A stretch of DNA of 48,184 nt, taken from Verrucomicrobiota bacterium. GTDB lineage: Bacteria; Verrucomicrobiota; Verrucomicrobiia; Limisphaerales; CANJXF01. The position numbers were made by a program, and so were the translations under genes. The DNA lies in assembly GCA_038214755.1 (NCBI GenBank), contig JBBQRQ010000032.1, positions 1 through 48,184 of the forward strand. Reading direction: 5' to 3'. Shown here piece after piece: positions 1 through 48,184 of this stretch (position 1 is its first letter; every line of letters begins with the position of its first letter). The notes beneath the pieces are model-generated. The model was not told where the DNA came from, did no database searches, and worked only from the letters and a program-made list of their open reading frames with translations.

Positions 1-1323
1 GGGCAAGTGTCATCTGATGTTGGTCAGGGAAGTGTCATCTGATCTAGGTCAGTCTGCTACAGTTTTGAGCATGAAAAACTCTCTGAAAAAGATCGGCAGG
101 CGATGGTGTTGGCGGTGCGGCGCGGACAAACGCAGCGGCGCGTGGCCCGTCGGTTTGGGGTGGGGCTGGGACACTTGCAATACTGGCTGGCACGGACTCA
201 CGGACAAAAGCTGGCGCAGGTGGACTGGTCGGATCAATCCCATGCGCCGCGCCTGCAAGGTCGCCAAACCAAGCCCAGCTTGCAACGGCGCGTTCTGTCT
301 TTGCGTCACGAATTGCGGCAGGGCGATCTGGGATTCATCGGGGCACAGGCCATCCATGATGCGCTGCGCTCTGGAAACTCCAAAGCCAGGTTGCCGAGCC
401 TGCGCACCATCGGGCGCATTCTCAAACGGCACGGAGCCTTGGATGGCGTGCGTCGGGTGCGCCGCGCCTCTCCCCCGGCTGGCTGGTATCTGCCGGACGT
501 GGCTGCGGGGCAAGCGGAGCTGGACGCCTTTGATGTCATTGAGGACCTCCCGCTGGAGGCAGGGCCAAAGCTGGATGTGCTTACGACCCGGGCCCTCTGG
601 GGATCGGTTTGTGGCGCGTGGGTCAGTGCCGCTTTGCGTGCGCGTTGGCTCTGCGAAAGGCTGGAAATACACTGGCGGCAGCATGGTTGTCCGACTTATG
701 CCCAGTTCGACAATGATTCGCGCTTTCAAGGAACGCACACGCATCCCGATGTGTTGGGACAGGTCATCCGCTTCTGTCTTTCGTTGGGAGTCACGCCGGT
801 CTTTGCCCCGCCCCGGGAGCATGGGCCGCAAAATCTCAATGAGAGTTTCAACCATCTGTGGCAGCAAAAAGTCTGGCATCGTTTTCACCACGCCAATGCG
901 TCGGCCTTCCAAGCCACCAGTGATCGGTTCGTGGCCGCCTACCAGCAACGTCGCGCCGTTCGCGACGACCAGTCGCCCATCCGGCGAACCTTTCCCAAGG
1001 GATGGAAGCTGGACCTGCAACGTCGTCCCAAAGGCACGGTCATTTATCTGCGTCGCACGGACGAGACGGGAGCGATCCGGGTGCTGGGGCATCGTTGGGC
1101 AGTGGATGCGTTGTGGGTGCATCGTCTGGTGCGAGCCGAGGTGGACTTGGATGCCAATCAAATCCGCTGCTACCGGTTGCGCCGCCGCGCGCTGGAGGAG
1201 CAACCCCTGGCCAAAACTTTCCAATATGTGTTTCCTAAAAAACATTTTCACCCCACCTGACCAACATCAGATGGCACACCGATTTTCACACTTCCTCTGA
1301 CCAACATCAGATGACACTTGCCC
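1..1323 (+). mobile_element. Insertion sequence, IS481-like (rve/DDE), with 27-bp perfect terminal inverted repeats
   Basis: 1-27 GGGCAAGTGTCATCTGATGTTGGTCAG is the exact reverse complement of 1297-1323. Inner copies of the repeat lie at 31-52 and 1257-1278. A single transposase ORF lies between them. The left flank is outside the window, so no target duplication can be tested. Confidence 0.9.
103..1260 (+). CDS. DDE transposase (HTH plus integrase core), IS481-like
   Basis: 385 aa. N-terminal HTH-like segment (QRRVARRFGVG), PSLRTIGRILKRHG, and candidate catalytic motifs FDVIED, QFDNDS and NESFN. Bounded by inverted repeats. Confidence 0.85.
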   Translation: MVLAVRRGQTQRRVARRFGVGLGHLQYWLARTHGQKLAQVDWSDQSHAPRLQGRQTKPSLQRRVLSLRHELRQGDLGFIGAQAIHDALRSGNSKARLPSLRTIGRILKRHGALDGVRRVRRASPPAGWYLPDVAAGQAELDAFDVIEDLPLEAGPKLDVLTTRALWGSVCGAWVSAALRARWLCERLEIHWRQHGCPTYAQFDNDSRFQGTHTHPDVLGQVIRFCLSLGVTPVFAPPREHGPQNLNESFNHLWQQKVWHRFHHANASAFQATSDRFVAAYQQRRAVRDDQSPIRRTFPKGWKLDLQRRPKGTVIYLRRTDETGAIRVLGHRWAVDALWVHRLVRAEVDLDANQIRCYRLRRRALEEQPLAKTFQYVFPKKHFHPT

Positions 1324-1399
1324 GATTGTGTCGAATGATGCGGTCAGATTTGTTCGGCAGTAGAAGCAGAGGTTTAAGAGGCAGCGCGCCAAGGCGAAC

Positions 1400-1621
1400 T
1401 TATTTCAAGAATTCTTCCGTAGTTAGCCCTGCCTGCGCGATGATGGCGCGCAGGGTTCCGCGCGGAATGTCGCCCGGATGGCAGGCAATCATCGTTATTT
1501 TTTTGGTTTGGCGGTTGCTCCAAAATTCATGGCTGCCTTTCTCAGGATGCAGATACTCGAAGCCATTACTGCGCAGACAAGCTACAACGTCGCGGTATTT
1601 GAGCGATGGCAGCCGACTCAT
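1400..1621 (-). CDS. hicA: HicA-family toxin (mRNA interferase)
   Basis: 73 aa with the KGSH motif and the C-terminal HPGDIPRGTLRAIIAQAGLT typical of HicA. ATGA overlap with the upstream hicB. Confidence 0.9.
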   Translation of the reverse strand: MSRLPSLKYRDVVACLRSNGFEYLHPEKGSHEFWSNRQTKKITMIACHPGDIPRGTLRAIIAQAGLTTEEFLK

Positions 1622-1884
1622 GCGGGAACGGGCAGGGAAACCGGCAGGGCGAAATTCATCGACTTGGATTTGCGCTTGAAAACGCGGCGCAGCGCCGCTG
1701 GCAGGGACAGTCTCTCCGACAGATAAACTTCCATGAGAATACGCGCATTGGCCTGGGCCAGTTCCATGGTCTCGGCGCGGGTGCGTCCCTGCACCACGAG
1801 GCCGGGCAGGTCGGGGCTAATCGCCAAAAACCCGCCTTCGTCCAGCGCTTCAACCTTCACGTTCAACACGATTTCGGTTTCCAT
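1618..1884 (-). CDS. hicB: HicB-family antitoxin (short form)
   Basis: 88 aa. EGGFLAISPDLPGLVVQGRTRAETMELA is the HicB N-terminal signature. Adjacent to hicA. Confidence 0.88.
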   Translation of the reverse strand: METEIVLNVKVEALDEGGFLAISPDLPGLVVQGRTRAETMELAQANARILMEVYLSERLSLPAALRRVFKRKSKSMNFALPVSLPVPA

Positions 1885-2016
1885 GCGGCCAAGTTAAGCC
1901 CCGCCGCCGGGTTGTTCAATCAGGAATTCAATGCTTGCAACTGCGCGCGCAGCCATACGAAGTGGCGACGGTTTTCACCGGTGTGGCTATCACGATTGAC
2001 AATATAAAAACCAAAA

Positions 2017-2063
2017 CGCGACTAGAAAGTCGCTTAACCGGCAGGCTGGAAAGCCTGCCCTAC
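2017..2063. repeat. GTAG-type REP-like double hairpin overlapping the cytochrome stop codon
   Basis: GCGACT-agaa-AGTCGC (2018-2033) and GGCAGGCT-ggaa-AGCCTGCC-CTAC (2040-2063). The GTAG on the minus strand contains the TAG stop of the decaheme gene. Confidence 0.7.
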
Positions 2064-3655
2064 AACGTGCGGCCACCCGCATGAAATCCGTGGCAGGTTG
2101 CGCAATCATTTTTGACTCCGCCTTTGGGACTGTGACAGGCAACGCATGTTGATTTCATTGGGAGTAAAATATCTTCGGTTTTTTCGCTTTTCCGGGCGTC
2201 GTGACATTCCGCACACGTCACGTTGGGATGTTTGGAATGATCGAACTTGCCCCGCACAAACCAGCGATCAGGAATTTGCGGTTTCGTAATCGCCGGAACC
2301 ATTTCGCCGCGCGCTTTGACTTCGTGGCAGTAAGCGCAGCCGGGATAAAGCGCGCGCTCGTCCAGGGATTTCTTTGCGTTGCTGAAAAAAATCTGCCGCT
2401 CCAGATTTTCTCCGCTGAACGTTTCCGCCCGCAATATTTTCAACTGCTCTTGCACAAATTTTTTCAATGCGCCCTGTTCGGTCACACCTTTTTTCCGGTC
2501 GAGATCGGCGTATTGAATTTCCAGGCTGCGCAAAAACGCGCGCACTGCTTCGGGATTTCCATGCGGCAACTGAAGGTCAGGATTGCGCTTGTCGAATTGC
2601 AACGCGTGGCACTCGCGGCAATTGGCGGCAAAAGAAATTTTTTGATGAAACGCGCCGGAGGCATCGGGCTTGTGACAATTGGCGCAGTCGAGATGACCGC
2701 CGTTTTTTGTCCGCACCGAATCGCTCAGGTGAACCCGATGATTAAATCTAAGCGTGTCGGGGTCTTGCAAATTTTCCGCGTGAATCTGGAATTCGGGATG
2801 ATCGCTGGCGAATGAATAAAAAACTTTGGTGTAACCGCGCTCCGGCCTCGGCGCGTTGAAAACGATTTGCCCGTGTGGAATGCGAAAATCAAATGCGGCG
2901 GCAGAAAGCATTTTCCCTTTTTCCGCCGACAACTGCATCACGGTGCGGTCCGCGTGGCAACCATTGCAGTTGGCGCTGGCGGGCGCGCGCATCGGTCCGT
3001 GGCCGAGATGTTCGCGATGACACGCGGAGCAGGAAAAATCTTTTACGACATTCGGCTCGTGAAAATTATGTTGAGCGTGACACCGCTGACAGGATTGATC
3101 CAGGCGGGTCATGGCAGTTTCAGGCGGCGAAAAAAGTTTTGCAAATTGGAGCGGTCTCGGATCGGCGCTCATGGCCACGCGCGACCAACCGGCAATGTTG
3201 GTTTCCGCAGCGTGATGGCAATCGGCGCAAGTGAGGATGGCGTGTTGCGCGGAGATTTTTCCCGGAGAAATAAATGGCAACCGCGCCGGACTGTAAAAAG
3301 CGATGAGAAGTCCGGCGATGGTCAATGCCACAACGCACACGGTGAAAACTCCGCGCTTGCCGCGAAGGCTGCGCTTGGGCTGGCAACGGGGTACGGCGCG
3401 GCTGCAAGTTCCATCGGGCATCGGGCCGTGTTCGCACGGGTCGCCAAATTCTTTTGGGCGGGTGCATTTGAAACGTCCTTTGGTTTCGCCTTCACGCAAT
3501 TCGAGCGCCGGTTTGCATTCGAAAGTGGCGCGACAATTCCCTTTTGTATCAGGCCCGATGCGGCAGGGTTTGCCTTCCCTCGCCCAACCGCAGACCCAAT
3601 TTTGATTCGGGCGTTCGTATTGATTGAAATCGAAATCGGGCGAAGGCTCTTTCAT
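2060..3655 (-). CDS. Membrane-anchored decaheme c-type cytochrome with Cys-rich N-terminal domain
   Basis: Ten CxxCH motifs (CADCH, CQRCH, CSACH, CNGCH, CANCH, CRECH, CAYCH, CAECH, CVACH, CATCH). One hydrophobic helix follows KRSLRGKR. Eight Cys lie upstream of the helix. Confidence 0.92.
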   Translation of the reverse strand: MKEPSPDFDFNQYERPNQNWVCGWAREGKPCRIGPDTKGNCRATFECKPALELREGETKGRFKCTRPKEFGDPCEHGPMPDGTCSRAVPRCQPKRSLRGKRGVFTVCVVALTIAGLLIAFYSPARLPFISPGKISAQHAILTCADCHHAAETNIAGWSRVAMSADPRPLQFAKLFSPPETAMTRLDQSCQRCHAQHNFHEPNVVKDFSCSACHREHLGHGPMRAPASANCNGCHADRTVMQLSAEKGKMLSAAAFDFRIPHGQIVFNAPRPERGYTKVFYSFASDHPEFQIHAENLQDPDTLRFNHRVHLSDSVRTKNGGHLDCANCHKPDASGAFHQKISFAANCRECHALQFDKRNPDLQLPHGNPEAVRAFLRSLEIQYADLDRKKGVTEQGALKKFVQEQLKILRAETFSGENLERQIFFSNAKKSLDERALYPGCAYCHEVKARGEMVPAITKPQIPDRWFVRGKFDHSKHPNVTCAECHDARKSEKTEDILLPMKSTCVACHSPKGGVKNDCATCHGFHAGGRTL

Positions 3656-4476
3656 CGCGCACCTCCCGAAAAAGCAAAGACGATCACGATGTGAACAACG
3701 GAAAAAATCAACAGGCTGTAGGTGAGCGGGATGTGCGCGAAGAGCCAGGTCTTCATCGTGATTTGCAATGCGCGCTGATAATCCAATCCGTCTTTTTGCC
3801 GGACGAGGTCAGCGAGTTGTTCAGCGGTGGCGCGCTCCTTTTCGTCGAGAAAACGTTTCAAGTCTCCAATTTTATTGAGGAGCGAATTGAGCGAGCTGCG
3901 GTTTTCAAAGAGATGCGGCCAAAAGTTTTGCCGGCGCTCAAAAAAACTTTTCAGATGACGCAAATAAAAATCGGCGAGCGTGGTCGATTGCGCATCGGGA
4001 ACAGACTTGAGCGCAAGAGTCTCGGCCTGTTCCTGAAAGGAACGGCGAAGGGCGGGAATCCTTTCGTAGAGAACCTCGCCGCCGCGGGTGGTGAGGCGTT
4101 GCGGAATAACGCGCGAGACAAACAACCCAAAAATTCCGCTGAGTGTGACCAGCCAGTAGAGCAGAAAAAGAATGAGGTCGAACCAGCCCGTCGGCATTCG
4201 GAAACGAATGTGCAAAAGAAAAAGCACAACGGTCAACAGCCCGGCATAAATATGAAATTGCAGCCAACCTTCGGAGGTGCCGAGCGGGAGAAACGAAAGT
4301 TTTTTTCGCGCGTTGTAGAGTGACAAAATTACGATCAGGAAAAAAAGCAGCCAGCCGTAAATAAAAATCAGACGCGGAAGGCGCGGCGCGAAAATGAAAT
4401 GTGCGTAAAGCAAGGCGACTGCGAGCAAAGCCACAAAAAGGACGACGAAGCCGCGTCGTTTGACAAAGGAGATCAT
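3652..4476 (-). CDS. Integral membrane protein, putative di-heme cytochrome b / ferric-reductase-like
   Basis: 274 aa with about five hydrophobic helices. Two helices each carry H-x13-H (WLQFHIYAGLLTVVLFLLH; WLFAHIPLTYSLLIFSVVH). ATGA overlap with the cytochrome gene. Confidence 0.72.
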   Translation of the reverse strand: MISFVKRRGFVVLFVALLAVALLYAHFIFAPRLPRLIFIYGWLLFFLIVILSLYNARKKLSFLPLGTSEGWLQFHIYAGLLTVVLFLLHIRFRMPTGWFDLILFLLYWLVTLSGIFGLFVSRVIPQRLTTRGGEVLYERIPALRRSFQEQAETLALKSVPDAQSTTLADFYLRHLKSFFERRQNFWPHLFENRSSLNSLLNKIGDLKRFLDEKERATAEQLADLVRQKDGLDYQRALQITMKTWLFAHIPLTYSLLIFSVVHIVIVFAFSGGAR

Positions 4477-4492
4477 CGTTAAGCATCAAAAG

Positions 4493-4616
4493 AAATCCGA
4501 GATCCGAAATCCGAAAGAAATCCGAAGATCGAAATCTGAATACCGTCCAGCCGAACGCGATTTCGGATTTCGGATTTCGGGCTTCTTTCGGATTTCGGAT
4601 CTCGGTTTTCGGATTT
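4493..4616. repeat. Inverted array of AAATCCG heptamers
   Basis: Left arm is (aaatccg)n and right arm is (cggattt)n, sharing a 23-nt perfectly complementary core CCGAGATCCGAAATCCGAAAGAA. Same family as 18650-18817. Confidence 0.85.
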
Positions 4617-6337
4617 CATCGCTTCAGCCACTCTGCGAAAGAATCAATATCGTTCAAGTTCATTCTTTTCAGAGCGCCGTGCGGACACGCCCGTTCGCAC
4701 GACGGCCCGCCGAATTGTTCAACGCACAAGTCACATTTGGTCGCTTTGATGATCGGTTTCATCTCTTTATCAATCATGATTTGTCCATCGTCGTCGCGAA
4801 TTTCCACCATGCGAATGGCTTCGTACGGACAATTGTTCGCGCAGGTGTTGCAACCGATGCAGGTGCTTTGGTTAATAACAACCTGGCCGCCAAATGCGTC
4901 CCGATGAATCGCGCCCGTCGGACAACCGATCATGCAAACCGGATCAGCGCAATGCATGCAGGCGTTGGCGATCATAATTTTTCCGTTGATCGGCCCGCTG
5001 CGTAAAAAACGCGGATTATTATTGTGGGTCGAGGCGCAGGCACGCACGCAATCGTCGCAACGGGTGCAACGGTCCAGATCAATCACCATCGTTGCGGTGC
5101 CGTTGAAGAAGCGGTTCTCCGCCAAAAACTCCAACATGTCCGGACCGATTTTTGCGCTGGCGTCGATATCGGGTTTCGCGTCTTCCTCCTCGCGAGTCGG
5201 CTCGATCAGCGGGGGCAATTCCGATTCGGGGACGGTCGGGAGAACCACACTTTCGAGAATCGCCGTCGGGATAATCAAAACATGCGTGTAACCAATGACG
5301 CGCAAAGTGTATTGCAGTGGGATCGGCTCCTCATCTTTCTTGCGCCAGTTATGCGCGATTTCCTGAAAGCCGTAGCTCTGGCCGCCGCCGAGATAATTCA
5401 GCGTGCGATTGCCGTGGCCGAATTTCTGGCTGAGCCGAGCGAACCCGGCGCGAATCAAAATCATTCCGTTTGGATAATCGCCCTCCTGCGAGATAACCGG
5501 TTCGCTCTGACTGGCCGCGCCCGATTGGGCGAGCCGTTTGTAATCGCCCGACCAATCGTAATCGCCATAGGTGCCGAAGATGGTTTGGTCCATTACTTTT
5601 TGCAGTTGTTCGCCGGTGAGTTGCTGAAAAATGGGAATCTCGCGCAAGTGCGAAGCCAAGGCGCGCGCGCGATAAATCTTATCAATGTGATCGCGCAACG
5701 TGCTGTCGTAGCGCATCAGATCGCGCAAACCTTGCCAGCGGATCTCCAACAGTTCCGTCTCGTTTGTTTCGGCGAAAACCGTTGCGGTGCGCGGCATCCG
5801 GCTCAGCGCGGCGATCTCTCCAAAAAATTCTCCCGCCTCGATGGTCGCGGTTTTGTATTCGCTCAAAATGCGCGGAATGTCCTGGAGAAAAACTTTTACC
5901 TCGCGGTTCCGATCTTTTCGCGCCGCCACCCGCGAATCTTTTTTCAACTCGGAACCTTTCCGCGTCTCCGGTTCGTTCGAGTTGGACCACAGTTGCGCGA
6001 GGGACCGGAAAATTCCTTTCTTCTGCGAAACCGCACGACCCAGGATGGCCGCAGGCAAATCCGTCAGCGCCACGCGCACGCTACCAGACATAATCATGAA
6101 GGCGGAAGTTCCGTAGTCGCCGGCGCGCACCACGATTTCTCCACGGCGAAATTTTCTGATGCGCGTGTCGTGCTGTAAAATGTCGCGCAAGGAAATGCGT
6201 TTGGGAAATTTGCTCGCGTCCATTTCGCGGAACGGCGCGAGCGTGAGAAGCCGGTCCACTTCGGACTCCGCCATTTCTGGATCGAACGAAGCGTCCCAGC
6301 GTCCGGGGCGATCTAAGATGGGTGAAGCAGCGGCCAT
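4616..6337 (-). CDS. Cyclic-nucleotide-binding domain protein fused to a DmsB/NrfC-like 4x[4Fe-4S] domain
   Basis: Canonical cNMP cassette FFGEIAALSRMPRTATV and a second, degenerate cNMP domain. Cys motifs CTRCDDCVRAC, CMHCADPVCMIGCP, CIGCNTCANNCP and CDLC...CERACP. Start set at ATG 6337 because the ORF-track extension to 6454 is repeat DNA. Confidence 0.88.
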   Translation of the reverse strand: MAAASPILDRPGRWDASFDPEMAESEVDRLLTLAPFREMDASKFPKRISLRDILQHDTRIRKFRRGEIVVRAGDYGTSAFMIMSGSVRVALTDLPAAILGRAVSQKKGIFRSLAQLWSNSNEPETRKGSELKKDSRVAARKDRNREVKVFLQDIPRILSEYKTATIEAGEFFGEIAALSRMPRTATVFAETNETELLEIRWQGLRDLMRYDSTLRDHIDKIYRARALASHLREIPIFQQLTGEQLQKVMDQTIFGTYGDYDWSGDYKRLAQSGAASQSEPVISQEGDYPNGMILIRAGFARLSQKFGHGNRTLNYLGGGQSYGFQEIAHNWRKKDEEPIPLQYTLRVIGYTHVLIIPTAILESVVLPTVPESELPPLIEPTREEEDAKPDIDASAKIGPDMLEFLAENRFFNGTATMVIDLDRCTRCDDCVRACASTHNNNPRFLRSGPINGKIMIANACMHCADPVCMIGCPTGAIHRDAFGGQVVINQSTCIGCNTCANNCPYEAIRMVEIRDDDGQIMIDKEMKPIIKATKCDLCVEQFGGPSCERACPHGALKRMNLNDIDSFAEWLKR

Positions 6338-6345
6338 ATCAGGAG

Positions 6346-6517
6346 AACGCGGAATGCGGAATGCGAAACGCGGAATGAAGGAGGCAGAACCTTGGACTGC
6401 GGCGGCATGACGCCGCTTTGGTTGCATCGTCGCATTGGATGAAAGCGTCCGCATTTTTGAGAGCGTTCTCTGGCAAGCGGAGGTGAAGGAAAAACGGCGT
6501 CATGCCGCCGCAGTCCA
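6346..6517. repeat. Heptamer run plus inverted REP-like pair (TGGACTGCGGCGGCATGACGCCG)
   Basis: GCGGAAT-type heptamers at about 6346-6377. 23-bp perfect inverted repeat at 6393-6415/6495-6517. 6391-6419 is identical to 11691-11719. Confidence 0.85.
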
Positions 6518-6573
6518 TGGAACGTCGCAACCCACAGTGATGCGGGACGGCTACGATGGTTGTTTGAATTGAA

Positions 6574-7869
6574 TTACGCATCGAGGACCAAATCGCTTTT
6601 CGGTTTGCAAATGCAGGTCAGGCACGAGCCTTCCTCGGAAATCGCGCCGTGCTCGGTCACGTAATCGACGCTGCCGGATTTGATCGCGACCAGGCACGAA
6701 CCGCAGTTCCCCGCGCGACAACCCGAATCGATTTTAATTCCGAGTTCATCCGCCAAATCCAGCAGCGAACCCAACTGCGGTTTCCACGCGGAAATTTTTC
6801 CAGATCGGCTGAATCGGATTTGAAAAGTCGGCGCGCCGGGTTCGACCACCACAACGGGTGCGATTTTTTTGACGGTGGCCGGACCGAATGCCTCGAAGAA
6901 AACACTGGAATCCGGGACGCCCCACGCGGTGAGTTCCTCAGTGATGCTGTTCATAAACGGCCCGGGGCCGCAGAGATAAAATTCAAAATTGTTCGAGGGC
7001 AAAAGTTGTTTCATCAAAGTGACGCTGACCCGCTCGGCATGTTGAAAGTCGCGGCCGACTTGTTCGGAGTCTCGCGGCTTGCTGAAGCAAACATGGAGAT
7101 GAAAATTTTCGTGGTCCGCCGCCAGTTTCAGCAAATGTTCACGCTGAATAAATTCGTCGCCATTGCGCGCGCCGAAGAAAAACCAGATTTCGCGCTTCGA
7201 CCCGCTTTCCAAAATCGCGTTGGCCATGCTCAACATCGGAGTGATCCCGACCCCGCCGGAAATGAGAACGACGGGCGTTGGTTTTTGCAGATCGAGAAAA
7301 AAATGTCCGGTTGGCGCTTTGACATTGAGGATGTCGCCTACTTTCAGTTTGTCGCAAAAAAGTTCGGAGGCGAGACCGTGCGGAATTCCGGTCTGGTCCG
7401 GCGGCGCGAGGGCTTTTTTAATGGTGACGCGATAAAAATCTTTGCGATGACAATCGGACAGCGAGTAGCAGCGGACGACTGGTTTATCGCGGCCGGGAAC
7501 ATCGAGTTGGAACGTCAGATATTGTCCGGGCTTGAAAGCGGGCAGCGCCTTGCCGTCGTGCGGCGCGAGATAGAATGAGTAAACGTCCTGGCACTCCTTG
7601 ATCTTTTTTGCGATTTGAAATTTTCGGATTCCATTCCAGAGGGACTTGTTTTGTTCGACTTCCCGCAATTGCGACGCGGCGGCCTTGATTTGGAGCTTGA
7701 GCCGCTCCCGGGAAAGGCGGCGTTGCTCGCGCTCAAAAAAAACGGCGCGAGCCGAGGAATAAAGCATCAGCAGAATTTTCAGGAGCAGCGCGCCGATCAA
7801 AATACTTCCGAGAGTCAGGCCGATATTTCCGGCGAAAGCAGAATGAAGCCTCTGGATAATGGATTGCAT
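6574..7869 (-). CDS. Membrane-anchored FAD/NAD(P)H-binding oxidoreductase with C-terminal 2Fe-2S ferredoxin (FNR/PaaE/Hcr-like)
   Basis: Motifs RCYSLS, GGVGITP, YLCGP, EAFG and CRAGNCGSC...CLTC. N-terminal hydrophobic helix followed by a charged helical linker. Confidence 0.9.
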   Translation of the reverse strand: MQSIIQRLHSAFAGNIGLTLGSILIGALLLKILLMLYSSARAVFFEREQRRLSRERLKLQIKAAASQLREVEQNKSLWNGIRKFQIAKKIKECQDVYSFYLAPHDGKALPAFKPGQYLTFQLDVPGRDKPVVRCYSLSDCHRKDFYRVTIKKALAPPDQTGIPHGLASELFCDKLKVGDILNVKAPTGHFFLDLQKPTPVVLISGGVGITPMLSMANAILESGSKREIWFFFGARNGDEFIQREHLLKLAADHENFHLHVCFSKPRDSEQVGRDFQHAERVSVTLMKQLLPSNNFEFYLCGPGPFMNSITEELTAWGVPDSSVFFEAFGPATVKKIAPVVVVEPGAPTFQIRFSRSGKISAWKPQLGSLLDLADELGIKIDSGCRAGNCGSCLVAIKSGSVDYVTEHGAISEEGSCLTCICKPKSDLVLDA

Positions 7870-7899
7870 TTGGATGGAATATTGTTTACCAAGCCGCGC

Positions 7900-9072
7900 G
7901 TGCTGAGTAAATATTTTCCTTCGCGAATTTTCGTTCTCGACGGCCTGTTTCTGAAAATATTTTTGGGTTTTTTCGCGATGATTGCGCCCCTTGTTGCGCA
8001 GGAAATAAACGAAAATATTTCGTCCGCAAAATTTCTCGGAATGAATTCATGCAGCTCTTCCAGTTGCCACGGCGGGGCCGCCAAACAGCATGACGAATGC
8101 GGTATCTGGTCGAAACAGGATTTTCACTCGCGCGCATTTGCCACGCTGACGACTGCGCGTTCCGCGCGAATGGCCGAAGTTTTGCAGATCGATTTGCCGG
8201 TTAAAAATCCGAGTTGCACGGTATGTCACGCGCCTTTCCAAACGGTGCCTGCCGCGCAGCAAGCGAAACCTTTGGATATTACGGCGGGCGTCTCCTGCGA
8301 GAGTTGTCACGCGCCCGCCGAGAACTGGCTGCGCAGTCACACGCGACCGGATTTCACACACGCGGATCGCATTGCCGCCGGAATGCGCGATTTAAAAAAC
8401 CTTTACGTGCGCGCCAACACTTGCGTCGCGTGTCACCAAAATGTTTCGAGCAATTTGCTGGCGGCGGGTCATCCCGAATTGATTTTTGAATTGGATGGGC
8501 AGGCGGTCACCGAGCCGAAACATTGGCGCGAACCGACCAATTGGAGTGGCGCGCAGACATGGCTCATCGGGCAAGCGGTCGCGCTTCGTGAAGTCAGTTG
8601 GGAACTTTCCAAAGCGCCGAACGACAAAAAGCTCCGCGAAAAATTTGAAGGGTTGCGCTGGCTTTTAGAAAAACTCCCGGCGGAAATAAATTCAGATTCT
8701 TTCAACAGCCAGGCGAGCAGCGATCAGAGCAACGCGGGAAAGGTTCAGCAAAAAAGTGACGAACTTGCGCGCAACGTGGCAGCGATGAATTGGTCGGGAG
8801 AATTGACTAAACAGATTTTGTCCACGCTCGCCAACACGAGCGGGGATTTTAAATCGAAGGAATTAAGTCGATCTGCTCAAGCACGCCGCGCCGAGCGTCT
8901 GGTACTGGGATTGGACCGACTGGTCCTTGCTTCCGACAAAAAATGGAAGATCCATCTTGATTCTGAAATCAACGAACTTTTTGGCAAGGTGCAGTCGCTC
9001 CCCGATTTTGAGCCAACAAAATTTGCCGGCGCCTTGGAAAAGTTTTCCAGCAAGCTGCGCGACTCACGCTGA
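7900..9072 (+). CDS. Secreted multiheme cytochrome c (c554/c552-like, four heme sites)
   Basis: CSSSSCH, CTVCH, CESCH and CVACH, plus AGHP. Signal-peptide-like N-terminus ending LVAQE. Start (GTG 7900) is uncertain. Confidence 0.82.
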   Translation: MLSKYFPSRIFVLDGLFLKIFLGFFAMIAPLVAQEINENISSAKFLGMNSCSSSSCHGGAAKQHDECGIWSKQDFHSRAFATLTTARSARMAEVLQIDLPVKNPSCTVCHAPFQTVPAAQQAKPLDITAGVSCESCHAPAENWLRSHTRPDFTHADRIAAGMRDLKNLYVRANTCVACHQNVSSNLLAAGHPELIFELDGQAVTEPKHWREPTNWSGAQTWLIGQAVALREVSWELSKAPNDKKLREKFEGLRWLLEKLPAEINSDSFNSQASSDQSNAGKVQQKSDELARNVAAMNWSGELTKQILSTLANTSGDFKSKELSRSAQARRAERLVLGLDRLVLASDKKWKIHLDSEINELFGKVQSLPDFEPTKFAGALEKFSSKLRDSR

Positions 9073-10470
9073 CTTTGTGCCGGACGGCGGAATTTTCTCT
9101 GCCAGCTCCCCAGCAGGATAGGTCCAGATTTCCGCAAGCGTCGGATGGTAATGCGGCATTTTCGCCAGTTCATGCACCGTCATTTGTTTGTGCATGGCCG
9201 CGACAATTTCGTGAATCAATTCCCCGCCCATCGGCCCAACGCAACTGCCGCCGATGATTTCGCCCGTCGTCGGGTTGGCCAATAATTTTACAAAGCCATC
9301 CTGGGAAATCATCAGCATGGATTTCCCGTGGTCGCGGAACGGATAACTCGCGACGAGATATGGAATATTTTTTGCGCGCGCTTCTTTTTCCGTCAGGCCA
9401 ACGCTGGCGATTTGCGGCTCGGTAAATACGATGCTCGTGAGCAAACGGTAATCGATGGTTTTTTTCTTCTGGGGATGCGCGATGTTGTGCGCGGCAATTT
9501 CTCCCTGCTGAATCGCAATATGGACTATCTCGTACGGCCCTGTGCAGTCGCCCGCGGCGTAAATATGCGGAGCGGTGGTTTGCATCTGAGGGTTGGTCAC
9601 GATGCGAAAGTACTCGGTCGTTACACCCGCTTTTTCCAAATCGAGACCATCCGTATTCGGTAAACGGCCGAGCGCGAAAAGAATTTCTTCCGCCAAAACT
9701 TTTTTTGCTTCGCCTTTGTGCTGAAACGAAACGCATTTGAACTTTCCTTTTTTTGAAGCGTCGAGCAGCCGGGTGTCGCTGAGAACTTCCATGCCTTCGC
9801 GGCGAAAAACTTTCGCCAATTCTTCCGCGGCGTCTGCGTCGAAATCGCGCAGCAGATGTTCGCTGCGCTGGATCAACGTGACCTGCACGTCCAGCCGTAG
9901 AAAAAATTGCGCGAACTCCACCGCCACCGCGCCTCCGCCTAAAACGATCAACGACCTGGGCAGAACTTTTAGCGACACAGCGTCGTCGCTGTTCAGGAAG
10001 CCCACTTTTTTCAGATAAGGGAGGGGAGACGGCGCGGTGCGAGAACCGGTGCTGAGAATAAAATTTTTGGCACGAAGTGATTTTCCATTATCAAGAGCCA
10101 CGGTGTGAGGATCGGTGAAGCGCGCGTTGGCCCGGATAAATTTGAATTTTCCGCTTTTGAGCTGGGCGTGTCGATACTCGGCGAAGTCACGAATCATCGC
10201 ATTTTTCCGCGCCATAATTTTCGTGAAATCGAAATGCGCGTGTGGAATTTTCAACCCCAAAACTCCCGCGCTCCGGGCCAGATGCAAAACGTCCGAGGCA
10301 TAGAGCAACGCCTTCGTCGGCATGCAACCGCGCAAAATGCAAAGACCGCCGACCTCCTCCCCGCCTTCGACGACGACGGTTTTCAAACCTGCGCCCGCCG
10401 CCGTGCGCGCCGCCGCATAACCGCCGCTGCCGCCGCCGATGATGGCGACGTCAAAATCAAATTTCTTCAC
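9064..10470 (-). CDS. Class-I pyridine nucleotide-disulfide oxidoreductase (dihydrolipoamide dehydrogenase-like)
   Basis: GGGSGG, GGLCILRGCMPTK, GGGAVAVE, IYAAGD and HYHPTLAE. Confidence 0.9.
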   Translation of the reverse strand: MKKFDFDVAIIGGGSGGYAAARTAAGAGLKTVVVEGGEEVGGLCILRGCMPTKALLYASDVLHLARSAGVLGLKIPHAHFDFTKIMARKNAMIRDFAEYRHAQLKSGKFKFIRANARFTDPHTVALDNGKSLRAKNFILSTGSRTAPSPLPYLKKVGFLNSDDAVSLKVLPRSLIVLGGGAVAVEFAQFFLRLDVQVTLIQRSEHLLRDFDADAAEELAKVFRREGMEVLSDTRLLDASKKGKFKCVSFQHKGEAKKVLAEEILFALGRLPNTDGLDLEKAGVTTEYFRIVTNPQMQTTAPHIYAAGDCTGPYEIVHIAIQQGEIAAHNIAHPQKKKTIDYRLLTSIVFTEPQIASVGLTEKEARAKNIPYLVASYPFRDHGKSMLMISQDGFVKLLANPTTGEIIGGSCVGPMGGELIHEIVAAMHKQMTVHELAKMPHYHPTLAEIWTYPAGELAEKIPPSGTKSA

Positions 10471-10576
10471 GAAGCAAAGATGGAATGGCGCGACAAACTT
10501 TCAATCATCATGTTGTTACACCGTTAATAGAAACCCACTCGCTTTCCTGGCCGCTTTCGCGATTATTGCAGATGAA

Positions 10577-11377
10577 ATGAAGAGCCGCTCTCGAGTCGTA
10601 TTCGTTTTGTCACTCGCCATTGCGATATGCGTTTCAGGCATCTATGCGTTGTTGTCGCATGAGCCGACTTATCAAGGCAGAAGACTGAGTAGGTGGTTGA
10701 GAGACTTCGATGACGAACCGCCCGAAAAATGTGCGCTCGCGGCAAACGCTGTGAGAAACATCGGAACCAATGCCGTGCCTTTTCTGGTGAAGCGTCTTCA
10801 ACATACTTCGCCCGACAGATATTCGCGGTTCACAAAATTAAAACAAAATATCTGGGAACTTTGGAACAAATATTCCCCGATCAAAATGACGTTGCGTCGT
10901 CCACCAGATCCTCGCCGTGAGGCGCTCGCCGGTCTCGACGCACTCGGTCCGGATGCCAAAGATGCAATACCAGCCTTGGAAAAATTACTTCATGAGGATC
11001 CACCCGACCCAGCGGCTCTTTATGTGATTGCTCGAATTGGGGAGCAAGGTTTGCCTCTCATAACCCAATCGTTGACCAACTCGGAGAAAGTGATCCGTCT
11101 TGAAGCGCGCGTTTGTTTGGAAATGATTAAAACCAAGTCAGCGATGTTATTCCCGAAATTCGAAACGGAACCTGAGTCTTCAGATTACAGGCGACGAATT
11201 TGCGAGTTTAATTCGCGCACATTGCGCGAGGCGTTCAAAGACTACCGCGCCCAACACCCGGAACAATTTGATGCAAACGGAGGGCCGGTATCATCACCAC
11301 CGCCCGAGATGCCGCCCGCTATAGGAACCAATGGGGTCAACCAGGGGAATTATATTCCAGCTTCTACTTTTGAGTAG
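10577..11377 (+). CDS. Hypothetical membrane-anchored HEAT-repeat-like protein
   Basis: N-terminal TM segment, EPTYQGRRLSRWL, IGTNAVPFLVKRL and LGPDAKDAIPALEKLL (HEAT-like). Confidence 0.7.
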   Translation: MKSRSRVVFVLSLAIAICVSGIYALLSHEPTYQGRRLSRWLRDFDDEPPEKCALAANAVRNIGTNAVPFLVKRLQHTSPDRYSRFTKLKQNIWELWNKYSPIKMTLRRPPDPRREALAGLDALGPDAKDAIPALEKLLHEDPPDPAALYVIARIGEQGLPLITQSLTNSEKVIRLEARVCLEMIKTKSAMLFPKFETEPESSDYRRRICEFNSRTLREAFKDYRAQHPEQFDANGGPVSSPPPEMPPAIGTNGVNQGNYIPASTFE

Positions 11378-11380
11378 GCC

Positions 11381-11410
11381 GACTACCGCGCCTTTTGCAA
11401 ATGTGCCCAT
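11381..11410 (-). pseudogene. 5' remnant of a PemK/MazF toxin gene
   Basis: An overlapping frame reads MGTFAKGAVV, resembling MazF-like starts (MxxFxKGDVVxVPFP), then runs into the antisense of the HEAT gene. Confidence 0.5.
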
Positions 11411-11592
11411 GCAGCATCTTCCTCGGGTCGATTCCAATCCTGCGCCAGCGCGGTTTCACTCAGAATCGCCGTCTCGGTGGAATCATCCTCCAAAATTGTC
11501 ACCAGCGCTCGTCGCGTTGTGGGCAGATGGATTTCTTCGAGAAGCCGAACCGCTCCTCGTTCATCAATCACAGCTTCAAGCGTTTTCAACAT
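11383..11592 (-). CDS. Small antitoxin-like protein (DUF104/AF2212-like N-terminus)
   Basis: 69 aa. MLKTLEAVIDERGAVRLLE...LSETALAQDWNRPEEDAAWAHL resembles antitoxins found upstream of PemK/MazF toxins. Confidence 0.7.
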   Translation of the reverse strand: MLKTLEAVIDERGAVRLLEEIHLPTTRRALVTILEDDSTETAILSETALAQDWNRPEEDAAWAHLQKAR

Positions 11593-11653
11593 GTCAGAAG
11601 TCTAACCAGTTTACGATTGAGGGCAAGCCGGAGCTTCGAATGTTGTATTCTCG

Positions 11654-11857
11654 GGGTGTGATTAAAAGCCGGTGAGGCTAGATTTGGTTTCTTGGACTGC
11701 GGCGGCATGACGCCGCTTTTCCTGCACGTTACGCGATGGAGAAAGTGCGCAAAATGAAGAACCTTTCCGGCTTTTCCACGGTGCAGCCAAAGCGGGGACG
11801 TGTCCCCGCAGTCCAAAATAACATCGGTTCCAACCTCACCCACTTTTAATCACACCC
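11654..11857. mobile_element. MITE (204 bp) with 24-bp TIR and 9-bp target-site duplication
   Basis: TIR GGGTGTGATTAAAAG(cc/tg)GGTGAGG at both ends. Direct repeat GTATTCTCG at 11645-11653 and 11858-11866. Internal REP pair at 11691-11719/11789-11816. Confidence 0.9.
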
Positions 11858-11930
11858 GTATTCTCGATTGCGAAAAAGGCCCACGCCCAAAATGCGCGCG
11901 AGAACAATTATTTATCCGCGGGAGCCAGCG

Positions 11931-13295
11931 CTACTTCCCGATGCAAAATTGGCTGAAAATGGAATCCAACAAATCTTCGGTGGTAGTTTTTCCAACGATT
12001 TCTCCCACGGCATTTACGGCGATGCGCAAATCCATCGCCGCCAGTTCGAGCGCGATATTTTCTCGAAGCGCGTTGATCGTTTCGCGCGTCCCGACCTTCG
12101 CTCGTCTCAGCGCATCCTGATGGCGCGAGTTGATCATCACCTGCAACATTTCCGCGCGAATCTCTCCAACCCAAACCAAATCCTTGATGGCATCTTTCAA
12201 CGTCTCAATTCCCTTTCCGCTCAGGCAGCAAACGTCCACCGTTTTCAAGCCGTTCGGCAAAAATAGTTTTTGCGGCAGATCGATTTTGTTGCGAACGAGG
12301 ATTCGTTTCTTGCTGGAGAATTCCGCCAGATAATTTTCGTCAGCAAGAGTAAGCGGCTCGGCATGATCGAGGACGTGCAAAATCAATTCCGCTCTGGCCA
12401 ACGTTGCGCGACTGCGACGAATTCCCTCGATTTCAATTTCATCGCGCGACTCGCGCAAACCGGCTGTGTCCACAAAAATCACCGGCAAGCCGCGAACGTT
12501 CGCCGTCTCCTCGATGGTGTCGCGCGTCGTGCCGGGGATGGCGGAAACAATGGCGCGATCGTGTCCGAGAAGTTGGTTAAGCAGACTCGATTTTCCAGCG
12601 TTGGGGCGACCGACAATGGCGGCGCGAATTCCGCGACGCAAAATTTGTCCTTCGTTTGCAGTACGCAAAAGTTCTTCCATGAACGCGACGGCATTTTCGA
12701 GTCGCTGAAGCAATTGCTCTTTCGTGTTGGGCGGAATGTCTTCCTCGGGAAAATCAATGTGGGCTTCGACGTGCGCCAGAATTTTCACCATGTCATCGCG
12801 CAGCGCATTGATGCGCTGGGAAAGTTTCCCGGCCAATTGTTCGTTGGCCGCCGTGAGCGCCAGGTCCGTGCGCGCGGCGATCAGGTCCGCCACGGCTTCG
12901 GCCTGGGTGAGATCAATTCTGCCATTGAGAAAAGCGCGTTTGGTAAATTCTCCCGGCATGGCCAGGCGCGCGCCATTTTCCAGCACGACATCCAAAACCA
13001 TTTTGGCCGGGAGCAACCCGCCGTGGCATGTGATCTCGACCACATCTTCGCGCGTCAAAGTTCGCGGCGCGCGCAGAACGGAGAGCAAAACTTCATCAAT
13101 TGTTTTTCCGTCGCGCAAAATTTTTCCGTAATGAATGGTGTGCGTCGGCGCTAGCGATGGTTTCAAAGAAGATTTGCCGACCGGGAAAAAACTTTTGTCG
13201 CCAATGTCCAGCGCCTGCGCGCCGGAAATGCGGATGACCGCCAATCCGCCTTCACCGAGAGGCGTGGCGATGGCGGCAATGGTGTCGTCAAACAT
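11931..13295 (-). CDS. mnmE: tRNA uridine-5-carboxymethylaminomethyl(34) synthesis GTPase MnmE
   Basis: DTIAAIAT, GRPNAGKSS, GTTRD, DTAG, NKID and C-terminal FCIGK. Confidence 0.98.
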   Translation of the reverse strand: MFDDTIAAIATPLGEGGLAVIRISGAQALDIGDKSFFPVGKSSLKPSLAPTHTIHYGKILRDGKTIDEVLLSVLRAPRTLTREDVVEITCHGGLLPAKMVLDVVLENGARLAMPGEFTKRAFLNGRIDLTQAEAVADLIAARTDLALTAANEQLAGKLSQRINALRDDMVKILAHVEAHIDFPEEDIPPNTKEQLLQRLENAVAFMEELLRTANEGQILRRGIRAAIVGRPNAGKSSLLNQLLGHDRAIVSAIPGTTRDTIEETANVRGLPVIFVDTAGLRESRDEIEIEGIRRSRATLARAELILHVLDHAEPLTLADENYLAEFSSKKRILVRNKIDLPQKLFLPNGLKTVDVCCLSGKGIETLKDAIKDLVWVGEIRAEMLQVMINSRHQDALRRAKVGTRETINALRENIALELAAMDLRIAVNAVGEIVGKTTTEDLLDSIFSQFCIGK

Positions 13296-13325
13296 TGTGA
13301 AAATAATTTAACCGGAACAATTGCG

Positions 13326-13652
13326 TTGAAACAGAAGATAACCAAGGGACCGAAGAGAACGACAGCGTCGGGCGTCTCGCCTGACGTGGAGGGCGCGTCT
13401 CGACGCCCGGATGAAGCCTTCGTGAAATTTTCAGGGAACTGAACTGGACGATACTTCGTTTGCTTCGTTTGCTTCCGTCAAAGTGTGAATGGGTCCGGAT
13501 TAACCACAAGGATTCAGTTGGATAGATTGCCCTCTCCCCAGAGGAGAGGGAGAAAGTTACGCAGCGCTGGAAAATATTTACCGCTCCGTGACTGGCCAAG
13601 GGCGATGATTTCAGATTCCCTCTCCTCGGGGGAGAGGGTTAGGGTGAGGGCG
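13326..13652. repeat. Cluster of intergenic palindromic repeats
   Basis: Hairpins GTCGGGCGTCTCGCCTGAC and GGGCGCGTCTCGACGCCC, short CTTCGTTTG repeats, and a CCCTCTCC...GGAGAGGG pair with GGTTAGGGTGAGGG at 13530-13652. Confidence 0.65.
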
Positions 13653-13735
13653 AGCAAACTTCTAAATGACTCGTGACGGCTCAGACTCGACAGCTTAAAA
13701 TTAATTTTTCCACGACAGCGCGATTGGATACGACG

Positions 13736-14671
13736 ATGGAAACTTTTATCGGCATTGAAATCGGCGGGACAAAACTGCAAATCGTGGTGGGCGATCAAGC
13801 GGGTAAGATCCGGGAACGATTCCGTTTTTCCGTTGCGGCACACGACGGCGCGAAGGGAATTCGCCGGCAACTGGAATCCACTTTAATTGATTTGCGAAAA
13901 AAAATTAAACCGGCGGCGCTGGGCGTCGGCTTTGGAGGGCCAGTTGATTGGCGCACGGGAAAAATTTGTTGCTCGCACCAGGTCGAAGGCTGGTCGGATT
14001 TTGACTTGGCCGACTGGTTGCATTCGCTGACGAACGTCCCGGTGATGGTGGATAACGACGCCAATGTCGCCGCGCTCGGCGAAGCGATTCACGGCGCGGG
14101 CTCTGGTTTCAATTTAGTTTTTTACGTCACGCTCGGCAGCGGCGTCGGCGGCGGATTTGTGATTGATGGAAAAATTTTCCACGGCGCAACACCAGGCGAA
14201 TCAGAAATCGGCCATCTGCGTTTGGACAAGTCGGGCACGATTGCCGAATCGACTTGCTCGGGTTGGGCCGTCGATAAAAAAATTCGCCGGGCGATTTCCC
14301 AAAATCCAAATGGCCCGCTGGCCGGCCTGGTTGGGAAAACAGCAGGCAACGAAGCCAGATTTTTGAAAGCGGCTTTGGAAAAAAATGATTCTGTTGCTGA
14401 AAAAATTTTAAATGAAACGGCTAAAGATTTGGCCTTCGCTCTTTCTCACGTTGTTCATTTATTTCACCCGGAAATTATTGTGCTCGGTGGTGGTTTGTCG
14501 CTCGTCGGTGAACTTCTTCGCGCCACGGTTGAGACGCATCTGGAAAATTTTGTGATGAAAGCGTTTGGAGCGAGAACAAAAATTTCCCTCGCGAAACTCG
14601 GAGAAGACGCGGTGCCGGTGGGAACCTTGGAATTAGCCCGAAGATCATTTGTTTCCAGTGCGGGAGCATGA
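13736..14671 (+). CDS. ROK-family sugar kinase (glucokinase-like)
   Basis: GIEIGGTK, VDNDANVAALGE, TLGSGVGGG, EIGH and LGGG. Confidence 0.92.
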   Translation: METFIGIEIGGTKLQIVVGDQAGKIRERFRFSVAAHDGAKGIRRQLESTLIDLRKKIKPAALGVGFGGPVDWRTGKICCSHQVEGWSDFDLADWLHSLTNVPVMVDNDANVAALGEAIHGAGSGFNLVFYVTLGSGVGGGFVIDGKIFHGATPGESEIGHLRLDKSGTIAESTCSGWAVDKKIRRAISQNPNGPLAGLVGKTAGNEARFLKAALEKNDSVAEKILNETAKDLAFALSHVVHLFHPEIIVLGGGLSLVGELLRATVETHLENFVMKAFGARTKISLAKLGEDAVPVGTLELARRSFVSSAGA

Positions 14672-14744
14672 GTTGGGTGGCATCTGCCTTCGGCTTGGAA
14701 GGCGCAGGCTACCCCGCTGACAACGGAATCGCCCTGTTTCAGAG

Positions 14745-14760
14745 ATGACAGGATTGTCAT
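14745..14760. promoter_or_regulatory. CusR/CopR-box-like palindrome
   Basis: ATGACA-ggat-TGTCAT has the same arms and 4-nt spacer as the E. coli CusR box. It lies 83 bp upstream of the PepSY gene that precedes a CusRS-like pair. Confidence 0.6.
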
Positions 14761-14843
14761 TTGGAATTCATTGCAGGTTAATTTGGATTAATTAGGCTGG
14801 CGATGTTGGTTAAACAAAAATTGAAACAGAAATAAAAAACTCG

Positions 14844-15218
14844 ATGAAAATTAAAAATATCATTTGCTCACTGACGGCGGTGGGTCTGTTGGTCGGGACT
14901 GGCTGCGAAACAAACAAGTGCGACATGGAAGCGGAAGCGAAAATTTCCAGGGTCGAGGCGGAAAGAATCGCTCTGCAAAAAGCCCCCGGCGGTATGGTCA
15001 AAGAGGGAGAATTGGAAAGAGAACACGGAAAGCTCATCTGGTCATTTGACATTTCACGGCCGGGCACCAGAGACATTACCGAAGTGCAAGTCGATGCGAA
15101 AACTGGCGCAATCGTCTCGGTTCAGAATGAAACCGCTGAGGACGAAGCGAAGGAAAAAGCCAGCGAAGGAAAAGGCAAAAAGCACGAAAAAGAAGACGAC
15201 GAAAAAGAGAATAAATAA
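14844..15218 (+). CDS. PepSY-domain lipoprotein
   Basis: Lipobox-like GTGC. KISRVEAERIAL...GELEREHGKLIWSFDI...EVQVDAKTG is PepSY-like. Charged tail. Confidence 0.85.
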   Translation: MKIKNIICSLTAVGLLVGTGCETNKCDMEAEAKISRVEAERIALQKAPGGMVKEGELEREHGKLIWSFDISRPGTRDITEVQVDAKTGAIVSVQNETAEDEAKEKASEGKGKKHEKEDDEKENK

Positions 15219-15243
15219 TTGGAGCCAAATTCCAACGCCGTCC

Positions 15244-15358
15244 GTAGCGCAGGCTTTTAACCTGCCGTATCGCGGGTTTGCAACCCGCTGGACGTTCTTC
15301 CGTTTCGCGCACTGCCGGTGGCAAACCGGCGATACAGCAGCTTGCAAAGCTGCGCTAC
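15244..15358. repeat. GTAG-type REP doublet
   Basis: GTAGCGCAGGC...CCTGCCGTATCGC and inverted GCGATACAGCAG...CTGCGCTAC. Same family as 32143-32292. Confidence 0.8.
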
Positions 15359-15414
15359 GTCCCATGCCGCGGCGTTTTACTTTTCCCGCTTAAAACTCTC
15401 ACCCTCTTCGATCT

Positions 15415-16086
15415 ATGCGTGTCCTGGTTGTCGAAGACGAAAAAAAAACCGCCGCCTTCATTCGAAAAGCGCTCCAGGCCGAAGGCTTCGTCGTGGAAGT
15501 TTTGCACAATGGCGCGGACGCTTTGAGTTTGGCCAACGCCTCGGCGTTCGATGCCATCGTCCTCGACATCATGTTGCCCGGTCGCGATGGGCTGAGCGTT
15601 CTTCGCCAGCTTCGCGAACGAAAAAACGGCACGCCGATTCTTTTGTTGTCGGCGAGGGGCGACGTGAACGAGCGCGTCGATGGCTTGAACGCCGGGGCGG
15701 ACGATTATTTGCCGAAACCTTTTGCGCTGGCGGAATTGGTTGCTCGCGTTCGCGCGCTGGCGCGTCGAAGCAGCGATACCAAAGCCACGTTATTGCAAGT
15801 AGCGGACCTGACCCTCGACACCATCACCCATCGCGCTTTTCGCGGGACTGCGCCGCTCGAATTGACGACGCGTGAATATCGTTTGCTGGAATTTCTCATG
15901 CGAGTTCCCTCGCGCATCTGCGGGCGCATGGCGATTTTGGAAAATGTTTGGGACTACGATTTTGATCCGGGGACAAATATTGTGGACGTTTATGTCCGGC
16001 GGCTGCGCGAAAAGATCGATGTGTTCGAACCCAAATTGCTTCACACCATTCGCGGCGCGGGCTACGTGCTGAAGGACCCGCGATGA
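15415..16086 (+). CDS. OmpR-family response regulator (CusR/CzcR-like)
   Basis: VEDE, LDIMLPG, GADDYLPKPF, VWDYDFDPGTNIVDVY and HTIRGAGY. Confidence 0.93.
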   Translation: MRVLVVEDEKKTAAFIRKALQAEGFVVEVLHNGADALSLANASAFDAIVLDIMLPGRDGLSVLRQLRERKNGTPILLLSARGDVNERVDGLNAGADDYLPKPFALAELVARVRALARRSSDTKATLLQVADLTLDTITHRAFRGTAPLELTTREYRLLEFLMRVPSRICGRMAILENVWDYDFDPGTNIVDVYVRRLREKIDVFEPKLLHTIRGAGYVLKDPR

Positions 16087-17159
16087 CTATCCGCTCGCGA
16101 CTGACACTTTGGTATGCGGCAATTCTCTGCGTCTCTACTCTGCTCATCGCGGGACTCTCGTATCACGAAATCGCGAAGGAGCGGCGTCATGCGCAAAAGG
16201 AAAAAAATCGTGGAGAAGAAAGTGAAGAAGATGGTTGGGAAGACGTTGTTCAAATTTCAATTCTCTGCGGAATTCCGGCGGCTCTGCTCGGCTTGGCGGG
16301 CGGCTGGTGGTTGATGCGCAAAGCGCTTTCGCCGGTCGCTGCGATCACGGAAGCGGCCATGCGCATCAATGAAAAAAATTTGCGCGAACGATTAGCGCGC
16401 ACGGGCAACGGAGATGAACTCGATCAGCTTACGGAAGTTTTTAACTCCATGACTTCCCGTCTGGAAAATTCTTTTCAGCGCATCCACGAATTCACTTTGC
16501 ACGCTTCACACGAATTGAAAACTCCGCTCACCGTGATGCAAGGCGAATTGGAAACGGCGTTGCGCGAAGAAAATTTAACGGAGATTCCGCGCGACCGAAT
16601 CCTGAGCCAGTTGGACGAATTGCAACGCCTGACGAAAATCGTCAACGGTTTGACTTTATTGACCAAGGCCGACGCGGGCCAAATCCAATTGAAGAAAGAA
16701 CCGGTGCGGCTGGATGAGTTGGTGCGCGAAAGTTTTGAAGATGCAAAAATCCTGGCGCAACCTATGGGCATAAAAGTTCAACTGAACCATTGCGAGGAAT
16801 TGACGGTGGAGGCTGACCGGCATCGTTTGCGGCAACTGCTTCTCAATCTCACCGACAACGCGATAAAATATAATCGTCCCAATGGGCACGTTGAGATCGA
16901 GCTTCAACGCAAAAATGACGGAGCAGAAATAAAAATCAGCAACACCGGCGCGGGTATCGCGCCGGAATTTTTACCTCGCGTCTTTGACCGGTTCTTCCGT
17001 TGCGACGAAAGCCACAGCAGCGCGGTCGATGGCTGCGGTCTCGGCTTGAGCATCGCGCAATGGATCGTTGACGCGCATGGCGGCAGGATTCAAATCACCT
17101 CGGAGCCGGAACAATTGACCACCGTGATTGTTCGTCTGGAGTTGCGCGATCTCTCGTGA
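16083..17159 (+). CDS. HAMP sensor histidine kinase (CusS-like)
   Basis: Two TM segments, HAMP domain, ASHELKTPL, NLTDNAIKY, FDRFFR and GCGLGL. Confidence 0.93.
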   Translation: MTIRSRLTLWYAAILCVSTLLIAGLSYHEIAKERRHAQKEKNRGEESEEDGWEDVVQISILCGIPAALLGLAGGWWLMRKALSPVAAITEAAMRINEKNLRERLARTGNGDELDQLTEVFNSMTSRLENSFQRIHEFTLHASHELKTPLTVMQGELETALREENLTEIPRDRILSQLDELQRLTKIVNGLTLLTKADAGQIQLKKEPVRLDELVRESFEDAKILAQPMGIKVQLNHCEELTVEADRHRLRQLLLNLTDNAIKYNRPNGHVEIELQRKNDGAEIKISNTGAGIAPEFLPRVFDRFFRCDESHSSAVDGCGLGLSIAQWIVDAHGGRIQITSEPEQLTTVIVRLELRDLS

Positions 17160-17182
17160 AATTGTTTTTAGAATTGGGAAAG

Positions 17183-17253
17183 GTTGAATCGTTGAATCGT
17201 GAATGGTTGAATCGGTATAACGATTTAACGTTTCAACGATTCGACGATTCACC
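17183..17253. repeat. Inverted array of GTTGAATC octamers
   Basis: About four GTTGAATC-like units followed by about four complementary GATTCAAC-like units. Confidence 0.75.
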
Positions 17254-17263
17254 TTATTGAGCA

Positions 17264-18634
17264 ATGTTTCAAAAACCAATTCCGCAACGGCCCCTTCCAT
17301 TTCTCCTCACACTATTGACGCTTTGCAGTTGTGTTCGATTCCATCCGCAACCGATTGATCCGGCGTTGAACGTGGCTCAGTTTGAAAATCGCTCGCTCGA
17401 AAATCCTGAGCTGAAAAAATTTCTCGAAGAAAATCTTAACCAGGAAATTTCGTCCTGGCCGCTGGAGTCATGGGACTTTCCACATTTGGTTTTGGCCGCA
17501 TTTTATTTTCATCCCGACCTGGATGTGGCGCGCGCGAAATGGGCGGTCGCAAAAGCGGGAAAAATTACCGCGGGCGAACGGCCCAACCCGACGGTGGGTT
17601 TCTCGCCGGCCTACAACACCAGCGTGCCGCCACCGTGGATCCTTGGTTTCAATTTCGACATTCCTCTCGAGACGGCGGGAAAGCGCGGCTACCGCATCGC
17701 GCAGGCCAAAAATTTATCGCAGGCGGCGCAATGGAACATCGCCACCGCAGCCTGGAACATCCGCAGTCGTCTTCGTAAAAATCTGCTGGCGTTGTCCGCG
17801 GCGACGGAACGTCAAGCCCTTCTTAAAATTCAGGAGACGATTCAAACCAACAACGTCCGGCTCCTCGAAGAACAACAAAAAGCCGGCGCCATTTCCCAGT
17901 TTGTTCTCACGCAGTCGCGCCTCGCTATGAACACGGCGCGGCTGGCCTTGCGCGATGTCGAGACGCAACTCGCGCTCGCGAAAGTGGACGTGGCCAGCGC
18001 CATCGGCCTTCCCCTGAGCGCGCTAAATAATGTGAAACTCTCTTTGGAAGGAATCACTTTTTTGCCAGCGGAAATTTCTTACGACGAAATTCGGCGCAAG
18101 GCTCTGCTCAATCGCGCCGACATTTTAAGCGCGTTGGCCGAATACGCCGCGCTCGAATCTTCGCTCCGTCTGGAAATAGCAAAACAATATCCAGACATTC
18201 ATCTCAGTCCCAATTACCAACTCGACCAAACCGACAACAAATGGGGCTTGGGAATTTCTGCGACGTTGCCGGTGTTCAATCATAACCGTGGCGCGATTGC
18301 CGAAGCGGCGGCCCGTCGTCAAGAAGCCGCCGCTCGATTCAATGCGCTCCAGGCCGCCGTGATTGGCGGGATCGACCGCGCCTTCGCCGGTTATCAGTCC
18401 ATCCGGGAAAAAAATTCGACGGCGGACCTTCTATGGCAAAACCAGTCGAAACTCGCTAATTCGTCGAAGGCGATGTTGGAGGCAGGCGAGATTTCAAAAC
18501 AGGAAAATGCCCTCGCGGAACTTGAACTCAACACCGCCAAACTGAATCGGCTGGCCGCCGCGATCGAAGCGCGAGACGCATTGGGCGCGCTGGAAGATGC
18601 GGTGCAACGTCCAATTAATTCCACTGGCGAATAG
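17264..18634 (+). CDS. TolC/CzcC-family outer-membrane efflux lipoprotein
   Basis: Lipoprotein-like LCSC. Duplicated OEP pattern (HPDLDVARA...PNPT; RADILSA...QYPDI...LPVFNHNRGAI). Confidence 0.88.
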   Translation: MFQKPIPQRPLPFLLTLLTLCSCVRFHPQPIDPALNVAQFENRSLENPELKKFLEENLNQEISSWPLESWDFPHLVLAAFYFHPDLDVARAKWAVAKAGKITAGERPNPTVGFSPAYNTSVPPPWILGFNFDIPLETAGKRGYRIAQAKNLSQAAQWNIATAAWNIRSRLRKNLLALSAATERQALLKIQETIQTNNVRLLEEQQKAGAISQFVLTQSRLAMNTARLALRDVETQLALAKVDVASAIGLPLSALNNVKLSLEGITFLPAEISYDEIRRKALLNRADILSALAEYAALESSLRLEIAKQYPDIHLSPNYQLDQTDNKWGLGISATLPVFNHNRGAIAEAAARRQEAAARFNALQAAVIGGIDRAFAGYQSIREKNSTADLLWQNQSKLANSSKAMLEAGEISKQENALAELELNTAKLNRLAAAIEARDALGALEDAVQRPINSTGE

Positions 18635-18649
18635 AGTTTCGTTTCGAAC

Positions 18650-18817
18650 TCCGAAAATCCGAATTCCCGAAATCCGAAAGAAGACCGAAATCCGAACGCT
18701 GAAAACTATTTCCGGCTGGTGTCTGAAAAGTGCTTTGCCACCAGTACAGTTCCGCAGCACTTTCGGCCTTCGGATTTCGAATTTCTTTCGGCCTTCGGAT
18801 TTCGGATTTCGGATTTC
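18650..18817. repeat. Inverted array of AAATCCG heptamers
   Basis: CCGAAATCCGAAAGAA left arm and TTTCGGATTTCGGATTTCGGATTTC right arm. Same family as 4493-4616. Confidence 0.85.
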
Positions 18818-18902
18818 GTTCTCACTGCTCCTATTGATTTGAACAACGCGCTGACCAACAATTCGACTCGCTTTCTTGTGGGCTTCATGTCAGAAAATAA
18901 TT

Positions 18903-20285
18903 ATGCAAAAAGAACTTCGATTCCTGGGGGCGGGTCTCGTCCTGGCAGCGTCTCTTTTCACCCTCCCGACAGCCGCGCCCGCCCAAACTTTTCAAGTGCT
19001 CCACTTTTTTCAGAACACCAACGGCGCAAGTCCTCGCGCCAGTCTGGTCGAAGGGAGCGATGGGAACTTCTACGGCACAACCTACGCCGGTGGGATCTAT
19101 GGCGCTCCGTTAGGTCTCGGAACCGTATTTCGAATGACCCCAAATGGTAGTGTCACCACGCTGGTCTCATTCGATCGCACCACCAATGGCTCGAATCCCT
19201 ACGCCGAACTAAGGCGAGGCAGCGACGGTAATTTTTATGGGACAACATTATTTGGCGGCGCCGACGGATATAATTTAGGGACGGTTTTTCAAATGACCAA
19301 TGGACTTTTGAACACGCTGGTTTCATTCCACGGCGAGACCAACGGCTCTAACCCAAACGCAGGATTGTTCCAGGCCAGCGACGGCAATTTCTACGGCACG
19401 ACCCGATACGGCGGGACGAACGACCCGGGGATTGGTTTTGGGACGGTGTTTCGAATAACGAACAAAGGGTTGCTCACTTCGCTGGTGCATTTCAATAACA
19501 CCAATGGCGCTTTCCCCAGGGCCACGCTCATCCAAGGAAGCAACGGAGATTTATTTGGCACCACGGACGGAGGCGGAACAAACTACGGATCGGTCTTTCG
19601 GCTGACCACCAATGGGGTGTTGAGCACGGTGTTTTCTTTCAGTGGAACTAATGTCAACAACGGCCGCAATCCACAAGCCGCCGTGTTGCAGACCAGCGAC
19701 GGTAATTTATACGGGACCACTTTCACCGGAGGGACGAGTAATTTGGGGACGATTTTTAAGTTAACGACCAACGGGGTGTTGACCACGCTCGTTTCATTTA
19801 ACGGAACCAACGGATCCAATCCTCGCGCCACACTCATCCAGGCCAGCGGCGGTAATTTGTATGGCACAGCCTCTACTGGCGGAGCGAATGGAGCGGGAAC
19901 AGTTTTTCAAGTTACAACCAACGGAGTGTTGACCACGCTTGTTTCATTCAATTTCACCAACGGCTCCACTCCTCTCGCGGGAGTCATCCAAGCCAGTGAT
20001 GGCAATCTTTATGGCACAACTGGCCTGGGCGGGACGAACGATTACGGAACGGTTTTTAGAATTCTCCTTTCGACTCCGCCCACTTTAAACGTGAGCGTAG
20101 TGACAAACCAAATCCGGCTGTCGTGGGCGACGAATGCAGTTGGGTTCACCTTGCAATCGACGACCAATCTCAATCCTATCGTGACCTGGATTGATTCCAC
20201 CAATGTCCCTGCCGTGAGCGGCGCGCAGTTTGTGGTGACGAACAATATCTCCGGCAGCGCCCGGTTTTATCGGTTAAAAAAATAA
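18903..20285 (+). CDS. Secreted GloVer (Gloeobacter/Verrucomicrobia) tandem-repeat protein
   Basis: Signal peptide (APAQ), seven repeats of L(I/V)QxSDGN(F/L)YGTT...GTVF, and a C-terminal domain ending RFYRLKK. Confidence 0.88.
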   Translation: MQKELRFLGAGLVLAASLFTLPTAAPAQTFQVLHFFQNTNGASPRASLVEGSDGNFYGTTYAGGIYGAPLGLGTVFRMTPNGSVTTLVSFDRTTNGSNPYAELRRGSDGNFYGTTLFGGADGYNLGTVFQMTNGLLNTLVSFHGETNGSNPNAGLFQASDGNFYGTTRYGGTNDPGIGFGTVFRITNKGLLTSLVHFNNTNGAFPRATLIQGSNGDLFGTTDGGGTNYGSVFRLTTNGVLSTVFSFSGTNVNNGRNPQAAVLQTSDGNLYGTTFTGGTSNLGTIFKLTTNGVLTTLVSFNGTNGSNPRATLIQASGGNLYGTASTGGANGAGTVFQVTTNGVLTTLVSFNFTNGSTPLAGVIQASDGNLYGTTGLGGTNDYGTVFRILLSTPPTLNVSVVTNQIRLSWATNAVGFTLQSTTNLNPIVTWIDSTNVPAVSGAQFVVTNNISGSARFYRLKK

Positions 20286-20398
20286 CCCTTTTGCCGCGCC
20301 TTTCTCCTTCGCGATTCCGACCTGCCACTTTTGAGTGTTTCTCAAAATAAATTTCCAAAAAGGTAGGCCACGATCTGCCGGTCCTCGCGCCCAATTAA

Positions 20399-20610
20399 AC
20401 CCGAACTCCGAAGGAGCCGGCGGCGATGGCAAAGGTAGAACAGGCCACTGGCCTGTGCCGAGCGGCGACTCGCCGCTCGGAACGGAAAAACCACGTGAAC
20501 TTTTCGGTGCGCTTGTTTCCAATCGCGACGTCCTTTCCATTCCGTCCGGCCAGCGGCCGGACGGTACGGGCGAGTCGCCCGTGCTACCATTCCAACTTCG
20601 GAGTTTGGGT
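20399..20610. mobile_element. MITE (212 bp) with 15-bp TIR, flanked by TAA
   Basis: ACCC(G/A)AACTCCGAAG at 20399-20413 and inverted at 20596-20610. TAA at 20396-20398 and 20611-20613. Internal GGTAG...CTACC double-hairpin pair. Confidence 0.8.
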
Positions 20611-20716
20611 TAAATATTTGGAGCAAAAAGGTTTTTCCCAAAAAGCGTTCAAATCTCTCGACTGCCTGGACTAACTCAGCCTCAATTTGGGAGCTGGCTC
20701 AATCAAACCCATTTCA

Positions 20717-22165
20717 ATGAAAATCATTTTATCGACCGTCGCGTTTTTTCTAATTTTAAATTGTTCCAAGGGCGCTTCAACCAATCCGGCTCCATCGCTC
20801 GCCACCAATTCATTGTTTCGCAAAGTCATTCTCGACGCCGATCAAGAAGTCAGCGGCCAGCTCGAAGACACGCTCAAAGATCCAATGGAATTAGCGCTCG
20901 CCGCCGATGGCCAGGTCTTCTACGTCGAGCGCGCTGGCCTCGTCAAAATGTGGAACCCGAAAAACAAAAGCGTGACGACGATTGGCAAAGTGGAAGTTTT
21001 CACCGGACTGGAAGACGGCTTGCTCGGTATGACCCTTGATCCCAATTTTTTAAAGAACGGTTGGATTTATCTTTATCATTCCTTGCCGGAAACCGGGGTT
21101 GACGCGAGTGGCCAAAAAGCGGGAACCAATCGGCTCTCTCGTTTCACGGTGAAAAATGATTCGCTGGATTTGTCCTCGGAAAAAACTTTGGTCGAGGTAA
21201 AAACGCAGCGCGAGCAATGCTGCCATGCGGGCGGCTCCGTTTCTTTCGATGCCAAAGGAAATCTCTATGTCTCGGCGGGCGACAACACCAACCCATTTGC
21301 ATCGGATGGTTACTCGCCGATTGACGAGACGCCGGGACGCAGCCCGTGGGACGCGCAAAAGTCCTCGGCCAACGCGAACGATTTGCGCGGAAAAATTCTT
21401 CGCATTCACCCCGAAAAAAACGGGAGCTACACCATTCCAAAAGGAAATCTATTCAAGCCGGGCACCGCGAAAACCCGTCCTGAAATTTATGTGATGGGCA
21501 ATCGCAATCCGTTCCGCATTTCGTTGGATCGAAAAAATGGATTTCTTTATTGGGGTGAAGTTGGGCCTGATGCGGGCGTGCCTAATGAGAATCGCGGCCC
21601 CGCGGGATTCGATGAAGTCAACCAGGCGCGCGCCGCGGGAAATTTTGGCTGGCCTTATTTCGTCGCCGACAACAAAGCCTATTGGCACTGGGATTTTGCG
21701 GCGAAGACAAACACGTTCAAATACGATCCGGCCAAACCGATCAACACCTCGCCGAACAACACGGGAATTCAGGAACTGCCACCTGCCCAACCCGCGTTTA
21801 TTTTCTATCCCTCCGGCCCGTCCACCCGATTTCCCGTCGTGAAAAGTGGTGGACGCACGGCAATGGCCGGGCCGGTTTATTATTTTTCAAAAAAATTAAA
21901 GTCGCCGCACGGACTGCCGCGATCATTCGATCACACTCTGTTCATTTACGAATGGTCGCGCAATTGGATTATTGCCGTGCATCTGGACCAGAATGAAAAA
22001 ATCGAAAAGATGGAGCCGTTTTGTGCGGACATGGAGTTCAAGCGCCCGATGGACATGGAACTCGGGCCGGATGGTTGCCTCTATTTGATCGAGTGGGGAA
22101 CGGCTTGGGGAAATAACAAAGATACGAAAATCATCCGGCTGGAATACATCGGCGACGACAAATAA
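20717..22165 (+). CDS. PQQ-dependent sugar dehydrogenase family (GSDH) secreted protein
   Basis: Signal peptide, EDGLLG, CCHAGG, LRGKILRI, MGNRNPFR, GNFGWP and GPDGCLY. Confidence 0.88.
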   Translation: MKIILSTVAFFLILNCSKGASTNPAPSLATNSLFRKVILDADQEVSGQLEDTLKDPMELALAADGQVFYVERAGLVKMWNPKNKSVTTIGKVEVFTGLEDGLLGMTLDPNFLKNGWIYLYHSLPETGVDASGQKAGTNRLSRFTVKNDSLDLSSEKTLVEVKTQREQCCHAGGSVSFDAKGNLYVSAGDNTNPFASDGYSPIDETPGRSPWDAQKSSANANDLRGKILRIHPEKNGSYTIPKGNLFKPGTAKTRPEIYVMGNRNPFRISLDRKNGFLYWGEVGPDAGVPNENRGPAGFDEVNQARAAGNFGWPYFVADNKAYWHWDFAAKTNTFKYDPAKPINTSPNNTGIQELPPAQPAFIFYPSGPSTRFPVVKSGGRTAMAGPVYYFSKKLKSPHGLPRSFDHTLFIYEWSRNWIIAVHLDQNEKIEKMEPFCADMEFKRPMDMELGPDGCLYLIEWGTAWGNNKDTKIIRLEYIGDDK

Positions 22166-22228
22166 TTTTCAGCGCAGCAGAATTAAAAGGTTCTTCGATG
22201 GCCTTGTGAGTAGGGTGGCGGGGCTTTT

Positions 22229-22349
22229 TACCGCAAAGGACGCAGAGGTTTTCGCAAAGGACGCAGAGTGAGACTTGGTGCTGAGATCTTTTTCTTTGAC
22301 GACTTCCCTTTGCGACCTCTGCGTGAACCTTCGCGCCCTCTGCGTTTAA
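22229..22349. repeat. Inverted CGCAAAGGACGCAGAG repeat pair between convergent genes
   Basis: Two tandem CGCAAAGGACGCAGAG units and two complementary CTTTGCG...CTCTGCG units. Confidence 0.75.
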
Positions 22350-22370
22350 TCCGGGAGCCCGGTCCGAATT

Positions 22371-23186
22371 CTATAAAATTCCATGACCCACAAGAAACGT
22401 CCACGACCCAATTAAAATCACAACGCCCACCGCAATTCGATACCAGCCGAAACCGATGAAGGTGTGGTTTTGCACAAAACGGAGCAGCCATTTTACCGCG
22501 ATAAACGAAACGACGGCGGCGACGATGGTTGCGAGCAAAACCATCCTCCAATTTTCTGTGGGAGCATCGGCGGAATGGTGATGGAGCGCCTTGAAAATTT
22601 TTAAACCGCCCGCCGCCAGCATCGTTGGAATTCCGACCAGAAAAGAAAATTCGGTGGCGAGCGGGCGATTTAAACCGAGAATCAGCGCGATCAAAATGGT
22701 CGCGCCCGACCGCGATGTTCCTGGAAAAATAGCCGCAACCAATTGCGCGAAACCAACTGCGATGGCGATTTGCCAGGTGATTTGATTGCGAACGGTTTTC
22801 CCCTTCAGCCAATACTCGACCAATAAAAATAAAATCCCGCCAATCAGAAGTGCCAAGGCCACCAGCAATGCTTTCTCAGGAAGTTTAAAATGTTTGTGTT
22901 CCAAAATAAATCCGCCGATCCCCGTGATGACAAAGGCACAAATAATCTTGAGCAAGTAGTCGCGCGTCGCCGCCTCACGCCAGCGAAACATAAATTGATG
23001 GAAACGCGCGTGAAAAAGAGGAATGACCGCGAGCACCGCGCCGCTTTGGATAACGACGTTAAATAAATCCGTCTGTCGCGGCAGCCAGAGTTCCGCGAGC
23101 AGAAGATGACCCGTGGAGGAGACTGGAATAAATTCCGTTATCCCTTCGATGATTCCCAACAGAATTGCGACGAGCCATTCAGACAT
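22371..23186 (-). CDS. uppP: Undecaprenyl-diphosphate phosphatase
   Basis: GIIEGITEFIPVSSTGH, PGTSRSGATI, EFSFLVGIP and FGWYR. Confidence 0.96.
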   Translation of the reverse strand: MSEWLVAILLGIIEGITEFIPVSSTGHLLLAELWLPRQTDLFNVVIQSGAVLAVIPLFHARFHQFMFRWREAATRDYLLKIICAFVITGIGGFILEHKHFKLPEKALLVALALLIGGILFLLVEYWLKGKTVRNQITWQIAIAVGFAQLVAAIFPGTSRSGATILIALILGLNRPLATEFSFLVGIPTMLAAGGLKIFKALHHHSADAPTENWRMVLLATIVAAVVSFIAVKWLLRFVQNHTFIGFGWYRIAVGVVILIGSWTFLVGHGIL

Positions 23187-23335
23187 GCGTGGTAGAAACG
23201 ATAAACGAGCGAGAATGACAAGGACGTTTCGCCAACCGAGAGATCGGACTCAAATCACCATTGGTCAGGGTTGCGGAAAAGGAGTTCATCACCCCTCCAT
23301 CTTCTCTGGGAAAATTCAGGTTCCGAAAGAAGTCG

Positions 23336-24112
23336 TCACGGTTTAAGTCCGGCGCTGTCCCAACGGGTAGTGATGGAAGATGGGAGATCGACTTTATCCT
23401 GGTAGAAATAGCACTTTCGATCCGCACTCCAACTGTGAAGAAATCTTAACTGATCTCCTTTGATCCACCTGGAGGAACCGTCGGCATAAACGTGATTGGC
23501 ACCCGCGGGCAATGGTGAACTGCCAGTGCGGTGCGCCGGAGACCCCTTGAATATTGCCGCGTCCCGTGTATCCGTAAATGTCCCCCAAGGGTCGTTTCCC
23601 GCTCGCAAGATCAAATCAGCGGCCAGGGCCCAATGCGATTTTGCAAGAGAAAGTTTGATGGGGCTGAAGCCGCGGCCGGTGTAGGCAGGACCTGTCCAAT
23701 TCGTAATCCCGCCGAAATATTGGTAGCCTATAACCCACTGCGGGTAGCTCGGTTCATAGTAAGGAAACGTCGGGGGGCGCGAAGGGCAGTTCCAGATTGC
23801 CATCGTATTGGTGATTTCCACAGTCAGACCAACAGACTTGCCTACAGCAGCGTCCACATCCAACGCGACCTGAACACTGTTGCCGCGCGCGCGAATTACG
23901 TAATCTTTATTGTCTGCTGCATAGATAAACATCCCTATTCCGATTTGTTTCAGGTTATTTAGACAGGCGATCCGCTTGCTCTTTTCCTTCGCCTTGGCAA
24001 GAGCCGGCAAGAGTAAACCGGCGAGGATCGCGATGATGGCGATTACGACCAGCAACTCGATGAGCGTGAAAGCTACTCTCCCCCAATTTTGATTGCTCCT
24101 GGAATTTTTCAT
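23336..24112 (-). CDS. Prepilin-type N-terminal cleavage/methylation protein (DUF1559/H-X9-DG-like)
   Basis: [37 protein letters not shown] and H...GANHVYADG. Confidence 0.9.
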
Positions 24113-24125
24113 AGGCCACAATTTT

Positions 24126-26996
24126 TTACGGCGCCCGATTGATGCGATAAAATTGCATTCCGTTTGCCGGTTGCGGGAATTCCAAGCGCAATGCGGTCGG
24201 GCTTAAAATCGTGGTGGTCACGCCCGAAACTGTGCTCCAGGAAATGGTGGAGAGGTTGTCGGTTTTTTCCACGGTGTGCTGCTTGGAAGAGTCGGATGTC
24301 TGGACGGTCAGGCGGATGGTTCCTCCGACAATTTCAATGTTGCTGATGACCGGCGGCGGGATGAAAATTTTCAGCGCATTCAAGAAAACGGAGACGCCCG
24401 TTCCGGTCGCTTCCCGTCGTCCTTGAAACAGAATTGTTCCCGCAGCATCGCTCGTCACATTGAAACTGAATTGATACTGCAAGTTGTTGGTCGGCGGAAT
24501 CGAGCCGTCAAAAGTGTAGTTATCTTTCACCAAAATCCCGTTGGCATACCAATCGGAGATGCGAGCACCGGCGTTGATCACATCGAATGACCAGATCGTC
24601 GCGGTATACAGTTGGTTGGTGGCGAGAAATCTCACTCTGACATCCAGTCCCTCCGTGCCCGTCGTCGGCGGCGAGAAAATGAAATCCTGCAACAGTTTCA
24701 TTTCCGTGAACTCATTTGTGTTAGGGGGCGAGACGCGATTTCGCGAGTCCACCGTTGTGCCGTTCGAACCATTGACGGTGACTTCTACTCCGCCGAAGAG
24801 CCGAGTGGTTTGCACCGGGGTCGCGCCTGTGCCATCCAAAGTAAAGGATTCGAAACCCGCTTCGACATCACCCGCACTGCTGCCTCGATCATTGAAATCA
24901 ATTCCAAGAGACGAGGGCGCCGCAGGACGGGCTGTGACCGTCAACACGGCAGGCTGACTATTTGTTCGGCCACCCGCATTGGTGATGACAAGACTATAAC
25001 TCCCGGCATCGGTCAGTTGAACATTGGTCAAAGTCAGGCTGAAGTTAGTAGCATTGAGAACAGGAGAGGAGCCTTTGAACCATTGATTGGTAAAAGGAGC
25101 CGTGCCCGCCACTCCCACGGTGAAGGTCAGATCCGCTCCCGTAAACACATTTGTGCCCACCGGCTGCGTGGTGATGGATGGAGGAGTAGCCGATACGGGA
25201 GGAGGGACCGACGTATTCTTAACCTGTTGGACTTCTGTATAAGTGAGGGGCCGATTCCACGTCGCCACTTCATCGATACTCCCAAAGATGCCATTGCTGA
25301 CGTTTGTTCCGCGCGCGATTGCGCCGACCGACGTGGTGTTAAGAGTCAATGGAAGCAAGGGGGTAGGATTATAAGTAAAGTCTGTTTCATCCAACGCGCC
25401 ATCAACGTAGAGTTTTCCTTGTCCATTCTTATCCACCCAAACGAGGTGATGCCATGTGGTGCCTCCAGCCTCAAAGACCGTCCGGGTGGAAAGGCGATCC
25501 AGCAAAATCGAACCGGCATCGGAGCGAATAAAAACTCTTGCCTGACCCAACGGGCTGACGGGATTCGCCGTGCCGATGGTGAACAACGGGTTGGCGTTGA
25601 AGGTGCCGTTGACATTCGTAAAACCTTCCGCGAAAACACGGGCATCACTTTGAAACGTTCCATCGGCCTTCACCCACAGGGAAACGGTATATCCCGTGTT
25701 TGTATTATAAATGCTCATTCCCCCCGTTCGGAAAGCAGCATTGGTCTCCAGATTGTTAAAGGAGAGAGCGTTACTAAATTGACCTACTACGACGTTTGTC
25801 TCGGTCATGTTAGTTAAGCGCAAGTCGTTCCGGCTATAGAGATCAATGGTGGTGTAGATGCCGCCGTTGTTGGTCACCGAGTCGAAAGGCCAATACGAGA
25901 CTACTCCAGTCGGCACCGACGGAGGCGCTTCAGGCAACACGGTGAGAACGGCGTCAGAACTAATCTCGCCGCCAATCAGATTCGATACCGCAACACTGAA
26001 AAGTTTGCCGGAATCATTGGTCGTCAGGCTAAAGATCCGATAGGTCCGATTGGTCGCGTCGAGAATAGGAACACCGTTGCTCCTCCATTGGTAAGTTAAA
26101 ACATTGTTCGGACGCAGAGCGCCGGCAGCCGCCACCGAAAAGGTCGCGGCATCCTGAAAACTCTTCGTCACGCTGGCTGGTTGAATAATGACGGCCGCAG
26201 GCAGAGTCGGCGGAACCGGCGTCGTGATTCCATTCGTCATGATATTTTGCACTTCGCTTTGCGTGAGGGGACGTTCCCAAAGGGAGAGATCATCAATTGC
26301 GCCGTTGAAAATATTGTTGGTGGCAACGTTGGTTCGGATCAACGTCCCAACTGAGGTGCGGTCAAAAGTGAATGTTCCGGCGGGAGTGTAGTTAAAAAGC
26401 GGCGAATTGCCGTCGAGATTACCGTCCACATAAAGTTTGACGTCCCCGAAATTATCCACGAACGCGACGTGATGCCAGTTATTATCGAAAACCACATTGC
26501 TGGAAACCGCGTGATTGATCAAAGAGGCGCCGGTATCGGGCCGGATGATGACATCAAATTTAGCATTGTTGGCGGCGGCATTTCCGGTTTGCAGGACGAA
26601 GAGCGGAGCTTGGTTGGCGCTGTTGCCATGGGTAAAAAGATAGCGGAGAGTCTGCGCTGCGCCTTTGACCCACATCGTCACGGAATAACTTCCCGCCTTA
26701 TAGAGCGGCTGCCCGTTGATTGAGTTATCGGGCGAATGATCGAATTCCAAATATTGTGGGTTGGTAAAACGCGGGCCGGTCAGTCCGAGCACACTGGCGC
26801 GCGGTGCGGGATTGGTCGTAATCAACGCCGGTGCGTTTATGGCCATGAAATTATTCGTGTAGGCCGTGTCATTGGTCGTGGTGGTGTTGAACGGGTAATA
26901 CGATAGTATTCCGGTACGGATATCATAGGCGTGGACTTGACTGGCGATTCCGCAGAACAAGAACAGACTGAGAATTTTTTTCACGATTTTTTTCAT
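24126..26996 (-). CDS. Large secreted protein with two LamG-like and two Ig-like domains
   Basis: Signal peptide MKKIVKK...VHA. Two LamG units (WHHVAFV...LYVDG...GAIDDL; WHHLVWV...LYVDG...GSIDEV). Ig units (QPAS...YQW; QPVG...NQW...DAGSY). C-terminal FYRI. Confidence 0.85.
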
Positions 26997-27139
26997 AAGA
27001 ACTTGAGGGGAAGATAAAACGGCGACGTAAGGAGGATTTTTCATTGGATGATTGGACATTAAGTTCACAAAATTCTGTCCGAATGCAAGTTACTTCTTTA
27101 TTTTTTTTGATACTTCTGCGTGGCGAGGGTGGGCGTGTC

Positions 27140-29377
27140 TCAAATTAATTTCTGCAACTCCCGATGATTTACTTTCCCCGTGCCGAGTTTGGGAATTTCG
27201 CGCACAACTTTTATTTCACGCGGCACGCAAAGATTGCTTAGCCCCTTTGCCTTTATTGCCGCGCGAATTTCATCCAGTTGCAATTTCGGTTCATTGGTCA
27301 CGGCGATGAGTGCCTCGCCTCTTTCCTCGTCGTGCCGGGAAACCACGGCGACCTGGCAGCGCAATCCATACTGCGGGAATGCGCCAGCCAACGCATCCTC
27401 CACTGCGGTGAGGCTGACCATTTCTCCGCTGACTTTGGCGAAACGTTTTAAGCGTCCGAGAATTTGCACAAAACCATTTTCGTCCACGCTCACGATGTCG
27501 CCGGTGTCATACCAACCGTCGAGCGCCTGGAATTTTTCGTTCGCATCGGCATTCAAATAACCCCGCATCACGTTCGGTCCGCGCACGAACAGACGCCCCT
27601 TTGTAATCGTAGGAGCCGACGTGAGGAGGCTCTGATCCCGTTCCGCATTCCCCGTTCCGCCTTCCGCGTTTGAGATGTCTTTTTCCGCGTTCCCCGTTCC
27701 GAGTTCCGCGTTGGAAACCCCTTCCACCGGTTCCAACCTCCATTCGATCCCCGGCAAAAATCTCCCAGCCGATCCATGCGACGGCGTGAGCAGGGTGTTG
27801 ACCGTGATCGCTGGACTGCACTCCGTCGCGCCGTAACCTTCGAGAATACGCACGCCGAAACGCCGCGCCCAAGTGTTGGCGGTGGCTTCCTGCAATTTTT
27901 CGGCGGCGGCAAATAAATACCGCAGCGACCGAAAATCGTAGGCGTGAGCTTTGCGCGCGTAGCCGTTTAAAAAAGTGTTCGTGCCGAACATCACGGTGCA
28001 GTTCAGGTCGTAAAAAAGCGTTGGGACAATTCGATAGTGCAGTGGCGATGGATAAACATAAACGTAAAGGCCGCGCACCAGCGGCAAGAGCGTACCGACG
28101 GTGAGTCCGAAACTATGAAAGAGCGGGAGCGCGTTGAAAAATCGGTCGCGGTCGAGCAGGTCAGTCACGGCCAGCATTTGCCGAATGTTCGCCAGCAAAT
28201 TTCTGTGCGTGAGTTCAACACCTTTTGGAATTCCTTCCGAGCCGCTGGTGAAAAGAACGACGGCAGGGTCGTCGGAACGCGGAACGGGGAACGCGGAACG
28301 CGGAATAAAAAACATTCGTAACGCCGTCGAAAATTTTTCCATCGAAGAAATTTTCGCGCGAATTTCTTCGATGGAAATAAATTCAATCCCCGCCTCAATG
28401 AGCGGTTGAATGTTCAACTTCGCTCTCTCCAGAAAAGTTCGCGACGTGATGATTTGTTTCAGTCCGGCGAGTTGCGCGCAGGTCAGCATCGTCGCCGCGC
28501 CGGTGGAATAATTTAAAATTGCCGGAACTTTTTCCGCCGCCCACAAACTCAGCACCGTGACGGGCATGGCATTGACGTTGGGCAATAGCACGCCGATGTG
28601 CCCAGCCCTTCCGTGGAAGAGCTGGGTTTTTCGCCATTGCCGAGCGAACAACTCCACCCCGAGCATCAGTTTTCGATAAGTAATTTTTTGCCGCGTGACA
28701 TCTTCGAGCACGACGTGACCGGGACGCAGTCGCGCGGTTTCTTGCACGGCGTCGAGCACGTTTTGCGCGCCGTGCTCCATTTCGATTTGAAATTGTTGCT
28801 CGACCAGTTTGTCGCGCAGCCAATTGGTCAACTTCGTGCGCGCTTGCGTGGTACTGAGATTTTGCGGCTTGGGCGGAGTGAGCGCGTCGCTGAAATGCGC
28901 CGACACCTGCGGGAAAAGTTTTTTCCAACCGCCATGCGGCGAAAATGGAAGTCGTCCCGCGCCGCGCAAATAACAGGTGATGACTTTCGCCTCCGTTTTA
29001 AAAAGGAGAAAGCCGGTGCCGTCGAAAAATTTCATCAGGCTGCCGGTTTGGGAAAGGCGGCCTTCTGGAAACAGCACGAGTTTGCCGCCGGTTTGCAAAT
29101 ATTCGGCCATGCGTTTGACGGCGTAAGGAGAATTGGTGTCCACCGGAAAAGTGAAACGATTGAGCATGAGAAATCGGTGGAGCGGACTGGTTTGGGCGGT
29201 GACGCTGGACGTGACGAAGCGCCATTCGCCATCGAGACAAACGCCGAGAAACAACCAATCAATCCACGAGAGGTGATTCGGCGCGAGAAGAACGGGGCCA
29301 GGCGTGCGGAGAGATTCCTCGTTGAAGGCGCGGAAGCGAAATAAAATTCGGAGCAAAGCGCGGAGAAAAATTTTCAT
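27140..29377 (-). CDS. aas: Bifunctional 2-acylglycerophosphoethanolamine acyltransferase / acyl-ACP synthetase
   Basis: PlsC motifs NHLSWID and FPEG. AMP-binding motifs FTSGSEGIPKG, GYGATE, YDTGD and RFAKVSGE. Confidence 0.93.
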   Translation of the reverse strand: MKIFLRALLRILFRFRAFNEESLRTPGPVLLAPNHLSWIDWLFLGVCLDGEWRFVTSSVTAQTSPLHRFLMLNRFTFPVDTNSPYAVKRMAEYLQTGGKLVLFPEGRLSQTGSLMKFFDGTGFLLFKTEAKVITCYLRGAGRLPFSPHGGWKKLFPQVSAHFSDALTPPKPQNLSTTQARTKLTNWLRDKLVEQQFQIEMEHGAQNVLDAVQETARLRPGHVVLEDVTRQKITYRKLMLGVELFARQWRKTQLFHGRAGHIGVLLPNVNAMPVTVLSLWAAEKVPAILNYSTGAATMLTCAQLAGLKQIITSRTFLERAKLNIQPLIEAGIEFISIEEIRAKISSMEKFSTALRMFFIPRSAFPVPRSDDPAVVLFTSGSEGIPKGVELTHRNLLANIRQMLAVTDLLDRDRFFNALPLFHSFGLTVGTLLPLVRGLYVYVYPSPLHYRIVPTLFYDLNCTVMFGTNTFLNGYARKAHAYDFRSLRYLFAAAEKLQEATANTWARRFGVRILEGYGATECSPAITVNTLLTPSHGSAGRFLPGIEWRLEPVEGVSNAELGTGNAEKDISNAEGGTGNAERDQSLLTSAPTITKGRLFVRGPNVMRGYLNADANEKFQALDGWYDTGDIVSVDENGFVQILGRLKRFAKVSGEMVSLTAVEDALAGAFPQYGLRCQVAVVSRHDEERGEALIAVTNEPKLQLDEIRAAIKAKGLSNLCVPREIKVVREIPKLGTGKVNHRELQKLI
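27604..27713. repeat. Repeat-derived in-frame insertion within aas
   Basis: TTCCGCG/TTCCCCG heptamers plus GTAGGAGCCGACGTGAGGAGGCTC, translated as NAELGTGNAE...NAEGGTGNAERDQSLLTSAPT between EPVEGV and GRLFVRGPNVM. Confidence 0.75.
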
Positions 29378-30768
29378 GCGGCCGCCCGTTTCTTATTTTT
29401 GAACGATGCGAATCCCAGGCAGAGAACGACAAATCCCGTGACGATTGATGAGATCGGCGCAAGCCAATGATCGAGCGGAAGTTTTCCTTTTTCTCCCAAA
29501 TCCATTTTGCCGCCTAACATCGCTTCGTCGCCGGGAAACGGCGCGGATGCCTCGACTTTTCCGCGCGCGTTTACGAGTTGGGAAATGCCCGAACTACAGA
29601 CGCGAAAAATCGGAATGCCATATTCCGCGGAGCGAGTGGGCGCGACGCGAGAGTGTAATTCATGCTGATGTTTTCCCCAGTCCGCCACGTCCATGGTCGG
29701 AACGATGAGGGCTTGCGCGCCTTGTCGCACAAGTTCATCGACGACGCGGCGATAGCTCAAGTCGTAACAAATGCAGATGCCGATTTTTCCCCACGGTGAA
29801 TTCCAAAGTTTTTGTTCGGGCGCGGGCAAACCATCTTTGAAAAACTGGATGGGAACACTTTTGACTTGGCGAAAAACTATTTCGCCATTGGGATCGATCA
29901 CGAAAGCGGTGTTGTAATACTTTTCTTCGGGCAAAAGCTGTTTGCCACCCGCGACCAGATATTTCTGATTTTTCCGGCACCACGCTTTTACTTTTTCTGG
30001 AATTGGTCCGTCGAAAGTATATTCGCTGAGGACAATCAATTCGGCTTCGGGAAATTTTCTAATCAGCCGATCCAGCACGAAGGGCACACTGGGTTCTGGA
30101 GGAAATTCCATTTGGACACCAGCAACCGAAAGAGCTTTGTCTGGAATTGTTCTGATCACCGTCCCGCCGGAGAACAACGAAGTAATCACGTTCACGCCGA
30201 CGAGGGCGGCGATCACAACGAGGTTCTGCCATCGTGGTTTAACCAGCGAGACACCGCTCAAAAATGCCATGAGAACGAAGCCCACTCCGTAAACGCCAAG
30301 CCACTTGATGATTTCGGGCCCCTCGGAAAAGACGTAGCCCACGTTCAACCACGAAAAACGCAGGTAATAAAGTTCACTGCGAAAATATTCCAAACCCATC
30401 CAGAGAAACGGAACCAGCAAAGCAAAATATTTTACCCCGAATTCTTTCAAAGCGGCTTGAGCAACCAAAAGAAACAATGCAATCCAAATGGCCGACACCA
30501 TCCACAGCGCAATGGCCGCGCCCTTGAAGATGATCCAAAAGAAACCGAGTTGCGGGGCGTAGAGGCAAATTCCAATGACCAAGCCGAAGTAAAAAGCTTT
30601 TCGAGGCGAACTTAGATTCGCGAGCCGAAATAAAGAAAAGAGAAAAATTACGATGAGAAAACGACAGGGCGAAAAACGGTAGGCCCAATGAAAGGAAGCA
30701 ATCGCGGCGAGAGAAAATAGAATTGCCAGCTTCCACGTCAACGGCGGATGAGAAGGCGGTTCGCTCAT
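29374..30768 (-). CDS. lnt: Apolipoprotein N-acyltransferase-like protein (nitrilase fold)
   Basis: Multiple N-terminal TM helices, WMGLEYFRS, GVYGVGF, and the E-K-C triad in LSEY, QVKSVP and ICYD. Start at ATG 30768 overlaps the lplT stop. Confidence 0.8.
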   Translation of the reverse strand: MSEPPSHPPLTWKLAILFSLAAIASFHWAYRFSPCRFLIVIFLFSLFRLANLSSPRKAFYFGLVIGICLYAPQLGFFWIIFKGAAIALWMVSAIWIALFLLVAQAALKEFGVKYFALLVPFLWMGLEYFRSELYYLRFSWLNVGYVFSEGPEIIKWLGVYGVGFVLMAFLSGVSLVKPRWQNLVVIAALVGVNVITSLFSGGTVIRTIPDKALSVAGVQMEFPPEPSVPFVLDRLIRKFPEAELIVLSEYTFDGPIPEKVKAWCRKNQKYLVAGGKQLLPEEKYYNTAFVIDPNGEIVFRQVKSVPIQFFKDGLPAPEQKLWNSPWGKIGICICYDLSYRRVVDELVRQGAQALIVPTMDVADWGKHQHELHSRVAPTRSAEYGIPIFRVCSSGISQLVNARGKVEASAPFPGDEAMLGGKMDLGEKGKLPLDHWLAPISSIVTGFVVLCLGFASFKNKKRAAA

Positions 30769-31994
30769 AATTCCTGATTCACTTTTAGCGGCGGCGGCAT
30801 GGCCGGAATTTTTAGCCAGCAAACCACCAGCGTAATGACCAGAGCCAAAATTAAAAAAATTCCTGAAGCGGTCGTCCCCAAAACTGTGCCGAGAAAAATA
30901 AAGCCGCCGCCGGAGAGCATCGCTGCACTGTTGAGAAAATTTTGCGTGGCAATGGTCTTGCCGAGCTTGGCTGGGTCCGTCTCCGCCTGAATTCCGGCGT
31001 TGAGTGGGATCAAAAATAAACCTCCGCAAGCGCCGGCGAGGAGCAGCACACAAACCAGCGTGATGTGACTCGTGTATGGGCCGATCATCCCCAGCAAAAC
31101 AATCATGCCGGCGAGCGCCCAACCGTAACGCTGCGTCGAACGCAAATCGCCGACGCGATGGAGTTGCCCCGCCAAAATGCTCCCGGCCATGATGCCGATG
31201 ACCAGCCAGAGATTGAGCAGCGCGATTTGGAGATTTTCTTTCAGGCCGAGCGTCGAGAGTCCCCAGCGTTGGAAATTCATTTTCAAAATTGATCCGCAGG
31301 CCCAAAAGATCGCCGTGCCCAAAAGCATTTTGACGACGCGCGGAGAAGCGAGGAGTTCCCGGAAATGTTGGAAAAATTCCCGAAGGCTCGCGCCCAGCCG
31401 CACGTCGGGTTTGAACGGCGTTTTCGACATGAACAAGTTGAAGATGAGAGACAAAATAAAAACGCCAACCAACGCCGCGTAACATTGCGCGACGGTCAGT
31501 GTGTCGATCATCCACGCGCCGCCCATCACTCCGGAAAGAATGGCGACGAGCGTGAGCATTTCAATGGTGCCGTTGGCTTTGACGAGGCGTTCGGTCGGGA
31601 CAATTTCAGGAAGGATTCCGTACTTGCCCGGCGAATAAATGCACGCGCCAAGTCCGACGACGAGATAGCCGACGCTTTGCCAAAAAGCGTGACCAAAAAG
31701 GCTGAGCGCAGCCACGGCCACCCCACAAAGTTTGATGAGATTGCCGCCGAGCAACCAGCGTGTTTTCGGAAAGCGGTCGTTCAAGAATCCGGCGAGCGGC
31801 GCGAAAAGAACGTAGGGCAAATAAAGCGCACAGGCGTAAAGGGCATTCGCCGTGCTGAGTTGTTTGCCCGTGATCGAACCCTGGTGAAGTTGGAATGTGA
31901 GTTGACCGAGAATGACGCCCAGCAATGCTTGATCGCCAAACGTGCTGAGAAACTGGCTGGCGAGAAGCAGGGGGTAGTTGCGATTAGCTCTCAC
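30765..31994 (-). CDS. lplT: Lysophospholipid transporter (MFS)
   Basis: SQFLSTFGD, LPYVLFAPLAG...DRFPK, YSPGKYGILPE, LVKANG, IPLNA and IATQN. Located in an operon with aas. Confidence 0.88.
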   Translation of the reverse strand: MRANRNYPLLLASQFLSTFGDQALLGVILGQLTFQLHQGSITGKQLSTANALYACALYLPYVLFAPLAGFLNDRFPKTRWLLGGNLIKLCGVAVAALSLFGHAFWQSVGYLVVGLGACIYSPGKYGILPEIVPTERLVKANGTIEMLTLVAILSGVMGGAWMIDTLTVAQCYAALVGVFILSLIFNLFMSKTPFKPDVRLGASLREFFQHFRELLASPRVVKMLLGTAIFWACGSILKMNFQRWGLSTLGLKENLQIALLNLWLVIGIMAGSILAGQLHRVGDLRSTQRYGWALAGMIVLLGMIGPYTSHITLVCVLLLAGACGGLFLIPLNAGIQAETDPAKLGKTIATQNFLNSAAMLSGGGFIFLGTVLGTTASGIFLILALVITLVVCWLKIPAMPPPLKVNQEL

Positions 31995-32007
31995 GATTTT
32001 TTGAAAT

Positions 32008-32413
32008 CACAGATAAACGCGGATAAACGCAGATGGCGAATGAAAAGGAAATAGCGTTCCGGATTTTTGCAGACTCAACAGGTTGCCAAAACAAATTCAA
32101 GTGCAGACCTGACGGTGGGGTGTGATTTCAAATGGCGATCCGGTAGCGCAGGATTGCATCCTGCTGTATCGCCAGTTTGAAACCGGCGGGACGTCGCAAA
32201 TAAAGAAAATTTTTCCTGTTCGAAAGTTTCTGTTCTGGCGACCTCCCGCAGGTTGAAAACCTGCGATACGGCAGGATGCAATCCTGCGCTACAATTAAGA
32301 CCGGATCCCCATTCCGGTTCCGCTCGGGAAGTCGAGCGCGGCGCTGTGCCGATTAGGAAATCGGCGTTCCTATCCTACCTCTCATCGGCGTGCATCCGCG
32401 TCCATCTGCGGTG
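32008..32413. repeat. Nested palindromic repeats (outer CAGATAAACGCGGAT pair, inner GTAG REP pair)
   Basis: Outer arms at 32008-32034 and 32384-32413. Inner 22-bp perfect inverted repeat GTAGCGCAGGATTGCATCCTGC at 32143-32164/32271-32292. Confidence 0.8.
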
Positions 32414-32470
32414 GCTATTTTTTTCTTCTGAATCGTTGCCGGTCATTTCCTCCGACAAAATTCCGACAGA

Positions 32471-33367
32471 TTAATTTTTTGCCGCTTTCAAAATTTCTTC
32501 GACCAGTTCGTCGCTGGTCCATTTATTTTCGGGAATAATTTTTTGCACTTTGCCGCTGGTGTCGATCACTGCGGTCCGGACGTTGTGGCTGATCGATCCG
32601 CTCTCGCGCCAAAACGTTTCGCCAAATTGTTCGGCAATGGCGGTGATTTCAATCAGATCGCCGGCCAGAAAGCTCCAATGCCGCGGATCGTATTTAAAAC
32701 GTTCGGCATAATTTTTTAAAACGGCGGGCGTATCTTTTTCCGGGTCAAAAGAAATCGAGAGCAAATGCCAATTGGTCGGGGCGTTCGGCATCGACTCCAA
32801 TTTTTTTTGCGCCTCGGAAAAATTTTGCGACAGACGCGGGCACATCGTCGGAAAGGGACACGTCGTGAAAATAAAAGTAAGCGCAACCGCTTGCCCTTTG
32901 AATTGGCTCAAGCTGACGGCCTCGCCCAGTTCATTCGTAAAATGATATTCGGGCAAAACATCGCCGATGTTCAACATCTCGACATCGCGCACGCGTCGAA
33001 AGGTGGCGCGCGAAGGCGGCTCAGTCGGCGGAACATTCAGCTTTTTGATTTGATCGATCCAGCCATCGTCCCCCGTCACGTTCAGGCGAAACGAAATCGC
33101 ATCGCCCGCCTTCAATCCGCGGAGTTCATTCGTGTTTTTCGTTTCAAACTCCATCGTCATCGCCGCCATGTAATCTGGGATTTTCTCGTGCTTGATCACC
33201 GCGCTTTTTCCGTCGGGCTTGATTTCCTGGACAATGCCTTTGACTTGAAAAATCTTTTGATTGGGGTTCGCGGATTTTTTTTCATCGGAAAATTTCTCCG
33301 ATGACCTTTCGCAAGAAATCGCCGCGCACGCCAACGCAGTTGCCAAAAACAAATTCAAACTTTTCAT
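32471..33367 (-). CDS. SCO/SenC-family protein with N-terminal CusF-like copper-binding domain
   Basis: HEKIPDYMAAMTMEF (CusF-like), FIFTTCPFPTMCP, ISFDPEKDTP and ISHN. Lipoprotein-like signal. Confidence 0.9.
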   Translation of the reverse strand: MKSLNLFLATALACAAISCERSSEKFSDEKKSANPNQKIFQVKGIVQEIKPDGKSAVIKHEKIPDYMAAMTMEFETKNTNELRGLKAGDAISFRLNVTGDDGWIDQIKKLNVPPTEPPSRATFRRVRDVEMLNIGDVLPEYHFTNELGEAVSLSQFKGQAVALTFIFTTCPFPTMCPRLSQNFSEAQKKLESMPNAPTNWHLLSISFDPEKDTPAVLKNYAERFKYDPRHWSFLAGDLIEITAIAEQFGETFWRESGSISHNVRTAVIDTSGKVQKIIPENKWTSDELVEEILKAAKN

Positions 33368-33667
33368 CGGATGAACTTCGCCTCATCACATTGATTTTGG
33401 CAAGCGCGCGGTAGGTAGCACCAAGGCTGACGCAGACCAGTTCGAAAGGACGCGTTCGAGGTAAGCGGGGTCGGTATGCCTCAGCCGGAAGGCGATAAAG
33501 CCGGGCCAATCGGAACGAAAAGATCACATCAGGGAGAATCTGGTGGTGCCGGTGGAGGAGTGACACGGAACGACGTTCGCGGTGCGAGTTCCATAAAATA
33601 AAGAAGCGCAGAACGTAAAAAAACGTCTTCAAGGCGGAATTGTCTTTAGAGCCTCTTCTCTATTTTT

Positions 33668-33965
33668 GGTTCTTCGACGTTTTCAGTGGAATAGAAATTG
33701 GTTTGTCCCCAAAAAACGGTGGAGGGCCAACGCAGTCCAAGACGCTGTCGCGCGATTCATGCACCATCGCCATTCGCGCGAGCGTCTGGGACTGCGGTGG
33801 CCCTCCACCGCTCTGGCCACGGCGACGTCAGAGCTTCCGCCGACCTCACCTTTGGATCATTGAGCCAAGGATCGGGACTCTTTCCAGAGGCGCCTCTCGT
33901 TTCGATTTCACCGAAAATAGCGAAGAGTTATCTCATGCTCTATCCACTGAAAACGTCGAAGAACC
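33668..33965. mobile_element. MITE (298 bp) with 23-bp perfect TIR and 8-bp target-site duplication
   Basis: GGTTCTTCGACGTTTTCAGTGGA at 33668-33690 and inverted at 33943-33965. CTATTTTT at 33660-33667 and 33966-33973. Internal GCAGTCC/GGACTGC REP pair. Confidence 0.92.
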
Positions 33966-34814
33966 CTATTTTTCTTTCAACTCCACTTCGCCGTTCCATT
34001 GCGGCGGGGGAGGTTCTTGGCGGAAGTGATCGATCTGATGGAGGAAGAACTCCGCTGGACCATCTTTGGGCGCAAGATCAAGGACACGCCGGAACGCATT
34101 TTCCGCGTGAGCAAAATTCCCGTTCTGAAAAAGGCGCAAAGCTTCGGCGAAGACTTCGCGCATGGGTCGGGAGTTCTCTGCGTTATCAGGCCAGTCGATG
34201 AGTTGATGGACCTTGACGGTTCGTTCAAATCCTTTGAGTCGGAATGGGCCGAGGGAGCGGGTCACCAGTTGCCCCTCAATGCCCGCCAAAGTTTCACCGG
34301 TGATGAGCAGATTCGTTCCGAGATATTTGTTCAGTCCTTCCATACGCGATGCAAGGTTGATGTTTTCGCCGAGCGCTCCGTAGTTGACCCGCGTCGTGCT
34401 GCCAAAGTTTCCGACGTTGGCGACACCGGTGTGAAGACCAATGCGCGTGATAAGCTGCTGATTATTCATGTACTGAGGCGGCAGAGCGCGGAAACGCAAC
34501 GCGGCTTCACAGGCGCGCAGTTGGTGATCGGCCTGCAAATCAGGCGCGTTCCAGAAAGCGTAAATGGCGTCGCCGATATATTGGAGGACGGTTCCGTCGG
34601 TGCGATGGATGCATTGGGTAACGACGTTCTCAAAATACCGGTTCATCTGTAACGCGAGATCATCCGAATCCATTCCTTCGGAGATGGTGGTGAAATTGGC
34701 AATATCACTGAAGAGGATAGTAAGGGTTTCTTTTTTTGCGCCGGGTTTGAGCAGTTCTTTGTTGCTGGAAAATTTTTTAACCAGTTTGGGTGACAGCAAT
34801 TTGACCAAGGTCAT
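33966..34814 (-). CDS. Class III nucleotide (adenylate/guanylate) cyclase, apparently lacking its N-terminal sensor
   Basis: FSDIANFT, IGDAI, RIGLHTG...VGNFGS, NLASRMEG and LKG, with a TPR-like tail. Begins directly at the LSPKLV linker. Confidence 0.82.
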   Translation of the reverse strand: MTLVKLLSPKLVKKFSSNKELLKPGAKKETLTILFSDIANFTTISEGMDSDDLALQMNRYFENVVTQCIHRTDGTVLQYIGDAIYAFWNAPDLQADHQLRACEAALRFRALPPQYMNNQQLITRIGLHTGVANVGNFGSTTRVNYGALGENINLASRMEGLNKYLGTNLLITGETLAGIEGQLVTRSLGPFRLKGFERTVKVHQLIDWPDNAENSRPMREVFAEALRLFQNGNFAHAENAFRRVLDLAPKDGPAEFFLHQIDHFRQEPPPPQWNGEVELKEK

Positions 34815-35307
34815 TGCTCAACACAATTTCACCAACGAGCAGCGTCACGATCGTGAGTCCGTCCTCGGCCACATCAAGATGAAATTCCGTCCCGCGAATA
34901 GCGCCAGATGCCAGCGGCGTCCGAAACTCCAGCTCCGTCGGTTTTTCCCGGCTGAAAAAGTAGGCAGCTCCGGAGTTCACATTTACTACGGGTTGGTTTC
35001 CAGCGCGAGAGGGAGGCTGCAACTGCACAGTGGTCAGTTCGTTGACTCGCAAGACGGTAAGATTGGAGAGGCGGATGGTAGCGCGACTGCGGGCGCCAGT
35101 CCGCAGACGGTCCCCCACGCGCAAGAGTTGATTGGTTTGACCCGCTGCCCAATCCCGACCGTCAGTCCGGGAAACTTCAACCTTTCCTTCAATCGTCAAA
35201 AGGATCGAATCGTTTTTACCTTTCGGCTGCGAAGTTTCAGCCGATGCGGTTTCAACCACGAGGAACGTGAGAAGGCAGGTTCCTAAAGTTGAGAGAAAGC
35301 GATTCAC
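34777..35307 (-). CDS. FecR-domain secreted protein, probably 3'-truncated
   Basis: Signal peptide, IEGKVEV, GDRLRTG, TPLASGAIRGTEF and GEIVL. Stops before the usual end of the domain. Confidence 0.75.
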   Translation of the reverse strand: MNRFLSTLGTCLLTFLVVETASAETSQPKGKNDSILLTIEGKVEVSRTDGRDWAAGQTNQLLRVGDRLRTGARSRATIRLSNLTVLRVNELTTVQLQPPSRAGNQPVVNVNSGAAYFFSREKPTELEFRTPLASGAIRGTEFHLDVAEDGLTIVTLLVGEIVLSNDLGQIAVTQTG

Positions 35308-35559
35308 ACGTTGTGAGCAGAATGTGCGACCCGCGTCGCCCGAATAAGTATCCCGCGATGAAACCGGAAACAGTGAGGACGCTTGAGCAGAACAAGAACG
35401 GCGGGCACTTGGCGAGTGAAAAATTGGCCAATTATTTCCGAGCGCGAGAAAGATACTCTTGAGGTGTCGGCGAGAGAAATCGTGTCGCGAGAGAGCAAAC
35501 TTAGGTACGCCTCCCGTTCTTTACCTTGCCGCACACCTCGGAGCGATTATCTTTCAACA

Positions 35560-37722
35560 GTGCTCGCGCGCGCGAAATTTTTTTTCACGTTTGTCACATT
35601 GGTCATGGCGGCCGGGTGCTCAGAAAAAAATCAACAAACCAAAAACAATTTTGCTGTGGCTACAAACTCCTCCACCGAAATTCACGCGCACACCAATCGG
35701 CTTGCCCGCGAAAAATCGCCCTACCTCCTCCAGCACCAGCACAATCCGGTCGATTGGTTTGGCTGGGGCGACGAGGCGTTTGCCAAAGCGCGAGCGGAAA
35801 ATAAACCAATCTTTCTCAGCATAGGATATTCGACCTGCCATTGGTGCCACGTGATGGAACGTGAATCGTTCGAGGACGAAAAAATCGCGAAATTTCTCAA
35901 CGAACATTTCGTCAGCATCAAGGTGGATCGCGAAGAACGGCCTGACGTTGATAAAATTTATATGACCGCGGCGCAGGCGATGTCCGGGCAAGGCGGATGG
36001 CCTTTGAATTGTTTTCTCACGCCGGATTTGAAACCGTTTTTCGCCGGAACTTATTTTCCGCCCGAGAGCAAATACGGCCGCCCAAGTTTTTTGCAGTTGC
36101 TCCAACAAATCAGCGAGGTGTGGCGCACCCGGCCAAAAGACGTGGCGGCGTCCGCGCAAGCATTGCACGAAAAACTTGAGGGGTTTACCACCCAACAAAC
36201 TAATTCCAACATTCTTCTTTCGCCCGCGATTCTTTACAACGCCGCCGCGCAATTCAAAGAGGAGTTCGATCCCACCAATGGCGGATTCGGCGGCGCGCCA
36301 AAATTTCCGCGGCCGAGCCAGCCGCTGTTTCTCCTGCGCAACGGCGTCCGCCTTCACGACAATGAAGCCGTCAAAATGGTTTTGCTAACGTGCGATAAAA
36401 TGGCCGCTGGCGGGATGCATGATCAACTCGGCGGCGGATTCGCGCGCTACGCCGTCGATGCGGAATGGCTCGTGCCGCATTTCGAGAAAATGCTCTACGA
36501 CAACGCGCAACTGGCGAATCTCTACCTCGACGCCTTTCTCGTGAGCGGCGAGAAAAAATATGCGGACGTGGCGCGAGACATCATCACTTACGTGTTGCGA
36601 GACATGACGCATCCCGGCGGCGGATTTTTTTCCGCGGAAGACGCCGACAGCGAGGGCAAGGAAGGAAAATTTTATTGCTGGACGAAAAGCGTGTTGTCGA
36701 AGTTGCTCACGGTCGAGGAATTCAATGTCGCTGTTCGTTACTTCGGCATCACCGAGGATGGAAATTTCGTCGATCACAGCGATCCCCATCCCCTGCCCAA
36801 TCAAAATGTTTTGAGCATCGCCCATCCCGATTTGTCCGAAGCCGACAAACTACTTTTAGCTTCGGTGAAAAAGAAAATGTTCGCCGCGCGCTCGAAACGA
36901 ATTCGCCCGCATCTCGATGACAAGGTTTTGGCGTCATGGAATGGAATGATGCTCGGCGCAGTCGCGCGGGCTTACGCAATTCTGGGCGATGAAAAATATC
37001 GCGAAGCCGCCGAGAAAAATCTCACGTTCCTGCAAAACAAACTTTGGGACGCAAAAACCAAAACGCTTTACCACCGCTGGCGCGATGGCGAACGCGATTC
37101 CGTTCAACTGCTCGACGCCTATTCAGATTTGCTCGCGGGCGTGATTGATCTGTATGAAGCGACGCTGGAGCCGAAGCATTTGGATTTTGCGCTGGCGATT
37201 TCGGAGACAATGCTCGCAAAATTTTATGACGCGAAGGACGGCGGATTTTTTCAGAGCGCGGCTGACTCCAAAGACTTGATCCTGCGTGTCAAAGAAGATT
37301 ACGACGGCGCGGAGCCTTCGGGAAATTCGGTGGCCACGCTTGCTTTGCTGAAACTGGGAGCGATCACCGACAAAAAAGAATTTAAAACCGCCGCCGAAAA
37401 AACGCTGCGCCTCCTCGCCGATCGCCTGCAAAAACTTCCGCAAGCCGTGCCGCACGCGTTGATCGCGCTCGATTTTTACCTCGAAGAACCGAGACGCGCC
37501 GTCGTCGTCGGCGATCCCAAAACGAGCGAAACAAAATCTTTGTTGCGCGCGATCCATTCTGTTTATCAGCCGAACAAAGTTGTTCTTGGAAATGCCGGAG
37601 CCGTCGAGCCATTCGCCAAAAAATTACCAACAACAGATGCGCCGATTGTTTTTCTTTGCACCGGCACCGCGTGCCAGCCGCCCACTAAAGATTCTGAAAA
37701 GTTGAAACATTTATTGAAGTAG
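35560..37722 (+). CDS. YyaL/SSP411 thioredoxin-domain protein (DUF255)
   Basis: [45 protein letters not shown] and [10 protein letters not shown]. Start uncertain; GTG 35560 gives a lipobox-like AAGC. Confidence 0.92.
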
Positions 37723-37750
37723 TTACCGCGAACAGCTACGAAATTTGCTC

Positions 37751-39295
37751 ATGCACAATTCTCTCGCTGGTCTCTGCATTGGAATGGCAGGGCACGTCAC
37801 TCCGTTCGCGCCGCAAACTCATCGAAACCAACGACGGCGCGCACGGAGTGACGCGCCCTACCTCGCGTCTTTCCTTTTACTTTTCACAATTTTTCTTGGC
37901 GTAAATCCCGCCGTCGCCGAAAAGAAATCTGACATGCGCCCCAACATTCTCTATTGCCTGGCCGATGATTGGGCCTGGCCCCACGCGGGAGTTTACGGCG
38001 ACAAAATCATTAAAACCCCTAACTTCGACCGCGTCGCCCGCAGCGGCTGTTTGTTCACGCGCGCTTTTTCCGCCGCGCCGTCGTGCACACCATCGCGCGC
38101 CGCCATGTTGACTGGACGCGCTGTGCATCAACTCGAAGAAGGGGCAAATCTGCACGGATTTCTACCGCGCAAATTTCAAGTTTCTCCGAATCTGTTGGAG
38201 AAGGCGGGATACTCCGTCGGGTTCACGGGCAAAGGTTGGGGGCCGGGGAATTTTCAAGCAGGCGAACGCACGCGCAATCCAGCGGGTCCGCAGTTTAAAA
38301 ATTTTGAGACGTTTTTGAAAACCGTTCCGAGCGATCAACCATTTTGCTTTTGGTTCGGCAGCCACGAGCCGCATCGCCCCTACGAAAAAGGCTCCGGCAA
38401 AAACGCGGGAATGAAAATCAAGGATGTTATTGTTCCTCCCTTTTGGCCGGACACACTGGAAGTGCGCAGCGACATTCTCGATTACTACGTCGAGGCGCAG
38501 CAATTCGATTCGCAAGTCGGCGAACTGCTGGCCTTGCTCGAAGCGCGCGGACAAATCGAGAACACAATCGTGGTGATCAGCGGCGACAACGGCTGGCCAT
38601 TTCCGCGCGGCAAAGCGAATCTCTACAATGCCGGCACACATCAACCGCTGGCCATTTCCTGGCCGAAGAAATTTCGCGGGGGCAATACCAGCGATGCCTT
38701 CGTCAATTTATACGATCTCGCTCCAACGTTCTTGGACGCGGCTGGTGTGTCCGTGCCGAAAGAAATGGTCGGGCGCAGTCTGCTCGATTTGCTTGACGGA
38801 AAATCGGATCGCGGTTGGGACAAAGTTTTTTTGGAACGCGAGCGTCACGCTAATGCGCGCAAGGGCGATTTGAGTTATCCTGCGCGCGCCATTCGCACGA
38901 AAGATTTTCTCTACATCCGCAACTTTCGCCCCGACCGCTGGCCCGCCGGCGATCCGGAAATGTGGAAAGCGGTCGGACCCTTCGGCGATTGCGATGCGTC
39001 GCCGACCAAGCAACTCATCCTCGACAATCGCGACCAGCCGGAGATGAAAAAGTTTTTCCAACTCTGTTTTGAGAAACGTCCCGCCGAAGAACTTTACGAT
39101 CTGGCGCACGATCCGCACGAGATTACAAACGTCGCCGACCACCCGGAATTTGCCAAAGCCAAAAAGAAACTTCGCGCTGAACTGGACAAATGGTTGCGCG
39201 AAACCGGAGACCCACGCGCTCTCCATGACGATGATCGTTGGGACAGATTTCCGTATTTTGGAGCGGAACCCAAATCGGCCAAGTCAAATAAGTAA
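37751..39295 (+). CDS. Formylglycine-dependent sulfatase (sulfamidase-like), secreted
   Basis: PNIL...DD, CTPSRAAMLTG, GKG, PHRPY, SGDNG and ELYDL...DPHE. Start uncertain because a REP pair lies in the N-terminus. Confidence 0.93.
   Translation: MHNSLAGLCIGMAGHVTPFAPQTHRNQRRRARSDAPYLASFLLLFTIFLGVNPAVAEKKSDMRPNILYCLADDWAWPHAGVYGDKIIKTPNFDRVARSGCLFTRAFSAAPSCTPSRAAMLTGRAVHQLEEGANLHGFLPRKFQVSPNLLEKAGYSVGFTGKGWGPGNFQAGERTRNPAGPQFKNFETFLKTVPSDQPFCFWFGSHEPHRPYEKGSGKNAGMKIKDVIVPPFWPDTLEVRSDILDYYVEAQQFDSQVGELLALLEARGQIENTIVVISGDNGWPFPRGKANLYNAGTHQPLAISWPKKFRGGNTSDAFVNLYDLAPTFLDAAGVSVPKEMVGRSLLDLLDGKSDRGWDKVFLERERHANARKGDLSYPARAIRTKDFLYIRNFRPDRWPAGDPEMWKAVGPFGDCDASPTKQLILDNRDQPEMKKFFQLCFEKRPAEELYDLAHDPHEITNVADHPEFAKAKKKLRAELDKWLRETGDPRALHDDDRWDRFPYFGAEPKSAKSNK
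37786..37862. repeat. GTAG-type REP inverted pair in the sulfatase 5' region
   Basis: GGCAGGGCACGTCACTCCGTTCGCGCCG (37786-37813) is nearly complementary to CGGCGCGCACGGAGTGACGCGCCCTACC (37835-37862). Confidence 0.8.
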
Positions 39296-39298
39296 TTT

Positions 39299-40066
39299 AT
39301 GTTCAGCTTAAAAAATAAAACCGCGCTCGTGACGGGCGCGGGCTCTGGCATTGGCGCGGCCATCGCCCAAAGTTTTGCGGCGGCCGGCGCATTTGTTTTC
39401 GTGACGGATCGCGATACGGCCGGAGGTAAAAACACGGTTGAAAAAATAAATTCCGAGAACGGGCAGGCGGATTTTCTCTCTCTCGATGTCACCGATGAAG
39501 AGGCTTGTCAAAAAATCGCTCGACAAGTTCATGCGGAAAAATCGCGTCTGGATATTCTCGTTAACAACGCGGGCATCGGACACGTCGGAACAATTTTGCA
39601 GACGAGTGGCGCGGATTTCGACCGGCTTTACTCGGTGAATGTGCGCGGGGTTTTCAATGTCACAAAAGTTTTTCTTCCCGGAATGCTGGCGCAAAAAAAT
39701 GGAGTGATTGTCAATCTCGCGTCCATCGGCGGCATCGTGGGGATGCGCGATCGGCTAGCGTATTGCGCGACAAAATTTGCGGTGGTCGGGATTACCAAAT
39801 CCATGGCGCTCGATCATGCGATGCAGGGAATTCGGGTGAACTGTATTTGTCCGGGTCGCGTTGAAACGCCCTTCGTGGCCGCGCGCTTAAAAGAATATCC
39901 CGATCCGAAAAAAGCGTACGAGGAAATGTCAGCGACGCAGGCGGTCGGTCGCATGGGCAAGCCGGAGGAAATCGCGGCGGCGGCGCTCTATCTCGCGAGT
40001 GACGAGGCGAAGTTTATCACGGGCAGCGCGCTGATGATTGATGGCGGTTGGAGCGCGGGGAAATAA
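39299..40066 (+). CDS. SDR-family oxidoreductase
   Basis: TGAGSGIG, NNAG, YCATK, ICPG and IDGG. Confidence 0.95.
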   Translation: MFSLKNKTALVTGAGSGIGAAIAQSFAAAGAFVFVTDRDTAGGKNTVEKINSENGQADFLSLDVTDEEACQKIARQVHAEKSRLDILVNNAGIGHVGTILQTSGADFDRLYSVNVRGVFNVTKVFLPGMLAQKNGVIVNLASIGGIVGMRDRLAYCATKFAVVGITKSMALDHAMQGIRVNCICPGRVETPFVAARLKEYPDPKKAYEEMSATQAVGRMGKPEEIAAAALYLASDEAKFITGSALMIDGGWSAGK

Positions 40067-40145
40067 TCTTTGCGGAACGAATTTCATTTCAGAGCGCGGG
40101 AAACCCAAACTTGATTGCTTTTGTCGCAGCCGATAAGGTTGCCCT

Positions 40146-40316
40146 ATGACTGCTGTTGCTGAAATTGAAGCCGCAATTGAACGGTTGTCTTCGCACGAAG
40201 TGAAAGAAATCGCTGCATGGCTCGAGGAATATCAACAGATGATCAACGCATCCGCCGAGATATTTTCGATGTACGATCGCGAGGAAGGGCAAGCGAAAGA
40301 AAATGCCGAAAGCTAA
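40146..40316 (+). CDS. Small putative antitoxin (56 aa, absent from the ORF track)
   Basis: Manual translation gives MTAVAEIEAAIERLSSHEVKEIAAWLEEYQQMINASAEIFSMYDREEGQAKENAES. Acidic, and overlaps the toxin start by 14 nt. Confidence 0.72.
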   Translation: MTAVAEIEAAIERLSSHEVKEIAAWLEEYQQMINASAEIFSMYDREEGQAKENAES

Positions 40317-40629
40317 CCGGGGCGAAATCTGGCTCATTGATCTTGGTCTCGTGCAGAAAGTGCGACCTTGCCTGATTCTCAGCATCGATTTCTTGGACCA
40401 TGAACGCGCCGTTGTTACCTACGTGCCTCGCACGACCAGCGTCCGTGACACTCGCTTTGAAATCCGGCACACCGCCCCACAATTTGAACTCGGAGCTTTC
40501 GATGCCCAAGGAATTGGAGGCGTCCCAGTAGCAAAATTAGTCCGACGGCTGGGCGTAATTAGCTCTCAGGATTTGGAAAAAATTGAACAAGCCGTTAAAG
40601 CCTGGCTTGGTTTTCAAAAACTTTCTTAA
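40303..40629 (+). CDS. PemK/MazF-family toxin
   Basis: RGEIWLIDLG...KVRPCLILS...VPRTT. Confidence 0.88.
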   Translation: MPKANRGEIWLIDLGLVQKVRPCLILSIDFLDHERAVVTYVPRTTSVRDTRFEIRHTAPQFELGAFDAQGIGGVPVAKLVRRLGVISSQDLEKIEQAVKAWLGFQKLS

Positions 40630-40638
40630 TTTATCAAT

Positions 40639-41943
40639 TTATTTTCGCCCACTTTCCTCATTCGACAACTCCGGCAAAAATAAACAGACTGCCGCCCCTG
40701 CCAAAAACAAAAAGCCAATTGCCATCAAGGTCGTTTGGAAATCGACTTTGAGATACAGACCGAACAGAACTGTGCCCAGAGCCGCAGCAACTCGTCCGAT
40801 GTTGAAACAAAATCCAGCGCCGGTCGTGCGGAGTAACGTCGGAAAAAGCGGCGGCAGATACATCGTAAATAAGCCGAACATGCCGGAAAAAAATCCGATG
40901 ATGGGGAGCCAAAGCAAAAGCGAGTGATGATCGCGCGGGACCGAATACGTTCCGTAAAACGCGAGAAAAAATCCAAGACACATCCAGAGAATCGTTCGCC
41001 GGTAGCCGAGAAAAGTTGCCAGCCATGAGGAGAAGAAATTTCCACCGATGGAAACAGCGACGACAGAAAAAAATGCTTTGGTGACGAGCTGACGCTTTTC
41101 CGATTCGGTCCAGTTCGCCAGTTCGGGCAGACTTCGCAAATGTTGCGGATGCCAAAACATGAAGGCCCACCAGCCGCTTAAAGTGAGAGCGCAAATCGCA
41201 ATGCTCGTCAAAGTTGAGTAACGAACTTTTCCACGAAACAAATCAGCCACCGACGGTTCGCTTTGCGCGGCTGATTTTGCTGCGCGCCATTCCTCTGGCT
41301 CGGGAACATTTTTTCGAATCCAAAAAACCATGAGCGCGGGAATGACTCCGACCAAAAAAACAAAACGTTCGGGCCGGTGAGCGAGCGCGTAGGCTGCGAC
41401 GCACGCGAGCAGCACGCCGAGGTTGACGCCGGTTTGCAAAACTCCGGCGATCCACGGACGCCATTTTTTCGGCCACGTTTCCGACAAGAGACTTGCGCCG
41501 ACCGCCCATTCGCCGCCAATGCCGAGCGCGGCGAGAAAACGGCAAATTAAAAGTTGCCACCACGTCGTGACAAAAAAGGAAAGTCCAGTGAAGCAAGCGT
41601 AAGTCAAAATCGTCAGGCTCAACGCCCGGCTGCGTCCGAGTTTGTCGCCGAGCCGCCCGAAAAATCCGCCACCCAGCGCCCAGCCGATTAAAAACGCCGC
41701 CTGAATCCAGGAACTTTTTTCTTTCACGAGGGCATCCGCCGGGTTGGAGAGTCCCATCAGATGCGCAACGAATGGCGCGGCCACGAGCGTATAGAGGTGC
41801 ATGTCCAATCCATCGAAGAGCCAGCCGAGCCACGCTGCGATTCCGGATTTCCATTGTTGTGGAGATAACTCTCGCAAGCGCGTTTTTTGTCGGTCCGCAG
41901 GCCGAGGGCCGGGAGCAATCAGAGGTTTTTCTGCCGGGATCAT
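40639..41943 (-). CDS. MFS transporter
   Basis: GWLFDGLD, GRLGDKLGR, GIGGEW, E...PKKWR and LFPTLLRTTG. About 12 TM segments. Confidence 0.92.
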   Translation of the reverse strand: MIPAEKPLIAPGPRPADRQKTRLRELSPQQWKSGIAAWLGWLFDGLDMHLYTLVAAPFVAHLMGLSNPADALVKEKSSWIQAAFLIGWALGGGFFGRLGDKLGRSRALSLTILTYACFTGLSFFVTTWWQLLICRFLAALGIGGEWAVGASLLSETWPKKWRPWIAGVLQTGVNLGVLLACVAAYALAHRPERFVFLVGVIPALMVFWIRKNVPEPEEWRAAKSAAQSEPSVADLFRGKVRYSTLTSIAICALTLSGWWAFMFWHPQHLRSLPELANWTESEKRQLVTKAFFSVVAVSIGGNFFSSWLATFLGYRRTILWMCLGFFLAFYGTYSVPRDHHSLLLWLPIIGFFSGMFGLFTMYLPPLFPTLLRTTGAGFCFNIGRVAAALGTVLFGLYLKVDFQTTLMAIGFLFLAGAAVCLFLPELSNEESGRK

Positions 41944-42048
41944 GTTTCGTGGCGACGGCTTATCCTAAGTCTGTCGCGACAAGAAACGAAACAGAATTCT
42001 GGCTTTCCGTGCTGGATTTTCCTTTGGCCGTTTTGATACATTGCTCCC

Positions 42049-42804
42049 ATGTTCCGCGAGCGAGAGAAAGTTTTCCGTTCCATCCCAGGATTTACTTTAA
42101 TTGAATTGCTCGTCGTGATTGCCATCATCGCGATCCTCGCTGCGCTGCTCCTTCCCACGCTGGCGAAGGCGAAGGAGAAGGCCCGTGAGATTCATTGCAT
42201 CAATAATTTCAAACAGCTTCAGTACGGTTTCATCATGTACGTCGGCGAAAACCGGGATTTCCTTCCACCAAATTATGCGTTGTTCATTGGGGGCGAGCCT
42301 TACAGTGACACCAATTCCTGGGTTTTAGGAAACGCCAAAGTTTCAACCAATGAAAGCGATCTCAAGAACGGCGTGCTTTATTCCTATGTGGGTGGAGTGG
42401 GAGCCTACAAATGTCCGGCCGATCAATCGTTGGGGCGAGGGACTAAAATTCCTCGCCTCAGAAGTTGCGCGCTAAATCAATATATGACTCTGGACGGCTC
42501 GCCGGGCGTTTTGGCGAAAAGCTTGCAGATCCGAACCAACGCGCAGGTTTTTGTCTTTGTCGATGAGGAGGAAAACAGCATCGAAGACGGAAATTTTGGG
42601 ACGTGGCGTTCGCCCAACACGACTTGGTTGAACATGCCTTCCGGCCGACACAATCAAGGCGCGATTTGGAGCTTCGCCGATGGCCATGTTGAAAAAGCAA
42701 AATGGCGCTGGAGGAAAAACTTTTCGGGCTATAACCAAAGTGTCGCCAACTCTCAAGACCAACAGGACCTACAACGAGTGCAACGGGCGTTACCGAACCT
42801 CTGA
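42049..42804 (+). CDS. Prepilin-type N-terminal cleavage/methylation protein with H-X9-DG motif
   Basis: [35 protein letters not shown] and [13 protein letters not shown]. Confidence 0.92.
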
Positions 42805-42815
42805 AATTCGAAATG

Positions 42816-44353
<1,538 letters not shown>

Positions 44354-44357
<4 letters not shown>

Positions 44358-46969
44358 TTTGCGGCGGCAGTTTCTTTTATTTCAGGAGCTGGATTCACGA
44401 TGAATTGAATACCTGGCGCGCGAAGCTCGAATTTTCTTCCGTTCACCTCGGCTGTTCCAAGGACCGTCAATGTGTTTGTGCCGGGCTTGGTTTTCGCCGA
44501 CGCATTTAATTTAAAATTCGCCTCCGTTACGCCGCGCAGCAGATTGGTTGAACTCGCCGCCACCCCCTCGGGCAACCCTTCGAGCGTCAGATGAATTTCT
44601 TCGGAGAACAAACCGCGCCGCTGCGTTTTGACAGAAAACTCCGCCTCGCTTGCTGTCGCGTTGGTCACGCCGGGCGCGGGCGTCGTCACGGCGAGACGCG
44701 GCAATGAATTCTCCAAAACAAATGGAAATTCGCTAATGCGCAGCGCCATGGGTCGACTGAATTCGACAACCGGTTGTCCATTCACTGTTCCCTCTCCGCG
44801 AACAAAGATGGGTCGCGTGCCTGTTTCCGAATCCATTTTTGCTTTCAAAGAAATTTCGGCGCGCGTCATGTTGGTCGGAACGGCGGCGGCGCTGACTTCC
44901 AAACTTTTTGTGCTCGGATCGTTCCCAGCGGAAAAACCTTCCACAGAAATTTTTACTTCGCCGCTGAAACCAGGACGACGCTCCACTTCTGCAAAAACTT
45001 TCGTCGATTGATTTTGCTCCACATTTGCGGCCAGCGTGACCCAATCCACCGTGAACGGCGCTGGCTCCAGCACCGTGAGATACGCGGCGCCAACCGTCCG
45101 TCCCGTGACTTTTCTTTCGCGCCCACGCTTGTCACGCGCGGTGGGTTTGCTGCCGGAAACGGATTGGAGCGCGCGTGTTTCTCTTTTCCCATTGATCGCG
45201 GCGACCGCTTTTAATTCGAGCGGCACCGAACCCAATTTCGCGGCGTCGGTCGCGTTGAAACAAAGCAGACCGGTTGGAAATTCGGCAGGAATAATTAACG
45301 GCGAACAAGTCACGCCATCGGGCAAATCTTCCGCGACGATTTCGATGCCGCTGTCCACTCCGCTGCGGGTGACTTCGACTCGCGCAATCGTTCGACCGCC
45401 GCGATTCAGGCGAACGGTGTCGGTTAAAATTTTTGCGCTGAAATCCGGGCGTGGCGGAGGAGTGGCGGACAAGCGATAACCGAAATTATCTCCACCACGC
45501 CGCAGAAGATCGCGCACAGAAATAAAATATTCTCCGGCCTCGCTAAAAGTTTGATCGATCCGCGCGTCCGCGCCCATCGCGTCATCGTTTTGCTGGAGGA
45601 CATTTCCTTTCGCATCCGTCAGCGTCAAAAGGGGATCGAGTCTCGCTCCAAATCGGCGGGCGAAAATTTCAAAAATAAAACGCTGGCCTTTTTCCACTTT
45701 GAATTTGAAAACGTCCACGTCGTTTTCTTTGGCGATTTGTCCATTGGCATTTCCGGGCAGCGAAATAGAAGTGGCGTTGGTGGCGGTGTCGTTTGGCTCC
45801 ATCTCAAAAAAATCTGGAGACAGACTGACCTCAAACTGTCGAGCGTTGGAAATACCTTTCGCGGTATGAGCGCGAATTTCCTGGGGCCCGCTCGGCGCGT
45901 TCGCGTCAATCGATAGTTTCATCTGTTCCGCACCATCGAGGTTCACTCCGCTCAACGCCAGATCGACTGGCTTTCCACGCTGGCCACCGAATGGAAAAAA
46001 AGATTCGAGATAAGGAATCGCGCCGATGGTCAGGTGATAATTATAGGGATCGCCGCCGCGATGTTGGAAATCGCGAAGCGTCACAAAAAATTCTCCATCG
46101 GCGGGCACTTGAAATTGGATGAACGAATCAAATCCGTTGGCGTCTTCGTTACGGACAACTTCTTTGCCCGTCGAATCCAAAATTGCCAGAGAAGAATCGA
46201 GCGCGGAGCCGAGCCGATTGGCTTGCACATCGAGAATGAAATGTTCGCCTTTCTTCGCTTTTAATTTGAAAAAATCGGTTTGATCCGCTTCGCCAACTTT
46301 TCCATTGATGCCGACGGGCAAACTAATTTCCTGCGCGTTGGTCAAAGAATGTTTTCCGCCGCTCTCCAAAATTTCTGGCGTGTCCGTGATGCGAACGGTC
46401 AATGGATTTGAAACGCCGTCCGGTGAAATGACACGAATCTCCTGCGAACCGAGCGCGGTTTCGGAAGCCACAGTCAATTTTGCAGTCAGACGTTTGTCGT
46501 CATTGACTGCGCCCGTCGAAAAAATATTTGCGCCGCTGGACTCCAAACGAACCGCCGGCTTCGATGGCGGCGCGATGATCGCGCTCACACCTTCCTCGCC
46601 GCTGAAAGCGAACTCATTGATCCTGGAAAGATTTGCTCCGACCAAAATGATTTCCACAGTCGCGCCGCGTTGAATCCATTTGGGCGAAATGGAGGTGAGT
46701 TTCGGGATGGGTTGAGCGGTTGCAGCGAAAGAGATAAATAGAATCGCGACGAGAACTTTGAAAAGTACACGCCGGGTAGCATCTGCCTCTGGCGGGTGCG
46801 TAAGGACTGGTTTTTGTTCCCCATGAAAAAGATGAACTCCGAAATGAATCCTTTCGCACCCGCCAGAGGCAGATGCTACCCGGAAGTTTTTTCGCACCCG
46901 CCGGAGGCAGATGCTACCCCACGATGGCGAAACGTTTCCTCTCATCGCGACAATTCTTGGCTCAGCCAA
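44354..46969 (-). CDS. Secreted PPC (pre-peptidase C-terminal) domain protein
   Basis: Two PPC-like units (DFFKL...[10 protein letters not shown]...NED; DVFKF...[11 protein letters not shown]...NDD) and EMEPND. Start uncertain (TTG 46969 or ATG 46945). Confidence 0.82.
46774..46919. repeat. Three copies of the GGGTAGCATCTGCCTC REP
   Basis: One copy at 46774-46800 and two inverted copies at 46855-46881 and 46893-46919. Same family as 44172-44332. Confidence 0.9.
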
Positions 46970-48182
46970 ACAAAGTTGTGACCGGTTCGGCTTGGACGAG
47001 TTCTCGCGGCTGGTTGAGATGATTCAAGACCATCGTGTGCGGATCGATGCCGAGCGCGTGATAAAGCGTCGCCAGAATTTGCGTCGGATGAACGGGGTTT
47101 TCGGCGGGCGATGAACCGGTCGCGTCGGATTTTCCGTGAAGCGCGCCGCGTTTAATTCCCGCTCCAGCAATCAGTGCCGTGTAACAATATGGCCAATGGT
47201 CGCGGCCATCGGGCGCATTTCCATTTCCAGAAGTGCTGACGCCGAGACGCGGTGAGCGACCGAACTCGCCAATCGCAACAACCAAAGTTTCTTTGAGCAA
47301 ACCGCGTTGATCCAAATCTTCGAGCAGCGTGGACAAACCGCTATCAAGCTTCGGGCAATGCAAATCGCGAAGCGGACCGAAATTCGCCGCGTGCGTGTCC
47401 CAGGCATCGACGGTTGGATTTCCGTTGGCGACCGCGGGCCAATTCATCTGCACAAATTTTGTTCCGGCTTCGACGAGGCGACGCGCGAGCAAACAACCCT
47501 GGCCAAAAGTATGGCGGCCATATTTGTCGCGCAGTTCGGTTTTCTCCTGGGACAAGTCGAACGCGTTGCGCGCCTGGCCGGAGAGAATCAGATCAAACGC
47601 TTTTTGGTAATAGCTATTGAGCGCATATTTCTCGACCGCCTTTTGCATTTCGGGCATTTGCGATTCCACTTTTTTCAAAAGCGATTGGCGGCGCTCCATG
47701 CGGTCCTTGGAAATTCCGCTGCGCAAGCTTAGGTCATCCAGTTTCGTTTCGGTGTTTGGGTCCTGATAAAAATAATACGGGTCATACGCCGCGCCGAGAA
47801 ATCCCGCCGTGCCGCCTTTTCCCACTACGCCGCTTTCCTGCAATGGGCGGGGCAACATCACGAAGGGCAACATCGGAATGTCCGATGGGCGCAGCTTCAC
47901 CACTTGCGAACCCATGTGCGGAAAATCATTCGGGGCGGGCGGTTCGAGTTGGCCGGAGGGCGAGACGCGGTCGGGCGTGTAACCGGTCATCATCTGATAA
48001 ATTGCGGCAGTATGATTGAACAAACCAGCGGGCGTGTAACTGACCGAGCGAATCAGCGTCGCCTTGTCCATTTGTTTGGCGAGCTTGGGCATGACTTCGC
48101 TGAGCCAGATGCCGGGGACGTTGGATTTAATGGATTTGAATTCGCCGCGCACATTCGACGGGGCGTCCGGTTTCGGGTCCCA
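46962..48182 (-). CDS. DUF1501-family protein (5' end outside the window)
   Basis: WDPKPDAP...[30 protein letters not shown] and LGIDP. Confidence 0.92.
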
Positions 48183-48184
48183 AA

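Follow-up and report, generated by a model that had tools for sequence, protein, structure and literature searches.

The closest described relative of the locus reported here is ptdABCDEFG, a named gene cluster whose function is stated as unknown (bioRxiv 10.1101/2023.11.21.568154). The accessible text of that preprint describes a FAD/NAD(P) oxidoreductase (C), a tetraheme cytochrome (D), a cyclic-nucleotide (cNMP)/Fe–S protein (E), a ferric-reductase-like membrane protein (F) and a decaheme cytochrome (G), each of which has a counterpart here; it gives PtdE two 4Fe–4S clusters where four motifs are seen in sequence, names marine Proteobacteria, Nitrospirales and Planctomycetes but not Verrucomicrobiota as hosts, and proposes no cNMP gating. 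This preprint alone describes the cluster in the literature we could access, and its journal version or supplements may list Verrucomicrobiota or more subunits.

Other systems resemble parts of the arrangement. In the available sections of the relevant papers, an FNR-type NAD(P)H/FAD domain feeds a membrane domain with two histidine pairs in NOX/SpNOX and the two-component Fre–MsrQ (PMC5676040, PMC8238504), the input of MsrQ-like clusters is a NAD-binding domain or a NuoF-like protein (PMC8238504, PMC5676040), and two His-x12/14-His pairs in TM3 and TM5 serve as a criterion for NOX (PMC5676040), with which the histidine spacing and position in PtdF agree. NOX has six TM helices, and its FAD/NADPH region is fused at the C-terminus, whereas PtdF has five helices and the dehydrogenase is on a separate gene; unlike NOX, the ptd chain interposes a [2Fe–2S] and four [4Fe–4S] clusters, adds cNMP domains and uses a multiheme c acceptor. 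Porin–cytochrome conduits (MtrAB, and the verrucomicrobial porin/eight-heme complex of PMC5615132) are similar in that a barrel gene, here a candidate one, adjoins a multiheme gene and extracellular electron transfer is proposed, but the latter complex, as far as its accessible description goes, has eight hemes and a quinol oxidase link, which sets it apart from the ten motifs plus LVIVD repeats and putatively NAD(P)H-fed inner module found here.

A ptd variant in a Verrucomicrobiota genome

We refer to the whole 48,184-nucleotide stretch of DNA that was analysed, from a Verrucomicrobiota bacterium, as the window. An earlier note on this DNA, made from the sequence alone, had claimed five genes and their motifs at 2060..9072, and these are present and conserved as ORFs at those positions; the set comprises a reductase, a cNMP/Fe–S protein, a membrane protein, a decaheme and a c554-like protein. 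The features are as follows:

1972..2086, minus strand: 3' end of ptdG with the DNA that follows it, found again (94%) where contig C149 begins
2060..3655, minus strand: PtdG-like membrane-anchored decaheme cytochrome c, 531 aa, with ten CxxCH after one hydrophobic helix (about residues 102–120)
3383..3592, minus strand: eight-cysteine domain of PtdG before the anchor, with two C-x-x-GP-x3-G-x-C repeats, predicted cytoplasmic
3652..4476, minus strand: PtdF-like membrane protein, 274 aa, with five TM helices, of which TM3 and TM5 each hold an H-x13-H pair; a predicted di-heme b protein
4616..6337, minus strand: PtdE-like protein with two cNMP-fold domains and a four-cluster DmsB/HydN-type ferredoxin domain (Pfam, NCBIfam)
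4685..5068, minus strand: four [4Fe–4S] cysteine groups of PtdE (C424–C551), from alignment, with HycB3/HycB4 the best solved relatives
5786..5824, minus strand: intact phosphate-binding cassette of PtdE cNMP domain A (G173, E174, R183, T184), from alignment
6574..7869, minus strand: PtdC-like reductase with an N-terminal membrane anchor, FNR-type FAD and NAD(P) domains and a C-terminal [2Fe–2S] domain
7900..9072, plus strand: PtdD-like secreted tetraheme with a c554-type domain (Pfam PF13435) and a helical C-terminal domain; divergent gene, start inferred

Loci with genes in the order A-B-C-D-E-F-G (L060, L073, L107 and L109) have a homologue of every one of the five window genes, with PtdE 52–58% identical (the correspondence to the published ptd proteins is drawn from the order of the genes, their domains and the number of hemes). 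In contrast to these loci, neither PtdA nor PtdB was found in the window genome, the A–G order is broken, and ptdD is divergent and has CxxxxCH as its first heme motif. The window cluster is a ptd variant and not a full ptdABCDEFG member. The earlier note had known of no characterised system with this architecture, and while the system is indeed uncharacterised it is not unrecorded, as the core was named ptd in the 2023–24 preprint.

Proteins of the inner module

The PtdC-like reductase matches PF00970 (FAD_binding_6), PF00175 (NAD_binding_1) and PF00111 (Fer2), and its RCYS, GxGxTP, CG and ExFG motifs and four 2Fe–2S cysteines are kept in 70/70 homologues, 52 of which have a hydrophobic N-terminal segment. 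The membrane-tethered NAD(P)H/FAD/2Fe–2S reductase proposed from the sequence is borne out, with a TM segment and all three domains.

PtdE homologues begin at ATG 6337 (573 aa) and not at 6454. It should be noted that the first reading overlooked that PtdE has two cNMP-fold domains with the phosphate-binding Arg only in the first; the PtdE model matches the tandem CNB domains of PKA-R/PKG (Foldseek E 2e-15). Domain A matches the list of key pocket residues given in the accessible text of PMC6052114 (Gly/Glu in beta-6, Arg/Thr of the phosphate-binding cassette), and its Gly/Glu/Ala/Arg are invariant in 77/77 and 120/120 homologues which span 49–90% identity, but it also contains a long insertion modelled at low confidence. 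Domain B keeps the Gly and Glu and lacks the Arg, with no Arg motif in 119 of 120 homologues (those in which domain B was located), and the Gly-Glu...Arg-Thr pocket is thus kept only in the first domain; in a divergent clade, both pockets look intact in most copies. The claim of four 4Fe–4S motifs is supported by the domain matches and by 16 cysteines invariant in 77 aligned sequences (one has a gap at the last Cys). Amongst solved structures HycB3/HycB4 match the Fe–S domain best (E 3e-21; matches range from E 3e-21 to 3e-15), and NCBIfam scores are all far below cut-off. DmsB/NrfC/HydN subunits (HycB3/HycB4 of HDCR, FHL HycB) share this four-cluster cysteine layout, but PtdE differs from them in being fused to tandem cNMP domains and in having no molybdoenzyme, hydrogenase or NrfD/PsrC partner in the window or amongst the recurrent neighbours examined. 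The claim that no catalytic partner is encoded also held for molybdoenzyme and hydrogenase large subunits across the 33 window proteins and recurrent neighbour families examined. Pfam and fold analysis of the window PtdE found no DNA-binding, kinase or cyclase output domain.

Both H-x13-H pairs that the earlier note had seen in the membrane protein were found in PtdF (H75-x13-H89 and H248-x13-H262), with the four histidines present in 138, 138, 137 and 138 of 138 aligned homologues, from a family with 313 representatives at E up to 1e-30. PtdF also has a cytoplasmic helical bundle between TM4 and TM5 (model pLDDT 96), and probably carries heme b. Pfam gave weak, sub-threshold matches across the 138 homologues to DUF4405 (49), cytochrome b561 (17) and ferric reductase (15; best Ferric_reduct E 2.6e-4), and PtdF had no NrfD/PsrC family match. 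A PDB sequence search returned nothing significant, and a fold search gave no clear match, with cytochrome b561 (Z 7.6, rmsd 3.5, 140 aligned) and the designed diheme 4D2 (Z 8.1, rmsd 2.7, 103 aligned) falling within the helical-bundle background. Neither sequence nor fold searches gave a significant match to NOX, although its being unlisted in the fold search does not speak against kinship.

The ten CxxCH motifs of PtdG compare with at most two in 10,000 shuffles and follow a single hydrophobic helix, as expected of the anchored decaheme cytochrome c that had been claimed, and nine further invariant histidines are candidate distal heme ligands. The first reading missed the eight N-terminal cysteines, which are conserved in 71 or 72 of 72 homologues; this domain belongs to no known family, with no match in Pfam, NCBIfam, PDB or Atlas.

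PtdD has a profile match to cytochrome c554 (1bvb, E 2e-15). The listed start at 7615 overlaps the reductase gene, and GTG 7900 would give a signal-peptide-like N-terminus. The secreted tetraheme of the earlier note keeps its four heme motifs, but not its listed start, nor are all four motifs CxxCH as three are CxxCH and the first is CxxxxCH, a feature of 55/57 divergent ptdD copies. In a FastTree tree ptdD is divergent and upstream of ptdC across the window's 65-row clade, and it shares 27–32% identity locally and 21–24% overall with the co-oriented, four-CxxCH PtdD-type copies of A–G loci.

Linkage and exceptions across genomes

The family is large, with 263 relatives in one scan of species genomes. 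At 80 loci with a ptdE relative, tblastn located ptdF in 75, ptdG in 73, ptdC in 71 and ptdD in 66, with misses mostly at contig ends, and the order E-F-G is kept in 73. Co-occurrence of the families, which the earlier note had suggested as a check, is thus seen at 66–75 of the 80 loci. The dihydrolipoamide-dehydrogenase-like gene at 9064–10470 was rejected as a member of the system (it is a neighbour at 1/80 loci).

Several loci are exceptions: ptdC is missing at nine loci of the divergent clade (L092–L094 and L100–L105), as well as upstream at L024 and L059 despite long flanks, ptdE is also missing within 20 kb at L105, and despite long flanks L013 lacks ptdF and ptdG and L075 lacks ptdG downstream. 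Since nine related loci have no reductase, NAD(P)H entry through ptdC is not universal. The eight searched reductase-less genomes have no close PtdC elsewhere (best 32% identity, unlinked), and the eight-cysteine domain is absent from all eight reductase-less loci where PtdG was seen. A NuoEF-type input for all such clusters was rejected, as it was found in 1/9 genomes and is absent from the other eight.

Several fusions were found. P0271 carries a four-cluster Fe–S domain (prob 99) and a complete PtdF-like domain (prob 97) in one protein. In L095 a flavoprotein of the Pyr_redox/Rubredoxin_C/BFD type is continuous with a PtdF-like segment (prob 90), and a ten-heme gene comes directly after it. 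G135 has a PtdE-like protein with a 2Fe–2S/4Fe–4S domain fused on, next to a NuoE/NuoF-like gene. Taken with ptdC, these indicate that three unrelated NAD(P)H-type flavoproteins meet the ptd family.

No iron transporter was found among the annotated recurrent neighbour families (part of the clusters are annotated, and many others look like opposite-strand ORFs), and iron assimilation therefore has no neighbourhood support. Consensus CRP, FNR and Fur boxes were present in 4, 4 and 1 of 53 ptdC/ptdD intergenic regions against shuffle means of 3.4, 4.0 and 0.1 and were not clearly enriched, and a sigma-70 promoter scan was at chance level.

A probable outer module on another contig

Neither the PtdA pentaheme nor the PtdB porin was found in the source genome (97% complete), though the same PtdA query finds PtdA in 5/151 genomes. 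Instead, contig C149 carries a double-HbpS gene, a probable barrel gene and a large multiheme gene encoding about 1,300 aa with ten heme motifs and LVIVD repeats. (A diverged short copy of window positions 2043–2134 has a depth of 19.8 compared with 20.6 for ptdG in run X1.) In a 151-genome profile ptdF was present in 15 genomes (12 families), each with a C149-type outer module or PtdA: the double-HbpS and large multiheme genes occur in the same 12 genomes, all among these 15, and PtdA in the other three and in G150, where both kinds of cluster are present, one copy each. The chain that the earlier note had ended at periplasmic hemes has all the segments described, present and conserved, but is incomplete, and seemingly extends past these hemes because all genomes with ptdF also carry an outer multiheme module.

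The barrel assignment is weak. The candidate is adjacent to the multiheme gene on C149 and in relatives, draws weak support from Alginate_exp matches in Pfam in 3/13 cases (best E 7e-4) and from its Atlas neighbours, and has no similarity to PtdB (best E 0.21); a crude amphipathic-strand count of 2 against a shuffle mean of 3 gives no support for a barrel, being no higher than in shuffles. PDB sequence searches with the candidate and the large multiheme returned nothing significant. Judging from gene content, the probable barrel, ten-heme/LVIVD cytochrome and double-HbpS set, unrelated to PtdAB, takes their place in the source genome.

Cyclases and the nucleotide

The association with class III cyclases suggested earlier was also found, as a CHASE2 cyclase lies beside 24/80 ptdE loci compared with about 1.1 expected from genome density, an enrichment that is overstated because these loci are kin and not independent. 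The neighbouring cyclases are of four different types in two clades, and a cNMP-domain ABC transporter is recurrent near ptd loci. In the canonical cyclase motif Lys specifies the purine; in the cyclase found most often nearby (21 loci) this position is His, and the nucleotide is therefore possibly not cAMP. No cyclase was found within the retrieved flanks of the six closest loci, including the window's, where one 25 kb away lacks a sensor part. Other signalling domains that recur include FHA in forms of both PtdC and PtdE, fusion to a kinase, and FecR/CHASE2 modules. From the pocket motif and gene neighbourhood, cyclic-nucleotide gating of electron flow is likely.

Proposed mechanism and alternatives

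We give an even chance to the reading that the five genes code for the inner portion of an outward electron exporter that is fed by NAD(P)H, independent of quinone and probably gated by a cyclic nucleotide. In this PtdC would oxidise cytoplasmic NAD(P)H at FAD/[2Fe–2S], the four-cluster ferredoxin of PtdE would relay electrons to the predicted two-heme PtdF, and the ten-heme PtdG would hand these to the probable outer-membrane barrel/multiheme module encoded on the other contig, with a cyclic nucleotide at the single intact pocket of PtdE switching the flow. The proteins would form a complex working outwards without a quinone step, and the acceptor would most likely be extracellular, Fe(III) or humic quinones for instance, with heme or NO at the HbpS-like or c554-like proteins as alternatives. 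Outward transfer from NAD(P)H, as in NOX, would spend reductant as well as membrane potential. This would explain why a switch is needed, and it suits the export of reductant on a signal more than a respiration that conserves energy.

The same outward wire may have no such switch if the cNMP-fold domains act as a scaffold for docking or recognise a different ligand, which we regard as rather unlikely. The loss of Arg from domain B, the insertion in domain A, the lack of a Pfam cNMP domain in P0271 and the 56/80 loci which show no cyclase are all consistent with this, but it does not sit well with an invariant domain A motif in such diverse homologues, intact-looking pockets in most divergent-clade copies, or the recurrence nearby of four cyclase types and the cNMP-domain ABC transporter. 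A sensory role, in which the hemes report the outside redox state to the Fe–S clusters and so alter cNMP binding or partner contacts while the reductase only resets the system, is improbable: the nine loci without a reductase and the recurrent signalling domains would suit it, but PtdE here has no output domain, a sensor with a barrel and some 24 c-type hemes spread over three proteins would be costly, and unrelated NAD(P)H flavoproteins have been recruited repeatedly.

We also attach a low probability to a quinone-linked respiratory branch in which PtdF exchanges with menaquinone like NrfD/PsrC or cytochrome b and PtdE is the NrfC-like partner. The DmsB/NrfC/HydN-like Fe–S domain and the weak b561 matches of 17/138 PtdF members point this way, as would two Limisphaera isolates that reduce Fe(III) and contain MK-7 (PMC13608581), should they carry the cluster. 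Against it, PtdF has no NrfD/PsrC family match, PtdF-like domains are fused directly to Fe–S and flavin domains, and positive-inside topology would place the histidine pairs at opposite ends of two parallel helices, which would suit a full membrane crossing.

More tentatively, the gated exporter may be one form of a widespread modular system that bypasses the quinone pool, in which a cyclic nucleotide (possibly not cAMP) from a surface-sensing FecR/CHASE2 module would bind the ferredoxin and open the NAD(P)H-to-outside wire. Inputs (FNR-, NuoEF- or NirB-type flavoproteins) and outputs (PtdAB, or the barrel/ten-heme-LVIVD/HbpS set) would be swappable, and the cytoplasmic eight-cysteine domain of PtdG may be a metal site tied to the FNR-type input.

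To our knowledge, the chains known for extracellular electron transfer begin at quinol, and their control is at the level of gene expression. If the proposal is true, an NAD(P)H-fed chain under allosteric gating by a cyclic nucleotide would represent a new mode of electron-flow control, with R183 in the PtdE pocket, the four PtdF heme histidines, the PtdG eight-cysteine domain and the second outer module replacing PtdAB as its defined features, and would offer a testable way in which iron or humics may be reduced, or reductant released on a surface trigger, in the abundant Verrucomicrobiota of soils, lakes and sediments.

Relationship to the ptd cluster

The cluster is real, conserved and uncharacterised; it represents a variant of the ptd core that is centred on Verrucomicrobiota and associated with another outer module. 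The ptdABCDEFG cluster was named in a preprint (bioRxiv 10.1101/2023.11.21.568154) whose text describes A as a pentaheme, B as a porin, C as a FAD/NAD(P) oxidoreductase, D as a tetraheme, E as a cNMP/4Fe-4S protein, F as a membrane ferric-reductase-like protein and G as a decaheme, and calls the function "completely unknown". The claim of the earlier note that no characterised system has this architecture therefore holds for function, as far as the preprint text goes, but the cluster already had a name. In the literature searched, this preprint is the one description of the cluster that we found.

Four loci (L060, L073, L107 and L109) show the published gene order and heme counts, and because their C–G genes are homologous to those of the window we identify the latter as ptdCDEFG, a match based on gene order, domains and heme counts. 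Full ptdABCDEFG membership was rejected as the window differs from the published cluster in lacking A, B and the published gene order, and PtdA and PtdB were not found when its genome (97% complete) was searched. In a tree of 82 PtdE sequences built with FastTree, the window belongs to a clade of 65 rows (support 100), where ptdD is divergent wherever seen and PtdA is never present.

The five genes and their products

All five open reading frames are present where the earlier note had placed them:

2060-3655, minus strand: ptdG, decaheme, 531 aa, ten CxxCH behind one hydrophobic helix
3652-4476, minus strand: ptdF, membrane protein, 274 aa, five TM helices with H75-x13-H89 and H248-x13-H262
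4492-4610: REP-like inverted repeats in the ptdE/ptdF gap
4616-6337, minus strand: ptdE, cNMP/Fe-S protein, start ATG 6337 set by homology
6390-6520: REP-like inverted repeats in the ptdC/ptdE gap
6574-7869, minus strand: ptdC, 431 aa, anchored FNR-type FAD/NAD(P)/[2Fe-2S] reductase
7900-9072, plus strand (divergent): ptdD, probable start GTG 7900, c554-type tetraheme, profile match to 1bvb (E 2e-15)

The descriptions of PtdG as an anchored decaheme, PtdF as carrying two H-x13-H pairs and PtdC as a membrane-tethered NAD(P)H/FAD/2Fe-2S reductase were borne out. The ten CxxCH of PtdG compare with a maximum of two in 10,000 shuffles, and nine further His are invariant in the alignment of its homologues. 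Eight Cys N-terminal to the anchor, overlooked earlier, are conserved in 71–72 of 72 homologues; by the positive-inside rule this domain would lie on the cytoplasmic side, and family, structure and atlas searches gave no known family match for it. In PtdF, H75, H89, H248 and H262 are kept in 138, 138, 137 and 138 of 138 aligned homologues, and the structure model (pLDDT 96) had fold-search matches within background level. We note that a fifth His in the cytoplasmic bundle, H188 (region 3913-3915; 72/73 close and 106/138 distant homologues), is a possible extra metal or heme ligand.

PtdE has 16 invariant Cys and, a point missed earlier, two cNMP-fold domains (its model resembles the tandem domains of PKA-R/PKG), with the Gly-Glu...Arg-Thr pocket retained by the first (domain A) only (77/77 and 120/120 homologues). 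A false longer ptdE start at 6454 results from the REP-like repeats; the first 20 bases of the 6390-6520 repeat occur 12 times in the genome. PtdD is a tetraheme as proposed, but has three CxxCH and one CxxxxCH.

Conservation among relatives

A genome scan across species gave 263 relatives of ptdE, and the best 80 of these, which we fetched, are mostly from Verrucomicrobiota, with others labelled Planctomycetota, Acidobacteriota, Alphaproteobacteria and Myxococcota. A tblastn search places ptdF at 75/80 of these loci, ptdG at 73/80, ptdC at 71/80 and ptdD at 66/80, and the co-occurrence which the earlier note had proposed to look for is evident. The majority of misses are contig ends, the true exceptions being L013 (without F/G), L075 (without G), and L024 and L059 (without C); ptdD is missing at L046, L047, L070 and L075. 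Of these, L047 belongs to the cultured Candidatus Uabimicrobium amorphum SRT547. The flanking disulfide reductase is not a linked partner (1/80 loci). A protein search gave 4,864 matches among 8,000 scored candidates, many possibly single-domain, of which the best 120 are full-length (66–90%). FHA domains occur as insertions in PtdC and in extended PtdE forms, and one PtdE-like protein carries a fused protein kinase domain (P0272-P0281, P0285; L060 7193-8869; L080 7898-9931 for both kinds), making phosphorylation control possible.

Two outer modules

Clustering of neighbours at the ptdE loci revealed three recurrent genes in place of PtdA/PtdB, for a probable barrel of 750–850 aa (32 loci; the barrel identity is weak), a ten-heme cytochrome of ~1,300 aa that contains LVIVD repeats (23 loci), and a secreted protein made up of two HbpS-like domains (25 loci). 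They directly follow ptdG in the close relative L005/L097, and in the window's own genome lie on another contig, C149 (locus L081):

213-854: IS200-like transposase, possibly REP-associated
974-2578: double-HbpS protein
2821-5076: probable barrel
5524-7574: large multiheme cytochrome, truncated by the contig end

The remainder of this cytochrome did not turn up elsewhere in the assembly. The first 115 bases of C149 duplicate the ptdG 3' end at 94%, and a diverged short copy of this end in read run X1 (possibly the source sample) has a depth of 19.8 vs 20.6 for ptdG; such equal depth would suit a rearrangement inside a single genome better than a minor strain.

When outer and inner genes were profiled in 151 genomes of the class (in which kin are not independent), ptdF was present in 15 (12 families). 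Twelve of these 15 carry both the double-HbpS gene and the large cytochrome. PtdA occurs in the remaining three and also in G150, where the two cluster types are present once each; outside the ptdF-bearing set, a single genome gave a partial PtdA-like match. Each inner module is thus accompanied by one or the other of two interchangeable outer modules.

Just after ptdG in the window are a transposase-like ORF (103-1260, plus strand), whose ends match those of several other contigs, and a small HicB-like ORF (1618-1884, minus strand), both named by appearance and without a Pfam match. Other multiheme genes in this genome are on contigs C44, C61 and C128 (5, 7 and 5 CxxCH); a weak Fe-S match lies close to the C128 gene, which could represent alternative complex III, a name we infer.

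Proposed electron input and path

A four-cluster domain fused to a whole PtdF-like domain in protein P0271 ties E to F. At L095 (8469-12010, minus strand, G039:C22) a NADH-type, NirB-like flavoprotein with a BFD [2Fe-2S] is fused to a PtdF-like di-histidine segment, followed by a ten-heme gene and then a Tll0287-like gene. In genome G135, a PtdE-like protein with additional 2Fe-2S/4Fe-4S domains adjoins a NuoE/NuoF-like gene, on a separate contig from the D-F-G genes:

L114 7704-12276, minus strand, G135:C49: NuoE/NuoF-like fusion, then 2Fe-2S/4Fe-4S-cNMP-cNMP-four-cluster fusion

This pair is possibly a cNMP-regulated diaphorase, and the recruitment of unrelated flavoproteins suggests that the inner electron pool is NAD(P)H. 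Against the generality of such input are nine loci of a divergent clade without ptdC (PtdE ~30% identical); no close PtdC was found in the eight genomes searched among these, nor a NuoEF-type partner in the eight other than G135. The eight-cysteine domain is missing from PtdG in 8/8 ptdC-less loci where ptdG was seen and present in 12/12 reductase-bearing loci checked, which suggests that it is linked to PtdC, although the pattern amounts to a single evolutionary event.

Electrons would pass from NAD(P)H to FAD and [2Fe-2S] inside PtdC, to the four [4Fe-4S] of PtdE, through an inner (H75/H248) and then an outer (H89/H262) heme b in PtdF, and on to the ten hemes of PtdG, which are probably bis-His given the nine further invariant His. 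From there they would reach the barrel/large cytochrome; PtdD and the HbpS-like protein would serve as side acceptors or catalysts. Although we infer every step, a wire through PtdC-E-F-G is probable. A quinone-linked branch is improbable, and an inward redox sensor hardly less so; the lack of any linked periplasmic enzyme that could act as a low-potential donor argues against inward bulk flow.

Cyclic nucleotide and possible gating

The neighbouring class III cyclases, another association proposed earlier, proved to be enriched, with CHASE2 cyclases at 24/80 ptdE loci, most of them accompanied by FecR and another barrel-like gene, vs ~1.1 expected in the fetched DNA (from the genome-wide density in 41 relatives, 166 matches over 192 Mb). 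These loci are kin, so that the enrichment is overstated; they fall in two clades but have four cyclase types (at 21, 2, 1 and 1 loci, one locus having two), suggesting that recruitment occurred independently a few times. The main type (L015 16029-18200 and 20 similar loci) retains the two metal aspartates along with the Asn/Arg pair. At the purine-specifying position, where Lys is usual in adenylyl cyclases, it has His, so its product need not be cAMP. No cyclase was seen in the fetched flanks of the window's six-member PtdE clade, and further along the window are:

33966-34814: cyclase, N-terminally shorter by 386 residues than its L023 relative, overlapping the cut FecR gene
within 33966-35307, minus strand: FecR-domain gene broken after 176 codons, continuing in a different frame into the catalytic half of a CHASE2-type cyclase

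This junction has the appearance of a deletion or misassembly; in genomes of the same genus, similar cyclase matches have frames of 670–700 aa, and two longer cyclase frames are found elsewhere in the window's genome. An ABC transporter that ends in a cNMP-binding domain is near the cluster at L055 (16439-18679) and ~6 other loci.

Elsewhere, cNMP domains regulate fused effectors, and since ferredoxin is the sole output domain of PtdE, the simplest role of pocket A would be to regulate it. We regard the wire combined with such gating as an even prospect, and a wire without cyclic-nucleotide gating as unlikely. In operation, the cluster would resemble a split NOX to which an Fe-S relay and a porin-cytochrome exit have been added. 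By architecture it falls outside the NOX family, PtdF having five helices and an unfused dehydrogenase. In NOX, outward transfer drains reductant and membrane potential; here it would do the same, providing a reason for gating, and we tentatively suggest that these bacteria may possess a cNMP-gated, modular electron exporter.
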